64,000 nucleotides of DNA, from contig CABYCI010000001.1 of assembly GCA_902517425.1 (NCBI GenBank), positions 42,620-106,619 on the forward strand. Direction: 5' to 3'. The position numbers and the translations under genes were made by a program. The stretch comes from an uncultured SAR86 cluster bacterium (lineage in GTDB: Bacteria; Pseudomonadota; Gammaproteobacteria; Magnimaribacterales; D2472). Under the pieces are notes generated by a model. That model searched no databases. It was not told the origin of the DNA and was given only the letters and a program-made list of their open reading frames with translations. Below, piece by piece: positions 1 through 64,000 of this stretch (positions within the stretch are counted from its first letter, which is position 1; every line of letters starts with the position of its first letter).

Positions 1-447
1 AGAAATAAGATTTGTTTGCTCTAATTTAACTTTATAAAATTCATATTGTGACTGAGCAATAATAAAGTCAGATTTTGCTTTATCTAAATCTTGGATGGAT
101 ATATGTCCCTGTTGTCTTAGATTCTTAAACCTTTCAAGAACTTGATTAGATAAATCATAGCTAGCTTTAGCTTGATTGAGTTTAGCAATAGCTTCTCTAT
201 CATCTAATTTTGCTAATACCTGGTTCTTGGATACAAAATCTCCAACATCTACATTAATTTGTTTTATCTTTCCTGGAATTTCAAAAGCTAGTTTTGATTG
301 TTCCAAGGGAAGTAGCTTGCCTGGAAATTCTTTAGTTATTGAGTATGAATTTAAAATTTTAACTTCAAGCACTTCAATAGAAGATACTTTAGATGAAACA
401 AAAACACCTAACAAAATAATATATTTAAAGTTTTTAAAATTTGACAT
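1..447 (-). CDS. HlyD/AcrA-type efflux membrane-fusion (periplasmic adaptor) protein, N-terminal 149 codons; continues beyond the left edge
   Basis: Absent from the ORF track because it has no stop in the window. Hand translation of the reverse strand from the ATG at 447-445 gives MSNFKNFKYIILLGVFVSS...EFPGKLLPLEQSKLAFEIPGKIKQINVDVGDFVSKNQVLAKLDDREAIAKLNQAKASYDLSNQVLERFKNLRQQGHISIQDLDKAKSDFIIAQSQYEFYKVKLEQTNLIS. This shows an N-terminal anchor, a lipoyl-like hairpin and the coiled-coil arm typical of efflux adaptors. The + strand ORF 176..457 is its antisense shadow. Confidence 0.8.
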   Translation of the reverse strand, partial: MSNFKNFKYIILLGVFVSSKVSSIEVLEVKILNSYSITKEFPGKLLPLEQSKLAFEIPGKIKQINVDVGDFVSKNQVLAKLDDREAIAKLNQAKASYDLSNQVLERFKNLRQQGHISIQDLDKAKSDFIIAQSQYEFYKVKLEQTNLIS

Positions 448-463
448 TGTTTTATAAAAATTC

Positions 464-514
464 TAATGTAAGCAGTGTAAACATTAATGTATTATGTAAG
501 CAGTGTCAACATTA
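464..514. promoter_or_regulatory. Tandem operator-like repeats in the divergent adaptor/TetR promoter region
   Basis: Two direct copies of a 23-bp unit lie 28 bp apart: TAATGTAAGCAGTGTAAACATTA (464-486) and TTATGTAAGCAGTGTCAACATTA (492-514). Each unit is bounded by the inverted repeat ATGT...ACAT(TA). They fill the 77-bp gap between the divergent genes. Confidence 0.55.
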
Positions 515-524
515 TGCTAGTGCA

Positions 525-1133
525 ATGAAAACATATCATCACGGTAATCTTAAAAAAGAACTTATTAAGTGTGCTTGTAAGATGTGTGAAAGAGATGGCT
601 ATACTAAATTAAGCATCAGATCTCTTGCTAAGGAAAGTAAAGTCTCTCAGACAGCCCCATATAGGCACTTCAAAACAAAAGAAGATCTTTATGCTGCAAT
701 AGTTAAAGAAGGTTTTGAAAAACTTAATAAAGAAATGAAATCCATACAAATTAAAAATGCAAAAAACTATCTCATTAGTTGTGGTAAAACTTATATAGAT
801 TTTGGTCTAAAGAATGCAAATACTTATGATCTAATGTTCGGAACTGCTGTTGGAAATTATGCAGATTATCCAGATTTAAGTGAATCAGCAAATAGACTTT
901 TTCAATTCTTAATGTCTAGTTTTAAAAGGTTATCTGATGATGACAATGAGATAATTGCATTTAAATGTATAACCTTATGGTCAATGGTTCATGGTTTAGT
1001 TGGAATAATAAGAAAGGTGAACATCGCTGGCGATGGGAGTGAGGATGGTCCAATGCCGTTTGCTAATCAGGTATCAAAGAATCTTGATTTTCATTTAGAT
1101 AAAGTTATTACTGGTCTTATTGAAACAAACTAG
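525..1133 (+). CDS. TetR/AcrR-family transcriptional repressor
   Basis: The HTH region KLSIRSLAKESKVSQTAPYRHFKTKEDLYAAIV is a textbook TetR N-terminal domain. The ORF-track start (TTG 441) would read through the operator repeats. ATG 525 (MKTYHHGNLKKEL) gives a conventional TetR N-terminus. Confidence 0.85.
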   Translation: MKTYHHGNLKKELIKCACKMCERDGYTKLSIRSLAKESKVSQTAPYRHFKTKEDLYAAIVKEGFEKLNKEMKSIQIKNAKNYLISCGKTYIDFGLKNANTYDLMFGTAVGNYADYPDLSESANRLFQFLMSSFKRLSDDDNEIIAFKCITLWSMVHGLVGIIRKVNIAGDGSEDGPMPFANQVSKNLDFHLDKVITGLIETN

Positions 1134-1146
1134 CGCTTAACCAGTT

Positions 1147-1611
1147 CTAGCGATATTCACCATCAACATAGGTTAATGTAGAAATATCACTAAGAGAATT
1201 TGCGCCTTCAACCAATCCAACAACTATAGTATGAGTATGATAAGAGGATAGCTGATCCACTTTGCAATGAATATTTGCCTGTGCATTTTCAAGGAATGGT
1301 ACATTATCTAGATTCCAGTTCTCATCAGAAAATCTTTGCTCATATCTATCTTCGTCAGAACAAATATTAGAAAGCTCTTCTTGATCCTTGTTAAGTAAAT
1401 TAATGCAAAATTTTGATCCGATTTCTAAAGTGTCATGAATTCTTGAAGATTTGTTAATACAAATTAATAAACTAGGCGGATTCATTGATATTGATGTAAC
1501 TGAAGAAACTGTTATGGCATTTGGATTTCCGTTTGCATCAACATTAGACATAACACTGACAGAGTAGATATATCTGCGCATTGCTAGTCTAAAATCTTCT
1601 TGGATACTCAT
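1147..1611 (-). CDS. Flavin reductase-like (FMN-binding split-barrel) protein
   Basis: The pattern FRLAMRRYIYSVSVMS...NAITVSSVTSISMNPPSLLICINKSSRIHDTLEIGSKFCINLL matches the flavin reductase domain (F..AM...VT..S..S.S..PP.....I). Size is 154 aa. Confidence 0.75.
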   Translation of the reverse strand: MSIQEDFRLAMRRYIYSVSVMSNVDANGNPNAITVSSVTSISMNPPSLLICINKSSRIHDTLEIGSKFCINLLNKDQEELSNICSDEDRYEQRFSDENWNLDNVPFLENAQANIHCKVDQLSSYHTHTIVVGLVEGANSLSDISTLTYVDGEYR

Positions 1612-1644
1612 AGTATGAATTATACTTAAAGAAAAATGATTTAG

Positions 1645-2199
1645 ATGAAAAATAGTATCAGAATAACCGGTGGAAATCTTAAAGGAAAAAAAATTCCATT
1701 TGATTTTAAAAGTTCACTTAGGCCTACATCAAGTAAGTTAAGAGAAGTTTTATTTAATTGGCTTCAATTTGAAATCCAAGATTATAAGTGTTTGGATTTA
1801 TTTGCAGGAACAGGCGCTCTTGGCATTGAAGCCATATCTAGAGGCGCTGAAAAAACAGTATTTATTGAATCAAATAAAAAAAACTATTTATCAATTAAAA
1901 ACTCCATATCAGAATTAAATTTAAAAAATTACTCTATGGTTCTTTTTAAAGATGGTCTTAATTGGATAAAAGAAAATGACTTGTCTATGTTTGATTTGAT
2001 ATTGCTCGATCCACCATTTAATAAGAATTATGAAATAAAAGCATTGGAAATATTTTATAAAAATAAAAACCTTAAATCTTCATGTAAAATCTACATCGAA
2101 TTTAGTAAATTTTTTGAATTTGAATTACCTGATTCATTTGAAGTTCTTAAAGAAAAAATAGTTGGCGATGTAAAAGTCTTATTAGTAAAAATAAAATGA
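1645..2199 (+). CDS. rsmD: 16S rRNA (guanine966-N2)-methyltransferase
   Basis: RITGGNLKGKKI...RPTSSKLREVLFNWL, the SAM motif LDLFAGTGALGIEAISRGA and the DPPF motif are all present. Size is 184 aa. Confidence 0.85.
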   Translation: MKNSIRITGGNLKGKKIPFDFKSSLRPTSSKLREVLFNWLQFEIQDYKCLDLFAGTGALGIEAISRGAEKTVFIESNKKNYLSIKNSISELNLKNYSMVLFKDGLNWIKENDLSMFDLILLDPPFNKNYEIKALEIFYKNKNLKSSCKIYIEFSKFFEFELPDSFEVLKEKIVGDVKVLLVKIK

Positions 2200-3140
2200 C
2201 AATAAAAGTAGGCTCAAGAAAATCGAGACTAGCATTAAAGCAAGTTGAAATTGTTATGAATTGTTTAGAGATAGATGACTACGAGGTTATAAAATTTTCT
2301 ACAGAGGGTGATAAGAAAAGTGCAATGGGCTATTCACAATTCGATAAGCTGAATTTTGTAGAAGATATTGAGAGTAAATTACTTTTAAAAGAAATAGATA
2401 TTGCAGTTCATTCAGCAAAAGACATGCCTGCTAATTTAAATATGAGTTTTGATAATTTCTTTATAACAGAAGAGGATGATTCTGATGCTCCAGGAGAGAC
2501 TTTTGGAGATGGTTGGAATAAAGATATTCTAATTTTTAGAAATGATATTGAGCCAATTTTTAAAAAAGATATGAAGCTCGGGACATCTAGCTTGAGAAGA
2601 CAAATGCAAGCAAAGTTTTTTTTGGGTGCACAGAATATCTTTAATCTTAATGGCAATATCAATACAAGAATTGAAAAATTAGAAAGCGGTGAGTTTGATT
2701 GTATTATTCTTGCAAATGCTGGATGCAAAAGATTGGGTTTTGAGCTCAATTCAATATTATTAGATGAGCATAGAACACCAACTCCACAGGGTTTAATTTG
2801 TATTCAAAAAAATAAAGACTTTATATTGCCTCATTCAGAAATAATTGAGAATATATTAATTCATAGAGAAGACGGGCTAGATCTTTATCTAAATAATATA
2901 AATATGGGGAATAAGTTTCTCAAAGAAATCGGCGCTGATTGTCATTCAGCATTGGCTGTTGAAGCATGGGGTGAGGATCATTCAGGGCATAATCCAGTCA
3001 TTCATGCAGAGATATATGGTAAAAATGAGTATATCTCTATTAGTGATAACGGATCTGGTAGTGAGGATGAGGCTATTCAACAAACATTAGAAGAATTTTA
3101 TAAAAAAGGAGGAAAAGATCTCTTAAATGAACATAATTGA
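2196..3140 (+). CDS. hemC: Hydroxymethylbilane synthase (porphobilinogen deaminase)
   Basis: IKVGSRKSRLALKQVEIV, EGDK, VHSAKDMP, GTSSLRRQMQ and NINTRIEKL are the conserved HemC blocks. The cofactor Cys lies in GADCHSALAV. There is an ATGA overlap with rsmD. Confidence 0.85.
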   Translation: MTIKVGSRKSRLALKQVEIVMNCLEIDDYEVIKFSTEGDKKSAMGYSQFDKLNFVEDIESKLLLKEIDIAVHSAKDMPANLNMSFDNFFITEEDDSDAPGETFGDGWNKDILIFRNDIEPIFKKDMKLGTSSLRRQMQAKFFLGAQNIFNLNGNINTRIEKLESGEFDCIILANAGCKRLGFELNSILLDEHRTPTPQGLICIQKNKDFILPHSEIIENILIHREDGLDLYLNNINMGNKFLKEIGADCHSALAVEAWGEDHSGHNPVIHAEIYGKNEYISISDNGSGSEDEAIQQTLEEFYKKGGKDLLNEHN

Positions 3141-3780
3141 TACCAAAGCCTCTGATTTCCAGATGTCTTCAAAAAAAAGTTATATCAAGAATATACCCTT
3201 ATACGAATTAAAGAGTATTGAATATAAATCACCATCTGACGACTACACAGATATAGTTTTTCAAAGTACAGCTGCTGTTGAGTTCTTTAAAGATTGCAAT
3301 ATCTTGAATGAAAAAAATATATATTCTATGGGAAGGTCTACAAAATTATCTTTGCTTCAAAAAGGATTCGATTCAAAAAATCCTGACATACCTGGATCTG
3401 CAGGACTTATCAAAGTTATTGAAAATAGAGCTAAACTAGGAAAGTTTCTTATTGTTAAGGGTAAGGATGGTTTAGATGAGGTATATCAATATCTTAAGAA
3501 TAAAAAAGTTGAAGTTGATGAAGTTCACTGCTATGAAAGAAAAAAATTTGATAGCTATAATAATTTGAAAGGGCCCTATCTATTAGCTGATGCGATAATT
3601 TTTCCAAGCACATTTGCTGTAAGGATTTTTTTTGAAGAAATTCATTCAAATAAAACTAAAACAAAATTTTTCGGTATTTCCGAAAGGATTGTTAAATCTA
3701 TAAATAATTATGGTTATGAAGGTCTGCTTATAGATTATTTTTCAGGCCAAATAGAGAAACAAATAAAAAAATTTATTTAG
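3127..3780 (+). CDS. hemD: Uroporphyrinogen-III synthase (short, divergent)
   Basis: The gene follows and overlaps hemC. Both half-domain signatures are present: [13 protein letters not shown] and [15 protein letters not shown], plus [14 protein letters not shown] and [32 protein letters not shown]. Confidence 0.65.
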
Positions 3781-5050
3781 ATTTCTTGCCGTTACCATTC
3801 TTCATTGAGGAGAAGAATTCATCGTTAGTTTTATGCGTTCTAATTCTATCAATTAGGAACTGTATTGCTTGAGCATCTTCCATCTCATCAAGTATCTTTC
3901 TTAAAACCCACATTCTTTGAAGCTCATCATCGGTTGTCAGCAAATCTTCTCTTCTTGTGCCTGACCTTCTTATATTTATTGCGGGATAAATTCTTTTTTC
4001 AGCAATTTTTCTTTCTAAATGAATTTCCATATTACCAGTACCCTTAAATTCTTCATAAATAACCTCATCCATCTTAGAGCCAGTCTCAACCAAAGCTGTT
4101 GCAAGAATAGTAAGGCTTCCACCTTCCTCGAGGTTTCTTGCAGCTCCAAAAAATCTTTTAGGCCTTTCAAGCGCATTTGAATCTACCCCACCACTTAAAA
4201 TTTTTCCAGATGCAGGTTGGACTGAATTATAAGCTCTACCCAATCTTGTTATTGAATCTAATAAAATAACAACATCTTTCTTATGCTCAACCAATCTTTT
4301 AGCTTTTTCTATAACCATATTTGCGACTTGAACATGTCGAGTTGGCGGCTCATCAAATGTACTTGCGACGACTTCACCTTTAACAGTTCTAGACATTTCA
4401 GTCACTTCTTCCGGTCTTTCATCTATCAGAAGAACAATTAGTTCAACTTCTGGATTATTGCTTTTAATTGAATGCGCAATACTTTGAAGCATTAATGTTT
4501 TACCTGCTTTTGGTGGGGAGACAATTAAGCCTCTTTGTCCTTTCCCAATAGGTGCTATTAGATCAATTATTCGTGATGATAAATCTTCATTTGAACCACT
4601 GCCTTGCTCCAACATTAATCTTTCATTTGGGAATAAAGGTGTTAAATTTTCAAAAAGAATTTTATTTTTTGTTTTAGCTGGCTCTTCCCCATTGATAGTA
4701 TCAACTTGAATAAGAGCGAAGTACCTTTCTTTGTCTTTTGGAGTTCTAATTTTACCTGCAACAGAATCACCCTTTCTTAATCCAAATTTTCTTATTTGAC
4801 TGGGTGAAACGTAAATATCATCTTCTCCGGCACAATAAGAGCCTTGAGGAGATCTTAAGAATCCAAAACCATCATTTAATATTTCTAGAACGCCGCCGCC
4901 AAATATATCTATGCCTTCTGAAGCTTTATGCTTGAATATGCGAAAAATTATTTCCTGTTTTTTAAGACGACCAACATCTTGAAGACCAAGTTCAGTAGCG
5001 ATTTCAACTAATTCGCTTATTGGTTTATCTTTAACTTCACTAAGATTCAT
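3773..5050 (-). CDS. rho: Transcription termination factor Rho
   Basis: [23 protein letters not shown] (N-terminal insertion/RNA-binding region), Walker [21 protein letters not shown] and SGTRREDLL are present. Size is 425 aa. Confidence 0.97.
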
Positions 5051-5163
5051 AAAATAATTCCGTTTTGTTTAATTAGAAAAGATTGTAACTGGTAGGTTTT
5101 TTTTACTCTGGAAGCAAAATGATAACTCTTTTTACATAAGATTCAAAGTTATATGTAATAAAT

Positions 5164-5490
5164 TTAAACTTTGGATCTTATGAATTCGTCTAATTGTTGT
5201 TTGGTTAGAGCCCCAATCTCAGTCCCAGTATTTTCTCCGTTTGCAAATATCATTAATGTTGGAATAGATCTAATGCCATATTCTGCTGCTGTTTCTCTAT
5301 TTGCATCAACATCCATCTTACAGACTTTTATAACATCCTTGAATTCTTCTGCAGCTTCCTCAACAAGTGGAGCAAGCTGTTTGCAAGGACCACACCATTC
5401 AGCCCAAAAGTCTACTAAAACTGGTGTTTCAGAATTTATAACTTCATTTGTAAAGTCATCTTTACCTTGCACTTCTTTAACATTACTCAT
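5164..5490 (-). CDS. trxA: Thioredoxin
   Basis: 108 aa with the active site WAEWCGPCK. The trxA-rho adjacency matches enterobacteria. Confidence 0.97.
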   Translation of the reverse strand: MSNVKEVQGKDDFTNEVINSETPVLVDFWAEWCGPCKQLAPLVEEAAEEFKDVIKVCKMDVDANRETAAEYGIRSIPTLMIFANGENTGTEIGALTKQQLDEFIRSKV

Positions 5491-6485
5491 TTGTTTTGTA
5501 TCTCCTTGGATATTTCTTTGGCAGCATATGTAAGAATTGCATCTGCTCCTGCTCTTTTTATACTTACGAGGGATTCTAACATAACCTCTGAGTCAAGCCA
5601 GCCCTGACTAATTGCTAATTTTAGCATGCTATATTCACCACTCACTTGATATGCAAAAGTTGGTATTTTAAAACTATCTTTTATAAGATGAATGATGTCC
5701 AGATATGGCATTGCCGGCTTAATCATAACAATATCTGCGCCCTCATTTATGTCCATAGCAACCTCCTGAAGAGCCTCTTGCTTATTATTTGCAGACATTT
5801 GATATGAGGATTTAGACGAATTGCCTATATTTGAAGAAGATCCAACAGCATCTCTGAATGGTCCATAAAATTTAGAACTAAATTTAGCTGCATAAGATAA
5901 TAGGATTGTATTTTTAAAATTATTTTTTTCGAAAGCTTGTCTTATGTATCCAATTCTTCCATCCATCATGTCAGAGGGAGCAATTATATCAGCGCCTGAT
6001 TCCGCCAAAATTAAAGATTGCTCTATCAATAATTTAATTGTTTCATCATTATCAACTTCACCATCAATAATAATGCCATCATGGCCATGATCCGTATATG
6101 GATCAAGAGCCACGTCAGCTATTAGAACAATATCAGGAAATTGTTTTTTAATAGCCTCGATGGATGTTGATATAAAATTATTATTTTTTATCGCTTCGCT
6201 GCCTTTGTTATCTTTATTTTTGGGATCAATAACGGGGAATACAGCTATAGAATTTACTCCTGATGACGTAATATCTTCAATTTCTTTAAGCGCTTCATCA
6301 ACTCCGTATCTAAAAATATTAGGCATTGATTCTATACTCTCAATTCCACTTAAGTTTTCTTTAATGAAAATTGGTTGTATTAAATCATTTTGAGTTAAGG
6401 TTGTTTCAGCAACTAAATCAATAAGATTTGTATTCCTTCTTAATCTTCTCAATCTGGTATTTGGAAATTTTCTATCAATAAACAT
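5487..6485 (-). CDS. hemB: Porphobilinogen synthase (delta-aminolevulinate dehydratase)
   Basis: RLRRLRR N-terminus, SDMMDGRIG and the PYLD/IKPAMPYLD block are present. The metal site reads ADVALDPYTDHGHDG, the Asp-rich (non-zinc) variant. Confidence 0.95.
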   Translation of the reverse strand: MFIDRKFPNTRLRRLRRNTNLIDLVAETTLTQNDLIQPIFIKENLSGIESIESMPNIFRYGVDEALKEIEDITSSGVNSIAVFPVIDPKNKDNKGSEAIKNNNFISTSIEAIKKQFPDIVLIADVALDPYTDHGHDGIIIDGEVDNDETIKLLIEQSLILAESGADIIAPSDMMDGRIGYIRQAFEKNNFKNTILLSYAAKFSSKFYGPFRDAVGSSSNIGNSSKSSYQMSANNKQEALQEVAMDINEGADIVMIKPAMPYLDIIHLIKDSFKIPTFAYQVSGEYSMLKLAISQGWLDSEVMLESLVSIKRAGADAILTYAAKEISKEIQNK

Positions 6486-6486
6486 T

Positions 6487-8145
6487 TTAATCAGTGATAG
6501 CTCCTAAGCTTGCAGAGCCAACACTTTTTGCATACTTTGATAAAACTCCTTTTTTTGGCATCTTTATAGGTGACTGCCAAGCCAAACGTCTCTTTTCAAT
6601 TTCATCATCATCAACTTTTAAAGTTAATTGATCATTTTTTGCATCTATTAAAATTAAATCTCCATCTTCAACTAATGCCAGTGGACCTCCATCAGCTGCC
6701 TCAGGTGAAATATGGCCTACAACAAATCCATGAGTTCCTCCAGAAAATCTTCCATCAGTGATGAATGCAACTTTATCTCCTAAACCAAGACCCATAATTG
6801 CAGAAGTTGGTTTAAGCATTTCTCTCATACCTGGGCCTCCTTTTGGACCCTCATACCTTATTACAACAACATCACCTTCTTTAATTTGATTATTTAATAT
6901 TGCATCAACTCCCTCTTCTTCTGAATCAAATACTTTAGCTTTTCCTTCAAAAGAAGTTCCTTCTTTGCCTGTAATTTTTGCTACAGCTCCTTGATCAGCT
7001 AAGTTTCCATACAGAACTCTCAAATGACTATCTCCCTTTACAGGACTATCGAAACTCTTAATGATTTCATTATTTTTATAGGGTTGAACTTCTTCAAGGT
7101 TGTCTTTTAGAGTTTTACCAGTAACAGTAATGCAGTTTCCATTCATAAGCCCTTTCTCTATTAAAGTTTTCATCAATGGTTGAATTCCGCCATTGGCATT
7201 AAGTTCTGACATATAGTGACTTCCAAATGGTTTAAGGTCAGCTAAAACAGGTGTTTTTTTACCAATTCTAGTAAAGTCATCTAAGCAAAGTTCTACTCCA
7301 ATAGAATGAGCCATAGCTAATAAATGAAGTACTGCGTTTGTAGAACCTCCCAGGGCAATAACAATAGTTATAGCATTTTCAAAAGCCTCTTTAGTCATGA
7401 TATCAGATGGCTTGATGTCATTTTCAAGTAAGTTCATTATTGCTTTTCCAGCATCAATGCAATCTTGATTTTTGGATGATGAAGTTGCATCTTGACTACT
7501 ACTTCCAGGCAAACTCATGCCCAATGCTTCAATTGCAGAAGCCATTGTGTTGGCAGTATACATGCCGCCACAAGACCCTGGCCCTTCGACTGAAATTTCT
7601 TCAAAATGTATTAATTCTTCCTGGCTAATTTTACCCTTAGAGTATTCTCCAACCTTTTCTGAAACAGTTACATAATCTGTATTCTCTTTACTTGGTTTGA
7701 TAGAGCCTCCGTAAATAAATATTGATGGTCTATTAAGACGAGCTATTCCAATCAAACAACCTGGCATATTCTTGTCACATCCACCAATGGTGATTAACCC
7801 ATCATAACCAAGGCAGCCAACAACTGTTTCAATAGAATCTGCAATTACTTCTCTTGAAACCAGAGAATATTTCATGCCTTGCGTGCCCATAGAAATGCCA
7901 TCTGAAACTGTAATAGTGTTGAAAAGAATTCCCTTACCATCGGAAGAATTAACGGAATCCTCAACTATTTCTGAAAGTTTATTTAAATGCATATTGCATG
8001 GAGTAACCTTTGCTCCTGTTGAGGCTATGCCTACAAAAGGTTTTGAAAAATCTTTAGTCGTGAAACCAACACCACGAAGCATAGAACGAGATGCAGCCTG
8101 ATTTGGTCCATCAACCAATTCTTTTGAATATTTTCTAGAGCTCAT
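6487..8145 (-). CDS. ilvD: Dihydroxy-acid dehydratase
   Basis: IlvD/Edd blocks are present: [30 protein letters not shown] and [12 protein letters not shown]. Size is 552 aa. Confidence 0.95.
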
Positions 8146-8160
8146 TTTAATGTCATTTTC

Positions 8161-9747
8161 TCAATCGGATGCGTATCTTAACGCAGCCGAGAGTAATTTT
8201 TTAGTATATTTTTCTTTTGGGTAGTCAAAAACTTCTTTTGAAAGTCCAGATTCTACTATTTTTCCATCTTTCATAACAAAAATGTAATCTGACATTGATC
8301 TTATAACTTTTAAATCATGGCTGATAAATAGATACGTTAATTTATATTCCTCTTGAATATCTTTCAAAAGATTAATTACCTGAATTTGTATCGATCTGTC
8401 CAATGCTGAAGTTGGTTCATCTAAGATCATGAATGCTGGATTCATTATCAGCGACCGTGCAATTGCTATTCTTTGTCTTTGTCCGCCAGAAAATTCATGA
8501 GGATATTTATTTTTTGCACTAAGCTCAATACCTACATCAGAAAGAACTTTATCTATCCTGTTTTGTATTTCATGACTTTTTAGTTTGAAGTGAACACCAA
8601 GACCCTCTCCAACAATTTCACCAACTGTCATCCGAGGAGATAAAGAGCCATATGGGTCTTGAAACACTATTTGAATATGTTTTTTAATCTCTTTAGAAGA
8701 GTCTTTAATTTCTTTACCATTAAATTTTATCTTCCCTTCAAAATTAGTAAGGTTTGCAATTGCTTTTCCTAGTGTGGACTTTCCTGATCCTGATTCGCCA
8801 ACCAAACCTATAGTAGTATTCTTATAAATATTTAATGAGGTGTCTTTAACAGCATGAAATCTGTTTTTTTTAAAAAGATTTATATTTGGCATATCATAAA
8901 AAACATTTAAGTTCTCAATCTCAATAAGAGGCTCTTCGTTGTTATTTATATCTTGCTTTGGTTGTGGTTCGGCACTCAATAATTTTTGTGTATAGCTATG
9001 TTGAGGATTTTCAAATACATCATTTGTATCTCCACTTTCCACAATCTTGCCACTCTGCATTACACAAACTTGATCTGAAAATTCCTTAACTAGACCGAGG
9101 TCATGTGTAATGAATAAGATAGACATCCCCAATTCTTCTTTTAGTTTTGACATTAAGTCAAGAATTTGAGCTTGTATTGTCACATCTAATGCAGTTGTTG
9201 GCTCATCAGCAATTAATAACTTTGGTTTGTTTACTAGTGCCATTGCTATCATGATTCTTTGCCTCTGACCACCTGATAACTCGTGCGGATATGAACTAAA
9301 TCTTCTTTCGACGTCGTCTATTTCAACTAGTTTCATTAATTCTATTGCTTCATCTTTAGCTTCTTTTTTTGAAGCATTTGTATGCAAAAGAACTGATTCT
9401 GTTATCTGATTGCCAACCTTATGATATGGATTAAGTGATGTCATTGGTTCTTGAAAAACCATTGATATGATATTTCCTCGAATTGATAATAGTTCTTTTT
9501 TGGAAGCACTAATAATTTCTTTTTGATTAAAGTGGATAGAGGATGCATTTCCATAGGTTGCTTGTGGCATTGGTAGCAGCTGCATAATCGACATTGCAGT
9601 AACTGATTTACCTGATCCTGACTCACCTACAAGTGCAAGAGTTTTATTTGTTTCAATATCAAAACTTATATCATCAACAGCCCTAAAAGAACCATCTCTA
9701 ACTCTAAAATCAATACTCAAATTTTTTACTTCAACAATGTTTTTCAT
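8161..9747 (-). CDS. Duplicated-ATPase ABC protein of the Dpp/Opp/YejF type
   Basis: Two complete cassettes are present: Walker A GESGSGKS twice, signatures LSGGQRQR and FSGGQRQR, and Walker B LLIADEPT and MILDEPTS. Size is 528 aa. Confidence 0.9.
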   Translation of the reverse strand: MKNIVEVKNLSIDFRVRDGSFRAVDDISFDIETNKTLALVGESGSGKSVTAMSIMQLLPMPQATYGNASSIHFNQKEIISASKKELLSIRGNIISMVFQEPMTSLNPYHKVGNQITESVLLHTNASKKEAKDEAIELMKLVEIDDVERRFSSYPHELSGGQRQRIMIAMALVNKPKLLIADEPTTALDVTIQAQILDLMSKLKEELGMSILFITHDLGLVKEFSDQVCVMQSGKIVESGDTNDVFENPQHSYTQKLLSAEPQPKQDINNNEEPLIEIENLNVFYDMPNINLFKKNRFHAVKDTSLNIYKNTTIGLVGESGSGKSTLGKAIANLTNFEGKIKFNGKEIKDSSKEIKKHIQIVFQDPYGSLSPRMTVGEIVGEGLGVHFKLKSHEIQNRIDKVLSDVGIELSAKNKYPHEFSGGQRQRIAIARSLIMNPAFMILDEPTSALDRSIQIQVINLLKDIQEEYKLTYLFISHDLKVIRSMSDYIFVMKDGKIVESGLSKEVFDYPKEKYTKKLLSAALRYASD

Positions 9748-10787
9748 AGTATTTTTTTATATTCTGATAAAAAATCATTAACTGCTTTTCTCGCAGCTTT
9801 TAAACGAGTCATTGATGCAAAGCCATGGAACAATGACGGATAATGTAATTGTTTCACAAAAGTACCATTTTTATGAAGCAAAAAAGCATAATTTTCTGCT
9901 TCATCTGATAGTGGATCAAAGCCAGCTGTTACTATGATTGTTTTTGGTAAATTAGTTTTTTCTTTGTATTGCATCAAATTAAAGGTGTTAGTATCGTTAT
10001 CTTCAATATTTGATTGAAACTTTTCCCAAAACCAATGCATTGCTTTTTTTGTAAGTAAATAGTTCTCTTTGAATAATTCATGTGACTCATAATCACAGCT
10101 TGGATCACACATAGGATATATCAAAAATTGACTATGAACATTTACTGTATTTTCATTTGCTAATTGATGAGTTATTGAAGCAGCAAGATGTGCTCCTGCG
10201 CTATCGCCACATAAACTTATATTATTGATACTGATTCCAGTCTGTATTAGCCATTGAATAGCAGCCATACCTTCATTGAGTTGAGTAGGAAACTTATGCT
10301 CAGGTGACAGAGAATAATCTAAGGAATAGATCTTTGTTCTAAGTTTCTCTGCAAAATATGCAACCGTTGGATCATGTGTTTCAATTGAATTTAGAACATA
10401 TCCACCTCCATGAAAAAATAATATTATATTTTCATTATCAGTTTGGTAAGGTATATATTCTCTAATTTTAATGTCTTTATCTTTTCCTATTTGATGGTCT
10501 ATTTTTTGAATTTTCTTTTTAATATTCTTAAATAATCTTAAATTTCTTCTTTTTTGTTCAATTGAATTTCTTATCTCATGAATATTTTCATTTGATACCT
10601 CGTGGATATTAAATTTCGGTATCAAGGACAGGAAAAATTTAGATTGAATATCAAAAATAAAATTTCTCTTAACATCTTTATTAAAAATGCTAATTAAGCT
10701 TAAAAACCAAACTGGAATTAAGAAAAAAATATTTATAAAAAAATTTCTAAGCATATTCACGTAATTATAAGTAAAGTATGACTTCAC
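9744..10787 (-). CDS. Membrane-anchored alpha/beta hydrolase (family IV / HSL-type esterase)
   Basis: Oxyanion motif HGGGY, nucleophile elbow GDSAGA, and downstream DPLSDE and HGF are present. There is a hydrophobic N-terminal helix (FFINIFFLIPVWFLSLISIF). An ATGA overlap joins it to the ATPase. Confidence 0.8.
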   Translation of the reverse strand: MKSYFTYNYVNMLRNFFINIFFLIPVWFLSLISIFNKDVKRNFIFDIQSKFFLSLIPKFNIHEVSNENIHEIRNSIEQKRRNLRLFKNIKKKIQKIDHQIGKDKDIKIREYIPYQTDNENIILFFHGGGYVLNSIETHDPTVAYFAEKLRTKIYSLDYSLSPEHKFPTQLNEGMAAIQWLIQTGISINNISLCGDSAGAHLAASITHQLANENTVNVHSQFLIYPMCDPSCDYESHELFKENYLLTKKAMHWFWEKFQSNIEDNDTNTFNLMQYKEKTNLPKTIIVTAGFDPLSDEAENYAFLLHKNGTFVKQLHYPSLFHGFASMTRLKAARKAVNDFLSEYKKIL

Positions 10788-10819
10788 TTTATATTTGGTG
10801 AAGTTTATCCTACATATTA

Positions 10820-11233
10820 ATGAAAAAGATATTATTTATAATAATTGCGGTTATATCTAGCATTGAAATACTAGCTGATCAAAATAATCTATTTTCTAAA
10901 AAAAATAATCAAATTCTTCCAGCGGAAGAAGCTTTTGGCTTTAACTTAAAAAAAATCAATCAAAACATTATTGCTACTTGGGAAATCAAAGATGGTAATT
11001 ATTTATATCTTCAATCTGTGCTTGTTAAAATAGGTGATAACGAGGTTAAGTATAAAGTGATAAAAGGAGATGCTTTGGATTATAAAGATGAGTTTTTTGG
11101 AGAAACAGAAATAATCAAAAATATATTAGAGATTGAATTTAAAAATGATGTTTTAGATATGGAAGCAAAGATATATTACCAAGGCTGTTCAGAAAAAGGA
11201 TTTTGCTATCCGGTACAGGAAGTAAAAATATAA
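10820..11233 (+). CDS. DsbD N-terminal (alpha) domain-only protein with signal peptide
   Basis: ILPAEEAFGFNL...ATWEIKDGNYLYLQSV, KDEFFGETEII and YYQGCSEKGFCYP parallel E. coli DsbD residues about 20-130, including both redox cysteines. The ORF stops 7 codons after CYP. No membrane or thioredoxin-like domain follows. Confidence 0.65.
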   Translation: MKKILFIIIAVISSIEILADQNNLFSKKNNQILPAEEAFGFNLKKINQNIIATWEIKDGNYLYLQSVLVKIGDNEVKYKVIKGDALDYKDEFFGETEIIKNILEIEFKNDVLDMEAKIYYQGCSEKGFCYPVQEVKI

Positions 11234-11276
11234 TAAAATCTTATAAAATACAGTAAAATCGTTTAAAATCTGTAAT

Positions 11277-11711
11277 ATGAAAATATTAGTCTTAAATGGT
11301 CCTAATCTTAATTTGCTTGGCTTGAGAGAAGAAAGTATTTATGGATCTGATTCACTTAGTGACGTTGAAGATAAACTCAAAGAGATTGCAAACAAATCTA
11401 ACTGCGAGATAGGTTTTTACCAAAGCAATGCTGAACATGAATTAATTGATGCAATTCACAATGCTTATCGTGATAAAACTGATGCAATTATTTTTAATCC
11501 AGCTGGATATACTCATACTAGTGTTGCTTTAAGAGATGCTCTTTTAGCCGTTAGAATTCCTTTTTTAGAAGTTCATATCTCAGATATAGAATCAAGAGAA
11601 GAATTTCGACAAAAATCCTATTTTACCGATATTGCTGAAAAAACTATAAGCGGTAAAGGGACTAAGGGATACGAAATGGCATTAGATGAGGCATTAAATA
11701 TTAAAGGATAA
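11277..11711 (+). CDS. aroQ: 3-dehydroquinate dehydratase, type II
   Basis: [36 protein letters not shown] and EVHISDI are the canonical AroQ blocks. Confidence 0.95.
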
Positions 11712-11715
11712 AATT

Positions 11716-11892
11716 ATGGATATAAGAAAAATTAAAACGCTGATTGAAATGTTAGAAGAATCAACTTTGAAAGAAATTGAAGTAAGTCAAGGAGATGAAT
11801 CTGTAAGAATTTCAAAACAAACAAATGATGTTAGTATCACTGAACAAAATAATTCAAATGACTCTTCAGATCGATTCAAAACAAACGACTAA
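11716..11892 (+). pseudogene. accB: accB N-terminal fragment (58 codons; biotinyl domain absent)
   Basis: Below the ORF-track size cut-off. Hand translation gives [58 protein letters not shown]. The first 33 residues track E. coli AccB [34 protein letters not shown]. It starts 5 nt after aroQ, as in the usual aroQ-accB arrangement, but leuS begins at 11920. Confidence 0.7.
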
Positions 11893-11919
11893 CAACTTCT
11901 TACAAATTTAAAAACAAAA

Positions 11920-14325
11920 ATGAGTTCAAACTATAATCCAAAATTAATTGAAGAAACTATTCAAAAAAACTGGGATAAAGAAAATAGATACGTTTCTAAG
12001 TTAGACGATAGAGAAAAATATTATTGTTTATCGATGTTTCCATACCCTTCTGGGAAACTGCATATGGGTCACGTTAGAAACTATACGATTGGGGATGTGA
12101 TTTCTAGATATAAAAGAATGAAAAATTTTAATGTATTTCAACCTATGGGATGGGATGCATTTGGATTACCTGCAGAAAATGCCGCTATTGCTAATAAAGT
12201 AAGTCCTAAAGAATGGACAAAACAAAACATTGAGAATATGAAGAGTCAGCTGAAATCTCTTGGATTTAGTTATGACTGGACCAAGGAACTTAGAACGTGT
12301 GAATCAAGTTACTATAAATGGGAACAGCTTATATTTAAGAAATTTTATGAAGCTGGTCTAGTTTATCGAAAGAAGTCTATGGTTAATTGGGATCCTGTTG
12401 ACGAAACGGTCTTAGCAAATGAACAGGTTATTGATGGCAAGGGATGGAGATCTGGTGCACAAGTAGAAATAAAAGAAATTGATCAATGGTTTATAAAAAT
12501 AACTAATTACGCAGAAGAACTTCTTAACTCATTGGATGATTTAGATTGGCCAGAGAATGTAAAAATAATGCAAAAAAACTGGATTGGTAAATCTAGAGGT
12601 GCAGAAATTAAATATCAAATTGATAGCTCTGAAAGTTATTTGACAACATTCTCAACAAGACCAGACACAATCTTTGGTGTGTCATTTTTAGCAATATCAC
12701 CAAATCATCCACTGGCAATTGAATTGGCTGGAAGTAATAACGGCATTGCAGAATTTCTTGAAAAATGTAAAGAAGTTAAAGCAGCGGAAGCTGATATAGC
12801 CCAAGCAGAAAAATTGGGAATAGATACTAATATAAAAGTTATTCATCCTTTAACTGGTAAGCAATTACCAGTTTGGATTGGAAACTTCGTCTTATTAGAT
12901 TATGGAACAGGAGTGGTTATGGGAGTGCCTGCCCATGACACCAGAGATCATGAGTTTGCTTCAAAATATGGTCTTGATATAAATCAGGTTATTAAAACAG
13001 AAGGTGATGAACTGCCTATCCTTGAAAAGGGCGAGCTTATAAACTCAGATAACTTCAATGGCATGGAATCAGATGCAGCGATCAAAGAAATAATAAATGA
13101 ACTTATAAAATTAAAATTAGGTGAAGAGTTAATTCAATTTAGACTGAGAGATTGGGGAGTAAGCAGACAAAGATATTGGGGTTGCCCAATACCTGTAACA
13201 TACAAAAATGGAGTGCCAACTGTTGTAGATGAAAAAGACATGCCCATTAAACTCCCAGAATTAGAAGAAAACTCGCCGCCTATTCCATTGAGTCAGAATA
13301 AAAATTTTATAACAATTGATGAAAAGACTTTAAGGGAAAGTGATACCTTTGATACTTTCATGGATTCATCTTGGTACTATGCAAGATTTACATCAGCTGA
13401 TAATAGCAAAGATGTTTTCGATGAAAATACAAAATATTGGCTACCAGTAGATCTTTATGTTGGTGGTATAGAACATGCTATTTTACATTTATTGTATTCT
13501 AGATTTTTTCATAAGGCGCTGCGAGACATAGGGTTGGTTGAGGGTGATGAACCATTTAAGAGATTGCTTACCCAGGGGATGGTTTTAAAGGACGGTGCAA
13601 AGATGTCAAAATCAAAAGGCAATACTGTAGATCCACAATCATACATTGAGAAATATGGCGCAGATACGGTAAGACTATATATGATGTTCACTGCTCCTCC
13701 AGAACAAAGTCTTGAATGGAGTGAATCGTCGGTTGAAGGTGCATCAAGATTTCTAAAAAAAATATGGAATTTAGTCGAAGGAAGAAAATATAATAAACTT
13801 AATGATCAAATTAAATTTTCTAAAGATGAGCTCGCGCTTAGAAGGAAATCTCATTCAACTCTAAAGAAAGTAGAAAAAGATTACGATGTAAGGTTTGCTT
13901 TTAATACTGCAATAGCAGCAATCATGGAATTATTAAATTTTATTCCAGAAAGTTACAAAAGTGATAATGCATCAGACACAGAAAAATATTGTCTAGATGA
14001 AGCAATATTATTTATATTGCAGATGCTCTCACCAATTGCTCCACACATTTGTGAATATCTATGGAAAAGCTTTTGCGGTTTAGAGTCATGTATTGAGTCA
14101 TCATGGCCAGAAATAAATGAGGCATTATTGAAAGTCGAAGATTTTGAACTAATTATCCAGGTCAATGGCAAAGTAAGAGGAAAGATTAAAATAGATAAAA
14201 ATATTGATCAAATGGAAATTGAAAAAATAGCGCTTAACGTTGAGAATGTAAAAAACTATATAAGTTCTTCAAAAATAAAAAAGGCCATATTCATCAAAGA
14301 TAGGCTTATTAATTTTGTAACTTAG
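11920..14325 (+). CDS. leuS: Leucyl-tRNA synthetase
   Basis: HMGH ([11 protein letters not shown]), KMSKS ([10 protein letters not shown]) and the CP1 editing block TRPDTIFG are present. Size is 801 aa. Confidence 0.97.
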
Positions 14326-14369
14326 GCTCTAAATCTTTATTTCTTAGATTCTTGTTATAAGATAACAAA

Positions 14370-14840
14370 ATGATACAAAAGATTAAATTTAGCTTTCTAG
14401 TAATAGCAATAATTGTTATTCAAAGTTGTGCTGTAAATCAATATCAACAAATAAAAACAGAAAAAAACTACTTCGTAACTTTTAGTTCTGATATACCCAA
14501 ATCATTTCAAACTAGAGTTAATTCATCTTTGAAATCAAAAGAAAATGCATCCAAAGATAATATTATTAATATTAATATTAGTAGCTTCATGTTCAATAAG
14601 TATGATGTATATTCTGGAAGTTCTTTGAGGGCACTTGAAAGCGAAGTGAAATCTTCCATGAAAATATCAATTAATCAAAATGACAATACTAGAAATAAAA
14701 TGCTAATGAGTATGAAGAGATTTAGCTCTATAGAGTTAAATCCAATTGCAGAAGAACAAATGATAAGTTTTATTAAAGATGAAATGTTAGATGATCTTTA
14801 TAATCAAGTGATTTTAGAGGTGAGTTTAATTGATATGTGA
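14370..14840 (+). CDS. lptE: LPS-assembly lipoprotein LptE (RlpB-like)
   Basis: Signal peptide with a lipobox-like IQSC. The position between leuS and holA is the conserved gammaproteobacterial slot for lptE. The sequence itself is weakly diagnostic. Confidence 0.6.
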   Translation: MIQKIKFSFLVIAIIVIQSCAVNQYQQIKTEKNYFVTFSSDIPKSFQTRVNSSLKSKENASKDNIININISSFMFNKYDVYSGSSLRALESEVKSSMKISINQNDNTRNKMLMSMKRFSSIELNPIAEEQMISFIKDEMLDDLYNQVILEVSLIDM

Positions 14841-15816
14841 GGCCACATCTCTAACGAAATACATAGATAAGTCTCCTAGATTATTCTTTATATTTGGGCC
14901 TGAAATCATTCTAAAAAATACTTCTATAGATCAAATTAATGAGTTTTATAAAAAAAATGGATTTACCGAAAAAAAAGCTATATTTGAAAAAGATTTTAAA
15001 GATATTGAAAGAATATTAATCGAGAATGCCGGCGGGTCATTATTTGGATCAAAAACTATAATTGAGATATTTCATAATGGAGGGAAGATCCCAAAAGAAA
15101 TAACAAATATTTTTGAAATTCCAAATATAAATAAAATGGAAAACATAGTTATTATCATAAGGTCTGCTGTAGAAAAAATTAACCAAGCAACTAAATGGGT
15201 TAAAAAAATGAATGACATTTCGTTAATAGTTCAATGTGCGAAATTAAAACCTTATGAAGAAAAGGTTTGGGTGAAAGATAAATTAACATTTATGAATGAA
15301 GAAGATGCTAAAAATTATACTGATAGAATTACAGATATGTTTTCTGGTAATTTAGTTGCTCAAAATAATGAGATAAATGTATTAAAACTTACTTACTCTG
15401 AAGAATCTAATAATGTCGATATTGGAATAGATGATGCTGAGTTTTTACCCTATCAATTAGAGGATAAGATAATAGAGTTAAATACAAACTATGCTTTAAG
15501 AATATCAAAATCAATTAAAAAAAATGATGATCATTATGGTCCACTATTAGTTTTTATTATGGGGAAAATAATTAATACATCAGTTAGCGCTTATCAGAAT
15601 ATTAATACTAACTCGAGCCTTGAAAAAGCTGGTATTTGGAAAAGTAAAATACCTGCTTATGTTAATTTCATTAAAAAAAATACCCTAAAAAAAATGATGC
15701 CGCTTCAAAAGAAAGTTTATGAACTTGATTTGGCTGCTAAAGGTTTGGCTGGAATTACCAAAGATCAATTTTGGCAAGAAATTGATAATATGATAATTGA
15801 CTTAACCTCTAACTAA
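14830..15816 (+). CDS. holA: DNA polymerase III delta subunit
   Basis: RLFFIFGPEIIL and SLFGSKTIIEI blocks are present. Size is 328 aa and it fits the leuS-lptE-holA synteny. The start appears to be TTG and overlaps lptE by 11 bp. Confidence 0.72.
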   Translation: MICEATSLTKYIDKSPRLFFIFGPEIILKNTSIDQINEFYKKNGFTEKKAIFEKDFKDIERILIENAGGSLFGSKTIIEIFHNGGKIPKEITNIFEIPNINKMENIVIIIRSAVEKINQATKWVKKMNDISLIVQCAKLKPYEEKVWVKDKLTFMNEEDAKNYTDRITDMFSGNLVAQNNEINVLKLTYSEESNNVDIGIDDAEFLPYQLEDKIIELNTNYALRISKSIKKNDDHYGPLLVFIMGKIINTSVSAYQNINTNSSLEKAGIWKSKIPAYVNFIKKNTLKKMMPLQKKVYELDLAAKGLAGITKDQFWQEIDNMIIDLTSN

Positions 15817-16636
15817 AAAACTTTTCAAAGAATATTTGTTCACATTTTTGAAACAAACGATTATCTCCATTAAGCTGTATGTCCAAATCTAAAATATTAG
15901 TAACTTGTGCAAGTCCTTTTGTGGAACTTGTGAGCCAAACAGATTGAGCATTTTTGAGATCATCAACACTATAATCTCCTTCCTCAACCTTTATACCAAA
16001 CTGCTTGATTTCATCTATGAGTAATTCTCTTGTGATGCCAGGCAAAATATTATTCGATAGAGCTGGAGTGAAAACGGTTTCTTCAATAGCAAAAAAGACA
16101 TTTGATGCGCCACCTTCTGTAAGAATATTATTCTTATGCATAATTACCTCATGGCAGCCACTCATTCTTGCATTGTTCATACTCATTACGTTTCCTAATA
16201 ATGAAGTAGATTTAATATCACATCTTTGCCACCTTAAATCTTCACAAGTCATTACTTTAAGTTTTTGAGATTTAAAAGAATGACTAACTACATAACCAAA
16301 AGTTTCAGTAGATAGCGAATCATCAAACATATGAGATCTAATGCTGTCTATTCCCCTAGAAACTTGGTAATAAACATAACCATTTATTAAATTACTCTTA
16401 GCAATTAAATCAATTATCTCTTTAGATGTTTTATCCATATCTAAAGATAAATTTAAAGCTTTACAACTTCTTTCTAGTCTATTGATGTGGCTTTCGAAGG
16501 CTATCGAATTAGAATTAAAAAAAGGTATCACTTCATATACGCTGTCTGAAAAAGTATAGGCCCTACTTAAAGGAGAGATTTTTATTTCATCAAGATAGTT
16601 AAAGATGCTGTTATAAACAGCATGAATTTTTTCCAT
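15809..16636 (-). CDS. Class IV (fold type IV) PLP aminotransferase, D-amino-acid/branched-chain/PabC group
   Basis: SDSVYEVIPFFNS (..G.fE.ir), HINRLERSC, CDIKSTSLL and ILPGITRELL are class IV hallmarks. Size is 275 aa. Confidence 0.75.
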   Translation of the reverse strand: MEKIHAVYNSIFNYLDEIKISPLSRAYTFSDSVYEVIPFFNSNSIAFESHINRLERSCKALNLSLDMDKTSKEIIDLIAKSNLINGYVYYQVSRGIDSIRSHMFDDSLSTETFGYVVSHSFKSQKLKVMTCEDLRWQRCDIKSTSLLGNVMSMNNARMSGCHEVIMHKNNILTEGGASNVFFAIEETVFTPALSNNILPGITRELLIDEIKQFGIKVEEGDYSVDDLKNAQSVWLTSSTKGLAQVTNILDLDIQLNGDNRLFQKCEQIFFEKFFS

Positions 16637-17785
16637 TTAAGCTATTCCGAATAAACTCATGATCCAAAGCACAAATCTTGACCAGAGCCTGCCAAAGAAA
16701 CCTTTTGCTTCAACCTCTTCTAGTGCAATCAAGCTAGATGTTAAGACTATTTCATTATTACTGATAATCTCAAGGGTTCCGATTTCTTGACCTTTTGTGA
16801 TAGGTGCCTGAATATTATTCTTTACTTTATAGTTAACTTTAATATCCTTAAAACTAGTTCTAGGTAATGTAATAGAGATGTCTTCTTGAACACCAAGGCT
16901 TAGTGTGTCAATTTTACCTCCCCAAACTTTTGAAGTTGTATATTCTTTGTTTATCTCAAAATATTTTTGAGTTGCATAAAACCTAAAGCCATACTCAAGC
17001 AATCTTTGAGTATCTGAAAAACTATTATTAGAGCTATCACTTCCAGCTACTACAGTTATTAATCGCATGTTGGCTCTTTTAGCTGAGCCTATTAAGCAAT
17101 AGCCTGCTGATGATGTATGACCAGTTTTTACTCCATCAGAAGTATCATCTCTCCATAAGAGTTTATTTCTATTAAATTTATTACCAGTGATACCACCATA
17201 TTCAAATTCTTTTTCTTTGAACAAAGAATATATATCTGGAAAGTTTGTTATAAATTTTGAAGTTAAGATAGCTAAATCACTTGCAGATGTAAGATGTCCT
17301 TCACTTGGGAGGCCTGTTGAGTTTGCAAAATAAGTGCTATTCATTCCAATAGAACCAGCGTAAGCATTCATTAGATCCACAAAGCCATCTTCTGTACCAC
17401 CAACATACTCAGCAATAGCTACAGATGCATCATTACCTGACTGAATCATTATTCCTTTTAAAAGATCCAAAACACTAACTCTTTTTCCAACCTCAATAAA
17501 CATTTTTGAACCACCCATCTTCCATGCTTTTTCACTTATAAGGACTTCATCTTCAAGACTTATAAGATTATTCTTAATCTGATCTGCGACTACATATGCT
17601 GTCATAACTTTCGTCATGCTTGCTGGTTCTATTTGACCGTCAGAATTTGATTCAGCAATGACGGTGTTAGTATTTGGGTCAATTAAAATATAACTCTTTA
17701 AATTGAGCTCAGGTGCATTTGGGACAAAACTTTGACTTAAGATAAAGTTGGATGAGATTAAAGCTAATAGGAGTAGTTTTTTCAT
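16637..17785 (-). CDS. dacA: D-alanyl-D-alanine carboxypeptidase (PBP5/6 family)
   Basis: Signal peptide, SxxK (SMTKVMT), SGN (QSGNDAS), KTG (KTGHTSSAG) and a C-terminal amphipathic anchor are present. Confidence 0.9.
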   Translation of the reverse strand: MKKLLLLALISSNFILSQSFVPNAPELNLKSYILIDPNTNTVIAESNSDGQIEPASMTKVMTAYVVADQIKNNLISLEDEVLISEKAWKMGGSKMFIEVGKRVSVLDLLKGIMIQSGNDASVAIAEYVGGTEDGFVDLMNAYAGSIGMNSTYFANSTGLPSEGHLTSASDLAILTSKFITNFPDIYSLFKEKEFEYGGITGNKFNRNKLLWRDDTSDGVKTGHTSSAGYCLIGSAKRANMRLITVVAGSDSSNNSFSDTQRLLEYGFRFYATQKYFEINKEYTTSKVWGGKIDTLSLGVQEDISITLPRTSFKDIKVNYKVKNNIQAPITKGQEIGTLEIISNNEIVLTSSLIALEEVEAKGFFGRLWSRFVLWIMSLFGIA

Positions 17786-18672
17786 TTTTTAAATTCTTCT
17801 GACAAATAATACACTGCCATTGCGTAAACATCACTAATATTATATCTAGCAATAGCATAAAAGTTATCATCTGCAATAAAATGAAGGTCTTCACCATTCT
17901 CCTTGAATGATAATGGTAAAAATCTTGATAAAGATTCATCTGGTTTGAAGAATTTTCTTACATTATTAGGATAACTCCTCGTAACAATATTGCCATTCCT
18001 TTTCCATCCATGCCTTTTTAAATAATTTGCAATACTTCCTATTGCATCATCAACAGAGTTAAATAAATCTACGTACTCGTCCCCATCATAATCAATTGCA
18101 TAGGCTCTATAACTTGAAGATATGAATTGTCCATAGCCCATTGCACCAGCATAGGAACCTTTAGTTTCGAGAATATCTAAATTATTTTCTCTAGTAAGAA
18201 TAAAGAATTGTATAAGTTCACTTCTAAAAAATTTAGACCTTCTAGGGTCATCAAAACCTAATGTAGTCAAACTGTCTATTACCCTATATTTACCCATAAC
18301 TCTTCCATAATCAGTCTCCACGCCCAAGATTGCTGTTACTATTTCCTTGGGAACACCAAACTCTTCTTCTGCTCTTTCAAGAGTTTTAAGATTATCATTT
18401 ATAAACTTTTTACCATCTCTAATTCTTTTCTTCTTTATGAAGATGGCTTTGTAGTCATCCCATGTCTTAGTTTTTTCGGCAGGGTTTGCAACTGAAACTA
18501 GCATCTCATTCCTTTTTTTAGCATCTTTTAAAACTTCGATTACATATGACTCTTTAAATCCATATTCATTAACCAGTTCATCTATGACAGCTTTGCTATC
18601 TTTATGCATCGAATAATCTGCAAAGGTAAAAAAGCTAATTGATATAGATATTGATAATAATAATTGTTTCAT
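17782..18672 (-). CDS. mltB: Lytic murein transglycosylase B family
   Basis: ILGVETDYGR (catalytic Glu) and GSYAGAMGYGQFISSSYRAYAIDYDGD are MltB/SltB1 signatures. It has a signal peptide and sits between rodA and dacA, as in Pseudomonas-type order. Confidence 0.8.
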   Translation of the reverse strand: MKQLLLSISISISFFTFADYSMHKDSKAVIDELVNEYGFKESYVIEVLKDAKKRNEMLVSVANPAEKTKTWDDYKAIFIKKKRIRDGKKFINDNLKTLERAEEEFGVPKEIVTAILGVETDYGRVMGKYRVIDSLTTLGFDDPRRSKFFRSELIQFFILTRENNLDILETKGSYAGAMGYGQFISSSYRAYAIDYDGDEYVDLFNSVDDAIGSIANYLKRHGWKRNGNIVTRSYPNNVRKFFKPDESLSRFLPLSFKENGEDLHFIADDNFYAIARYNISDVYAMAVYYLSEEFKK

Positions 18673-19769
18673 TTTTGCATCAACTTTTTATGAGTAGCCA
18701 TGGAAATTATAATTCCAAATGCTATATAGAATGATAACAAAGAAGAGCCTCCTTTGCTTATAAACGGAAGTGGCATGCCAACTACTGGAATAATTCCGAC
18801 CACCATTGCCAAATTTATAAATATGGTAGAGATGAATAAAAGGCTTAAGCCACCAATTGTCAATCTACAAAATCTATCTCTTGCATTTATAGCCAAGAAG
18901 AAGCATCTAAGCATGATAAAGAAAAAAGTAGAAATAAGAATGCAAGCTCCAATGAAGCCAAACTCTTCAGCTATAACTGAAAAAATAAAATCTGTTTCTG
19001 TTTCAGGTAAGAAATCAAGATGAGCCTGTGAGCCTTCACCATAACCTTTCCCCTTAATTCCCCCAGAACCTATAGCAATTTTTGATTGAGTGATATTCCA
19101 TCCAGATCCATATGGATCTGCATTAGGATCTAATAATGTAAGTATTCTTTGTCTTTGAAAAGGTTCCAAGAAATTATTCCAAATAAAAGGTAGAGATAGA
19201 ATAAAAGTACCAAACGATATACCAATAAATCTCCAACTCAATCCTGCGAGAAAAAGAACGTAAATACCTGCAATAAATATAACTAGACTAGTTCCTAGAT
19301 CTGGCTGAATTCTTACTAAGTTAACTATGATAAGAATGACCATCATACTTATTAACGTATTAAGTAAACTGATTGGGAGAGGTTTATCATATAGGTATGC
19401 GGCCAAGAAAACTGGTAATGCGATCTTAACAATTTCTGAGGATTGCAAAGTAAAAAATCCTAAATCTAGCCAACGCTTTGCTCCATTTACTTCTTTACCA
19501 AATATCATAGTAATAAGTATTAAGACAATTGAAAATATTAGGAAGAGTAAGGAATTATTCTTATAAAAGTCTGGATCAATTTGACTTAACAGAAACATTA
19601 AAATTAAGCCAAGTACAACAAATAATGACTGTTTAACTGTTGTTTCTATATTTCCTTGAGAAGCACTATATAAGAATACAAGACCCATTATTGATAACAG
19701 AGTTATTGATATAAATAAATATTGGTCGAAGTAAATCCTAGATTTAAATGAATTAAATAGCCTATTCAT
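18669..19769 (-). CDS. rodA: Peptidoglycan glycosyltransferase RodA (SEDS family)
   Basis: Polytopic membrane protein of 366 aa with blocks QPDLGTSL, RILTLLDP and LPFISKGGSS. It overlaps mrdA by 8 bp. Confidence 0.92.
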   Translation of the reverse strand: MNRLFNSFKSRIYFDQYLFISITLLSIMGLVFLYSASQGNIETTVKQSLFVVLGLILMFLLSQIDPDFYKNNSLLFLIFSIVLILITMIFGKEVNGAKRWLDLGFFTLQSSEIVKIALPVFLAAYLYDKPLPISLLNTLISMMVILIIVNLVRIQPDLGTSLVIFIAGIYVLFLAGLSWRFIGISFGTFILSLPFIWNNFLEPFQRQRILTLLDPNADPYGSGWNITQSKIAIGSGGIKGKGYGEGSQAHLDFLPETETDFIFSVIAEEFGFIGACILISTFFFIMLRCFFLAINARDRFCRLTIGGLSLLFISTIFINLAMVVGIIPVVGMPLPFISKGGSSLLSFYIAFGIIISMATHKKLMQK

Positions 19770-21603
19770 TATTGATAAGACTATTTAAAACACTAATAGC
19801 TACTGGTCCTGCAACAGCACCACCACTTTCTCCATTCTCAATTACTACACTTACTGCGTATTTAGGATTTGGCATTGGAGCAAAGGCTATTATGATTGCG
19901 TGATCTCTTTGACCTTCTACTTCTCTTATAATTTGATAATCTTCTTTCGTTTCTGTACTAACAAGCTCAACAGTTCCTGATTTAGCAGCAACAGCATAAT
20001 TCTTTAAATCTCTTAATCTTCCAGCAGTTCCTTTAGGATTTTCTATTACTCCAATCATACTTTTATGAATATTTTTCCAATCATCATCTACAAGATTGTT
20101 ACTCATAAAAGTGTCTTCCTGTGTTGTATTAATATCTTGAATAAACGAAAACTTATTGAGGGTTCCTTTCTTTGCAAGAAAAGCAGAGTAATATGCAAGT
20201 TGAATTGGTGTAGCGCTTAAGTAGCCTTGACCGACTCCCATATTGACTGTGTCACCCTTGAACCATCCAAAATTAAGAGTATTCATTTTCCATTCAGGAT
20301 TTGGTAATAAACCATCATCAGGAATGAAACAATCTATACAAACATTCTTTCCAAAACCAAAATGAGACAAATGATTCACTAACTCATCAATTTCTGAGTT
20401 GTATGCCAATGAAAAAAAGAAAGTATTTGAGCTTTCAATGATTGCATCCATAAGATTGATATTTCCATGTCCTCCCTTCTTCCAACCTCTATATATTCTA
20501 TTATCTTCAGGAAGCACAAAAAAACCTGGATCGTCTATAGTATATTCCCAATCAATTATTTTATTTTCTAGCCCATATAGTCCAATAGCAGGTTTTATTG
20601 TTGACGCAGGTGAATATCTTCCTTGTCCAGCTCTATCAAAGAATGGTTTATCTTTATCATTAAGTAATTGGTTAAAATCTGCTTGTGACATTCCATTAGT
20701 AATTTTATTAATAGGAAATGATGGAGAGCTAACATATGTAACTATAGCGCCTGTTTCTATTTCAATTGCAACTACCGCACCTCTTCTTTTATCTAACTGT
20801 TCATATGCAATTATCTGACTACTTATATCAAGAGAGGTATATAGATCCTCTCCATTCTTGGCAGGTATTTCTTTTAACTCATTTAATAACTTTCCTGATG
20901 CATCAACCTCATAAATTTTTTTGCCAAAATATCCTCTAAGTTTTTTATCATAGGTATTTTCAAGACCAGTCTTGCCAACAATATAACCATTTGAGTACTT
21001 GAAAATTGTTTCTTTTGATCTAAGATTTTGATCATTAAGTATTTCTTCAAGAGAATCATCACCCAAACTCCCAACATATCCAACAGCATGTGAAAATATC
21101 TCTGAGTAAAGGTTCTCTCTTGAATACCTCTCATCAACAAAAGTAGCTGGAAATTTATATCTTCTTGATTCAAATTTAGCAATTTCTTCCATTGAAAGAT
21201 TTTTCTTTAAAACAAGCTCTCTATTTAATTTAGCTTTTCTTTTAAAATTTTCTTTTGTATATAAGGTATCTTCCTCAGATAATTCAATATAATTACCTAT
21301 CATTTCTATATGTTCATCGATATTATCAATTTGTGAGGGCTTCAAAATAAGATTGTAACTCGGTCGATTATTGACAATAATTTTTCTGTTTCTATCATAA
21401 ATAATTCCTCTTCTTGGTTGAATAAGAATCTCTCTTGTTTTATTTTCTAATGATGCAATTTCATAATCTGTAAAACTTGAAACTTGCAGAGAAAAGGTGC
21501 GATATAAAAAAAATAAAAAAAGCATACCAAAGAACAAATAAACAAAAACAAGTCTGTTAAAAAAATTTTTCTTTTCTATTATTGTTTCATTAAGATCAAT
21601 CAT
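19762..21603 (-). CDS. mrdA: Penicillin-binding protein 2 (elongasome transpeptidase)
   Basis: N-terminal anchor, RG.I.DRN, SxxK (STIKP), SxN (SSNTFF) and KSG (AKSGTVE) are present. Size is 613 aa. Confidence 0.92.
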   Translation of the reverse strand: MIDLNETIIEKKNFFNRLVFVYLFFGMLFLFFLYRTFSLQVSSFTDYEIASLENKTREILIQPRRGIIYDRNRKIIVNNRPSYNLILKPSQIDNIDEHIEMIGNYIELSEEDTLYTKENFKRKAKLNRELVLKKNLSMEEIAKFESRRYKFPATFVDERYSRENLYSEIFSHAVGYVGSLGDDSLEEILNDQNLRSKETIFKYSNGYIVGKTGLENTYDKKLRGYFGKKIYEVDASGKLLNELKEIPAKNGEDLYTSLDISSQIIAYEQLDKRRGAVVAIEIETGAIVTYVSSPSFPINKITNGMSQADFNQLLNDKDKPFFDRAGQGRYSPASTIKPAIGLYGLENKIIDWEYTIDDPGFFVLPEDNRIYRGWKKGGHGNINLMDAIIESSNTFFFSLAYNSEIDELVNHLSHFGFGKNVCIDCFIPDDGLLPNPEWKMNTLNFGWFKGDTVNMGVGQGYLSATPIQLAYYSAFLAKKGTLNKFSFIQDINTTQEDTFMSNNLVDDDWKNIHKSMIGVIENPKGTAGRLRDLKNYAVAAKSGTVELVSTETKEDYQIIREVEGQRDHAIIIAFAPMPNPKYAVSVVIENGESGGAVAGPVAISVLNSLINNE

Positions 21604-22064
21604 TTGTGATAAGGCATATTATTTATAATTGTATGTGATCGGTATATTTGTTCTACTAATAATAATCTAAATAACCTGTGAGGAAATGTAAATTGTGAAG
21701 CTGAAAAAACTTTGTCTGCCCTTTGTTTTACTTCAAGTGACAAACCAAATGAACCTCCAATAATAAATGAGACTGAAGTCATAGATGATTGGCACTTCAG
21801 AATAAAATTACTAAAATTTTTACTGGTTAAAGATTCTCCAGTAGAATCCCACGAGACAACATAATCATTTTTTGAAATCTTTGAAAGAATTAGACTCGAT
21901 TCTTTTTGAACAACTTCTTTTGTTGAATAATTTGGATTTTGTTGACTCTTTAAATTTATAAATTCTATACTTAAACTTTTTGGAAATTGTTTAGTATAGA
22001 ATTCAATACCTTTAGACTCCCATTGATTAAGCTTATTTCCAACACTAATAATCTTTATCAACAT
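21600..22064 (-). CDS. rlmH: 23S rRNA (pseudouridine1915-N3)-methyltransferase
   Basis: SPOUT blocks IIGGSFGLS and FPHRLFRLLLVEQIYRS are present. Size is 154 aa and it follows rsfS. Confidence 0.9.
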   Translation of the reverse strand: MLIKIISVGNKLNQWESKGIEFYTKQFPKSLSIEFINLKSQQNPNYSTKEVVQKESSLILSKISKNDYVVSWDSTGESLTSKNFSNFILKCQSSMTSVSFIIGGSFGLSLEVKQRADKVFSASQFTFPHRLFRLLLVEQIYRSHTIINNMPYHK

Positions 22065-22408
22065 TAATTAAATTTCTTTAAAAGACTGTTCTCTCCCCAA
22101 AGACCTTCCAAATCATAAAAGTCTCTTTGATCCTGTTTCATAATATTAACAACGATATCGCCACAATCTACAAGAATCCATCCAGAATCAAGCTCACCCT
22201 CGACCCCTATAACATTAATGTTATTTTTTTTAAGATGTTCTACTAGCTTTTGAGATACTGAAGCTGCATGTCTATTAGAATTTGCGGTCACAATTATTAT
22301 TTCATCAGCAAAAGAAGATATCTCTTTTACATTAAGGCATAGAATATTTTCAGCTTTGCTATTACTTAAACTGAAATTACATATTTTAGAAAGGTTGTTA
22401 TTAGACAA
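22064..22408 (-). CDS. rsfS: Ribosomal silencing factor
   Basis: FADEIIIVTANSNRHAASV, WILVDCGDIVVNIM and R.FYDLE.LW are RsfS/YbeB blocks. Confidence 0.9.
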   Translation of the reverse strand: MSNNNLSKICNFSLSNSKAENILCLNVKEISSFADEIIIVTANSNRHAASVSQKLVEHLKKNNINVIGVEGELDSGWILVDCGDIVVNIMKQDQRDFYDLEGLWGENSLLKKFN

Positions 22409-22480
22409 AATTAAGTAAATATTATTAATATAATAGTAATTGATATACTAAATCATAATTGTTTAAAAAGGTAAGTAATT

Positions 22481-22906
22481 TTGGAAATAAACTTCTTTGA
22501 TACAGCTAACGAATTCTTCTCAAGTTACAAAACATATATATTTTGGTTAGGAGTAGTCTCTCTTTTAATTTTTATTTTTAGTCTTATCAGCATACGATGG
22601 CTGGTAACTTTAATACCAAGTGATTATTTTACTAATAAAGGCACTTCAGAGTTTAAAAAAAGATACCCACTGACATGGCTTTTTTCAATTATGATAAAAA
22701 ATATAATTGGTTACGCATTAATTTTGGGAGGATTGCTAATGTTGGTTCTTCCAGGTCAAGGTCTATTTACAATTTTTATAGGCTTGATATTAAGCAATTA
22801 CCCGGGTAAATATAAGTTAGAAAGAAAATTAATATCAATTCCAAGTATATTTAAAATGGTGAATTGGTTAAGAGATAAATCTAACAAACCTCCACTAGAT
22901 ATTTAA
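22481..22906 (+). CDS. Small integral membrane protein, function unknown
   Basis: Three or four hydrophobic helices, including a LMLVLPGQGLFTIFIGL segment. The start codon is TTG. No diagnostic motif was recognised. Confidence 0.4.
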   Translation: MEINFFDTANEFFSSYKTYIFWLGVVSLLIFIFSLISIRWLVTLIPSDYFTNKGTSEFKKRYPLTWLFSIMIKNIIGYALILGGLLMLVLPGQGLFTIFIGLILSNYPGKYKLERKLISIPSIFKMVNWLRDKSNKPPLDI

Positions 22907-22909
22907 TTT

Positions 22910-23500
22910 TTAGTTTGACGAAATCTCATCAATATATTTTGAAAGAATAGAAAACCTTTGCGAGGCATCAAATGCTTCTAATAGGTTTTGTTTATGCGTC
23001 CAGGGTATTGGTATAAGTCCAGCAAGATGATAAGCAACAGAGTCGGCAGAATTAAAGTCAACATTAATAGACATATTCGCTATTCTTGGATGTTTTATTA
23101 ATTGCGAGAGAATATTTGAAATTTCTGGAAATTCAGCTAATAAAGCTTGGTCATCAACTTCAGGGTCTACTATGGGATAGGTTGCAGCTAAATTAAGACC
23201 ATCCTCAAGCTTAACTATATCTTTAATAGATACTTTATTAATAGATTTTACTGTTATCCCAAGAAGACCATTAGGTAAATTATTAAAATCGATTATTTCT
23301 ACATATGTGCCCTGTTTTGAAATTTCGTAATCGTCTTTATTAGATAATTTTTTTTGAAAGGTCATGACAAAACCATGATCATTTTCCATGCAATTTTTAA
23401 CCATATCTATGTATCTTGGTTCAAAAATTTGAAGATCTTGAATTGTTCCTGGAAGAGCAACTATACCCAATGGGAAAATGGGTAAATTATTTGTTTTCAA
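22910..23500 (-). CDS. Lon N-terminal (substrate-binding, PUA-like) domain-only protein
   Basis: LPIFPLGIVALPGTIQDLQIFEPRYIDMV is the canonical LON N-domain opening. At 196 aa it has no ATPase or protease part. It overlaps mpl by 14 bp. Confidence 0.75.
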   Translation of the reverse strand: MKTNNLPIFPLGIVALPGTIQDLQIFEPRYIDMVKNCMENDHGFVMTFQKKLSNKDDYEISKQGTYVEIIDFNNLPNGLLGITVKSINKVSIKDIVKLEDGLNLAATYPIVDPEVDDQALLAEFPEISNILSQLIKHPRIANMSINVDFNSADSVAYHLAGLIPIPWTHKQNLLEAFDASQRFSILSKYIDEISSN

Positions 23501-24782
23501 TGTAACTCATAATTGGTTGTATAAATTTTTGGCTATCTTTATTGGTCATTACTAAAATAATATCATAATCAAAAATTGTTTCCTTAAGCTTTGAAGCTAA
23601 TGATTCAATTGAATTAAAGGAATTTGTATATTGATATATCTGCTTGTGATCAAGTAAAAAAGTTTGATCAAGCAATTCAAATGAATCAATGAAATTCTTA
23701 TGAAAGCCTGATGACATTGTATTTGATCCAAGCTCAATAATACCTAATATTTTTTTATCTAAATATTTTTCTCTAATTGCTTCACAAGATAGTCTTATTG
23801 CGGTCGGATGATGAGCAAAATCATCATATACTTTTATACCTGAAGCATCCACTACCAACTCCATTCTTCTTCTGACGCCTTTAAAGGTTTTTAATGACTC
23901 AATTGAGTCATTAATTAACACACCATCGAGTTTTGCTGCAAGAATTGCAGAAATATAATTCTTAAAATTATGCTTACCTATTAATGGTAACTCTTTAAGT
24001 GAAAACTTCTTTTTATCTACCTCTAACTCCATTAATTTGAAATCTGTTTTTATTGAGTGAGAATTAATCTCTATTTTATTGCACCACAAACCATCCTTGA
24101 TAAGATCAGAACTGTTTTTATCATCTTTAAAGTAAATAATATTTCCTGAACTTGGAACAATCTTTATAAGATGGTGAAATTGTTTTTTTATGTCATTAAT
24201 ATCATCAAAAATATCAGCATGGTCAAATTCAATATTATTTATAACTAGGTTGTTTGGTGAGTAATGTATAAATTTAGATCGTTTGTCAAAAAAAGCTGAA
24301 TCATACTCATCAGCTTCTATAACAAAAGATTTATCTGTGCCAAGCTTTGCAGAATTTTCAAAATTTTTAGAAATACCTCCAATTAAGAATCCGATGTCTT
24401 TCCCTTGATTTTCTAAGATATGAGCAAGCATATAAGAAGTGGTAGTTTTTCCATGAGTTCCCGATACAGCAAAAACATTTCTATTTTTAAGCTCTTTCCC
24501 TAACATCTCAGGCCCTGAGACAAATGGTAATTTTTTATCTAAAATCTCTTCAATGCACTCATTACCTCTTGATAACGCATTGCCAACGACGTAAAGATCA
24601 GCCTTTGGTAATTGGTCTTTTTGATACCCTTGAGTTGTTTCTATACCTATCTTCTCAAGATAGTCTGACATGGGGGGATAATATTGAATATCTGATCCTG
24701 AAACTTTATGTCCAGACTCCTTTAAGATTTGAGCTAACCCAGCCATAAAGGTTCCACAAACACCTAGGATATGTATTCTCAT
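23487..24782 (-). CDS. mpl: UDP-N-acetylmuramate:L-Ala-gamma-D-Glu-meso-DAP ligase (murein peptide ligase)
   Basis: MRIHILGVCGTFMAGLA, SGTHGKTTT, EADEYDSAFFDKRSKF and DDFAHHPTAI track E. coli Mpl block for block. Confidence 0.9.
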   Translation of the reverse strand: MRIHILGVCGTFMAGLAQILKESGHKVSGSDIQYYPPMSDYLEKIGIETTQGYQKDQLPKADLYVVGNALSRGNECIEEILDKKLPFVSGPEMLGKELKNRNVFAVSGTHGKTTTSYMLAHILENQGKDIGFLIGGISKNFENSAKLGTDKSFVIEADEYDSAFFDKRSKFIHYSPNNLVINNIEFDHADIFDDINDIKKQFHHLIKIVPSSGNIIYFKDDKNSSDLIKDGLWCNKIEINSHSIKTDFKLMELEVDKKKFSLKELPLIGKHNFKNYISAILAAKLDGVLINDSIESLKTFKGVRRRMELVVDASGIKVYDDFAHHPTAIRLSCEAIREKYLDKKILGIIELGSNTMSSGFHKNFIDSFELLDQTFLLDHKQIYQYTNSFNSIESLASKLKETIFDYDIILVMTNKDSQKFIQPIMSYIENK

Positions 24783-24834
24783 ATTAGTTATAATACGATA
24801 CTTGAATTTTATTCAAAGTATAAGCGGGGAAATA

Positions 24835-26091
24835 ATGAAAAAAAATGCTTTTTATGCACAATCAGGAGGTGTTACTTCGGTAATAAATTCTACTGCTGCT
24901 GCTTTAATTTTGGAGGCTAAAAAATATAAATCTAAAATTGGGAAAGTGTATGCAGGAAAAAATGGAATCCTCGGTGCATTAAGAGAGGAACTTATTGATA
25001 CATCAAAAGAAAGCATAACAGCCATCGAATCCTTGAAAGCTCGACCAGGTGGCGCTTTTGGATCTTGCAGATTAAAACTAAAAAATCTTGATGAAAATAA
25101 AAGAGAGTATGAAAGACTTGTCGAAGTTTTTAAAGCTCATAATATTGGTTATTTTTTTTATAATGGAGGAAACGATTCAGCAGATACTGCATATAAAGTT
25201 TCCCAAATTAGTAAAAAATTAGGGTATCCCATCAATTGTATTGCTATACCTAAAACTGTTGATAATGATTTAGCAATTACAGATTGTTGTCCTGGATTCG
25301 GATCTGCTGCTAAATATATTGCAATTTCAACTATGGAAGCAGCTTTGGATGTTGAATCAATGTCAGAAACTTCTACTAAGGTCTTTATCCTTGAAGTGAT
25401 GGGTCGAAATGCAGGCTGGATGGCTGCCTCCTCTGCTCTAGCCAAAAACTCTTCAACCGATGCACCTCACATAATCCTTCTTCCCGAAGTCACTTTTAAT
25501 CAACATAAATTTTTATCTAAAGTAAAAAGCATAGTAAAGACCAAAGGATACTGTGTAGTTGTTGCTTCAGAAGGTGTAAAAAATAGCAAAGGAAAGTTCT
25601 TGGCTGAATCAGATCGAAAAGATGCCTTTGGTCACGCCCAGCTTGGTGGAGTGGCGCCATACCTTTCATCATTGATAAATTCTAAACTTAAACTAAAGAA
25701 TCATTGGGCAGTATCAGATTATCTACAAAGAAGCGCTCGTCATATTGCATCAAAAACTGATCTCCTTCATGCTGAGGCAGTTGGAATTCATGCAGTTAGA
25801 TATGCAATCAAAGGCATGAATGGTGTTATGCCTGTTATTGTTAGAGGCAAGAGTGATAAATACACTTGGAGTATAAAGCCAGCATCTCTATCAAAAATAG
25901 CTAATGTCGAAAAGAAACTTCCTAAGTCTTTTATAACAAAAGATGGGTTTAATGTGAATGCCAGAGCAATAAAATATCTACAGCCTCTGATTTTGGGAGA
26001 AGCTTACCCAAAATTTTTTAATGGAATACCAAAATTAGAAAAATTAAAGTTAATTGAAGTTGAGAAAAAACTGCCAAAATGGAAACTTTAG
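24835..26091 (+). CDS. Phosphofructokinase family A; probably pyrophosphate-dependent
   Basis: YAQSGGVTSVIN, PKTVDNDL and MGRNAGWMA are PFK-A blocks. The GGDGS site reads GGNDS. The start is moved to ATG 24835, behind GGGGA, instead of TTG 24802. Confidence 0.82.
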   Translation: MKKNAFYAQSGGVTSVINSTAAALILEAKKYKSKIGKVYAGKNGILGALREELIDTSKESITAIESLKARPGGAFGSCRLKLKNLDENKREYERLVEVFKAHNIGYFFYNGGNDSADTAYKVSQISKKLGYPINCIAIPKTVDNDLAITDCCPGFGSAAKYIAISTMEAALDVESMSETSTKVFILEVMGRNAGWMAASSALAKNSSTDAPHIILLPEVTFNQHKFLSKVKSIVKTKGYCVVVASEGVKNSKGKFLAESDRKDAFGHAQLGGVAPYLSSLINSKLKLKNHWAVSDYLQRSARHIASKTDLLHAEAVGIHAVRYAIKGMNGVMPVIVRGKSDKYTWSIKPASLSKIANVEKKLPKSFITKDGFNVNARAIKYLQPLILGEAYPKFFNGIPKLEKLKLIEVEKKLPKWKL

Positions 26092-26573
26092 TAGATTTTT
26101 AGATTAAGACTTTCAATGATACTTGTAATTTCATCTTTTAAGATTTTTTTATCATCTTCGTTCAAAAATTCTCCGATAAAAATGTCTTCGCCTTTTGATC
26201 TAAAACTTAATCGAATAGTCTTATCTTTTTCTTTTTTTATTTTAAAGTAAGTGAATGTTCTGAACTCTTTCCATGAATATTCAGCTTTATTTATACCTCT
26301 TTCAACTTTCACAATATCTTGCGAAATATAAATTTTTTCTTTCTTGCTGCTCCACTTAAAACTTAAATAGAATGCAACGAATAGAATACTTAGTTCGAGC
26401 CCTGCAAATGGAAGTATTAAAGCTGCTCCTAAAAAATAGAATATTACCCCAATCCCACCGCATACTAACGTGATGCTTGCTAAAAAAATAATTCTATATA
26501 TGCCAACTAAAGAACTATTTGGGCTAAGTGATATTAAATAATCGGAATCATTAACTTTTTCAACTGTTACCAA
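26088..26573 (-). CDS. Two-helix membrane protein (DUF2244-like)
   Basis: LSPNSSL followed by two TM helices and a Lys-rich soluble tail resembles the DUF2244 pattern (PNRSL...two TM) as I remember it. No function can be assigned. Confidence 0.4.
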   Translation of the reverse strand: MVTVEKVNDSDYLISLSPNSSLVGIYRIIFLASITLVCGGIGVIFYFLGAALILPFAGLELSILFVAFYLSFKWSSKKEKIYISQDIVKVERGINKAEYSWKEFRTFTYFKIKKEKDKTIRLSFRSKGEDIFIGEFLNEDDKKILKDEITSIIESLNLKIY

Positions 26574-26597
26574 TTTTATATAATCCTTATGTAATTA

Positions 26598-28844
26598 TTA
26601 GTCTGCTTGAGATATTTTTAATTCTTCAGTAAGTCTTTCTATATTGATTAACTTACCAACTTTTTTTCCTCTTTTAGCTCTTGAAAGAATATATTCAAAC
26701 CAATCTTTTGGTTTAAGAGAAACAAATCTTTTACCTACCTCGATTCTAAGAGAGCTATCATTTGCTAAAAGTTGTGCATGTGCCATGAATTCTTCACCAC
26801 TCGCAAGCTTGTCTTTGGGTATATTAATAATTTTGTTGCCTTTCCCTTTGCCGAGAATAGGTAGCTCACCAATTTCAAATATGAGGAGTTTGCCAATGTT
26901 TGAAACAGCAGCGATATGCGTATGATCCTCTCTTACTGGAATAGCTTTTAGCATTTGGGCATTTTCTGGTAATTTCATAAATGCTCTTCCTGACTTCTTA
27001 TTAGAAGTCATATTTTCATATGAAGATATATACCCATATCCTCCTGAGTTCATTATTAGGAATTTATCTTGGTCTTTTCCGATAACTGAAGAAATGAATT
27101 GAACACCCGAATCAGCATTCAGTCTTCCTGTTATTGGCTCACCCATTCCTCTTGCAGAAGGAAGAGAGTGGCTAGGTATAGAATAAGCTTTTCCATTTGA
27201 ATCTAAAAATACTGCAAGTTGATTGCTCTTACCTCTAGCAAAATCCTGTAAAGAATCATCTCCTCTGTAAGATAATGAAGTAGGATCAATTTCGTGTCCT
27301 TTTGCACTCCTAATCCAACCAGCCTTTGAAAGCACCACTGTAATGGATTCAGTGACTATAGTATCTTCTTCAGAAAAAACTTTTGCATTAGAAGATTCTA
27401 TTATTGGAGATTTTCTATCTTCTCCAAAATTTTCTTTTATTTCTAGCAATTCATTTTTAATAAGAGTCTTTAATCTAGTCTTCGATTTCAGTATTTTTTC
27501 AATATCATCTTGCTCATTTACTAACTCGTCTCTTTCATTTTGAAGTTTAATTTGTTCGAGCTTCGCTAGTTGCCTCAACTTAATTTCTAAGATTGCATTC
27601 GCCTGAATTTCCGATAATTTAAATATTTTTATAATATCTTTCTTAGGTTCATCTGACTGTCTAATTATCTTTATAACTTTATCTATATCAATAAAGATTG
27701 TTAATAAGCCTTCTAAAATATGAAGTCTGTCGTTTACTTGATCAAGTCTATGTTCAAGTTTCCTTCTAACAGTATCCTTTCTAAATACTACCCATTCTTT
27801 TAATAAATCAACTAATGAAAATACTTTTGGGCCACCTTTTAATGAAATAAGATTCATATTAATTCTGTACGACTTTTGAAGATCTGTTGAAGCAAATAAA
27901 TGATTCATTAGATCTTCAACATTTACCCTATTTGATTTAAGCGTAATAGCTAACCTTATAGGGAATTCATGATCCCCTTCATCAGCCAAATCAATAACCA
28001 TCGGCAGTTTTTTATTAAGCATTTGTTCAGCGATCTGTTCTAAAATTTTTGATCCAGATGCTTGATAAGGCAATGCATTAATAATTATTTGGTTCTTCTC
28101 TTGTTCCCAATTTGCTTGAATTTTAAAGCCCCCCCTACCTGAAAGGTACATTTCTTCAAGCTCCTCTTTACTGGCTATAATTGAAGATTCGTTTGAGAAA
28201 TCTGGGCCATTTATAATCTTTAAAATATCTTTTAGTTCTGATTTGGGTTTATCAAGAATACTTATTGTTGCATCAATGACTTCATTGATATTATGTGATG
28301 GTATATCAGTTGCCATTCCAACAGCGATACCTGAAGTCCCATTTAATAAAATCATTGGTATTTTTGATGGGAAAATTACAGGTTCTAAAAGTGATCCATC
28401 AAAGTTGGGTTGCCAATCAACAGTTCCGGATTTTAATTCAGAGATAAGAAGATTTGCAAAGCTTGTAAGTTTTGACTCTGTATATCTCATTGCTGCAAAT
28501 GATTTTGGATCGTCTTGTGATCCCCAGTTTCCTTGTCCATCAACTAAAGGATATTTAAACGAAAAATTTTGTGCCATTAGCACCATTGCCTCATATGCAG
28601 CACTGTCTCCATGCGGATGAAATTTTCCAATAACATCACCCACAGTTCTTGCTGATTTTTTATATTTAGATGATGCATCTAGCCCTAATTCAGACATAGC
28701 ATATAAGATTCTTCTTTGAACAGGCTTTAAACCATCACCGATATTTGGAAGGGCTCTATCAAGAATTACATACATAGCATAGTTGAGATAAGACTCTTCA
28801 GCATACTTCTTTAAACTTATTGAATTGAACTTGTCATTTGCCAT
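26598..28844 (-). CDS. parC: DNA topoisomerase IV subunit A
   Basis: [35 protein letters not shown] and [10 protein letters not shown] (catalytic Tyr) are present. At 748 aa it has ParC size rather than GyrA size, and it lies directly after parE. Confidence 0.93.
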
Positions 28845-28848
28845 GTAT

Positions 28849-30741
28849 TTACACCCTCACTAATGAACCTTTTTTTTCAAGCCATTCTTTTCTTGCAGGA
28901 GCATTCTTTTTAGAAAGAAGAAGGTCCATCATTGCATTTGCATTATCTGTTGCTGATATTGACAATCTTACCAATTGTCTCGTTTGAGGATCCATAACAG
29001 TCTCTCTTAACTGGGATGGATTCATTTCACCCAAACCTTTAAATCTTTGAATATTAATTTTTGGCTTTCCTTTTTTATTTTTAAAATCTTTTACCGCTTT
29101 ATCTTTTTGTGTTTCATCTAATGCATATATAACTTCTTTCCCACAATCTATTCTATAAAGTGGAGGCATTGCTATAAATATTCTTCCCTCTTGAACAAGA
29201 TTCCTAAAATGTCTTAAAAAAAGTGCACAAAGTAAAGTTGCTATATGAAGACCATCAGAATCTGCATCAGCTAAAATACATATTTTCCCATATCTAAGAG
29301 ATGAAATATCTGCATTACCTGGTAAAACTCCTATTGCGGTTGAAAGATTTTTTATCTCTTGAGACTTAATTATTTCATCGCTTTCAAGATCCCATGTATT
29401 AAGTATTTTTCCTCTTAATGGCATTATTGCTTGAAAAGACCTTTCTCTTGCTTGTTTTGCTGAGCCTCCTGCAGAATCACCTTCAACGAGAAATAATTCA
29501 GTTTCATTTAAATCTTCGCTATTACAATCTGATAACTTTCCTGGCAATGCAGGCCCTTTAAAGGTTTTCTTTCTTTCGACTGTACTTGATGCTTTTGCTC
29601 TTGCTTGGGCAGAAATTATTGCAAGTTCTGCAATTTTTTCACCCTCTTCTGTGTGTTTGTTGAACCAAATACTTAGAATATCTTTTGTTGAAGTACTTAC
29701 AAATGACATATGATCTTTAGAATCAAGTCTCTCTTTGGTCTGTCCAGCAAATTGAGGATTTTGCATTTTTGAAGATACAACAAAAATAGCATTTGTAATA
29801 ACATCTTCTGCATTTAGTTTTAAGCCTTTTGGAAGAAGACTTCTGTAATCACAAAACTCTTTTAGTGCTTCTAATAGTCCAGATTTGAAACCATTAAGAT
29901 GAGAGCCACCTTGTGCTGTAGGTATTAAATTTACATAAGTCTCATCAAGCTTATTTTTTGATGGTTTGTTTGACCAATTTATTACAAATTCTACTTCTTG
30001 TGCATCAGAGTCCTTTGAAGATAAGATTGATTCCTCAAGAATCAAATCAATCCCCTCTGAAGCATCTTCAAGATAACTTTTTAATCCATCCTCATAAAAC
30101 CATTTTATTTTTTCTTTCTTTTTTTCATAATGAAAGTCAATAGTCAGTCCTGGACATAAAACAGCTTTTGCTTTTAAAAGATGCTTGAGCTCCTTTAAAT
30201 TAATCTGATCTGATTCAAAGTATTTTGAGTTAGGCTTGAACTTTATAGTGGTTCCACTATTTCTAACACCAACATCTCCAACAACTTTCAATTCACTTTT
30301 TTTGTCTCCATTATCAAAATGCATTTCATGTTCTTTAGAATCTCTTCTTATATTTACTTGAAGTGAATCTGATAAAGCATTTACAACTGATACTCCAACA
30401 CCATGCAAACCTCCAGAAAAACTATATTCATCACCGGAAAATTTAGCTCCTGCATGCAATTTACATAAAATTAATTCTACGCCACTTACCTTATGTTCCG
30501 GATGAATATCAACTGGCATTCCTCTTCCATCATCACTTACTTTGATATAACCATTTTTTTCAATTTTTATTTTGATATTTGAACAATGCCCCGCTATTGC
30601 TTCATCAACTGAATTATCAAGCACTTCTTGAATCAAATGATTTGGACACGAAGTATCGGTATACATACCAGGTCTTTTTCTTACAGGATCTAATCCAGAA
30701 AGAACTTCTATTGCTTTTGAGTCGTATGTATTCTTGGCCAA
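28849..30741 (-). CDS. parE: DNA topoisomerase IV subunit B
   Basis: [45 protein letters not shown] and [11 protein letters not shown] are present. At 630 aa it lacks the GyrB insertion. Confidence 0.93.
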
Positions 30742-30949
30742 ATTAATCTGCCTTTTGAATTAATCTATAAAAACTTTCTCTAATATAGTTTTTCATTAAA
30801 GTCTTTTAATAACTAATTTATTCTACTCTAAACAAATAAGGAAAGATGTTTTATTTAAACTTTTTAGATAATTTTATTGTCATATGTATAATTAGAATCT
30901 TGGTTGATTTCTATAATGTTTACACTGCACACATTAAATGGGTTAAAAT

Positions 30950-32290
30950 ATGTCAATGAAAATTAATTTTTACAGCAAATTACTAATAGTTGTTCTTTCA
31001 TGCTCGTATTTATCTGCTGAAAATATTCTTGAAATTTATAACGAAGCTCTTGAAAACGATCCTACATATAGGTCAGCTGAATACTCATATCTTGCTGATA
31101 AAGAAATCGTTGTTCAAGGAAGGGCTGCCCTGCTCCCAAGCATTACTTTAAGTGGCTCAACTAATTGGAATGAATACTATCAAAATGATATCTTGCAGCA
31201 GGAATATAACTCTTTTTCAAAGTCAGCTAGAATTACACAACCTTTGTTTAGATTGGACACTTGGTTTAATTTTAAGAGATCAAAGTCATTAACAAATGCT
31301 GCTGAAGCAGATTTTGCATATGAACAACAAAGTCTTTTACTTAGAACTGCTGAATTATATTTTGGAGTATTGAGGGCAATAGATAATTTAAATGCTGCAA
31401 TATCTGAAGAAAAGGCTATTAAAAAGCAATTAGATCAAGCTCAACAAAGGTTCGAAGTTGGCTTGTCTGCTATAACTGGAGTCCAAGAAGCTCAATTAGC
31501 ATTTGATCTAAGTAAGGCTGCAAGAATTAGTACTGAAGGTAATTTATTTTCTGCAAGAGAAGCTTTAAATGCTTTAATTGGAAGAGAAATTTTTTCATTG
31601 AATGAATTAGGTGATGACCTCAATGTTTCCTCCCCATATCCAAACTCTAAAGAAGAATGGGTTGAGTTAGCTCTAAAGAATAATTACCAATTAAAAGCAT
31701 CATATTTAAGAAAAGATGCTGCTAAGAATAACGCAAGAAATGCTGCATCCAACCATCTACCAAAAATAGATATTGTTGGAAGTGGCTCAGATTCTGAAAC
31801 TAACCAATTTAATTATGAGGGTTTTGAAATCAACGGACAGGGCATTCCAATACCGGCAGTGACTGGAAGAAGAAACTATGCAATACAAATGAGCGTTCCT
31901 ATTTTTCAAGGCGGAGCTGTTAGTTCAAGACGAAAACAAGCATATTCTCAATACAATCAAGCAGATGAAAATTCATTATTTACTGAAAGAAGGGTCATTC
32001 AGGAAGTTCGATCACAATTCTCTAATGTTGCTACTTTGGTTGCAAATGTTACTGCACAAAAACAAGCAGTTATTTCGGCAACTAGTGCACTAGAAGCTAC
32101 CCAAGTTGGTTACAAGGTTGGTACAAGGAATGTGGTTGACCTTCTGCAAGCTGAGAAAAATCTTTATAGTGCTGAAAAAAACCTTGCGAACGCAAAATAC
32201 GACTACATCCTTGCTAATTTAAGGTTAGCCTTAGCTGCAGGAACAATTAGCCCAAGTGACATTGTAGATATAAATAATCTTCTAAAATAA
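30950..32290 (+). CDS. tolC: Outer-membrane efflux channel TolC
   Basis: Signal peptide, LLEIYNEALENDPTYRSA and the two repeated coiled-coil/beta halves are present. Size is 446 aa. It is divergent from parE, as in E. coli. Confidence 0.85.
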   Translation: MSMKINFYSKLLIVVLSCSYLSAENILEIYNEALENDPTYRSAEYSYLADKEIVVQGRAALLPSITLSGSTNWNEYYQNDILQQEYNSFSKSARITQPLFRLDTWFNFKRSKSLTNAAEADFAYEQQSLLLRTAELYFGVLRAIDNLNAAISEEKAIKKQLDQAQQRFEVGLSAITGVQEAQLAFDLSKAARISTEGNLFSAREALNALIGREIFSLNELGDDLNVSSPYPNSKEEWVELALKNNYQLKASYLRKDAAKNNARNAASNHLPKIDIVGSGSDSETNQFNYEGFEINGQGIPIPAVTGRRNYAIQMSVPIFQGGAVSSRRKQAYSQYNQADENSLFTERRVIQEVRSQFSNVATLVANVTAQKQAVISATSALEATQVGYKVGTRNVVDLLQAEKNLYSAEKNLANAKYDYILANLRLALAAGTISPSDIVDINNLLK

Positions 32291-32293
32291 ATC

Positions 32294-33591
<1,298 letters not shown>

Positions 33592-33657
33592 TCATACTAA
33601 ATATTAGTGTTTAATGAAAATTATTAATAATGCTCATTCTTTTAATTACGCATAAAT

Positions 33658-33686
33658 TTGATACATTTTTAAGTTTTTTGTATGAT
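33658..33686 (+). promoter_or_regulatory. Putative sigma70 promoter of the proteorhodopsin gene
   Basis: TTGATA (33658-33663), a 17-nt spacer and TATGAT (33681-33686). Downstream in the leader are a perfect hairpin GGAGTA-ATTT-TACTCC (33709-33724) and the SD AAGGAG (33736-33741), 6 nt before the ATG. Confidence 0.45.
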
Positions 33687-33747
33687 AGACACTTGTATAT
33701 TTCAGGGGGGAGTAATTTTACTCCTACTTACTTATAAGGAGTTATAT

Positions 33748-34476
33748 ATGAAATTTTTATTAACAATGGTTAGTGTTCTTGCGCTACCTGCTTTTGCTGC
33801 TGACTTGCAGACAAGTGATATCACAGGAGTGACATTCTGGCTGGTAACAGCTGCTATGCTTGCTGCTACTGTATTTTTCTTTGTTGAAAGAGACAGAGTT
33901 CACGGCAAATGGAAAACATCATTATCAGTTGCTGGTTTAGTTACTGGTGTGGCGTTTTGGCATTATCTCTATATGAGAGGTGTTTGGGTCGAAACTGGAA
34001 CATCGCCAACTGTATATAGATACATTGACTGGTTAATCACGGTTCCACTTCAAATTATTGAGTTCTACTTAATTCTTAAAGTGTGTACTAACGTTAGCTC
34101 AAGCGTATTTTATAAGCTTTTAGGAGCTTCATTAGTTATGCTTGTAGTTGGTTTCATGGGTGAAACTGGTTCAAACGCAATGATTTGCGGAATAGTAGCA
34201 ACACTTGCATGGTTATACATTATCTATGAAGTATTTTCTGGCGAAGCTGGAAAATTAAATGCTTCAAGTGGTAATGCTGCAGCACAAAGCGCATTTGGAA
34301 CAATCAGATTGATTGTTACTTTTGGTTGGGCTATATATCCAATAGGATATTGGCTTGGCGCAATGGGCGGTGGTGATATGGCTGGTGCAAATACAATATA
34401 TAACCTTGCTGATTTTATAAATAAAATCGCGTTTGGTTTAGCTATTTACGTTGCAGCTGTTAGCGACTCAGAATAA
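33748..34476 (+). CDS. Proteorhodopsin (light-driven proton pump), Gln105 blue-type
   Basis: The ORF is near-colinear with SAR86 green proteorhodopsin: FWLVTAA..VFFFVERDRV..KWKTSL..FWHYLYMRGVW.ETG.SPTVYRYIDWLITVPLQIIEFYLIL...FGWAIYPIGY...IYNLADFINKIAFGL. Asp97, Gln105, Glu108, His75 and the Schiff-base Lys are all readable. The start is set at ATG 33748 (MKFLLTMVSVLALPAFA signal) instead of ORF-track 33682. Confidence 0.92.
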   Translation: MKFLLTMVSVLALPAFAADLQTSDITGVTFWLVTAAMLAATVFFFVERDRVHGKWKTSLSVAGLVTGVAFWHYLYMRGVWVETGTSPTVYRYIDWLITVPLQIIEFYLILKVCTNVSSSVFYKLLGASLVMLVVGFMGETGSNAMICGIVATLAWLYIIYEVFSGEAGKLNASSGNAAAQSAFGTIRLIVTFGWAIYPIGYWLGAMGGGDMAGANTIYNLADFINKIAFGLAIYVAAVSDSE

Positions 34477-34492
34477 TTTAATTTTTATTCTT

Positions 34493-34520
34493 AAAACCCA
34501 GCTTTATGCTGGGTTTTTTT
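34493..34520. terminator. Bidirectional rho-independent terminator shared by proteorhodopsin and the convergent SDR gene
   Basis: AAAACCCAGC-TTTAT-GCTGGGTTTT forms a perfect 10-bp stem, followed by T7 on the + strand and preceded by A4 (U-tract for the - strand transcript). The SDR stop codon (34519-34521) abuts it. Confidence 0.8.
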
Positions 34521-35241
34521 ATGGTTGAATTTCTTCACCATTCCAAGCAAAGATCTTGCCTGTATCTTCGATATCAAGATTAGCAATAACTTCGAGTAAT
34601 TTTTTTGCGCTATAGTCTGGAGTAAAAAGACTATTGCTCTTAACATTTTTTTCAAACGGCTTACTCAGATAACTTTTAACTGTCCCTGGTTGAAGCCCAA
34701 CAAAAATAGCTTCAGGATTAGATCTTTTCACTTCAATGCTAAAATTTTTTATGATCTGGTTGAGAGCAGTTTTGCTTGCTCTGTATGAATACCAACCTCC
34801 TATTTTATTATCAGTGATGCTCCCAACTCTTGCACTTAAAAATGCGAAAGTGCTTTTGGTACTTTTTTGTAATAGGGGGATAAAATATTTGCCTACTAAT
34901 GTTGGGCCAATAGTGTTTACTAACAATACTTTCTTAAGTTTGATGGAATTAATATCTCTGATGCTTTTCTCTGGAAATATATCATCGTCATTATGAAGTA
35001 TTCCAGTGGCTACAAAGACTAAATCAAATTTAATATCATTAGGTAACTTTTGAACAGCTTGTTTAATTGAATCCTCATCTTCTATATCAATAACAATATT
35101 CTTTACTTTATCAGTATCTTTATCATTAATTTTCCTTGAAAACTTATAAATACAATCAACTAGATCATCTTTCAAAAGATTTTCTGAAATTGAGTTTCCA
35201 ATAGCTCCATTGGATCCTATGACAGCAACTATTTTTTTCAT
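34519..35241 (-). CDS. Short-chain dehydrogenase/reductase (SDR)
   Basis: The nucleotide-binding loop is VIGSNGAIGNSI and the catalytic YxxxK is YRASKTALN. Size is 240 aa. The substrate is not inferable. Confidence 0.8.
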   Translation of the reverse strand: MKKIVAVIGSNGAIGNSISENLLKDDLVDCIYKFSRKINDKDTDKVKNIVIDIEDEDSIKQAVQKLPNDIKFDLVFVATGILHNDDDIFPEKSIRDINSIKLKKVLLVNTIGPTLVGKYFIPLLQKSTKSTFAFLSARVGSITDNKIGGWYSYRASKTALNQIIKNFSIEVKRSNPEAIFVGLQPGTVKSYLSKPFEKNVKSNSLFTPDYSAKKLLEVIANLDIEDTGKIFAWNGEEIQP

Positions 35242-35243
35242 AT

Positions 35244-36995
35244 TTATGGTTTTCTTATTTCATCTATCATCTGATAGATTTCCTTAGGTGGTTTACTATA
35301 AAAATTTGAAACAATTAATGCAATAACAAAATTCATGATCATTCCTAAGAATCCTATTCCTTCTGGCGATATGCCGAAAAGCCAATTTTCAGCAACATTT
35401 AATTGAGGATTGATAAACTTAAAATAAGTTATATAAGATGACGTAGCTATTAATCCAGAAATCATTCCAGCAATTGCGCCCTCTTTATTAAGTCTTTTAT
35501 AAAAAATTCCAAGAAACAAAGCTGGGAAAATAGTAGAGGCAGCCAATCCAAAAGCAAATGCAACTACCTGGGCTACAAATCCTGGTGGATAAATTCCAAA
35601 TAATCCTGCAATAATAATTGCTGCTGCTGCTGCACATCTTGCAAAAAATAACTCCTGTTTTTCTGTTATCTTTGGCATTAATATTTTCTTCATCAAATCA
35701 TGAGATATTGATGCTGAGATCACAAGTAACAATCCTGCAGCAGTTGATAAAGCTGCAGCTAATGCTCCTGCTGCAACTAATGCTATTACCCAATTTGGTA
35801 ATTGTGCTATCTCAGGATTTGCAAGCACCATTATGTCATTATCTATATATATTTCATTTGAATTTGAAAAGTCGGGACTATTTGTTGTAATCCTTTCTCC
35901 ATAATCACCCTCTTTATCATCAAGATACTTTGGCTTAACACCTTCTAGAGCATTGCCTTTTGAATAATTTATAATTCCATCATTATTTTTATCTTTCCAA
36001 GCTATTAGGCCTATGTCCTCCCAATTTTTGAACCAATTTGGAGCTTGCTTATATTCAACCTCTTGCACCGAATTTATAAAGTTAATTTTTGCAAATGTTG
36101 CTACTGCAGGAGCTGTTGTATACAAAAGCGCTATAAATACTAGTGCATATCCAGCGGACTTTCTTGCATCGCTTACTTTTGGAACTGTAAAAAATCTTAC
36201 TATTACATGAGGAAGTCCGGCTGTTCCAAACATTAACGCAGCTGTTATAAAAAATATATCTATACTGCTTTTGCTATATTCGGTGTAAGCATTAAAACCA
36301 AGATCTATAGATACTTGATCTAACTTATCCAACAAATAAGTTGACGATCCAATAACTTTATCTCCAAACCCCAGTTGAGGAATAGGATTATTAGTTATCA
36401 TTAAAGAGATAAATATTGCTGGTACTAAATAAGCGAATATCAACACACAGTATTGTGCAACTTGTGTATATGTTATTCCTTTCATGCCTCCTAGGACTGC
36501 ATAAAAAAAGACAATACACATCCCAATAATTACTCCAGTATTTATGTCGACTTCTAAAAATCTAGAAAAAACAATTCCAACACCTCTCATTTGACCAGCA
36601 ACATATGTAAATGAAATAAAGATTAAGCAAATAATTGCTACTAACCTGGCTGCCTTAGAATAATATCTAGTCCCAATAAAATCAGGTACTGTATATTTTC
36701 CAAATTTTCTTAAATATGGCGCTAATAAAAGTGCTAAGAGAACATAACCACCTGTCCAGCCCATTAAATAGACTGATCCATCTTTACCAAGAAATGCTAT
36801 TAAGCCAGCCATAGAGATAAAAGAGGCTGCTGACATCCAGTCAGCTGCTGTAGCCATACCATTTGCTAAAGGGCTGACACCTTTTCCAGCAATATAGAAG
36901 TCATTAGTTGATTGAGCTCTTGACCATATAGCTATGCCTATATATATCGTGAAGGAAATTCCTACAAACAAATAAGTTAATGCTTGAAGGCTCAT
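35244..36995 (-). CDS. Sodium:solute symporter family, large subunit (ActP/VC_2705-like)
   Basis: 583 aa with about 13-14 TM helices. SSS blocks are present (FYIAGKGVSP..NGMATAADWMSAASFI, GGMKGITYTQV). It is paired by an ATGA overlap with a DUF4212-type small subunit, the arrangement I recall for the VC_2705 subfamily. Confidence 0.85.
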   Translation of the reverse strand: MSLQALTYLFVGISFTIYIGIAIWSRAQSTNDFYIAGKGVSPLANGMATAADWMSAASFISMAGLIAFLGKDGSVYLMGWTGGYVLLALLLAPYLRKFGKYTVPDFIGTRYYSKAARLVAIICLIFISFTYVAGQMRGVGIVFSRFLEVDINTGVIIGMCIVFFYAVLGGMKGITYTQVAQYCVLIFAYLVPAIFISLMITNNPIPQLGFGDKVIGSSTYLLDKLDQVSIDLGFNAYTEYSKSSIDIFFITAALMFGTAGLPHVIVRFFTVPKVSDARKSAGYALVFIALLYTTAPAVATFAKINFINSVQEVEYKQAPNWFKNWEDIGLIAWKDKNNDGIINYSKGNALEGVKPKYLDDKEGDYGERITTNSPDFSNSNEIYIDNDIMVLANPEIAQLPNWVIALVAAGALAAALSTAAGLLLVISASISHDLMKKILMPKITEKQELFFARCAAAAAIIIAGLFGIYPPGFVAQVVAFAFGLAASTIFPALFLGIFYKRLNKEGAIAGMISGLIATSSYITYFKFINPQLNVAENWLFGISPEGIGFLGMIMNFVIALIVSNFYSKPPKEIYQMIDEIRKP

Positions 36996-37261
36996 TCTTT
37001 ATCTATTTCTTGAGAGTCTTTTGAATTTTTATAGAATTTTTTGTCTAGCTTATTCATTAATAAAACATAAATAAAAATAATTAATACAAAAAAATAAATA
37101 CTTCCTTGTTGCGAAAACCAAAAGCCTAATTTAAATCCACCAATCTTAAATTGATCTAATTCTTCAGACCAAATTATTCCAAAGCCAAAAGAAACAACAA
37201 ACCAAATCAAAAGTAAGAATGAAAGAATTATTAAGTTAATCTGCCAATAAGTAATTTTCAT
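36992..37261 (-). CDS. Small membrane subunit of the Na+/solute symporter (DUF4212-like)
   Basis: 89 aa with two TM helices and the GF.LGFWFSQQGSIYFFV block. It is translationally coupled to the SSS gene. Confidence 0.65.
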   Translation of the reverse strand: MKITYWQINLIILSFLLLIWFVVSFGFGIIWSEELDQFKIGGFKLGFWFSQQGSIYFFVLIIFIYVLLMNKLDKKFYKNSKDSQEIDKE

Positions 37262-37294
37262 ATATCTATTATAAGTCCAAGAATAGTTTAGATA

Positions 37295-37325
37295 TAAAAA
37301 AGGCGAAGTTATTTACTCCGCCTTT
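37295..37325 (-). terminator. Rho-independent terminator after fdh
   Basis: The minus-strand RNA reads AGGCGGAGU-AAAUA-ACUUCGCCU followed by UUUUUU. The stem has 8 of 9 paired positions and begins about 20 nt after the fdh stop. Confidence 0.7.
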
Positions 37326-37343
37326 CTTAAAAAAAGTAATTTT

Positions 37344-38540
37344 TTACTTTTTATAATTTGCAGCTTCTTCAGATCCGTCAGTAGCTGTACCTTTTGTGTA
37401 TGAATGAGCCCCCATGCCAGCTAAATCACCATTTTGCACTATCAAATATGGCTCTCTTATTGGTTTGTTATCAAAGAAACATTCAAGAATCTCTCTAACA
37501 CCTGCAGCATATCTGGTTTGCGCAGAAAGAGATGTTCCTGATGTATGAGGTGTCATTCCATGATTTGGCATTGTTCTCCATACATGATCATTTGGAGCAG
37601 GTTGCGGAAACCATACATCTCCAGCATAACCACTTAATTGGCCGGACTCTAGACCTCGAGCAATAGCATCCTTGTCACAAATTTTTCCTCGAGCAGTATT
37701 AACAATATAGGCACCACGTTTCATCTTATTAATCATCTCATCATTAAATAAATGTTCAGTTTTTGGATGAAGTGGACAACTTATGTTGACTACATCACAA
37801 ACAGCAACCAAAGATTCAACGGAATCATGATAAGTAAGATTTAGTTCTGCCTCTACTTCATCTGAAAGTTTATGAATATCAAAATAATGAAGATGAACAT
37901 CAAAAGGCTTCATTTTTCTTAACATATCAATACCAATTCTTCCTGCAGCTACTGTACCAACATGCATGCCCTCAACATCGTATGATCTTTGCACAGCGTC
38001 AGCTATATTCCATCCACCCTCTTTTACTATTCTGTGCTGATTGTGATAGTCCCTTACCATTGAAAGAATCATCATTACGATATGCTCAGCAACAGATCTC
38101 GAATTACAATAAGTAACTTCAACGACATCAACATTGTTATCCATAGCAGCTTGTAAATCTACGTGATCTGATCCGATGCCTGCAGTAATAGCCATTTTTA
38201 GGTTTGGAGCAGATTCCATTTTTTCTCTAGTTAAGTAGTATGGAAAGAATGGTTGAGATATAACAATATCTGCATCAACAAGTTCCTTATCCGCGTCACA
38301 CCCATCACCATCTTTGTCAGAGGTTACAACAAGAGTATGTCCAGCATCTTCAAGAAATTTTCTTAATCCTAATTCACCTGAAACACATCCCAAGAGTTCA
38401 CCAGGTGTAAAATCAACAGAACTAGGTGAAGGCAAGGTCATTCCGTCAGGATATTTATCTAGTTTGGGTAAACCATCACGGGCATATTGACTTGGCATCC
38501 CATTAATCGGATCGTCATAAAGTATACATAATATTTTCAT
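37344..38540 (-). CDS. fdh: NAD+-dependent formate dehydrogenase
   Basis: The sequence is colinear with Pseudomonas sp. 101 FDH as I recall it: MKILCILYDDP..G.P..YARD.LPK.D.YP.G.TLP.P, TAGIGSDHVDL, EVTYCNS.SVAEH, GTVAAGRIG, VNTARGK and PHTSGT.L.AQ.RYAAG..EIL. Size is 398 aa. Confidence 0.95.
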   Translation of the reverse strand: MKILCILYDDPINGMPSQYARDGLPKLDKYPDGMTLPSPSSVDFTPGELLGCVSGELGLRKFLEDAGHTLVVTSDKDGDGCDADKELVDADIVISQPFFPYYLTREKMESAPNLKMAITAGIGSDHVDLQAAMDNNVDVVEVTYCNSRSVAEHIVMMILSMVRDYHNQHRIVKEGGWNIADAVQRSYDVEGMHVGTVAAGRIGIDMLRKMKPFDVHLHYFDIHKLSDEVEAELNLTYHDSVESLVAVCDVVNISCPLHPKTEHLFNDEMINKMKRGAYIVNTARGKICDKDAIARGLESGQLSGYAGDVWFPQPAPNDHVWRTMPNHGMTPHTSGTSLSAQTRYAAGVREILECFFDNKPIREPYLIVQNGDLAGMGAHSYTKGTATDGSEEAANYKK

Positions 38541-38682
38541 TTAAATTCCCCTTTGAATATTTAACCAATCAATGGTAAATCAAAAAAAATTAAACACAAC
38601 AAATAATTAAATAAATACAATAAATCAAAATAAATAGAATTTAATTAAATCTTCATAAAAATTGTAGAATTATTAAAAAACC

Positions 38683-38783
38683 ATGAGTACAATAGTATTT
38701 ATGAGTACAAAATCATAAATATGAGTACATAAATTTGCAAAAAAAAATAAAAACATATAAAATTATGAGTACATATGAGTACA
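38683..38783 (+). repeat. Five exact direct copies of the 9-mer ATGAGTACA
   Basis: The copies start at 38683, 38701, 38721, 38765 and 38775, giving spacings of 18, 20, 44 and 10 bp. The last copy supplies the ATG of ORF 38775..39263. The array lies in the fdh / ORF divergent intergenic region. Confidence 0.9.
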
Positions 38784-39263
38784 ATTAATGATAAATATCT
38801 TGTATTAAGAGGTAAAAATAAAGATATCTATTTTATACAGAAAAGGCTATCAAAAGAAGCTGCAGCTATATTTGGTAAAGGTTTTATTAAAAAATCATTG
38901 GAAACTACTGATATTCAGGTTGCTAGAGCAAAAAGAGATAAAATTCTGCATAATATCGATGAAATGATAAGAAATAACGCTGTGAATAATGGCTTAAATA
39001 ACGATAATTCTAAAGATTTTACTCAAAATAAGGAATTTGAAACCAAATCGGTTAATAAATCGTTAGAATCTAAAAATATGTATGTACCCATAAAAGATTT
39101 TGCAGATTCAAATGCACAAGAGTACAGTAAAAATAATGATTTTAACTTTTTTTCTATTAAAATACCTAAACTTCCAAAAAAAGAGGAGATTATTATGAAG
39201 ATTGATGGATTTATACCAATAGCTATATTGATTCTTACTTTATTTATTGCCTTTATTGTCTAA
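38775..39263 (+). CDS. Hypothetical protein: integrase-arm-like N-terminal domain, low-complexity linker, C-terminal hydrophobic helix; possibly an integrase remnant
   Basis: Residues about 8-65 (YLVLRGKNKDIYFIQKRLSKEAAAIFGKGFIKKSLETTDIQVARAKRDKILHNIDEMI) fit the pattern YYFR.RVP..L....GK.EI..SL.T.D...A seen at the N-terminus of many tyrosine integrases. No catalytic R..HxxR..Y region follows. The C-terminus is IPIAILILTLFIAFIV. The 3' end overlaps the convergent kinase gene by 24 bp. Confidence 0.35.
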   Translation: MSTINDKYLVLRGKNKDIYFIQKRLSKEAAAIFGKGFIKKSLETTDIQVARAKRDKILHNIDEMIRNNAVNNGLNNDNSKDFTQNKEFETKSVNKSLESKNMYVPIKDFADSNAQEYSKNNDFNFFSIKIPKLPKKEEIIMKIDGFIPIAILILTLFIAFIV

Positions 39264-40112
39264 TTTAAGCTCTAAATTACTTATAAAATCTTCTTTTATT
39301 GATCCTTTATGTATTTTATTTATAACATAAGCCCAAATTAAATCTAAATATGAGTTCATAAGCCTCCAGTCATTAATATTATCAATAACTTTTGAATCAT
39401 TTTTAATACCATAAGATCTTATTAAAATATTAATTTCTTGTCCTTTAAGGTTAAAAGATTCTACTATTCTAGAAATGTCACAAAATCTACTATTCATCCC
39501 AGAATATTCAAAATCTATAAAGCACATATCTTTTCCACTACACAATATATTAGTGGCATTCAAATCATTGTGTGAAAATATTTTCTCGCCCTTTTCATAT
39601 AATTCTATTTTTTTAAATAGATAATTTATTTCTTCTACATATTTATTTTTCTTATTAGATATTAAAATTTTATTATATGCAGATAGTTGATCTTCAAATG
39701 TTTTAATATTTTTATTTGGTTTAATTGAATGTAAATTGCTAAGAGAAATTCCTATTAATTCTATTAACTTGTTTCTTCTTAATTTAAGATTATTTTCTTC
39801 AAAATATTTATAAATTAAGACTCCTTCTTTTTTATTATAGTAAGTAACCTCTGGAAATAATTTTTTCACTACCATCTGGTCTTGAATTGAATTGATTAAA
39901 AATTGGTTGGTAATTAATTTATTTTTTTGATTTTGTTTTTTAAATACTTTAATTATTGATTTATCTTTTTTATATTTAGCTAAATAGGTATTAGCTGTGA
40001 TGCCACTTCTGACTTTGTTTAGTATTACAAACTTTACCTTAGAACTTTTAAGGACTTCATCAATTTCAGTCATATTTTTCGCGTAGATTTTTTTTCCAAG
40101 AGATATATCCAA
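39240..40112 (-). CDS. Choline/APH-fold small-molecule kinase, predicted thiamine kinase by context
   Basis: The Brenner motif is HNDLNATNIL, followed by FIDFEYSGMNSRFCDI (the choline/thiamine kinase D.EY motif). It is the last gene of a TPP-riboswitch operon. The real start may be ATG 40073 (MTEIDEVLK), which would reduce the overlap with the pnuC-family gene to 8 bp. Confidence 0.7.
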   Translation of the reverse strand: MDISLGKKIYAKNMTEIDEVLKSSKVKFVILNKVRSGITANTYLAKYKKDKSIIKVFKKQNQKNKLITNQFLINSIQDQMVVKKLFPEVTYYNKKEGVLIYKYFEENNLKLRRNKLIELIGISLSNLHSIKPNKNIKTFEDQLSAYNKILISNKKNKYVEEINYLFKKIELYEKGEKIFSHNDLNATNILCSGKDMCFIDFEYSGMNSRFCDISRIVESFNLKGQEINILIRSYGIKNDSKVIDNINDWRLMNSYLDLIWAYVINKIHKGSIKEDFISNLELKLDNKGNK

Positions 40113-40635
40113 AAATAATTATTACCAAGTAAACTGAAAATAACCCAGCTGTTAAAAAAAGCTCTCTAGACACAAAAATGTATATTGAAATAGAATCTAT
40201 TACAAACCAATATAACCAATTCTCTAAGACTTTTATAGCAACCATATATGTTGTAATTATTGCACCAAAAGTTGTTATTGCATCAAGAAACGGTAATGCT
40301 GCATTAGTATATTTATTAAGTAGTAATCCTAATAATAATGAGATGATTAAAATAATGCTTATTACATAAAAATGCGTTTTTAATTCCCATGTTTTTATTT
40401 TGATTGACTGATTTCCAGCATATGACTTCCTCCATTGATTTAAACCAAATAATGCCATACCTATGTAGAAAATCTGGAGGCAAGCTTCCATGATTAAGTT
40501 AGCATTTATCATTATAAAGAAATATAATGATGAACTAATTATAGCCGCATACCAGCATTTTACGTCTTCTTTGGCAGCAAAAAAAAGATATAATAATGCC
40601 GTGGTAACAGCTAAAATTTCAATAATAGATGTCAT
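40066..40635 (-). CDS. PnuC-family vitamin transporter, predicted thiamine-specific (PnuT type)
   Basis: 189 aa with about 7 TM helices. PnuC blocks are present: FGLNQWRK and KVLENWLYWFVIDSISIYIF...GYISWKK. It lies downstream of a TPP riboswitch. Confidence 0.78.
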   Translation of the reverse strand: MTSIIEILAVTTALLYLFFAAKEDVKCWYAAIISSSLYFFIMINANLIMEACLQIFYIGMALFGLNQWRKSYAGNQSIKIKTWELKTHFYVISIILIISLLLGLLLNKYTNAALPFLDAITTFGAIITTYMVAIKVLENWLYWFVIDSISIYIFVSRELFLTAGLFSVYLVIIIFGYISWKKNLREKYD

Positions 40636-40641
40636 TTTAAA

Positions 40642-42735
40642 TTAAAATTTATATCTTATAGTAAAGCCAATGTTTCTAGGATCTCCCTGTCTTTTATATA
40701 GAGTTTCAGTAAAATCTGGGGCCTCGTTTCCAAAGAAAAAACCTCTAGTTGAATAGTATTTATCAAAAATATTTCTTACCCAAAACTCTGCAGATAAATT
40801 AGCTTTTGAATATCCTATCGTTGCATTAAGCAGTTGGTATTTTTTAGATTTATTATCATGAGAATCAGAGTAATAGAAACTACTTTTACCATTAAAATCA
40901 ATTTTTACATATAGATTATTTTTTAAATCTAAGTTAGCTCCAACTGCATATGTCTTTTCAGGAGCGTGTGCTTGAGCTCTATTCTGAAGATCAGTTCTAG
41001 ACTCCCAATTTTTGATTTTAGTTTTTAAGATACCTAAATTGGCAAATAAATTTAAGTTATTATTTAAAGAATAATTTGAGTCGATTTCTAATCCATAATT
41101 TTCTCCCTCAGCAGCATTTTGAGTTAAGAAAGAAAAAGTATTTGGATCAGTTGGATCTACTTGCTTTGATATTAAAACTTGTTGATCTTCTCTCTTTGAG
41201 AAAAATATAACTAAAGAATAATTTAAATCTGTCATATTTGAATTAATTCCAATCTCGTAGTTTGTTAAAAATTCTGGGTCATACAAAAGAGAATCTTTAT
41301 TTGAATTATCAGTAGCATCAAGTCCAAGATTGAATCCACCTTGTTTATATCCCCGAGCGATTGAGACATAAATATTTGAGTTATTTTTATTATTTTTAAT
41401 TAATGAAATCTTTCCTCCGTTCATATTATCTGACGGATTAAAAGATTCATTATTTGAATCCTTGTATTTCGATTCCCAAGTCTCATATCTCAATCCAAAA
41501 GCAATCTTATAATTATCTGATAAAAAATAATCAAAATTTCCAAATATTGATACGTTTTCAGAATCATAATTTCTTGAAACTATTGTTTCACTTACATATG
41601 GGCCATAGGGATCAGATGGATCACCATAAATTCCATCATCTTTGGTTATATTTGTTTCTTCCAGTTCACTAAAATTAAAACCAAAAATCCATTCAAATGG
41701 GTTATTTTTAGAAAAATCAGTATTTTTTGATAAAATACGTAATTCTTGGTTAAAAGTATCTCTTTTTCGTAGTGTTTCTGAAAAATAATCATATGTATAA
41801 GGGAAATGAGAGTCATAATTTCCCCAATCTGCATCATAACTAAAAATAATGTCGGTTTTGGTGGAACTTGTTATGCTTTGAAGTTCAAAATTAACAAAAT
41901 TCTTAGAAATTTTTACTTTAAATGAATCAGTATTTTGAGAATCCATCCCTGGACGATCTGATAGCGTATTTAGACTACCATCAATAGTCCAAATATCAGC
42001 CGGGTCGTCCATATCAATTTTTGAAATTAGAAAATCTATATTTGTAGTTTCATTAAACTCCCAATTTAATTTATATCGCAATGTCAGTTCATCTTTTTTT
42101 GAAGTATCTGATTTATTTAGGTAAATATTTTTTCTAAAGCCATCTGCATAATCAGTTCTGAAAACAACACGATATTTTAATTTTTTATTTTTCATTGGTC
42201 CGCCAAATGCAACGCCTATATTTTGTGTTCCATAATCACCAATAGTTAATTCAGAAGTGCCTTCAAATTTATCAGTTGGTTCTTTAGTTTTAATATAAAT
42301 TAATCCTGCAAGAGCATTTGCACCTGCTCGTGAACCTTGCGGCCCTCGATAAACCTCAACCTGATCAACATCAAATAGAGTTGCAATTCCACCTTGTCCA
42401 GAATAATCAATATCATCTATTAAAAATCCAACAGAAGAGTTGGGTGTTCCTTGGTAGCCAGATCTCTCTCCGATTCCACGAATCTGAAAATATCTTGCTC
42501 TAGAATCTGAAGCAGCATAATTTAGATTAGGTACAAGGTATGAGAGCTGTTGAAAATGTTTTATTGCTTGCGACTCAATTTTTTTTGACTGAATAATTGT
42601 GATACTTGAATCTTCTTCATTGATAGGTTTTTCTCTGTATTCTCCTTTAACGATGATCTCTTCTACATCTTGTGAAAAAATAGAAATAGAAAATAATATT
42701 GGTAAAAGAAATAAAAAAAATTTTCTGATATACAT
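40642..42735 (-). CDS. TonB-dependent outer-membrane receptor
   Basis: Signal peptide MYIRKFFLFLLPILFSISIFSQ, the plug block VEVYRGPQGSRAGANALAGLIYIKTKEP, and a beta-barrel ending in IGFTIRYKF with a terminal Phe. The start is moved from 42774 to ATG 42735, because the 13 extra codons lie inside the riboswitch. Confidence 0.9.
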   Translation of the reverse strand: MYIRKFFLFLLPILFSISIFSQDVEEIIVKGEYREKPINEEDSSITIIQSKKIESQAIKHFQQLSYLVPNLNYAASDSRARYFQIRGIGERSGYQGTPNSSVGFLIDDIDYSGQGGIATLFDVDQVEVYRGPQGSRAGANALAGLIYIKTKEPTDKFEGTSELTIGDYGTQNIGVAFGGPMKNKKLKYRVVFRTDYADGFRKNIYLNKSDTSKKDELTLRYKLNWEFNETTNIDFLISKIDMDDPADIWTIDGSLNTLSDRPGMDSQNTDSFKVKISKNFVNFELQSITSSTKTDIIFSYDADWGNYDSHFPYTYDYFSETLRKRDTFNQELRILSKNTDFSKNNPFEWIFGFNFSELEETNITKDDGIYGDPSDPYGPYVSETIVSRNYDSENVSIFGNFDYFLSDNYKIAFGLRYETWESKYKDSNNESFNPSDNMNGGKISLIKNNKNNSNIYVSIARGYKQGGFNLGLDATDNSNKDSLLYDPEFLTNYEIGINSNMTDLNYSLVIFFSKREDQQVLISKQVDPTDPNTFSFLTQNAAEGENYGLEIDSNYSLNNNLNLFANLGILKTKIKNWESRTDLQNRAQAHAPEKTYAVGANLDLKNNLYVKIDFNGKSSFYYSDSHDNKSKKYQLLNATIGYSKANLSAEFWVRNIFDKYYSTRGFFFGNEAPDFTETLYKRQGDPRNIGFTIRYKF

Positions 42736-42817
42736 ATGCAATTCCTCCGCAACTATTGTGTTGATCAGGTTCAAAGAGTTTCCTAAGATCTCAGACTTTC
42801 AAGCCACCCCTTTGCAT
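42736..42817 (-). promoter_or_regulatory. TPP (THI-box) riboswitch
   Basis: The minus-strand RNA reads AUGCAA-A-GGGGUGG-CUUGAAAGU-CUGAGA-UCUUAGGAAACUCUUUGAACCUGAUC-AACACAAUAGUU-GCGGAGGAA-UUGCAU-AUG. It contains the conserved GGGGUG, CUGAGA, ACCUGAUC and GCG.AGGAA elements and a P5-like hairpin CAAC/GUUG. A 6-bp P1 (AUGCAA/UUGCAU) has its 3' strand abutting the start codon, and the SD GGAGG lies inside the aptamer. Confidence 0.8.
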
Positions 42818-42910
42818 CTAAAGCTTATATTAATAGATATTCATTTAATTTAGTAGTGTTGATTTTAAATAAATTCTGGGTATATATGATAATATATTTA
42901 GTACCGCATA

Positions 42911-45010
42911 TCAGTTATTTATGACATTTAATGCATAGCCATATATTTCAGATATTTGATTTATTCTTTTGTCTTTTGGAGTTCCTGCGCCATGACCAGC
43001 TCTATCTTCTACTCTTATCAAAATAGGGTTATTACAAGATTGTAATTCCTGTAATTTTGCAGCAAATTTAAATGAGTGAGATGGTACAACTCTATCGTCA
43101 CGACTTGCAGTTGTAATAAGTGTTGTTGGATAACAAACATCAGATTTAATATTATGAAGAGGCGAATATGCTAATAAATTTTCAAACTCATCTTTTTTTT
43201 CTGAAGAGCCATAATCGCTTTCCCATGCCCAGCCAATTGTAAATTTATTAAATCTTAACATGTCTAATACTCCAACCTGAGGAATGGCAACTTTAAATAG
43301 ATCTGGATTTTGAAGCATGGTCGCTGCCACTAAAAGTCCACCATTAGATCTTCCATCAATAGCTGTGGTTTTTGGTGAACCAATTTTCTTAGCATGTAAA
43401 AATTTTGCTGCGTAAGCAAAGTCGTCAAAAACATTTTGTTTATTGAGTAACATGCCAGCCTCATGCCAAGCATCTCCATACTCTGCTCCACCTCTTAAAT
43501 TTGCAACAGCATATACTCCATTTTGATTTTTCCATGCTGTTTGATTTTTACTGAAATTTGGAAGTATCGAAATATTAAAACCACCATAACCATAAATTAA
43601 TAATGGCGTGCTCTCATTAATAATTAAATCTTTCTTATGACTAATATGAATTGGGATTTTTGTGCCGTCTTTTGATACAAAGAATTCCATACTTGAAACA
43701 TAATCATCTGAGTTATAACCATCGAGCTCTTCTTTCCAAAATAGTTTAAAAGATAAATCTGTTAAATCTATCTCATATATTTCTCTAGGAACAACATAAT
43801 TGGTAATTGCGAAATAAGAACTGCTATCATTAATTCCTCCACTAAATCCACTAATGGTTCCTTTTGTAGGTAAGGATAATTTAGAAATAAATTTCCCAGA
43901 TAAGTCAAAAACACTAATTTGTGAGAAAGTATCCTCTAAATAATTAATTACAAATGAACTATTTATAATATTTGCCGATCTGATAGCCTTTTTAGATTCT
44001 GAGATGACTTCATTCCAAACAAAAGAGCCATTTTTTACCTCTAAATTAACAATTTTTCCATTTGGGGCATTTTCAGTTGTATAAAACCACAAAATATTAT
44101 CTTTACTATCAATAAAGCTATATGTTCCAATCAAACTATCAATAATAGGTATAAATTCGCTATTTTTATTCAATTTTATATAAATTCTATTTCTATCATC
44201 AGTTCCTTCTGAAATAGATAGCAATTTCATTTCGCTATCTTTTATTACAGTTATCCCAAATCCCCATCTTGGATTATCAGGATTATCATAAATTAGGATA
44301 TCTTCAGACTGATTTGTTCCAATCTTATGAAACATTAATTTAGGGGATTCATTTAATTCCTTTAAAAGTTCTCCGTCTGGTTCTTCATATCTTCGATAGT
44401 AAAAACCACTATCATCATTTTCCCAGGATGCACCAGAAAACTTTGCCCATTTGAGTTCATCTTCAAGCACTTCACCAGTTTCTATATTCATGACTTTCCA
44501 GGTCCTCCAATCAGAACCACCATCAGAGATTGAAAACGCCATGAGAGTTGCATCATTACTTACACTTGTTCCGCCAAGAGATATAGTTCCATCTTCTGAA
44601 AAAGTGCTTGGATCTATTAAAACCCTTTCCTGGCAATCTTCACAATCTCTGATCATCAGTTTGCTTTGCTGGAATGTGCCATCATTGAAATAATAGAAAG
44701 TTTTATCATTGATTTTATATGGAGTTGATATTGATTCATTTTCCCAAATTGTTTCTAGATAATTTGATATATTTTTTTTGTATTTGTTTTTTTTAAGATA
44801 TTTCTCAGAGAACTTATTTTGTCTTTGAACCCAGTCTAATGAATCTTCACTTGTAAAATCTTCAAGCCATCTATATGAATCTGTGATTTCATAGCCATGA
44901 AGTTTTTCAGCAAAGTATATTTTTTTTGATTCAGGATAATTTATTTCCTTGTCATAATCACTGCAAGAAATTATTAAAAATACTAATAGGTAGGTGGATA
45001 ATTTATACAT
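42911..45010 (-). CDS. Prolyl oligopeptidase (S9A family), lipoprotein-type signal
   Basis: The N-terminal lipobox is LIISC. It also has D.YRWLED, a beta-propeller region, the catalytic GRSNGGLLV, and the DDRV and GHG blocks. Size is 699 aa. Confidence 0.9.
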   Translation of the reverse strand: MYKLSTYLLVFLIISCSDYDKEINYPESKKIYFAEKLHGYEITDSYRWLEDFTSEDSLDWVQRQNKFSEKYLKKNKYKKNISNYLETIWENESISTPYKINDKTFYYFNDGTFQQSKLMIRDCEDCQERVLIDPSTFSEDGTISLGGTSVSNDATLMAFSISDGGSDWRTWKVMNIETGEVLEDELKWAKFSGASWENDDSGFYYRRYEEPDGELLKELNESPKLMFHKIGTNQSEDILIYDNPDNPRWGFGITVIKDSEMKLLSISEGTDDRNRIYIKLNKNSEFIPIIDSLIGTYSFIDSKDNILWFYTTENAPNGKIVNLEVKNGSFVWNEVISESKKAIRSANIINSSFVINYLEDTFSQISVFDLSGKFISKLSLPTKGTISGFSGGINDSSSYFAITNYVVPREIYEIDLTDLSFKLFWKEELDGYNSDDYVSSMEFFVSKDGTKIPIHISHKKDLIINESTPLLIYGYGGFNISILPNFSKNQTAWKNQNGVYAVANLRGGAEYGDAWHEAGMLLNKQNVFDDFAYAAKFLHAKKIGSPKTTAIDGRSNGGLLVAATMLQNPDLFKVAIPQVGVLDMLRFNKFTIGWAWESDYGSSEKKDEFENLLAYSPLHNIKSDVCYPTTLITTASRDDRVVPSHSFKFAAKLQELQSCNNPILIRVEDRAGHGAGTPKDKRINQISEIYGYALNVINN

Positions 45011-45038
45011 ATTAAATATATTACTTTACAATTGAGGC

Positions 45039-45713
45039 ATGAATCAATTTAAAGCTGCATGGGGATTTGCTTTTGCAAATTGGAAATTCTTCTTAATATT
45101 AGGACTTCCAATAATTGCAATGGAAACTATCCTTGGTTATCTAGTTATGCCTCTAAATGAAATGACACAACCTGAAGATTTTTTTGAGTTTTTTGAAACT
45201 AATTCTCTGATGATTGGATTGGTTGGATTGATTGGTCTGATTGTTCAGATATCATTTTTAGGTGGTATATGGGTTGCATACATGTCAATTGATGCTGGTA
45301 AGGAAATTAATCCTATAAGTGCTTTGCAAGCTGGTTTAACAAAATTTTTTCCTCTATTTGGCGCGTATTTGTTGGTAACAATAGTTTCAACTTTTGGTTA
45401 TTTATTGCTAATACTTCCTGGAATTTACTTATCTGCAAGATTTGGATTATTTGCTGCACAAATAATGTTTGAAGATAATAAAGTTTTAGAGTCAATAAGT
45501 TCTTCATGGGAAAAAACAGACGAGCATGGGTCAAAATTATTTATGTTCACTTTGGTCTTTATATGTTTAATTTTTATTTCTGCACTGATACTAGGCGCTA
45601 TCATTCCTGATGGAATCACTCAAATCATTATTCTATCGATAACTGAATATATTTTTATAATTCCACTAGGTTATATTTTCTTTACTCTTTATAAGTCTCT
45701 TAAAACTGAATAG
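45039..45713 (+). CDS. Polytopic membrane protein, YciC/UPF0259-like
   Basis: About 6 TM helices. The segment LPGIYLSARFGLFAAQIMFEDNKVLESISSSWEKT resembles E. coli YciC [35 protein letters not shown]. Confidence 0.45.
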   Translation: MNQFKAAWGFAFANWKFFLILGLPIIAMETILGYLVMPLNEMTQPEDFFEFFETNSLMIGLVGLIGLIVQISFLGGIWVAYMSIDAGKEINPISALQAGLTKFFPLFGAYLLVTIVSTFGYLLLILPGIYLSARFGLFAAQIMFEDNKVLESISSSWEKTDEHGSKLFMFTLVFICLIFISALILGAIIPDGITQIIILSITEYIFIIPLGYIFFTLYKSLKTE

Positions 45714-45718
45714 AGTAA

Positions 45719-45747
45719 TTGTCGAAAGGCTAATTCAAAGGTAGAAT
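45719..45747 (+). promoter_or_regulatory. Putative sigma70 promoter of tRNA-Ile
   Basis: TTGTCG (45719-45724), a 17-nt spacer and TAGAAT (45742-45747), ending 15 nt before the mature tRNA 5' end. Confidence 0.5.
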
Positions 45748-45762
45748 GCTCATTCGTAATTA

Positions 45763-45841
45763 GGGCCTGTAGCTCAGTTTTGGTTAGAGCGTTCGACTGA
45801 TAATCGAGAGGTCGGAAGTTCGAGTCTTCCCAGGCCCACCA
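45763..45841 (+). tRNA. tRNA-Ile (anticodon GAU), CCA encoded
   Basis: Hand-folded cloverleaf. Acceptor stem is GGGCCTG/CAGGCCC. D arm is GCTC-AGTTTTGGTTA-GAGC. Anticodon arm is TTCGA-CTGATAA-TCGAG, with GAT at 45799-45801. Variable loop is AGGTC and the T arm is GGAAG-TTCGAGT-CTTCC, followed by discriminator A and CCA. Confidence 0.93.
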
Positions 45842-45871
45842 TAATTCTAAAAAGTTCTGATAAAATAAATT

Positions 45872-46069
45872 ATGGAAAAATTTCTAGAAACCATTCTAGC
45901 TTATAACAAGATAGGGTTTGGTTTAATTTTTATTGGGAGTGTTTTAAATGCAGTATCTCAGGAAATTGTTGTCTTAAATGAAGTTCCGTATCTTTCATCA
46001 ATAAGTTTTTTATTAGGTTTTGTTATTGGGCTTGTAGCACATATTAGGGGAAAATGGTTATGGGTCTAA
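45872..46069 (+). CDS. Possible small two-helix membrane protein
   Basis: 65 aa with two hydrophobic segments (FGLIFIGSVLNAV, ISFLLGFVIGLVAHI). It overlaps the desaturase start by 16 bp. No homology was recognised and it could be spurious. Confidence 0.25.
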   Translation: MEKFLETILAYNKIGFGLIFIGSVLNAVSQEIVVLNEVPYLSSISFLLGFVIGLVAHIRGKWLWV

Positions 46070-46959
46070 AAATCAGAGATGCTATATCTGAAGAGTTTTC
46101 ATTTGAAAAAGAAAAGGCTGTTGCAAAAAAATACGCTCAAAGATTTCAATGGGAAATGATTTTAATTGGCATTGGTCAGGCCTGTGTATGGTTTAGTTTG
46201 TGGCCGTTGGTTATATATGAAATCATTCCCTTATGGGTAGGATTTATAATTGCTAGTATCTGTGCGTGCATGGCCTATTTGCCATCACATGAAGCACAAC
46301 ATGGAAACTACTCAAGGGGCAATCCTAAAAAAAGATGGTTAGATTCTTTTGTTGGTAACTTTACTCTTGTAACATTAATTTATCCTTATGAAATATTGAG
46401 AGTTACTCATATGAAGCATCATGCATATACAAATCATGATGATAAAGATCCTGATTTTTTAACTTCAAATGCTAAATCTGTTGTAGAACTTATTTTGGTA
46501 TCTCTTAATGGAGCATCAACAGAATATGATAAAGCTAAAGAAATATATTCTAATGATATAGCTTTTCAAAAAGGTTTTGAAAAAGGCATAAAGGTTGCAT
46601 TGGCATACAGGGCAATATTAATGTTGCTAGTTTTCATGTTTCCACTTCAAACACTTTTATTGTGGTGGATACCTGCAAAAATTGGCACTGTATATACACA
46701 AATATTTTTTTCATACTATCCGCATATTGGTACAGAAGTTGGAAGATATAAAGATACAAGATTTTGGCAACATTGGATGCCAAGGTATCTTAATCACTCA
46801 ATGCAATTACATTTTGTACATCATCTTCATCCAAATATTGGACATTATGATGAGCCTAAAGCTATAGAAGAATTAAAACCATTCTTGATTGCTAGAGGGG
46901 TGCCAGGCGCAGAAGAAATTCCAGACAGAGTTACCTATAATCCTTTAGTAAAAATCTAG
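46054..46959 (+). CDS. Membrane di-iron fatty-acid-desaturase-family enzyme (three His boxes), substrate unknown
   Basis: The His boxes are HEAQHGN, HMKHHAYTNH and HFVHHLHPNIGHY, with TM helices before box 1 and between boxes 2 and 3. Confidence 0.75.
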   Translation: MVMGLKIRDAISEEFSFEKEKAVAKKYAQRFQWEMILIGIGQACVWFSLWPLVIYEIIPLWVGFIIASICACMAYLPSHEAQHGNYSRGNPKKRWLDSFVGNFTLVTLIYPYEILRVTHMKHHAYTNHDDKDPDFLTSNAKSVVELILVSLNGASTEYDKAKEIYSNDIAFQKGFEKGIKVALAYRAILMLLVFMFPLQTLLLWWIPAKIGTVYTQIFFSYYPHIGTEVGRYKDTRFWQHWMPRYLNHSMQLHFVHHLHPNIGHYDEPKAIEELKPFLIARGVPGAEEIPDRVTYNPLVKI

Positions 46960-47411
46960 AACTTTATTGCTAATAATTCTATCTCAAAGATAAGAATTGA
47001 GTTAGATGGAATACCTGGTCTTCCTTCCTCTCCATAAGCCATAGTTGGATCAATATATACCATCCACTTATCTCCTTTCTTCATTAAAGATATTGCCTTT
47101 TGACAACCTATGATTAATTTTGATAACTCTATTTCTAATGGTTCGGTGTCAAGAGAGCTCCAAAAAACTTCTCCGTTAGTGAGAGTGCCATGAAAATGAG
47201 CAGTTATAGTTTGATTTAATTCCGGGTTTGGTCCACTTGCATCACCTTGATTAATAACTGAATACTGAAGCCCTGGTTCAATTTCAACAACCTCAACATT
47301 CTTTTTGTTATCTATAAAGAACTGCATATTTCCAATTTGCTGAACATTTGGGCTATCTTGGGCGCATGAAATTAATATAAACAAGCTAGAGAGGATTAAG
47401 AGATTTTTCAT
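46956..47411 (-). CDS. FKBP-type peptidyl-prolyl cis-trans isomerase lipoprotein
   Basis: The lipobox is LILISC. The FKBP core reads GLQYSVINQG...ITAHFHGTLTNGEVFWSS...IIGCQKAISLMKKGDKWMVYIDPTMAYGEEG..IPSNSILIFEIELL. Confidence 0.85.
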   Translation of the reverse strand: MKNLLILSSLFILISCAQDSPNVQQIGNMQFFIDNKKNVEVVEIEPGLQYSVINQGDASGPNPELNQTITAHFHGTLTNGEVFWSSLDTEPLEIELSKLIIGCQKAISLMKKGDKWMVYIDPTMAYGEEGRPGIPSNSILIFEIELLAIKF

Positions 47412-47413
47412 AA

Positions 47414-48601
47414 TTAAACTTTTATTTTAAGGAACTTTCTTTTGCCAACTTGATAAATATCTTCAGTTCCTTTTGGAATTTCTAATTTTGAGTCTTCAAC
47501 CTTTTTGGAATTAATCTTAATTCCGCCTTGTTTTATTAATCTATTTCCCTCAGAAATACTGGTAATCATATTTGTATCTTTCAAAAGATTGACTAAAAGA
47601 ATTGTATCTTTTTCAATTTTAACTTCGGTTAACTCAATTTCATCTGGCATATTTCCTTTTTGGAATCTATTTAAGAAAGCCTCTTTAGATTTTTCTCCAT
47701 CTCCATCTTCATGAAACCTATCTACGAGCTCTTCCGCTAAGACAAATTTAATATCTCTTGGATTTTTTCCTGCATCCATTTCATCTTTTAACTTAGATAT
47801 TTCTTCTTCAGGCATAAAACTTAATAGCTCAAACCATCTCCACATCAAATCATCAGATATTGACATTATTTTTCCAAACATCTCATCGGGATCTTCATCT
47901 ATAGCAATATAGTTATCTAATGATTTAGACATTTTCTTTTCGCCATCTAGGCCTTCAAGAATTGGAACAGTGATAACAACTTGTGGGTCTTGGTCGTAAT
48001 CTCTTTGTAGCTCTCTTCCAACCAAAAGATTAAATTTTTGGTCTGTTCCTCCGCACTCAACATCAGCTTTAAGTGCAACTGAATCATATCCTTGAACAAG
48101 TGGATATAAGAATTCATGGATAGCAATACTTTTGTTTGACGTAAATCTTTTATTAAAATCGTCTCTTTCAAGCATTCTTGCAACATTATATTTTGAAGCA
48201 AGCTTGATTAGCCCATCTGCACCAAGCTGATCACACCATTCAGAATTAAATTTAATTTCTGTAAGTTCTTTTTTTAAGATTTTAAAAACTTGTTTTTCAT
48301 ATGTCTTTGCATTCTCAATAAGATCTTTTGAATTTAGTGTTGGTCTTGTTTTATTTTTGCCTGATGGATCTCCAATTCTTCCAGTAAAATCACCAATTAA
48401 AAATATCACTTTGTGACCTAAATCCTGAAAGTGTCTGAGTTTGTTTAGTAGAACAGTATGGCCAAGATGTAAGTCAGGTGCTGTTGGATCGAAGCCAGCT
48501 TTTATAACAAGCTGCTTGCCTGATTTAAGTTTCTTTGTGAGATCAGTTTCGGTAAGTATTTCATCTGTACCCCTATTAATGATTTTAAAAGCATCTTCCA
48601 T
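47414..48601 (-). CDS. tyrS: Tyrosyl-tRNA synthetase
   Basis: HIGH-type [14 protein letters not shown] (KKMSKSL) and a C-terminal S4-like domain ([15 protein letters not shown]) are present. Size is 395 aa. Confidence 0.95.
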
Positions 48602-48673
48602 AACACTATCATAGTATTTTTATATCATTATTAGAATCACAAAGTTGCTACTTAGAACTTAAAGATTAAAATA

Positions 48674-51600
48674 ATGGCTATGCTTAAGATAAATAATAAA
48701 TTTGTATCAGAGACTAAGCTTTTATCAGAAATATCTAATGAAACAAAGTTTTTAGAAGAAGCATCAATATCTAAAGATGCTAAGTCTATTATTGATCTCT
48801 GCAGAGAAGATAAAAAAGACCGCACCATGCTTGATGCTTTTCTCAACGAATATGGATTAGACAATAAAGAAGGAGTTGCCTTAATGTGTCTTGCAGAGTC
48901 TGTATTAAGAATACCTGATAAAAAAACAAGAGATTTAATAATTTCTGAAAAGCTTTCAGAGGGTAAATGGATTGATCATCTAAATAAAGCAGATAGTATC
49001 TTTGTAAATGCATCTACTTGGGGTTTATTGCTTGCAGGCAAAGTCGTTACAACACCAAATGAGTGGTCTAAGAATCCAAATAGTTTTCTTTCCAACTTAA
49101 TTTCAAAATCTGGAGAGATGCCAATTAGGAATGCAGTTTTAGCTGCCATGCAGATTCTCAGTCAAGAATTTGTAATAGGTAAAAATTTTAAAGATATTCA
49201 AAAACTTCCTGGTCTTAGTGAAGAGGCTTATTCATTTGATATGTTAGGTGAAGCTGCAAGGACTCCTTCTCAAGCTGAGAATTATTTTGAGTCCTATTTA
49301 AATGCTATTGATGAGGTAGCAAAAATTAATCTTGTAAAAAATTTGTCACATGGAGTTTCTATAAAAATATCTGCCTTACATCCTAGATATGAAATGAGAA
49401 AAATAGATGATATAAATTTAGAGTTAGTTCCTAGATTAAAAGAATTAGTCCATCATGCATATTCAAAAGATGTTGAGATTACTATCGATGCTGAGGAGCA
49501 GGATAGGCTCTCATTGAGTCTTCATATAATAGAACAGCTTGCATTTGATAAAAAAATCAAAAATTGGAACAAATTTGGAATTGCTCTGCAGGCATATGGC
49601 AAAAGATCATTTGATGCAATTGATTGGTTAAATAGTGCTTTAGATAAAAGAGCAGAGATGCACTTAAGACTTGTTAAGGGTGCTTATTGGGATTACGAAA
49701 TTAAGCATGCACAAGTATCTGGATATGACGGTTATCCAGTTTTCTCTAAAAAATCTATTACAGATATTGCTTATCTGGCTTGTTCAAAAAGAATCTTAGA
49801 AAACAAAAAAATCTATCCAAAGTTTGCTACTCATAATGCTCATACTATTTCATCTATCAATTATCTTGGACAAAATTGCGAATATGAATTTCAACGTTTA
49901 TTTGGAATGGGTGAGCTTTTATATAAAAGTGCTTCTAATGTTCTAAAATTGGAAAAGTCTCCTTCGGTATATGCACCAATAGGAAGCTATAAAGACTTAC
50001 TTCCATACTTAGTAAGAAGGCTTTTAGAAAATGGTGCCAATAGCTCTTTTATAAACAGGTTGCTTGATCCAGAAACAGACTCAGAATGGTTGGCACAAAA
50101 TCCATACTTCAGAATGAAGAATGAAAAAAAAGAAATTCCATTGCCTAAAGATATTTTTGGAACAAGGTTAAATTCTGCTGGAATGGATATTTCTGAAAAA
50201 CAGAATTTAGAAAATCTTTCAATGAAATTAGAAAAATTTAAAGATAAAAGGGTAAATGCTGAATCTATTTATTTAGGAAGACAAGAATCTAGTGAGAAAA
50301 AAATTAAAGTATCTTCAATTTCTTCTGACATAGAGATGGGCACCATTAATTATGATGCTCCAAAAGATATCAAAGATTGTCTTGAAAAAAACGATTTAGA
50401 TGAATGGCAAAACATCAGTCTTAAAAAAAGATCTGAAATTTTAAATCAGGTTGCTGATTCTATTGAAAAAGATCCTTATGAATTAATTTTCTATCTCATA
50501 AATGAAGCTGGCAAAACTATACAAAATGCGGTGGATGAAATAAGAGAGGGAGTCGATTTCTTACGATATTATTCAGAACAGGCTCTAAAAATAATAGAAG
50601 GAAGAGAACTTGACGGTCCAACTGGAGAAGAAAATAAAATTTTATATACACCAAAAGGAAGGTTCTTATGTATTAGCCCATGGAATTTTCCGGTAGCTAT
50701 ACTTATTGGACAAATATCGGCAGCACTGTCTTGTGGTAATAAAGTTATTGCAAAGCCATCAGAGCACACTTCTATACTTGGATATCTCGTTGTTTGTAAA
50801 TTTCATGAATGTGGTGTCCCTCTTAGTGCACTAGAACTTATCCTTGGTGATAGTTTATATGGTGACATGTTGACTAAAATAGATTCACTTCAAGGTGTCG
50901 CTTTTACTGGATCTCTTCCAACAGCAAAAAAAATTCAGTCAAATCTTATTGAGTATCAAAATCAGATAGTTCCATTGATTGCTGAGACGGGAGGCATTAA
51001 CTCAATGCTTGTTGATTCAAGTGCATTACTAGAACAAGTAACTGATGATGTTATCAGGTCAGCATTCGATAGCGCTGGTCAAAGATGCTCTGCTTTAAGG
51101 GTTCTGTGCATTCAAGAAGAGATTTATGAAGAACTCGTTGACATGATTAAAGGTAATATGATCACTCAAAAAATTGGAGACCCAAATTATTTTGACACAG
51201 ACATTGGGCCAATAATTAACAAGGAAGCAATCTTAAACCTTAATAAATATATTGAAGAATGTAGAGAACAAGAATTTGATGTATTTCAAACATTTAAACA
51301 TAATGACGATAAGCATATTTCACCTACGCTAATTGCAGTAAACAAAATATCAGATATTAAAAATGAGCAATTTGGCCCGATACTCCACCTGCTCAAATAT
51401 TCATCTAATGATACAGATAAATTAATAAATGATATTAATAAAACTGGCTATGGTTTAACAATGGGTATTCATACAAGAATAGAATCTATAGCAGACTATT
51501 TTGGGAAAAAGTCTAATATTGGAAATATATATATTAATAGAGATATGGTTGGTGCAGTAGTTGGATCGCAGCCTTTTGGAGGCGTTGGTCTTTCAGGTAG

Positions 51601-51721
51601 TGGATTTAAAGCAGGTGGTCCTAACTATTTATTACAATTTCTAAATGAAAAGGTTATTTCAAAAAATTCCGTAGCCTTTGGTGGCAATACTGAGCTACTA
51701 AATCTTCAAGAAGATTTATGA
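48674..51721 (+). CDS. putA: Bifunctional proline dehydrogenase / 1-pyrroline-5-carboxylate dehydrogenase
   Basis: The PRODH barrel blocks are SFDMLGEAA, LVKGAYWDYE and YAPIG.YKDLLPYLVRRLLENGANSSF. The ALDH half has ETGGINSMLVD and the catalytic Cys in GQRCSALR. At 1015 aa it has no N-terminal ribbon-helix-helix region. Confidence 0.93.
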   Translation: MAMLKINNKFVSETKLLSEISNETKFLEEASISKDAKSIIDLCREDKKDRTMLDAFLNEYGLDNKEGVALMCLAESVLRIPDKKTRDLIISEKLSEGKWIDHLNKADSIFVNASTWGLLLAGKVVTTPNEWSKNPNSFLSNLISKSGEMPIRNAVLAAMQILSQEFVIGKNFKDIQKLPGLSEEAYSFDMLGEAARTPSQAENYFESYLNAIDEVAKINLVKNLSHGVSIKISALHPRYEMRKIDDINLELVPRLKELVHHAYSKDVEITIDAEEQDRLSLSLHIIEQLAFDKKIKNWNKFGIALQAYGKRSFDAIDWLNSALDKRAEMHLRLVKGAYWDYEIKHAQVSGYDGYPVFSKKSITDIAYLACSKRILENKKIYPKFATHNAHTISSINYLGQNCEYEFQRLFGMGELLYKSASNVLKLEKSPSVYAPIGSYKDLLPYLVRRLLENGANSSFINRLLDPETDSEWLAQNPYFRMKNEKKEIPLPKDIFGTRLNSAGMDISEKQNLENLSMKLEKFKDKRVNAESIYLGRQESSEKKIKVSSISSDIEMGTINYDAPKDIKDCLEKNDLDEWQNISLKKRSEILNQVADSIEKDPYELIFYLINEAGKTIQNAVDEIREGVDFLRYYSEQALKIIEGRELDGPTGEENKILYTPKGRFLCISPWNFPVAILIGQISAALSCGNKVIAKPSEHTSILGYLVVCKFHECGVPLSALELILGDSLYGDMLTKIDSLQGVAFTGSLPTAKKIQSNLIEYQNQIVPLIAETGGINSMLVDSSALLEQVTDDVIRSAFDSAGQRCSALRVLCIQEEIYEELVDMIKGNMITQKIGDPNYFDTDIGPIINKEAILNLNKYIEECREQEFDVFQTFKHNDDKHISPTLIAVNKISDIKNEQFGPILHLLKYSSNDTDKLINDINKTGYGLTMGIHTRIESIADYFGKKSNIGNIYINRDMVGAVVGSQPFGGVGLSGSGFKAGGPNYLLQFLNEKVISKNSVAFGGNTELLNLQEDL

Positions 51722-52962
51722 TTGGGTTTAAAAAAACTCCGGCAAAATTAGTAATAATTATTTTTTTAATTTCTGTTTTTGCGGTCTTGTTAATTTATGT
51801 AGATTCGACTCTGAATGAGCCTGAATCAATAGAAGAAATTATAATTTCCAAAAACCTTACCGAGAAACTTCCTGATTTTAAAAATAAGGAAATCCATACA
51901 GTTCAAAATGGAGAAAGTCTCTCGATAATATTTGAAGAAAGAAATATTCCTTTGAATACAGCTTATAAAATATTCAATTTTGATAAAAATAATATTTTAT
52001 CAAGCATAAAACCTAACGATATTATGGAATTTAATTATATTGGTGAAGAGTTAGATAGTATCGAAATTATTAAAGATGAAATAAATTCAATAGTAATTCG
52101 AGTTTCTGAAGTGGTAACAGTAGAAAAAATTGAAAAAGAAATCCAAAATATTAGTTCATTTAAGCAAGGTGAAATAAGTACTTCTTTCTATAAAAATGCT
52201 TTAGATGTTGGCATTCCAGACAGCATTATTATGGATTTTGCTTATATTTTTGGTTGGGATGTTGATTTTATTTTTGATGTAAGAAAAGGAGATAAATTTT
52301 CAGTCATTTTTGAAGCTGATTACTCGCAAGGTGAAAAGATTTCTAGTGGAGATATAATTTTTGCTGAATTTATCAATAAAAATAGTAAGTACATTGCTCA
52401 AAGATTTTATGATGAAGATCAAGGCAAGCAATACTTTAATCAAAATGGTGATAATGTTAAGAAGGCGTTCTTAAGAGCACCATTAGATTTTGCATATATA
52501 AGCTCTCATTTCAATCCGAATAGGATGCACCCTATTCTTCATAAAATAAAAGCACATAATGGTGTCGATTATGCAGCTAAAAGAAATACGCCTGTAATGG
52601 CTTCTGGAGATGGAGTGATCTCTTATGTTGGATATAAGAGTGGTTATGGAAGAACTGTTGAGGTAAAGCATGGTGGCAATATAAAAACCTTATATGCTCA
52701 TCTAGAAAGATTTAATTCAAAAACAAAAGTTGGAAATAAAGTAAAACAAGGAGAAATAATTGCATACGTAGGTGATTCAGGCCAAGCAACAGGAACTCAC
52801 TTACATTTTGAATTTTGGCAAGGAAAAACAAGAACTGATCCAGTAAAAGTTGAGTTGCCTTCTGCAAAATCAGTCACTCCAAGTCAAATGAAAGAATTTA
52901 AAAATTTAGTTAATTTAAATCTAGAAAAACTAAATAAGTATAATTTGAAACAAGATGAGTAA
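51718..52962 (+). CDS. M23-family murein endopeptidase (MepM/YebA-like)
   Basis: N-terminal anchor, an OapA/LysM-like HTVQNGESLSIIFEE segment, and the M23 metal ligands HNGVDYAA...GDG...GYGRTVEVKHG...YAHL...GSGQATGTHLHFE. Confidence 0.85.
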   Translation: MIGFKKTPAKLVIIIFLISVFAVLLIYVDSTLNEPESIEEIIISKNLTEKLPDFKNKEIHTVQNGESLSIIFEERNIPLNTAYKIFNFDKNNILSSIKPNDIMEFNYIGEELDSIEIIKDEINSIVIRVSEVVTVEKIEKEIQNISSFKQGEISTSFYKNALDVGIPDSIIMDFAYIFGWDVDFIFDVRKGDKFSVIFEADYSQGEKISSGDIIFAEFINKNSKYIAQRFYDEDQGKQYFNQNGDNVKKAFLRAPLDFAYISSHFNPNRMHPILHKIKAHNGVDYAAKRNTPVMASGDGVISYVGYKSGYGRTVEVKHGGNIKTLYAHLERFNSKTKVGNKVKQGEIIAYVGDSGQATGTHLHFEFWQGKTRTDPVKVELPSAKSVTPSQMKEFKNLVNLNLEKLNKYNLKQDE

Positions 52963-53971
52963 AAATTTTATTGGAGTTATGACTGGAACAAGTGCTGATG
53001 CACTTGATGGATGTATCGTCTCTTTTGATGGTCAATTCGAGTTAATTGAAAGAATTAGTTTAGATTTAGAAGAATCTTATAAAAAAGATTATGAGGAATG
53101 TTTGATGGCTGGGTACAAAACCATAGATGAATCAAAAAAACTATTCGAGTTGGAAAATATGTTAAACAGCCAAACTATGGAACTCATCAAAAGACTTTTA
53201 AATGAGAGTCAACTAGCAAAAGATGACATAGCTGCTATTGGTTTTTCAGGTCAAACTGTTTTCCATACCAATCAAAAAAGTTTTCAGGTTGGTGATCCTC
53301 AAAAAATATCTAACTCTGTAGGAATTAAAGTTTTGTCTGATTTCAGAAATTTTGACATAGCCTTAGGTGGTATGGGTGCACCCTTAGTTCCTTTTTTTCA
53401 TAAGTATCTATATTCAGAAAAAGAAAAAAATAAATTAATTTTTAATATTGGTGGAATAGCTAATGGCACCTATCTAAATGGCGAAGAAATATCTTTGGCT
53501 TCTGATGTTGGGCCCGGCAATTGTCTTATGGACCTAGTTGCAAGTGAAAGATTTAATAGGCCATTTGACTTTAATGGAGAAGAAGCATCAAAAGGTAAAG
53601 CTAATGATGTTTTGTTGGCTAAGTTACTAGCTAATTGTGCAAATATGGAATTTCCAAGGGCGGATGATAAAAAAGATTATTATGCTCTGATGAATGAAAC
53701 ATCTTCAATAGATTCAAATTCATTGATAAGAACTCTAGCGGAGTTTAGTGCGGAAATGATTAAAAAATTTTGTAATCATTGTAATAATCCCAAAGACATT
53801 ATCTTTCATGGGGGAGGAACAAAAAATTTGTTTCTTATGGACTTAATTAAGAAAAAAATTGGTTTAGAAATAAAAACTACTGATACAGAAATTGAATCTA
53901 AATTTGTTGAAGCAGCAGCTTTTGCCTATCTTGCATATCTAGAGAGAGGTAAAATATTTAGCCCTAGATAG
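52955..53971 (+). CDS. anmK: Anhydro-N-acetylmuramic acid kinase
   Basis: FIGVMTGTSADALDG opening and NIGGIANGT and GPGNCLMD blocks are present. Size is 338 aa. Confidence 0.88.
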   Translation: MSKNFIGVMTGTSADALDGCIVSFDGQFELIERISLDLEESYKKDYEECLMAGYKTIDESKKLFELENMLNSQTMELIKRLLNESQLAKDDIAAIGFSGQTVFHTNQKSFQVGDPQKISNSVGIKVLSDFRNFDIALGGMGAPLVPFFHKYLYSEKEKNKLIFNIGGIANGTYLNGEEISLASDVGPGNCLMDLVASERFNRPFDFNGEEASKGKANDVLLAKLLANCANMEFPRADDKKDYYALMNETSSIDSNSLIRTLAEFSAEMIKKFCNHCNNPKDIIFHGGGTKNLFLMDLIKKKIGLEIKTTDTEIESKFVEAAAFAYLAYLERGKIFSPR

Positions 53972-54308
53972 TAAATGATTCTCCACAACCACAAGTTGTT
54001 TTTGCATTTGGATTATTAATAACAAATTTAGAACCAGACAGGTCTTCTACAAAATCTAGGGTGGATCCATACAAGTATGGGTAAGACATTGAATCTAGTA
54101 AAACTGAGAAACTTTCAAACTCAATCACATCATCATCAAATGCTATTTCAGGATCAAACTTAAATCCGTATTGGAAACCAGAGCAACCTCCTCCAGTTAC
54201 ATAAACCCTAAATTTAGATCCTAGGTCATCATTGGCTATCATGACGCTTTGTATTCTTGATAAAGCGCTTGTGGTTAAATTCAGAGATTTGTTAGAAATT
54301 TCGTTCAT
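53964..54308 (-). CDS. erpA: A-type iron-sulfur cluster carrier (ErpA/IscA family)
   Basis: RVYVTGGGCSGFQYGF and the C-terminal CGCGESF are present. Size is 114 aa. Its location near hemL matches E. coli. Confidence 0.85.
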   Translation of the reverse strand: MNEISNKSLNLTTSALSRIQSVMIANDDLGSKFRVYVTGGGCSGFQYGFKFDPEIAFDDDVIEFESFSVLLDSMSYPYLYGSTLDFVEDLSGSKFVINNPNAKTTCGCGESFTI

Positions 54309-54309
54309 A

Positions 54310-54810
54310 TTAAGAAATACGCTTTACCTTAATTTTTACATTTGAAGATGTATTTATCATCCAAAAACCACCCATATTTGCCTCTTCAATAATGATATTA
54401 TTTTTTACTCTGAAATTATTAAGCTTAATGGATGACAAAACTGACTGAGATTCCCATAGCTGATCGTTTAAGAGCTTAAATCTTGTTTTGCCTCCGGTAG
54501 CCTTTGAAACATCAGAAATTTTTGAATTCAATTGTGTTTTATTAACTTGTATCTGAGCTTCTATTTTTTGTTTTTTCGATAACCCAAAATTAGCCTCTTC
54601 TTTAGATACAGGTGTTATCGCTTCAGAGGGAGTGCTCTTAGATTCTTTCTTAACTAATTCCTCTGATGTTTTAGATACGCCTGTAGTAAGGTAGTCGTAA
54701 CAGGCTAGCCTTTTGATATCAGATTTTATCGAAGCACAATCCTCAAGTTTAACTTCAGCATTTAGCTGAAACAAAGAAAACGTAATAATTGCTAAAAAAT
54801 ATTTTTTCAT
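54310..54810 (-). CDS. Secreted hypothetical protein
   Basis: Signal peptide MKKYFLAIITFSLFQLNA and a Cys pair in CASIKSDIKRLACYDY. It ends 1 nt before erpA. No family was recognised. Confidence 0.4.
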   Translation of the reverse strand: MKKYFLAIITFSLFQLNAEVKLEDCASIKSDIKRLACYDYLTTGVSKTSEELVKKESKSTPSEAITPVSKEEANFGLSKKQKIEAQIQVNKTQLNSKISDVSKATGGKTRFKLLNDQLWESQSVLSSIKLNNFRVKNNIIIEEANMGGFWMINTSSNVKIKVKRIS

Positions 54811-54905
54811 ATCAAAACATTATAAATTTAAATATCAGTATAAAATATAAATATGCCTAAATACTTTTTTTTCAAGAAATTCAATTAATTTCAAAATAAT
54901 TATCA

Positions 54906-55418
54906 ATGGAAAAATCTTTAATAATATATTCAACAGTTGACGGACAGACTAAAGCAATTTGTAAAAGAATTGCTCAATTTGCATCTGAAACTAGCATAGA
55001 TGTACTTCCAATCTCAAATGAAATTAAGTTGGACTCATATAAAAATATAATTATTGGGGCAAGCATAAGATATGGGAAGTATCGCAATGAGGTATTTGAT
55101 TTTATAGATAAGAATATACATATTCTTGATTCAAAAGAAAATGCATTTTTTTCAGTAAATGTTGTTGCTAGAAAGCCAGAAAAAAACACTCCTACAACGA
55201 ACCCATATTTAATAAAATTTTTAGATAAAACTAATTGGGAACCTAAAAATCTTGGTGTTTTTGCAGGCAAAATAGAATATCCAAAGTACAATTTTATTGA
55301 TAAGTACACTATAAAATTTATTATGTGGGTTACAAAAGGTCCAACCGATACTTCTCAAACATATGAATTCACTAATTGGGAAGAAGTTGAAAATTTTGCA
55401 AGAGATTTAAAGCTATGA
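54906..55418 (+). CDS. hemG: Protoporphyrinogen IX dehydrogenase (menaquinone-dependent, flavodoxin-like)
   Basis: The sequence is colinear with E. coli HemG: LIIYSTVDGQTK.I, IIGASIRYGKY, FFSVNVVARKPEKNTP.TN.Y..KFL and YPKYNF.DK..IK.IM. Confidence 0.87.
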   Translation: MEKSLIIYSTVDGQTKAICKRIAQFASETSIDVLPISNEIKLDSYKNIIIGASIRYGKYRNEVFDFIDKNIHILDSKENAFFSVNVVARKPEKNTPTTNPYLIKFLDKTNWEPKNLGVFAGKIEYPKYNFIDKYTIKFIMWVTKGPTDTSQTYEFTNWEEVENFARDLKL

Positions 55419-56704
55419 ATAAAATAAATAAGTCTATTGAGCTTTTTAAAGAAGCCAAATTACATATGCCTGGTGGCGTGAATTCACCTGTAAGAGCTTT
55501 TAAAAATATTGACGGCAATCCTATTTTCTTTAAGAAAGCTAAAGGTGCGTATGTTTTTGATGCTGACAATAATAAATACATTGACTATATAGGATCTTGG
55601 GGGCCAATGATAATGGGACACTCTCATCCTGAAATAATTAAAGCTGTTTCAAGACAACTTCAGTTGGGAACTAGTTATGGAGCTCCTACAAGTATTGAGT
55701 CATCAACAGCAGTACTTATTAAAGAATGTATGCCATCAATAAAAAAAATAAGAATGGTAAATTCAGGAACTGAAGCCACTATGAGTGCTGTCAGGCTTGC
55801 AAGAGGATACACAAAAAGAAATAAGATTATTAAATTTGATGGTTGTTATCATGGTCATGTAGATTCTTTATTAATTAAGGCTGGTTCGGGTGTAACAACA
55901 TTTGGGCTACCTGATTCTCCTGGCATTCCTAAAGAACTAGCAAAGCAAACATTAAGTTGTGAATTTAATAATAAAGAAGATTTTCTAAAAATATTTAACA
56001 AAATCAAAAATGATCTAGCAGCAGTAATAGTAGAACCAATTGCAGGAAATATGGGCTTTATACCTGCTGACAAGTCATTTCTTCAATTGTTGAGAAAAAA
56101 AACCTCAGAAAATAAATCTATACTAATTTTTGATGAGGTTATGTCTGGGTTTAGAGTTTCCTTAGGAGGAGCTCAAGAAATCTATAAAATTAAACCGGAT
56201 CTAACAACACTTGGTAAAGTTATTGGAGGCGGTCTTCCAGTTGGTGCTTTTGGTGGTCGCAGAGAAATTATGGATTATCTAGCGCCAAATGGTCCTGTAT
56301 ATCAGGCTGGCACTCTATCTGGAAATCCTTTGGCTATGGCAGCAGGCTCAAAACTTATTAAGTTATTGATTAAAAATAATCCATATAAATCTCTAGAAGT
56401 TAGAGCTTCTTATTTACTGAATGAAATGAAGAAATTATTTTTAGAACATGATATTCCTATTTCTATTGATCAAAGGGGAGGAATGTTTGGATTCTTCTTC
56501 TCTAAAGACTTACCAAAAAATCTTAATGACGTTATTAAAACCAATGACAAACAATTTAAGAGATTTCTTAATAAATGTATTGCTAATGGGATATATTTTG
56601 CTCCATCAAAATTTGAAGCAGGTTTTATCTCAACAAAGCATACTAAATTAGAAATTAATCATACAATTAGTATTATCAAAAAAATATTAGAAAAGGGACT
56701 ATAA
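55415..56704 (+). CDS. hemL: Glutamate-1-semialdehyde 2,1-aminomutase
   Basis: S..LF..A....PGGVNSPVRAF, MVNSGTEATM and the PLP-Lys context DLTTLGKVIGGGLPVGAFGG are present. Size is 429 aa. Confidence 0.95.
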   Translation: MNKINKSIELFKEAKLHMPGGVNSPVRAFKNIDGNPIFFKKAKGAYVFDADNNKYIDYIGSWGPMIMGHSHPEIIKAVSRQLQLGTSYGAPTSIESSTAVLIKECMPSIKKIRMVNSGTEATMSAVRLARGYTKRNKIIKFDGCYHGHVDSLLIKAGSGVTTFGLPDSPGIPKELAKQTLSCEFNNKEDFLKIFNKIKNDLAAVIVEPIAGNMGFIPADKSFLQLLRKKTSENKSILIFDEVMSGFRVSLGGAQEIYKIKPDLTTLGKVIGGGLPVGAFGGRREIMDYLAPNGPVYQAGTLSGNPLAMAAGSKLIKLLIKNNPYKSLEVRASYLLNEMKKLFLEHDIPISIDQRGGMFGFFFSKDLPKNLNDVIKTNDKQFKRFLNKCIANGIYFAPSKFEAGFISTKHTKLEINHTISIIKKILEKGL

Positions 56705-56705
56705 G

Positions 56706-57707
56706 ATGAAATATGATATAAGTGCTTTAGGAAATGCTTTAGTTGACACTCAGTACATGGTCGATCATGAATTTTTACAAGGCATTGGTCTAGAACCAGA
56801 CTCAATGACTCTTGCATCTGCAGAAGAACATTCTCCAATTATAGATAAACTCCAACAAATGGGCGTTGAATCAGTCTCTGATTGTGGAGGCTCAGCAACT
56901 AATTCACTAGTTGCTGCATCTTATTATGGTTCAAACTGTCATCATGTTTGCAGAGTTGCAAATGATGAAGATGGCAAAAAATATTTAGAAAGCCTTCAAA
57001 AGGCTGGAGTAAAACATATTGGCTTTAGTAAAGAAGACTCGGAGCTTCCAACTGGCAAATGCTTAATATTTGTTACCCCAGATGCAAAAAGAACTATGAG
57101 TAGTATGCTTGGAATAAGCGCATACTTAGGGTCAAAAGATATAGATTTTGATGCGGTAGATAATTCAAAGATTTTTTATATCGAAGGATACATGGTAACA
57201 AGTGAAGAAAATTTTAACGCTGTAACTTCGGTTTTAAAAAATATCAATAGTGAGAATACTCTAAAGGCATTATCTCTTTCTGATGCTGGCATAGTTCATG
57301 GTTTTAAAGATAAATTCAAAGAGATAGAGTCCTTTGGAATTGATATGATTTTTTGTAATGATGATGAGGCTATTGCATTTGCTGGTGTAGAAAATTTAGA
57401 AGAGGCTATTGAATTCTATAAAAAACAATCCTATATGATTGCTATAACAAAGGGCGCTGAAGGAAGTATCGTGATTAAGGATGGAAAGGAAATATTTTCT
57501 CCAGCGGAACAAATAACACCTATAGATACTAATGGTGCTGGAGATATGTATGCAGGTTCCTTTATGCATGCCTTCTTAAATGGTTGTGATATTTCTGAGT
57601 GTGCAAGGTTCAGCAATTACGCTTCATCAAAGGTTGTTGAAACATTTGGACCAAGATTAAATTCTGAGGGCTATCAAGATGTTTTAAATAAATTGAGAAA
57701 AGGCTAG
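56706..57707 (+). CDS. PfkB-family kinase (adenosine-kinase-like)
   Basis: GGSATN and the C-terminal signature DTNGAGDMYAGSF are present. Size is 333 aa. The substrate is not certain. Confidence 0.78.
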   Translation: MKYDISALGNALVDTQYMVDHEFLQGIGLEPDSMTLASAEEHSPIIDKLQQMGVESVSDCGGSATNSLVAASYYGSNCHHVCRVANDEDGKKYLESLQKAGVKHIGFSKEDSELPTGKCLIFVTPDAKRTMSSMLGISAYLGSKDIDFDAVDNSKIFYIEGYMVTSEENFNAVTSVLKNINSENTLKALSLSDAGIVHGFKDKFKEIESFGIDMIFCNDDEAIAFAGVENLEEAIEFYKKQSYMIAITKGAEGSIVIKDGKEIFSPAEQITPIDTNGAGDMYAGSFMHAFLNGCDISECARFSNYASSKVVETFGPRLNSEGYQDVLNKLRKG

Positions 57708-57762
57708 TAAATTTAACTAGTATCTGATACTTTCTCCACCCTGAATTATTTGTTAAATCATA

Positions 57763-58332
57763 ATGGCTGAAAAAAAAGCAAAGAAAATTACTAAAAAACC
57801 TGTAAAAAAATCCCCAGCAAAAAAGCCTGCAGTAAAAAAAGCTGTTGTTAAAAAAACGCCTGTTAAAAAAACTACAAAAAAAAATACTAAAAAGATTGTT
57901 AAGGCTAAAACCATATCCAATGACAAATCTAAGATTGCTCCATATAAACCGAAAAAGAATGAAAAATATATGAGTGCTGCAATGAAAAAACATTTTATTG
58001 CTGTACTGCTTTTATGGAAAGAGCATCTTAAAGAAGAAATGCAAAAAACCTTTAACCACTTGAGGGCAAAGGGAGAAACTTATGCTGATCCTATCGACAG
58101 GGCTTCTCAAGAGGAAGAATTTGCATTTGAGTTGAGAACAAGAGACAGAGAGAGAAAATTGATAAATAAGATTGCGATTTCTATAGAACAAATTAAACAG
58201 GATGATTATGGCTGGTGTGAATCTTGTGGAGATGAAATCGGTGTCAAGAGGCTTGAAGCAAGACCAACAGCTACTCATTGTATTGATTGTAAAACTTTAG
58301 ATGAAATTAAAGAAAAACAGCTCAGCGGGTGA
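57763..58332 (+). CDS. dksA: RNA polymerase-binding factor DksA with a Lys-rich N-terminal extension
   Basis: Residues 58-189 track E. coli DksA: IAPYKPKKNEKYMSAAMKKHF..LLLWKEHLKEE, DPIDRASQEEEFAFELRTRDRERKLI, and the zinc finger CESCGDEIGVKRLEARPTATHCIDCK. Residues 1-49 are an added (KK-x2-4) repeat tail. Confidence 0.88.
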   Translation: MAEKKAKKITKKPVKKSPAKKPAVKKAVVKKTPVKKTTKKNTKKIVKAKTISNDKSKIAPYKPKKNEKYMSAAMKKHFIAVLLLWKEHLKEEMQKTFNHLRAKGETYADPIDRASQEEEFAFELRTRDRERKLINKIAISIEQIKQDDYGWCESCGDEIGVKRLEARPTATHCIDCKTLDEIKEKQLSG

Positions 58333-58359
58333 TTCCTACCCTCCTATCAAAACTAAATT

Positions 58360-59589
58360 TTGATAAATAATAAAAAAATAAGTAAATTTGCTATATCAAT
58401 AGTAAAAGACCTACAAGACAAAAATTTTCAAGCCTATTTAGTAGGTGGATGTGTCAGAGATCTTCTTTGTGGTATTGAACCAAAAGATTTCGATATTGCT
58501 ACCAATGCAACCCCAGAGCAAATTAGAAAAACATTTAAAGCCTCTAGAATAATTGGAAAAAGATTTAAATTAGTTCATGTATTTAACAGAACTGAATTAA
58601 TTGAAGTTGCAACGTTTCGATCTGGGGAAGATAGTTCAAATGAAGGAAGTCTAGTAAAAGATCAAGCCGGTAAAATTTTAAGAGACAATATATGGGGAAC
58701 ATTAGAGGAAGATACATACAGAAGAGATTTCACTGTGAATGCATTATATTATTGTCCTATTTCTCAAAAAATTGAAGATCATAATAATGGCATGAAGCAT
58801 ATTCATGAAAGGGTCATTGTCTCAATTGGTGATCCTCAAAAACGTTTTGCTGAAGACCCTGTTAGAAGTTTGCGAGCTATAAGATTTAGTAACAAACTAA
58901 ATTTTAAAATAGACACAGATGTTAAGCATGCGATCTATGACAAAGGAAGCCTGTTGTTAAATATATCCAATGCTAGGTTATTTGATGAATTTTGCAAAAT
59001 ATTTCTTAGTGGCATGGCTGAGAAAAATTTTAATAAGTTGTTCTCCTTTGGTTTAAATAAATACTTAATTGGAACAAATCCAGAAAAAAATAAATTTACA
59101 AATAATTTAATGATTGAAGCTTTAAAAAATACTGATAGAAGAATACATAATAATCAATCAGTTACGCCAGGCTTTCTTGTAGCTGCACTTTTATGGCCTC
59201 AGCTCATTGAAATTTCAAATCAAAAAGGAGAAATCAATTTAAGAAAATTCTTTAGATCAATGGATGGTGTTCTAAGAAGGCAGCAAAAAATAACAGCCTT
59301 ACCTAGAAAATTTCATGCATACATCAAAGATATTTGGGTTCTTCAATTAAAACTTCAAAGTAGAATTGGCAAACAACCATACAAAACTGCAAAACATCCT
59401 AGATTCAGAGCAGCTTATGACTTCTTATTAATAAGAGAAAAGGCTAATGGTGGGGGGAAGAGTCTCGGCGATTGGTGGACTAACTTTCAAAAAAATGATG
59501 AACAGATTAAAAAGTCATTAATATCTAGGTTGGCAGAAGAAAAGGAAGAATCTAATAAAAAATTTGGCTTCTCAGAAGAGTTAAGATAA
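58360..59589 (+). CDS. pcnB: Poly(A) polymerase I
   Basis: AYLVGGCVRDLLCGIEPKDFDIATNATPEQIRK.F, RRDFTVNALYY and DPVRSLRAIRF are present. The start appears to be TTG. It follows dksA, as in E. coli. Confidence 0.9.
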   Translation: MINNKKISKFAISIVKDLQDKNFQAYLVGGCVRDLLCGIEPKDFDIATNATPEQIRKTFKASRIIGKRFKLVHVFNRTELIEVATFRSGEDSSNEGSLVKDQAGKILRDNIWGTLEEDTYRRDFTVNALYYCPISQKIEDHNNGMKHIHERVIVSIGDPQKRFAEDPVRSLRAIRFSNKLNFKIDTDVKHAIYDKGSLLLNISNARLFDEFCKIFLSGMAEKNFNKLFSFGLNKYLIGTNPEKNKFTNNLMIEALKNTDRRIHNNQSVTPGFLVAALLWPQLIEISNQKGEINLRKFFRSMDGVLRRQQKITALPRKFHAYIKDIWVLQLKLQSRIGKQPYKTAKHPRFRAAYDFLLIREKANGGGKSLGDWWTNFQKNDEQIKKSLISRLAEEKEESNKKFGFSEELR

Positions 59590-59616
59590 TCTATAAATTA
59601 CAAATAAAGAATTGTA

Positions 59617-60282
59617 ATGAAGCCAGCTTTAAACGAAATACCATTACCAAAATATATTGCCATTGAAGGCCCAATAGGGGTTGGTAAAACTACTCTTGCT
59701 AATAAAATTGCAGAATCATTTAACTATGATGCCTTTTTAGAACAACCTGCAGAAAATCCATTTCTTAAAAATTTCTATAGAAATCCTGGTCAATCTGCTT
59801 TGGCAACTCAACTATTCTTTTTATTTCAGAGAATGCAACAAATACAAGACCTAAAACAAAGAAGTCTTTTTGAGAACGTTCGTGTTGCAGATTTTTTAAT
59901 TGAAAAGGATAGACTGTTTGCAGAAGTTACGCTTTCTAATGAAGAAATGAATCTTTATGACAAAGTATATGAGCATTTAACTTTAGATGCGCCCTCTCCT
60001 GATCTAGTTATTTATCTTCAAGCCCCTATTGAAATTCTTAAAGAAAGGATTACCAAAAGAGGAAACATTAATGAGCAATATCTTACATTAGACTATTTAG
60101 AAAGATTGAATGATGCATACTCTAGATTCTTCCTTGACTATAATTCAGCACCGTTGTTAATTATCAATGCAGCTGATATCAATCTCGAATCAAATGAGTC
60201 TGATTATGAGGCATTAGTTACCATGATTATGTCTAATCCAAAGGGTAAAAATTTCGTTAACCCCCAACCATCGATTATTTAA
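59617..60282 (+). CDS. Deoxynucleoside kinase family protein
   Basis: The P-loop is IAIEGPIGVGKTTLA, followed by ENPFL..FY, the DR..FAEV (ERS-like) block and a LID-like RITKRGNINEQ. Size is 221 aa. Confidence 0.78.
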   Translation: MKPALNEIPLPKYIAIEGPIGVGKTTLANKIAESFNYDAFLEQPAENPFLKNFYRNPGQSALATQLFFLFQRMQQIQDLKQRSLFENVRVADFLIEKDRLFAEVTLSNEEMNLYDKVYEHLTLDAPSPDLVIYLQAPIEILKERITKRGNINEQYLTLDYLERLNDAYSRFFLDYNSAPLLIINAADINLESNESDYEALVTMIMSNPKGKNFVNPQPSII

Positions 60283-60292
60283 ATAATTAATT

Positions 60293-62215
60293 GTGTCTAA
60301 AGAGTTATATAGCCCTAAGTCTATAAATCCATATATCAATGATATTGATGAATTTAAAAAACTTTATAAAGAATCTATAGAAAATCCTAAAAAATTTTTT
60401 GAAACATTAGCAAAAGAAAATATATCCTGGTTGAAAGATTTTGAAGAAGTTCATAACAATAGCTTTTCAAGTACTAAATGGTTTAGTGGCGGTCAAATGA
60501 ATGTTAGTTTTAATTGTATTGATAGACACCTAAAAGATAATGCAAACAAGGTCGCTCTAATATGGGAAGGAGACAATCCATCAGAATCAAAAAAACTTAC
60601 CTATCAAGAACTTCATGATGAGGTCTGTAAATTTGCTAATGTTTTAAAAGAACTTGGTGTTAAAAAGGGTTCAAGGGTGTGCATCTATATGCCAATGATT
60701 ATCGAGGCATCTTTTGCAATGCTTGCTTGTACAAGAATAGGAGCCGTGCATTCAGTAGTGTTTGGAGGTTTCTCACCTGAGTCTCTAAAAGATAGGATTT
60801 TAGATGCTGATTGCAAAATTGTCATAACAGCTGATGAAGGTCTTAGAGGAGGGAAAAAAGTACCATTAAAATCAAATGTTGATGAAGCTCTTAAGGGTTG
60901 TCCTGAAGTAAAAAATACTCTTGTTATAAAAAGGACTGCGGGAGATATTCAATGGAACAAAGCCAGAGATATATGGTACGAAGAAATATCCAAAAATGTA
61001 GCGACCTCATGCATTCCTGAACCAATGGATTCTGAAGATCCCCTTTTTATATTGTATACATCTGGTTCAACAGGAAAACCAAAAGGAGTCCTTCATACCA
61101 CTGCTGGGTTCTTGTTAGGCGCTCATATTAGTTTTAAATATATCTTTGGTATAAGGTCAGAAGATAGATATTGGTGTACTGCAGATGTTGGCTGGATAAC
61201 TGGCCACACTTACATCCTATATGGTCCTTTATCTAATGGAGCCACAACTTTAATGTTTGAAGGAATTCCCACTTATCCATCTGCTTCAAGATGCTGGGAA
61301 ATATGTGATAAATATCAAATCAATATATTTTATACCGCTCCAACAGCTATTAGGGCGCTTATGGCACAAGGTGATGAACCTGTTTTAAAGACCAAAAGGA
61401 GTTCTTTAAGAATCTTAGGAACTGTTGGTGAGCCGATCAATCCAGAAGCATGGGATTGGTATTACAATATTGTTGGTCAATCTAAGTGTGAAATTATAGA
61501 TACTTGGTGGCAAACTGAAACTGGTTCGGTTCTTATTTCCCCAATCGCAGGAGTGACTCCAACAAAGCCTGGTTCAGCCACCCTTCCTTTCTTTGGTGTA
61601 AATCCAGCGCTATACGATGAAAATGGCAAAACACTAGAGGGACCACATTCTGGAAACTTAGTTATAGAGCAGTCTTGGCCTAGTCAAATTAGGAGTGTTT
61701 ACGGAGATCATCAAAGAATGCTAGATACTTATTTTGGTATGTATAAAGATATCTACTTTACTGGTGATGGAGCTAGAAGAGACGAAGATGGTTATTACTG
61801 GATTACTGGAAGAGTAGATGACGTTCTAAATGTCTCAGGGCATAGACTTGGAACTGCGGAAATCGAAAGTGCTCTTGTACTTCATACAAAAGTTGCTGAA
61901 GCTGCAGTGGTTGGCTTTGATCATCCTATCAAAGGCCAAGGCATTTATGCTTTTGTTACTTTAATGATTGGAGAATCATTTAGTGATGAATTAATTAATG
62001 AATTAAAACAATTTGTTGCTAAAGAAATAGGCGCTATTGCAAAACCAGACCTTATACAAAATGCTCCTGGCCTTCCAAAGACAAGATCTGGAAAAATAAT
62101 GAGAAGAATTTTAAGAAAAATTGCTGAAGGTGACCTATCCAATATAGGTGATACTTCGACCCTTGCTGACCCCTCAGTCGTAGAGTCTTTAAAAAGTAAT
62201 AAAATAAGTTTATGA
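60293..62215 (+). CDS. acs: Acetyl-CoA synthetase
   Basis: [42 protein letters not shown] and [12 protein letters not shown] are present. Size is 640 aa and the start is GTG. Confidence 0.96.
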
Positions 62216-62568
62216 AAAAACTCATAACTCTATTGCTTCTATTTGGGATTGTTAGTTGTAATACAAATCAAAATTATGATAAATCGATGCTTCCTGATGC
62301 GAAACCTCAAGTACTAAACAAAGTAAATCCCAGAGATCTAATTACATGTATGCAATTACCTGTTCCTCGACCTCCAGTTCCAATCAATCCAAGTCACAAA
62401 GTTGGTACCGAAGAAGTCTATGATCAAAATGACTGTATCGAAAGTAAAATGGCTTCTAAAGGAGGTCAAGATCTAAAAAATGCTAGGGATGAGGAAAACA
62501 AATTTAATCTAGAAATCGACCTAGACAAAGATGAAGATATTAATTTAGAAGATCAAATAGAAGAATAA
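62212..62568 (+). CDS. Small acidic lipoprotein, function unknown
   Basis: Lipobox LFGIVSC and an acidic C-terminal tail. An ATGA overlap joins it to acs. Its 3' end overlaps the convergent MBL gene by 16 bp. Confidence 0.4.
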
Positions 62569-63353
62569 CAATTTTCTATATTTCTTATTTTGCCATCATG
62601 TTCGAGTTTAATTATATGAGCCAGTAAACTCATTCTCGCAATAGGATGGAGCATTTCCGATACATCGTTATATACCAAAGGAAGTAATTCATCTAGATTA
62701 GATTGCTGATTTTTTTCTATGCACCTTAAGACTTTTGATTCTCTTGAGAGCCTATGTCTTATGATTGACTGAATAGTCTTAGAGGGCTCTTCCATATAGT
62801 TGCCATGGCCTGGAGCAAAATAACTAATGTCATATTGTTCTAATAGTTTTAAAGAATTTATATATTCTGTCATGTTTCCATCTGGCGGAGCTATTACAAC
62901 AGTTGAGCCATCCATAATATGGTCACCAGTTAATAGACATTTATACTTTTCAATATAAAAACATAGATGATTGGATGCATGTCCAGGAGTATGAATAGTT
63001 TCGAGTGTATATTCATCGGTCGATATAATATCTCCGTGCTTTAAGACCGTATCTGGTTTAAAAGTTTCATCCTCCCATTCAGATTCTCTGTCAACCAATC
63101 TTCCAAGCATTGGTATATTCAATTCTTTTGAAATTATTATCGCTGCAGGAGAGTGATCTTTATGAGTATGAGTAACTAGAATTCTTTTTATCTTACCCCT
63201 GCCTTCTTCCAAGATAGTTTCGATATGTTTAGAAATATTTGGGCCAGGGTCTATTAAAGTAATATCATCTTTACCAATTAAATAAGTATTAGTTCCTTGG
63301 CCGGTAAACACTCCTCCATTAGGTGCAGTAATTTTTTTAATTAGATCATCCAT
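62553..63353 (-). CDS. Metallo-beta-lactamase-fold hydrolase
   Basis: The HTHKDHS (HxHxDH) motif, a downstream TPGH and GDH are present. Size is 266 aa. Confidence 0.8.
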   Translation of the reverse strand: MDDLIKKITAPNGGVFTGQGTNTYLIGKDDITLIDPGPNISKHIETILEEGRGKIKRILVTHTHKDHSPAAIIISKELNIPMLGRLVDRESEWEDETFKPDTVLKHGDIISTDEYTLETIHTPGHASNHLCFYIEKYKCLLTGDHIMDGSTVVIAPPDGNMTEYINSLKLLEQYDISYFAPGHGNYMEEPSKTIQSIIRHRLSRESKVLRCIEKNQQSNLDELLPLVYNDVSEMLHPIARMSLLAHIIKLEHDGKIRNIENCYSSI

Positions 63354-64000
63354 TAATGGTCCTCATAGCCATCGTCTCCAGGTAAAAGACCAACCCAATT
63401 ACCATTTTCTTTAAAGAACTTAGGTAAGATAGGCGGAATATCCTTATTTGTCAGTCTTTTTTGACTATCAAGCATGTCTTTTGCAACTGTAAATTCTGAA
63501 CAAGATTGAAGATTCTTTATAGTAGGCATGATCATTTGCATCTCACCCTTAAACGCCATGTCTACAGCTTTATTTGGATTAATCCATAAGCTTTGGGTAA
63601 GCTCCATTCCGTCGTGTTGAACAATCTGTTTTTCTGGTAGATAGGCTATAAAAAATCTTGTATCAAATCTCCTTGATTCAATATTAGGAGTTATCCAATG
63701 CGATAATGGTGCAATATTAGCAGTAGATAGAATCAAGTCTTCCTTCACACATATATCTAATAGATTTATTTCATTATTAATTAGTTTTTCTCTATAACTA
63801 TCGAATTTGGATTTTTCATCATCCTCAAGATTAAGTTTCTCACCAGATCTCTTAGTAGCTAGAAGAATGCCAACCTCTTCAAAGCACTCTCTAATACATG
63901 CTATCCAGTAGCTTAATCCTCCGTTATCTAATCCGAGCAATTCGGATGCGTTTTTATCATCCAATACATCAGAATAGTTTTCTAAATCTTTTAAATGATC
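63353..64000 (-). CDS. NUDIX-family hydrolase, 5' end outside the window
   Basis: The Nudix-box remnant is ACIRECFEEVGILL. The frame stays open from the ORF-track TTG (63964) to position 64000 (..DHLKDLENYSDV-LDDKNAS), so the gene probably starts beyond the right edge. Confidence 0.55.
   Translation of the reverse strand, partial: DHLKDLENYSDVLDDKNASELLGLDNGGLSYWIACIRECFEEVGILLATKRSGEKLNLEDDEKSKFDSYREKLINNEINLLDICVKEDLILSTANIAPLSHWITPNIESRRFDTRFFIAYLPEKQIVQHDGMELTQSLWINPNKAVDMAFKGEMQMIMPTIKNLQSCSEFTVAKDMLDSQKRLTNKDIPPILPKFFKENGNWVGLLPGDDGYEDH

Follow-up and report, generated by a model that had tools for sequence, protein, structure and literature searches.

Background

In the surface ocean, proteorhodopsin (PR) phototrophy ranks among the major ways in which solar energy is captured, with bacteria of the SAR86 cluster being some of its most abundant hosts. 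Under the residue-105 rule, a PR with Gln at this position absorbs maximally near 490 nm, and Gln105 accounts for about 80% of the PRs found at 25-125 m at Station ALOHA (PMC5864233); it is the ordinary, majority state in the open ocean. For a blue SAR86 PR from BAC MED49C08, proton pumping and a fast photocycle were reported in 2005, and fast photocycles are also the state of natural blue SAR86 PRs and other Mediterranean PRs, the slow cycle (by tenfold) being that of HOT75 only (PMC1175822). The eBAC31A08 GPR, which likewise comes from SAR86 (structures 2L6X, 7B03 and 8CQC), has Leu105 and is green.

The question of where SAR86 obtains its chromophore has stood since 2012, when five retinal-pathway genes were found to be missing from four SAR86 genomes as well as from SAR86 BACs and fosmids, and scavenging was proposed (Dupont et al. 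2012, PMC3358033). The lack of the pathway was repeated in later studies (PMC4989322, PMC7734400 and PMC7367891, the last with a larger genome set). Retinal-free apo-PR is stable, has a solved structure and loads added retinal (PMC11322631). Scavenging is not the sole option, however, because the actinobacterium Aurantimicrobium, which has no blh, makes retinal by an unknown route (PMC7734400). In clusters of the MED66A03/HF10_19P19 type, a homologous PR is directly followed by crtE, crtI, crtB, crtY and blh. Finally, some rhodopsins, such as the Kin4B8 xanthophyll rhodopsin (XR) and the flavobacterial PRs KR1 and EinA29G6, bind a xanthophyll antenna, for which Gly at XR position 156 is required in Kin4B8 and the flavobacterial PRs.

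Results

The window, by which we mean the whole 64-kb stretch of DNA analysed here, holds a PR gene on its plus strand (33748-34476; 242 amino acids plus stop). Among species-representative genomes, the best matches of its product all carry the label SAR86 cluster (95% identity to AH-321-C05, AH-326-O02 and AG-390-K11, 87% to SAR86A), synteny with SAR86 relatives, at 67-100% identity, extends over TolC, fpg, coaD, a short-chain dehydrogenase/reductase (SDR), a VC_2705-type Na+/solute symporter and serA, and the GC content of the region is about 31%. The best explanation for the host is a gammaproteobacterium of the SAR86 cluster, close to the SAR86A type. SAR86A itself (JH611157, Dupont et al. 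2012) and the three single-cell genomes just named, with PRs 87-95% identical to that of the window, have the same order of tolC-fpg-coaD, PR and SDR-SSF-serA, and share with it Gln105, the fenestration Gly, the promoter, leader, Shine-Dalgarno (SD) sequence and terminator. SAR86A and three other lineages (loci L007, L008, L010 and L023) differ from the window in having a family-III CoA-transferase gene (CaiB or formyl-CoA-transferase-like, about 1.3 kb) inserted between coaD and PR; in L010, the SAR86A scaffold, it occupies 8595-9830 on the minus strand, and the PR promoter and leader are intact. The exact PR protein is already deposited (MFL2719868.1, labelled "bacteriorhodopsin-like", the only kind of label found when named close homologues were sought), and it occurs on at least 176 contigs and in 217 collection blocks of marine metagenomes, Tara samples among them, with the same gene neighbourhood throughout. 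An exact-protein look-up of two other proteins of the window gave no match.

The protein matches Pfam Bac_rhodopsin (PF01036) at 1.7e-42 over residues 26-236, and its top PDB matches are GPR 8cqc (3.3e-89), BPR Med12 4jq6 (3.2e-87) and BPR HOT75 4kly (5.2e-85), with an identity over the aligned length of 64% to GPR (239 residues) and 66% to Med12. This full-length similarity to seven-transmembrane bacteriorhodopsin-like proteins and to solved PRs places it in the PR clade of type-1 microbial rhodopsins. When its residues were mapped to GPR numbering from the HMMER alignment, H72 corresponded to H75, R91 to R94, D94 to D97, T98 to T101, Q102 to position 105, E105 to E108, D222 to D227 and K226 to K231. 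The original prediction had read His75 (in FWHYLYM), Asp97, Glu108 and the Schiff-base Lys directly from the translation; the quoted motifs are present and the mapping bears out each of them. The Schiff-base lysine in helix G (K226, 34423-34425), the counter-ion Asp residues and the Arg are all there, and both the DTE proton-pump motif (Asp97, Thr101, Glu108) and the PR-specific His75 are complete. Med12 and HOT75 have the same pump residues, and eBAC31A08 GPR has the same His75, Asp97, Glu108, Asp227 and Lys231, in addition to the same host lineage and a signal peptide of the same type (PMC11322631) as the N-terminal MKFLLTMVSVLALPAFA of the window PR (33748-33798). Against four SAR86 orthologues dN/dS is 0.07-0.13, and the protein is therefore under strong purifying selection. 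Taken together, these comparisons support its assignment as a real DTE-motif PR, putatively of the blue type.

Public gene calls for this PR (33682-34476) include both the 242-residue form and an over-extended form of 264 or 265 residues. We rejected the 264-residue frame that opens at the ATG at 33682 as the true start, given that this ATG sits inside the -10 box and has no SD, that the extension is closed in SAR86A, and that both the PR-family N-terminus and the signal peptide begin at MKF.

At the spectral-tuning position, Q102 (codon CAA, 34051-34053) aligns with L105 of GPR and with the Gln of Med12, which shares the whole helix-C motif RYIDWLITVPLQIIEFY, Gln105 included, with the window PR. 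The alignment to reference GPR and BPR sequences that had been proposed as a check thus returned Gln at position 105 and retained equivalents of Asp97 and Lys231. Gln105 is also found in 76 of the 87 related PRs that were fetched. Leu105 PRs (L030, L031 and L033; 62% identity) occupy the same slot between coaD and the SDR. An absorption maximum near 490 nm is thus predicted for the window PR from its residue 105, although residues besides 105 can shift the maximum, which counts against a certain blue call. The original prediction had tied Gln105 to both blue-shifted absorption and a slow photocycle: the link to blue is kept, but a slow cycle should not be assumed from Gln105, because MED49C08 is fast and HOT75 alone is slow. 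The PR on the SAR86A scaffold (L010, 10001-10729) also has Gln at 105 (RYIDWLITVPLQ), at odds with its description as "putative green-light tuned" in Dupont et al. 2012 (PMC3358033).

Both neighbours of the PR gene are on the opposite strand and it is therefore monocistronic, the stand-alone transcription unit that had been predicted. Upstream and divergent is coaD (phosphopantetheine adenylyltransferase, 33100-33582, minus strand; Pfam CTP_transf_like in identical loci, and SAR86 synteny), separated from PR by a 165-bp gap that forms the control region, and 42 bp downstream the SDR gene ends in the convergent orientation on the minus strand. Between the two convergent genes, and common to both, lies a bidirectional intrinsic terminator, AAAACCCAGC-TTTAT-GCTGGGTTTT plus a T-tract (34493-34524), whose perfect 10-bp stem, as originally described, closes a 5-nt loop (34493-34517) with A4 before it and T7 after. 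The element is conserved in 14 syntenic loci, and in the distant lineages L030-L033 CCCAGC/GCTGGG is replaced by CCCGGT/ACCGGG, that is, by two compensatory pair changes; GC-rich stem-loop, U-tract and covariation are thus all present. A second, small A/U hairpin (GAATAA...TTATTC, 34471-34490, plus strand) is predicted over the PR stop codon, in most syntenic relatives as well.

A sigma-70-type promoter precedes the gene, with a -35 box TTGATA at 33658-33663, a 17-nt spacer and a -10 box TATGAT at 33681-33686 (10 of 12 consensus positions). Taken by itself, the match to the consensus has no significance, since in this AT-rich region promoter-like sites are rarer than in shuffled sequence (4 observed around PR versus 10.6). 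What argues for the promoter is conservation: in an alignment of leaders from 13 SAR86 lineages (PR identity 62-100%), the TTG-TA positions of the -35 box and the TAT-AT positions of the -10 box are invariant in diverged flanks, as are a GGGGGAGT block and AGGAGTT..ATATG in equally diverged surroundings. The promoter of the original prediction is therefore present, and it is this conservation rather than the consensus score that speaks for it. Transcription would start near 33691-33695. Another -10-like hexamer, TATATT at 33696-33701, was discarded, as it has no -35 box and is not conserved.

The leader hairpin that had been predicted was also found, at 33708-33725 with seven pairs, as part of a leader element (33705-33725, plus strand) that comprises a G-run and the invariant GGGGGAGT at 33706-33713, which forms the 5' arm. 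In every SAR86 PR leader (L007-L033, L016-L021 and L040), GGGGGAGT and a hairpin precede the PR start by 30-45 nt, the block being always before or inside the small hairpin, and GGGGGAG is kept even in leaders of SAR86 PRs from other genomic contexts. Rfam covariance models gave only chance-level matches (E of at least 5) over 33560-33800. We considered an anti-SD switch, since the 3' arm ACUCCU could pair with the SD AGGAGU in the clade of the window, and rejected it: the pairing is missing in L028-L033, minimum-energy folds leave the SD free and compensatory changes are absent, and for these reasons we do not claim a riboswitch-like mechanism. The GGGGGAGT element might serve as a stem-loop that stabilises the mRNA, as a standby site for ribosomes or as a site to which a protein binds. 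In Pelagibacteraceae (SAR11) the PR leaders (L044-L086) have a different element at a comparable position, a conserved perfect palindrome TAGTTTAAATTTAAACTA about 45-25 nt upstream of the SD, which in these organisms is GAGGGAG.

The SD of the window PR, AAGGAG (33736-33741), can be read in the sequence 6 nt ahead of the ATG, and relatives keep it unchanged. It had been called strong and rare in the window, and indeed AAGGAG occurs at only 2 of 63 starts, a 4-mer SD core is missing at 50 of the 63, and the PR anti-SD duplex (-8.8 kcal/mol) ranks second in strength among them. Signals of this kind suggest that PR may be highly expressed.

No gene for making the chromophore was detected. Among all ORFs of at least 90 amino acids in the 64-kb window, a Pfam scan found no polyprenyl synthase, phytoene synthase, phytoene desaturase, lycopene cyclase, BCD/blh or RPE65-type oxygenase (PF00348, PF00494, PF01593, PF05834, PF15461, PF03055) and no diox1-type gene. 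A six-frame tblastn search of the window with crtE, crtI, crtB, crtY and blh from L037 and L051, identified beside PR in Porticoccaceae and Methylopumilus loci, gave no match at E-values up to 0.01, and none was obtained within 10 kb of PR in any syntenic SAR86 locus, whereas the same queries detected the operon in 14 non-SAR86 loci. The window therefore lacks the PR photosystem gene cluster (PR with crtEIBY and blh) that is seen in L037, L051, L064, L074 and other loci, whose PRs are 60-65% identical to that of the window. The original prediction, which had noted no crtE/I/B/Y or blh-like ORF in 64 kb, is upheld by both searches. Its remark that retinal supply is unexplained locally is correct as to the absence, but this is no peculiarity of the window, because the missing pathway is a published trait of the whole SAR86 lineage. 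For the population from which the window comes, genome-wide absence of blh and crt genes rests on the literature for related genomes, the window being 64 kb of about 1.2-1.7 Mb.

The only gene ever proposed to act on the chromophore, and one absent from the original prediction, is the convergent SDR (34519-35241, minus strand, 240 amino acids; Pfam adh_short, sniffer/PRK09009-type carbonyl reductase subfamily): the SDR that flanks PR in SAR86 was noted by Dupont et al. (PMC3358033) and put forward as a retinoid oxidoreductase. It is a classical SDR with the YxxxK motif; it scores 213 bits against NCBIfam PRK09009, an uncharacterised model, which is under the cutoff of 330, and its best PDB match is the Drosophila sniffer carbonyl reductase (2.8e-10). 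No match of the window SDR to a retinoid-specific SDR family was found, and the 120 homologues that match it best are without exception close SAR86 orthologues with uninformative names. The SDR adjoins PR in SAR86 lineages whose PRs are 55-100% identical, and no such SDR is found near SAR86 PRs in other contexts (L016-L022). As its similarity is of a generic SDR or sniffer-like kind and the PRs of L016-L022 do without it, we do not regard it as a demonstrable retinol dehydrogenase. In three Porticoccaceae loci, L037, L053 and L073, a PR-crtE-crtI-crtB(-crtY-blh) operon is preceded, at a distance of 2.4-4.3 kb, by a PRK09009-type SDR (6828-7571 in L037), a co-occurrence that is suggestive of a functional link between SDR and PR and is not proof of one.

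At a further position the window PR differs from both Med12 and GPR. G148 (34189-34191) falls in the same MAFFT column as W138 of BR, F152 of GPR and the Trp of Med12, and corresponds to Gly156 of XR, so that the window PR has the small residue that is typical of fenestrated rhodopsins; the Phe published for this position in GPR 31A08 agrees with the mapping. Thus eBAC31A08 GPR combines Leu105 with Phe152, and Med12 has Gln105 with Trp, where the window PR has Gln and Gly148. The equivalent Gly is fixed in the locus PRs of the SAR86A-type clade (17 of 17) and is present in 77 of the 120 closest cluster representatives, compared with none of 73 other related PRs, all of which have Phe or Trp. 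Helix E (34180-34215) reads CGIVATLAW in the SAR86A-type clade versus xF(V/I)IGMAGW in other PRs. Among the papers available to the search, none was found that connects SAR86 with fenestration. Gly148 and the invariant GGGGGAGT leader are two features beyond the original prediction, and constitute a modest residual lead.

Discussion

We consider it quite probable that this gene is, as a whole, to be explained as a SAR86 blue outward proton pump, encoded as a single-gene unit in a host that has no pathway for retinal and scavenges it. The protein would be exported by means of its cleavable signal peptide and, as a seven-helix protein, would bind all-trans retinal at Lys226 (GPR Lys231). In the light it would pump protons outward, with Asp94 as the acceptor, Glu105 as the donor and a His72-Asp94 pair, and its Gln at GPR position 105 would bring absorption close to 490 nm, which suits clear oceanic water. 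Expression would be driven by its own conserved sigma-70 promoter and an unusually strong SD, and would end at the hairpin terminator common to the convergent SDR. The chromophore is not encoded nearby because the SAR86 lineage lacks crtEIBY and blh; most likely, the cell obtains retinal or a precursor (retinol or an apo-carotenoid) from its surroundings.

One may also consider that the pump is the same and the cell makes its own retinal, by crt and blh genes located elsewhere, a variable region being one candidate place, or by an enzyme that is yet to be described. At most 5% of the genome was seen, and Aurantimicrobium shows that retinal can be made without blh. Moreover, the SAR86 single-cell genome of locus L036 has a CrtO-like flavoprotein of the phytoene-desaturase family adjoining PR, and the window itself has an ORF of the fatty-acid-desaturase family whose best NCBIfam match is the beta-carotene hydroxylase CrtR (60 bits, cutoff 475). 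Both of these matches are, however, far under the family cutoffs, and the pathway is missing not only from the four SAR86 genomes, BACs and fosmids but also from the later, larger genome set, while syntenic SAR86 loci have no crt or blh gene within 10 kb of PR, as against the 14 non-SAR86 loci that do. We therefore find synthesis by the cell unlikely. A photosensory or regulatory role, formerly proposed for blue PRs that cycle slowly, in place of energy pumping appears very improbable indeed: the tenfold slower photocycle of HOT75 BPR would fit a sensor, but the window PR has the full DTE pump motif with its equivalent of the Glu108 donor, no transducer or signalling gene adjoins it, the SAR86 blue PR of MED49C08 is a fast-cycling pump, and a strong SD is suited to a bulk membrane protein.

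A further reading, which extends the scavenging pump rather than excluding it, is that of a two-chromophore pump, in which retinal would be joined by a hydroxylated carotenoid of the zeaxanthin or lutein type, bound via a fenestration opened by Gly148; the antenna would then need to be scavenged as well. Such binding may be argued from a Gly at the XR Gly156/BR Trp138/GPR Phe152 position, from its fixation in the clade, its frequency among the closest representatives and its absence in the other PRs counted above, and from the fenestrated flavobacterial PRs, which bind lutein and zeaxanthin and lose this binding upon a Gly to Phe change. Gly is nonetheless necessary and not sufficient, as a fenestrated archaeal rhodopsin bound no carotenoids, and nearby residues of helix E are substituted as well (Ala for Gly at +3, Thr for Met or Cys at +4), so that the opening might be filled again. 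Kin4B8 XR, KR1 and EinA29G6 share with the window PR the Gly at XR 156 and the DTE motif, but they are green-tuned (Met or Leu at 105), as are all antenna PRs tested, and they come from carotenoid-producing hosts, whereas the window PR has Gln105 and a host reported to be devoid of carotenoid synthesis; neither synthesis nor import of xanthophylls is known for SAR86. With retinal already absorbing near 490 nm, an antenna at 450-500 nm would bring little spectral gain. We thus hold a xanthophyll antenna to be a tentative and rather doubtful addition to the scavenging pump. More speculative, and in our view quite unlikely, is the combination of all these features: a blue, fenestrated pump built entirely from scavenged pigments (retinal or retinol plus a xanthophyll), with the SDR interconverting retinoids and the GGGGGAGT element tuning the amount of apoprotein. 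It comes to mind because the host would make neither retinal nor carotenoids.

Neither the gene nor the missing pathway is new, since the protein was deposited before, pumping by a blue SAR86 PR was described in 2005, and the lack of the pathway and the SDR in 2012. The window restates the puzzle of the SAR86 chromophore and does not solve it. Its value lies in a clean, fully annotated locus of the SAR86A type and in two testable details, Gly148 in a blue pump and the invariant leader, both of which are open to experiment now that a SAR86 isolate is in culture (PMC11582366).

Several minor observations were made along the way. The flavoprotein gene of L036 (AG-390-J09; 10700-12286, minus strand) is convergent with, and follows, a different type of SAR86 PR (65% identity), and its best NCBIfam match, the beta-carotene ketolase CrtO (281 bits, cutoff 1000), is odd for a lineage said to be without carotenoid genes. 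The membrane protein of the fatty-acid-desaturase family in the window (46054-46959, plus strand), with CrtR as its best match, is probably an ordinary desaturase or hydroxylase. Between its gene and that of a YciC-like membrane protein sits a lone tRNA-Ile(GAT) (45763-45841, plus strand), which is outside an rRNA operon and is the sole tRNA in the 64 kb. A TonB-dependent receptor gene (40642-42735) has its start overlapped by a TPP riboswitch (42725-42821, minus strand), which at 58.7 bits exceeds the gathering score; the receptor gene is followed, all on the minus strand, by genes for a PnuC-family transporter (40066-40635) and a thiamine-kinase-like or choline-kinase-like protein (39240-40112); this set is likely a thiamine uptake and salvage operon, which fits the thiamine auxotrophy reported for SAR86.

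Follow-up and report, generated by a model that had tools for sequence, protein, structure and literature searches.

In the arm-binding domains of the lambda and Tn916 integrases, three beta strands are followed by a helix. Plants and Apicomplexa have transcription factors of the AP2-integrase DNA-binding superfamily that were exapted from integrase- or HNH-associated domains. For IntS of KplE1, negative autoregulation through P' arm-type sites that lie over the int promoter has been shown experimentally, and such an overlap of P' arm and int promoter has been reported for 61.5% of the tRNA-associated int genes (PMC2951348). The SAR86 locus of the current study resembles intS of KplE1 in that its predicted promoter is interleaved with arm-type sites, the site nearest to the gene overlaps the -10/start region, and the product of the regulated gene would itself be the site-binding protein. 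It differs in that the regulated product of KplE1 is a working integrase, whereas the SAR86 gene encodes an arm domain only, for which repression is proposed here, and in that the directionality factor TorI also represses intS, while no such factor is evident at the SAR86 locus.

The window, i.e., the whole 64-kb stretch of SAR86 DNA that was analyzed, contains a small ORF that starts with the last of five repeats (Table 1). Our analysis established the homology of its N-terminal domain to integrases, the joint conservation of gene and array, and an architecture that is shared with real integrases. With reasonable, though not high, confidence we interpret its product as a tail-anchored protein with an exapted arm domain, which would bind the repeats and repress its own promoter.

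Table 1. Features of the repeat array and the adjacent ORF in the 64-kb window (negative numbers are distances in nt from the start codon)
Feature	Position	Strand	Basis	Remarks
Distal motif copy 1, ATGAGTACA	38683..38691	+	exact match	92 nt 5' of the start codon
Distal motif copy 2	38701..38709	+	exact match	-74; position kept across loci
Distal motif copy 3	38721..38729	+	exact match	-54; 5 bases short of the predicted -35 element (38735)
Predicted sigma-70-type promoter	38735..38763	+	consensus scan	TTGCAA, 17-nt spacer, TAAAAT
Proximal motif copy 4	38765..38773	+	exact match	-10; one base past the predicted -10 hexamer
Proximal motif copy 5	38775..38783	+	exact match	start codon and codons 2-3 (Met-Ser-Thr)
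ORF, 162 aa	38775..39263	+		DUF6538 N-domain, disordered linker, C-terminal tail anchor (predicted)
DUF6538 domain, ~residues 5-64	38787..38966	+	Pfam, phmmer, AF2 model	
Asn/Lys-rich linker, ~residues 72-134	38991..39176	+	predicted disordered, pLDDT below 50	
Internal inverted copy, TGTACCCAT on the plus strand	39083..39091	-		within the ORF; ATGGGTACA on the minus strand
Degenerate internal direct copy, AAGAGTACA	39118..39126	+		one mismatch; part of Gln-Glu-Tyr-Ser
C-terminal hydrophobic helix, IDGFIPIAILILTLFIAFIV	39201..39260	+		residues 143-162; predicted tail anchor

The five exact copies of ATGAGTACA, all of them on the plus strand, are the only ones in the 64-kb window when both strands are counted. 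In 100 dinucleotide-preserving shuffles, the mean count was 0.54 and the maximum 3, i.e., none of them (0/100) reached five. The array is flanked by the ORF and by the divergent formate dehydrogenase gene fdh (37344-38540, minus strand). The first-pass annotation had described five repeats of the same orientation between fdh and the ORF, the last of them forming the start codon, and had considered them too frequent for chance; exact matches, coordinates and shuffles bear this out. The functional motif extends beyond the 9-mer and tolerates variation: T-[A>G>T]TG[A>G>C]GTACA-W-W. The internal inverted copy encodes a conserved Val104-Pro105-Ile106 island of the linker, and at the site homologous to the degenerate direct copy, an exact ATGAGTACA encodes Tyr-Glu-Tyr in five other loci (L003, L013, L006, L015, and L016).

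With respect to the protein, the comparison of the window sequence with DUF6538 (PF20172) yielded 23.4 bits (E 4.6e-5, residues 12 to 64), below the Pfam cutoff of 27 bits. In 59 of 61 family members, the domain was matched at E<0.01 (best 4.2e-8), and many homologues carry a precomputed PF20172 match. The profile search of the N-terminus that had been suggested in the first-pass annotation thus points to a real DUF6538 similarity, which is evident at the level of the family and just missed by the window sequence alone. No sequence match to the named Arm-DNA-bind families of Pfam was found. The AF2 model of the domain, which is only moderate in confidence (pLDDT 71.5), predicts the topology beta-beta-(short helix)-beta-long helix, i.e., three strands and then a helix as in the lambda and Tn916 arm domains. 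Fold searches revealed no significant match, including none to the solved arm-binding N-domains of lambda Int and Tn916 Int (best E of 0.76 and 2.4 in the PDB, 0.18 in BFVD). A profile search of PDB sequences returned nothing relevant for the protein, and the ORF has no family in NCBIfam, PHROGs, or PADLOC.

Beyond residue 72, the SAR86 protein is predicted to consist of a disordered linker and one helix only. Pfam searches of the ORF found no PF00589, the domain with the R-K-H-R-H/W-Y catalytic residues, and no SAM-like core-binding domain; a homologue of the catalytic domain was found neither in the window nor in the 47 SAR86 loci. The linker differs in length and sequence between homologues. 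The terminal helix was modeled for residues 136 to 161 (pLDDT 72 to 87), a Lys-rich sequence precedes its hydrophobic residues, and helix and juxtamembrane motif are conserved across the family. The single hydrophobic helix at the extreme C terminus and the lack of an N-terminal signal sequence are consistent with a tail-anchored protein, and the AF2 prediction agrees with the Asn/Lys-rich linker and hydrophobic C-terminal helix that had been noticed at first sight.

A phmmer search of residues 1 to 70 against 1.8 billion proteins matched complete integrases at E values of 7e-10 (47% identity), 3e-5, and 1.5e-4. The integrases P0154, P0169, and P0173 are composed of a DUF6538 domain (34.6 to 41.3 bits), a SAM-like domain, and PF00589, and sequence comparison identifies the SAR86 N-domain as homologous to the N-terminal DUF6538 domain of such complete marine tyrosine integrases. 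In these relatives, an N-terminal domain of ~60 to 70 aa precedes the core-binding and catalytic domains, as in the lambda, Tn916, and KplE1 integrases. When cultured phages were searched by tblastn with P0154, the hits were confined to the SAM-like and catalytic regions, and the N-domain is therefore shared by no named phage integrase.

The loci of P0154, P0169, and P0173 were examined together with those of 35 further metagenomic relatives (of 45 fetched). Most of them have three upstream copies of a lineage-specific 9-mer (A/G)TGnnnACA (the arm sites are TGGGTACA in L073, TAGGTACA in L082, and TGGACACA in L077), and these int-near copies are interleaved with a predicted, near-consensus int promoter (TTGAC-17-TATAAT). 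In loci extending that far, a second array of 3 to 7 copies follows past a conserved segment, and short asymmetric direct repeats thus flank a central region as in heterobivalent integrases. The closest integrase has its int-proximal TGGGTACA copies at -33, -11, and 0, the layout of the group B SAR86 loci (-32/-34, -11, and 0), and a large related integrase group has arm sites of the type T(A/G)GGTACA with P_int embedded among them. The beta-2 sequences FIQKR and YIQVR pair with GTACA, FIQKR (L096) and FFQMR with CTACA, FVRKR, SVRIR, and FVKKR with ACACA, and YVVKR with AAACA; this is suggestive only of a tendency of motif and beta-2 strand to covary across lineages. The integrase homology and the similar 9-mer arrays support the original description of an arm-type module without catalytic domain that follows its own repeats.

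A core-like segment is present in 27 of the 45 integrase loci versus none of the 48 SAR86 loci, in which no att-core remnant was detected either; the window itself likewise lacks such a remnant and has neither a second arm array nor an integrase. Only the gene-proximal array remains in the SAR86 loci, and the two-sided att arrangement is missing. The array derives from an att arm and is not part of an att site. In contrast to the heterobivalent integrases, the SAR86 protein has no core-binding and catalytic domains and cannot recombine DNA, and its locus has no att core.

The family comprises 1,538 homologues of ~146 to 200 aa. Each of 47 species-level genomes contains a single member, and 38 of these genomes are titled SAR86; together with the window, they provide the 48 loci compared here. 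Wherever a locus was recovered whole, it has an intact, full-length reading frame. Purifying selection acts on the N-domain (dN/dS 0.145), whereas the linker is almost neutral (0.96). Two to six motif copies are kept at fixed positions in all 48 loci, wherever fdh lies, and the conservation in related genomes that the first reading had proposed to examine is complete for gene and array together. Copies are located at position 0 in 47/48 loci, at -11 or -10 in ~43/48, and at -92 or -93 in most group A loci, and the site spacings cluster near multiples of ~10.5 bp. Codon 2 is AGT in 46 loci and GGT in two, codon 3 is ACA in 47/48, and both are free of synonymous variation, in contrast to Ser26, for which TCT, TCA, and TCG occur. 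Internal copies were found in 35/48 loci, altogether 65 versus 1.4 expected by shuffling, and they occur in both orientations and in different frames of the near-neutral linker. Over 198 sites, the first triplet is ATG in 180, GTG in 14, TTG in 4, and CTG in none. Selection thus acts on the sites at the nucleotide level. A second, truncated gene copy that resembles a remnant is present in two loci (L034 and L035).

The predicted promoter of the window stops one base short of copy 4, which spans the predicted transcription start, and the predicted leader would comprise only a few bases without a Shine-Dalgarno sequence. In 41/48 loci, the best-scoring -10 element ends -1 to +3 nt from a motif copy, and in many loci only a few bases separate the end of the upstream site from the -35 hexamer (gap values of 4 to 7, counted one above the actual number of intervening bases). 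By prediction, the -35 and -10 elements are interleaved with the arm-type sites as in a promoter of the KplE1 IntS type. The very AT-rich DNA for which this consensus prediction was made commonly contains -10-like hexamers, and the observed abutment of -10 element and site is biased by the T usually found in front of the motif.

Taken together, an ancestral SAR86 genome probably kept the N-terminal arm-type DNA-binding domain of a DUF6538-type integrase along with its int-proximal (P'-like) arm-site array and the embedded int promoter, while the att core and the other two integrase domains (core-binding and catalytic) would have been lost. The retained arm domain would then have gained the disordered linker and the C-terminal membrane anchor. 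We infer binding of the protein to the 9-bp sites T(A/G)TG(A/G/C)GTACA, presumably by monomers that line up head to tail along one DNA face. The two promoter-proximal copies lie over the start codon and the predicted site of transcription initiation, and RNA polymerase would be blocked when they are occupied. By this self-repression, the gene would maintain a set level of its product. Distal copies and, in most lineages, intragenic copies may add cooperative binding or looping. Since the protein would be anchored in the inner membrane, either the bound DNA would be held there or the domain would be released to act.

Of the interpretations in the first-pass annotation, a domesticated, membrane-tethered arm-domain regulator fits best, given the joint occurrence of gene and array in 48/48 loci, but the proposed binding upstream of fdh is not needed to account for the array. 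An array serving mainly as shared operator of the divergent fdh gene, with the small protein as fdh regulator, could be assumed from the position of fdh as upstream neighbor in the window and ~32/47 loci, and from the distal copies ~145 to 190 bp upstream of its start. This appears unlikely, because the array accompanies the small gene at a fixed position also in loci with a displaced fdh (L003, L013, L022, L039, and L043 to L045) or without an fdh match in the fetched DNA (L030, L034, L035, L038, and L040 to L042), and the conserved block next to fdh (38541-38620) contains no motif copy. The same low probability is assigned to the assumption that another transcription factor binds the ATGRGTACA repeats, in which case the N-domain would, for example, bind protein or RNA and the gene would merely be a regulated target. 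The DNA-binding fold unconfirmed by the fold searches and the score of the window protein below the Pfam threshold leave room for it. However, integrases with a homologous N-domain have the same class of 9-mer in the same layout, gene and array are co-inherited in 48/48 loci, and the motif shifts between integrase lineages, as expected for domains that each recognise sites of their own, a change that a host factor would not explain.

Control at the RNA level, by repeats serving as decoy starts and mini-ORFs or by pairing of the internal UGUACCCAU with the start-codon AUGAGUACA, which would thereby be hidden, is very unlikely. It could account for the exclusive use of ATG, GTG, or TTG, never CTG, as first triplet, for the four-codon ORF MGTL* that the -11 copy opens in most loci and whose stop overlaps the main ATG, and for the inverted copy inside the mRNA of most loci. 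The distal copies, however, precede the predicted promoter, length and sequence of the mini-ORFs lack conservation, and the intragenic copies have both orientations and different reading frames, which also disfavors the mini-ORF control of the first reading as main function. The helically phased spacings point to DNA, direct internal copies are unable to pair with the start, and no Rfam family was matched. The internal inverted copy nearly always complements ATGGGTACA while the start copy is ATGAGTACA, and the duplex would therefore contain a central, uncompensated A-C mismatch; owing to this mismatch and the lack of any internal copy in 13/48 loci, pairing of the start codon with the inverted copy was rejected as the main mechanism. 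It is extremely improbable that the locus is an integrase pseudogene in decay, whose relic arm sites mark an old island junction and which has no present function. In its favor, there is good support for an integrase module as the origin, the adjoining thiamine operon is unusually AT-rich (GC 0.26 to 0.28 versus ~0.32), and the second truncated copy in L034 and L035 looks like a remnant. The first-pass proposal of such a decayed integrase was probably right about the origin and wrong about the present state: the frame is intact in the loci recovered whole from 47 species-level genomes and the window, the family has >1,500 members and is found across SAR86, the N-domain is subject to purifying selection, the C-terminal helix and juxtamembrane motif are conserved, and att-core remnant, second arm array, and integrase are absent from the window. 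This conservation already largely refutes decay.

The preferred reading of a membrane-anchored autoregulator also has counterparts among other proteins. ToxR, CadC, and VtrA, which are analogues only, share with it a cytoplasmic N-terminal DNA-binding domain (predicted in SAR86), a linker, and a single membrane helix, but they use a winged-helix domain of the OmpR type and a periplasmic sensor, both of which are absent from the SAR86 protein. Pfam detected no OmpR-type winged-helix domain in the ORF, and an extracytoplasmic domain is missing because the protein ends with the membrane helix. The order of domain, linker, and helix is the same in eukaryotic tail-anchored factors of the NAC/SREBP type, which are released by proteolysis; a literature search found no bacterial proteolysis-released tail-anchored factor with an integrase-type domain. 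By analogy, the case may be compared with AP2, where a small beta-sheet DNA-binding domain of mobile elements was likewise reused as a stand-alone, sequence-specific regulator. The searches revealed no relationship of DUF6538 to AP2, neither in sequence nor in structure, and the SAR86 case differs in being bacterial, membrane-anchored, and accompanied by ancestral binding sites beside the gene. Literature searches on DUF6538 and on bacterial tail-anchored DNA-binding regulators revealed no description of this protein.

An autoregulated protein without another known target has no obvious purpose, and the inspected DNA represents ~4 to 5% of a SAR86 genome of estimated size. As a rather unlikely extension, the arm domain may act on mobile elements that share its arm-site code, e.g., by silencing incoming or resident islands, blocking their integration or excision, or pinning their DNA to the membrane. 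The closest integrase with its TGGGTACA sites and the T(A/G)GGTACA group embed P_int in sites of this kind, which the host protein could occupy. If true, this would represent a new kind of interaction between host and mobile element, with a piece of a domesticated recombinase as immunity or taming factor. Alternatively, the protein could tether its own chromosomal locus to the membrane.

SAR86 bacteria are among the most abundant in the ocean, have streamlined genomes, and are resistant to culture. A conserved, predicted membrane-anchored DNA-binding protein together with its putative site therefore offers a rare experimental handle on SAR86 regulation, and a binding assay is possible in vitro and does not require growth of the organism. 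DUF6538, a Pfam domain of unknown function, would gain a working function and the recognition code (A/G)TGnnnACA. In addition, an uncharacterised family of marine integrases with the int promoter inside the arm sites is defined. The locus would exemplify a clean exaptation, in which the arm of a recombinase and its binding sites were kept clade-wide as a unit of gene and operator after the loss of the enzyme.

A scan of viral contigs for tandem ATGRGTACANNATGRGTACA retrieved 21 loci with a wide GC range and some long 11-bp arrays, none of which encoded a DUF6538 domain in the fetched DNA. They were not taken as evidence either way, because by a rough estimate the 18-base pattern gives a handful of chance matches in the viral collection. 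The 10-bp tandem of the window was also considered as an NtcA/CRP-like site (GTA-N8-TAC), a reading that was rejected since most loci have an 11-bp spacing. An Rfam search of positions 38000 to 39600 with lenient thresholds gave chance-level matches only, and over the whole window the hits were confined to a tRNA-Ile and a TPP riboswitch.

The window carries five copies of ATGAGTACA, at 38683, 38701, 38721, 38765 and 38775, all on the + strand, and an exact search of both strands returned no sixth copy in the 64 kb. The first-pass annotation had described five repeats in the same orientation, and its coordinates proved exact; 100 dinucleotide-preserving shuffles contained 0.54 copies on average and three at most, so that five was never reached (0/100). 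The fifth copy comprises the ATG and codons 2 and 3 of a 162-aa ORF. Conservation of the array in related genomes, a point raised with the original description, was seen at all 48 loci (the window and 47 species-level genomes), each with two to six copies of (A/G/T)TG(A/G/C)GTACA within 160 nt upstream of the gene. Relative to the start codon, copy positions are fixed at -92, -74, (-54), -11 and 0 in the window's group and at -82, -63, -11 and 0 in a second group, and are -116, -96, -76, -32/-34, (-11) and 0 in the most divergent one. The extended logo reads T-[A180 G14 T4]-T-G-[A129 G62 C6 T1]-G-T-A-C-A-W-W, and the spacings cluster at 11, 18-21, 29-32, 39-44, 52-53 and 61-63 bp, i.e., near whole helical turns, which fits proteins on one face of the DNA. 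Full matches are rare in ~554 kb of sampled SAR86 DNA outside the upstream regions (an inspected neighbourhood is ~4-5% of a SAR86 genome by our size estimate), except within the ORF and in a second array at loci L034 and L035. The latter precedes a short truncated ORF (MSTNFYKTLVNRLFKHI-stop) resembling the family's first residues and looks like a truncated duplicate of the 5' end of the gene or, alternatively, like another target site ahead of a gene for a secreted protein.

Features of the window and of the compared loci (window coordinates unless a locus is named)
Feature	Position	Strand	Remarks
NAD-dependent formate dehydrogenase-like gene (fdh)	37344-38540	-	divergent from the 162-aa ORF
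Sigma-70-like promoter, predicted	TTGCAA (38735), TAAAAT (38758-38763)		17-nt spacer; between copies 3 and 4
162-aa ORF	38775-39263	+	last repeat copy supplies the start codon
Inverted internal copy	39083-39091		conserved VPI island
Direct internal copy, one mismatch	39118-39126
Kinase-like gene	39240-40112	-	convergent; 24-bp tail-to-tail overlap with the ORF (39240-39263)
Operon of TonB-dependent receptor, PnuC-type transporter and choline-kinase-like kinase		-	convergent with the ORF
TPP riboswitch	42725-42821	-	58.7 bits, above gathering score; precedes the receptor/PnuC/kinase operon
tRNA-Ile(GAT) gene	45763-45841		solitary
Second three-copy array	L034 7254-7310; L035 ~+1217 to +1257 from gene start		spacings 21 and 11
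Conserved segment of integrase loci, example L082	~150-230 nt before int start

A search of 5.8 billion proteins retrieved 1,538 homologues of the ORF, nearly all full length (146-200 aa, identity 46-93%), whose alignment is composed of 55 almost invariant N-terminal residues, a variable Asn/Lys-rich linker, a conserved juxtamembrane motif (FSLKxPKxPxK..LIxKID) and a conserved hydrophobic C-terminus. In a scan with one genome per species, the gene was present in 47 genomes, 38 of them titled SAR86; of the remainder, one short contig bears the label Pelagibacterales and all others Gammaproteobacteria. The gene is single-copy at each locus. The GC content of the window (~0.31) is consistent with SAR86. 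In pairwise comparisons the N-domain has a dN/dS of 0.145 and the linker one of 0.96. This wide conservation, together with the low value for the N-domain, rules out a decaying pseudogene, and the view that the ORF and its sites are a functionless relic is contradicted by the same homologue count, genome distribution and dN/dS. The initial reading as a decayed integrase thus keeps its integrase origin as probable and loses its decay, the gene being conserved and under selection. The last 20 residues are hydrophobic, follow a Lys-rich stretch and end the protein, from which a tail-anchored inner-membrane protein with a cytoplasmic N-domain is predicted.

The proposed similarity of the N-terminus to integrase profiles holds for the family, of which 59 of 61 members match Pfam DUF6538 (best E 4.2e-8); the window protein on its own, at 23.4 bits, falls short of the cutoff (27). 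When residues 1-70 were compared exhaustively with 1.84 billion representative sequences by phmmer, 56 proteins matched. Among those outside the SAR86 family are P0154 (451 aa, E 7e-10, 47% identity), P0169 (426 aa) and P0173 (430 aa), each a complete tyrosine integrase that combines DUF6538 with a SAM-like core-binding domain and a PF00589 catalytic domain. By sequence comparison, the SAR86 N-domain is a homologue of the domain that occupies the arm-binding position in these real integrases. Core-binding and catalytic domains were found neither in the SAR86 protein nor in the window nor in the fetched flanks of the 47 loci (≤6 kb on each side), as the annotation had noted for the catalytic domain of the ORF. 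The full-length AF2 model (61-sequence alignment, mean pLDDT 57.8) has strands at 6-12, 18-26 and 39-41, helices at 47-72 and 136-161 and a disordered stretch at 72-134, and a domain-only model from a more diverse alignment (pLDDT 71.5) has the same beta-beta-(short helix)-beta-long helix topology, which we take to resemble three-strand-plus-helix arm-binding domains. In P0157, P0152 and P0150, also matched by residues 1-70, the DUF6538 N-domain is joined to a Rieske iron-sulfur domain and TAT signal (predicted proteins of 287 and 202 aa) or to a SpoU methylase (194 aa); these may be gene-calling fusions of integrase remnants with their neighbours, or real fusions.

Ahead of P0154, copies of the motif (A/G/T)TGGGTAC(A/T) flank a GC-richer segment containing CCCCgtaGGGG, with five on one side and three on the int side, where the last two form an 11-bp tandem at the gene start. 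At P0169, ATGGATACA is present three times, and at P0173 three copies of ATGGCAACA adjoin int and four of ATGACTACA lie on the far side. A metagenome scan with the three integrases yielded 45 marine loci, of which the 35 including the int start were examined; in most of them a lineage-specific 9-mer (TGGGTACA, T(A/G)GGTACA, TGGACACA, TGGCTACA, TGGAAACA, TGACTACA or TGGCAACA) recurs three times close to int, interleaved with a near-consensus promoter, e.g., TTGAC-TGTAGGTACA...TATAAT-GTGGGTACA-ttt-TTGGTACA-c-ATG in L082. Longer-reaching loci have a second array of 3-7 copies beyond a conserved segment, a terminator-like hairpin (aaaaagcccacNNNNgtgggcttctt) plus TGGCATCCCGTAGGGGAGCCGATGTC shared by many loci of the L073-L100 range that otherwise diverge; in the four loci tested it contained no tRNA (ARAGORN) and no Rfam family, and it may be an att core, a small RNA or a gene end. 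The integrases of L073 and L074 are 98-99% identical and the far array is present in one and absent in the other, as expected for attP-like and attL-like forms. The integrase loci share the classic layout of P arm, core region and P' arm with the int promoter within the P' arm, and given this organisation the 9-mers are most plausibly arm-type sites of DUF6538 integrases. The beta-2 strand and the motif tend to covary (FIQKR and YIQVR with GTACA; FIQKR in L096 and FFQMR with CTACA; FVRKR, SVRIR and FVKKR with ACACA; YVVKR with AAACA), which with about ten lineages is only suggestive. At L075/L076, L084, L098, L100, L104, L106 and L051 the far-side 9-mer differs from the int-side one (e.g., TGGACACA versus TAGGTACA and TGACTACA versus TGGAAACA), which suggests that related elements, their arm-site specificities having diversified, integrated in tandem at a single att site.

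The int-proximal layout of P0154 (-33, -11, 0) is also that of SAR86 group B (-32/-34, -11, 0). A core-like segment, present in 27 of the 45 integrase loci, was absent from the window and every SAR86 locus in the same search (≤6 mismatches allowed), and no second array was found in the window. With the int-side layout kept and the core and second array lost, the locus is derived from a recombination module, retains its int-side half only and is no longer a recombination site.

Codon 2 of the gene is GGT in two of the 48 loci, a change coinciding with the motif's own degenerate position, and AGT in the remaining 46, and codon 3 is ACA in 47; synonymous variation is absent at both, yet Ser26 varies freely (TCT, TCA, TCG). 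The near-neutral linker contains 65 internal motif copies in 35 of the 48 loci, compared with 1.4 (maximum 6) in shuffles. They occur in both orientations and in different frames, direct copies encoding Met-Ser/Gly-Thr in frame 0 and Tyr-Glu-Tyr or Asp-Gly-Tyr in frame 1, and inverted copies encoding Val-Pro-Ile/Met. Retention of the motif in whatever frame or strand indicates that selection acts on the nucleotides of the sites, as DNA or RNA, and not on the peptide.

In the window, copy 3 ends 5 bases before the predicted -35 hexamer, copy 4 begins one base past the predicted -10 hexamer and would cover the transcription start, and copy 5 is the start codon, with an implied leader of a few bases and no predicted Shine-Dalgarno sequence. 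At 41 of the 48 loci the best-scoring -10 element ends -1 to +3 nt from a motif copy; this prediction concerns AT-rich DNA and is biased by the T usually preceding the motif. An experimentally studied precedent for such sites over a promoter is IntS of KplE1, whose P' arm-type sites overlap the intS promoter and which represses its own gene, an overlap reported for 61.5% of tRNA-associated integrase genes (PMC2951348). Autorepression is the best explanation: bound to its array, the SAR86 protein would repress its own promoter, and distal and internal copies would add cooperativity or looping.

Control at the RNA level, by mini-ORFs or by pairing of the start codon with the internal inverted copy, has in its favour that the motif invariably begins with A, G or T, which makes every copy resemble a start codon, and that the -11 copy is, at most loci, the beginning of a four-codon ORF with a stop overlapping the main ATG. 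It is nevertheless very improbable: the predicted promoter lies downstream of the distal copies, conservation of the mini-ORFs is lacking (on both counts the translational control envisaged at first finds no support as the main function), internal copies are absent in 13 loci, the start-internal duplex has an uncompensated A-C mismatch, and the spacings are helically phased. Binding of the sites by another factor leaves the differing 9-mers of the individual integrase lineages unexplained. As a conserved role of the array, regulation of fdh is excluded because the array follows the small gene, which it still accompanies where fdh lies elsewhere or is without a match in the fetched DNA. Autorepression by the SAR86 protein also agrees with the domesticated, membrane-tethered arm-domain regulator among the original readings, a putative DNA-binding protein; that interpretation was largely right, in this regulator and in the integrase origin, and wrong about the relic state. 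An action of the protein on mobile elements sharing its arm code, or a tethering of DNA to the membrane, is unlikely. The exapted integrase arm domain and its arm-site array are probably a gene-plus-operator unit, with fusion to a predicted tail anchor and conservation across a major marine clade, and DUF6538 gains a probable function and a recognition code by which the SAR86 protein would bind.

With respect to the gene neighbourhood, the TPP riboswitch ahead of the convergent operon confirms thiamine-related uptake; the mechanically called receptor start (42774, TTG) falls within the riboswitch, and the true start is therefore probably further downstream. Most SAR86 loci have the kinase-PnuC-receptor operon convergently downstream of the small gene, which makes this a conserved arrangement. 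A block at 38541-38620, immediately upstream of the fdh start and kept in most SAR86 loci with fdh here (example, + strand: ...ccccaaatataattaac..ctaatgttaaaacaaaataaattaaacacaacaa), has neither a motif copy nor an Rfam family match and is probably the fdh promoter or 5' leader. An island junction had been suspected at 42.8-45.9 kb, for which there is no support since no motif copy, integrase or att-like repeat was found near tRNA-Ile(GAT).

Similar sites were also observed on viral contigs. ATGAGTACAct forms long perfect 11-bp tandem arrays in L062 (8781-8888, 10 copies) and L068 (9911-9952, 5 copies), whose fetched DNA encodes no DUF6538 domain; these may be iterons, binding arrays of an unrelated protein or a coincidence. 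ATGGGTACAaaATGAGTACA occurs in L058, L060 and L066, i.e., at both ends of the 34.5-kb viral contig IMGVR_UViG_3300030330_001107, ~70-80 nt from a tRNA-3'-end-like sequence (…ggtgacccctacgggattcgaaccc…) on the opposite strand, and a low-GC element with a similar site could have its terminal repeat or an att-type junction there.
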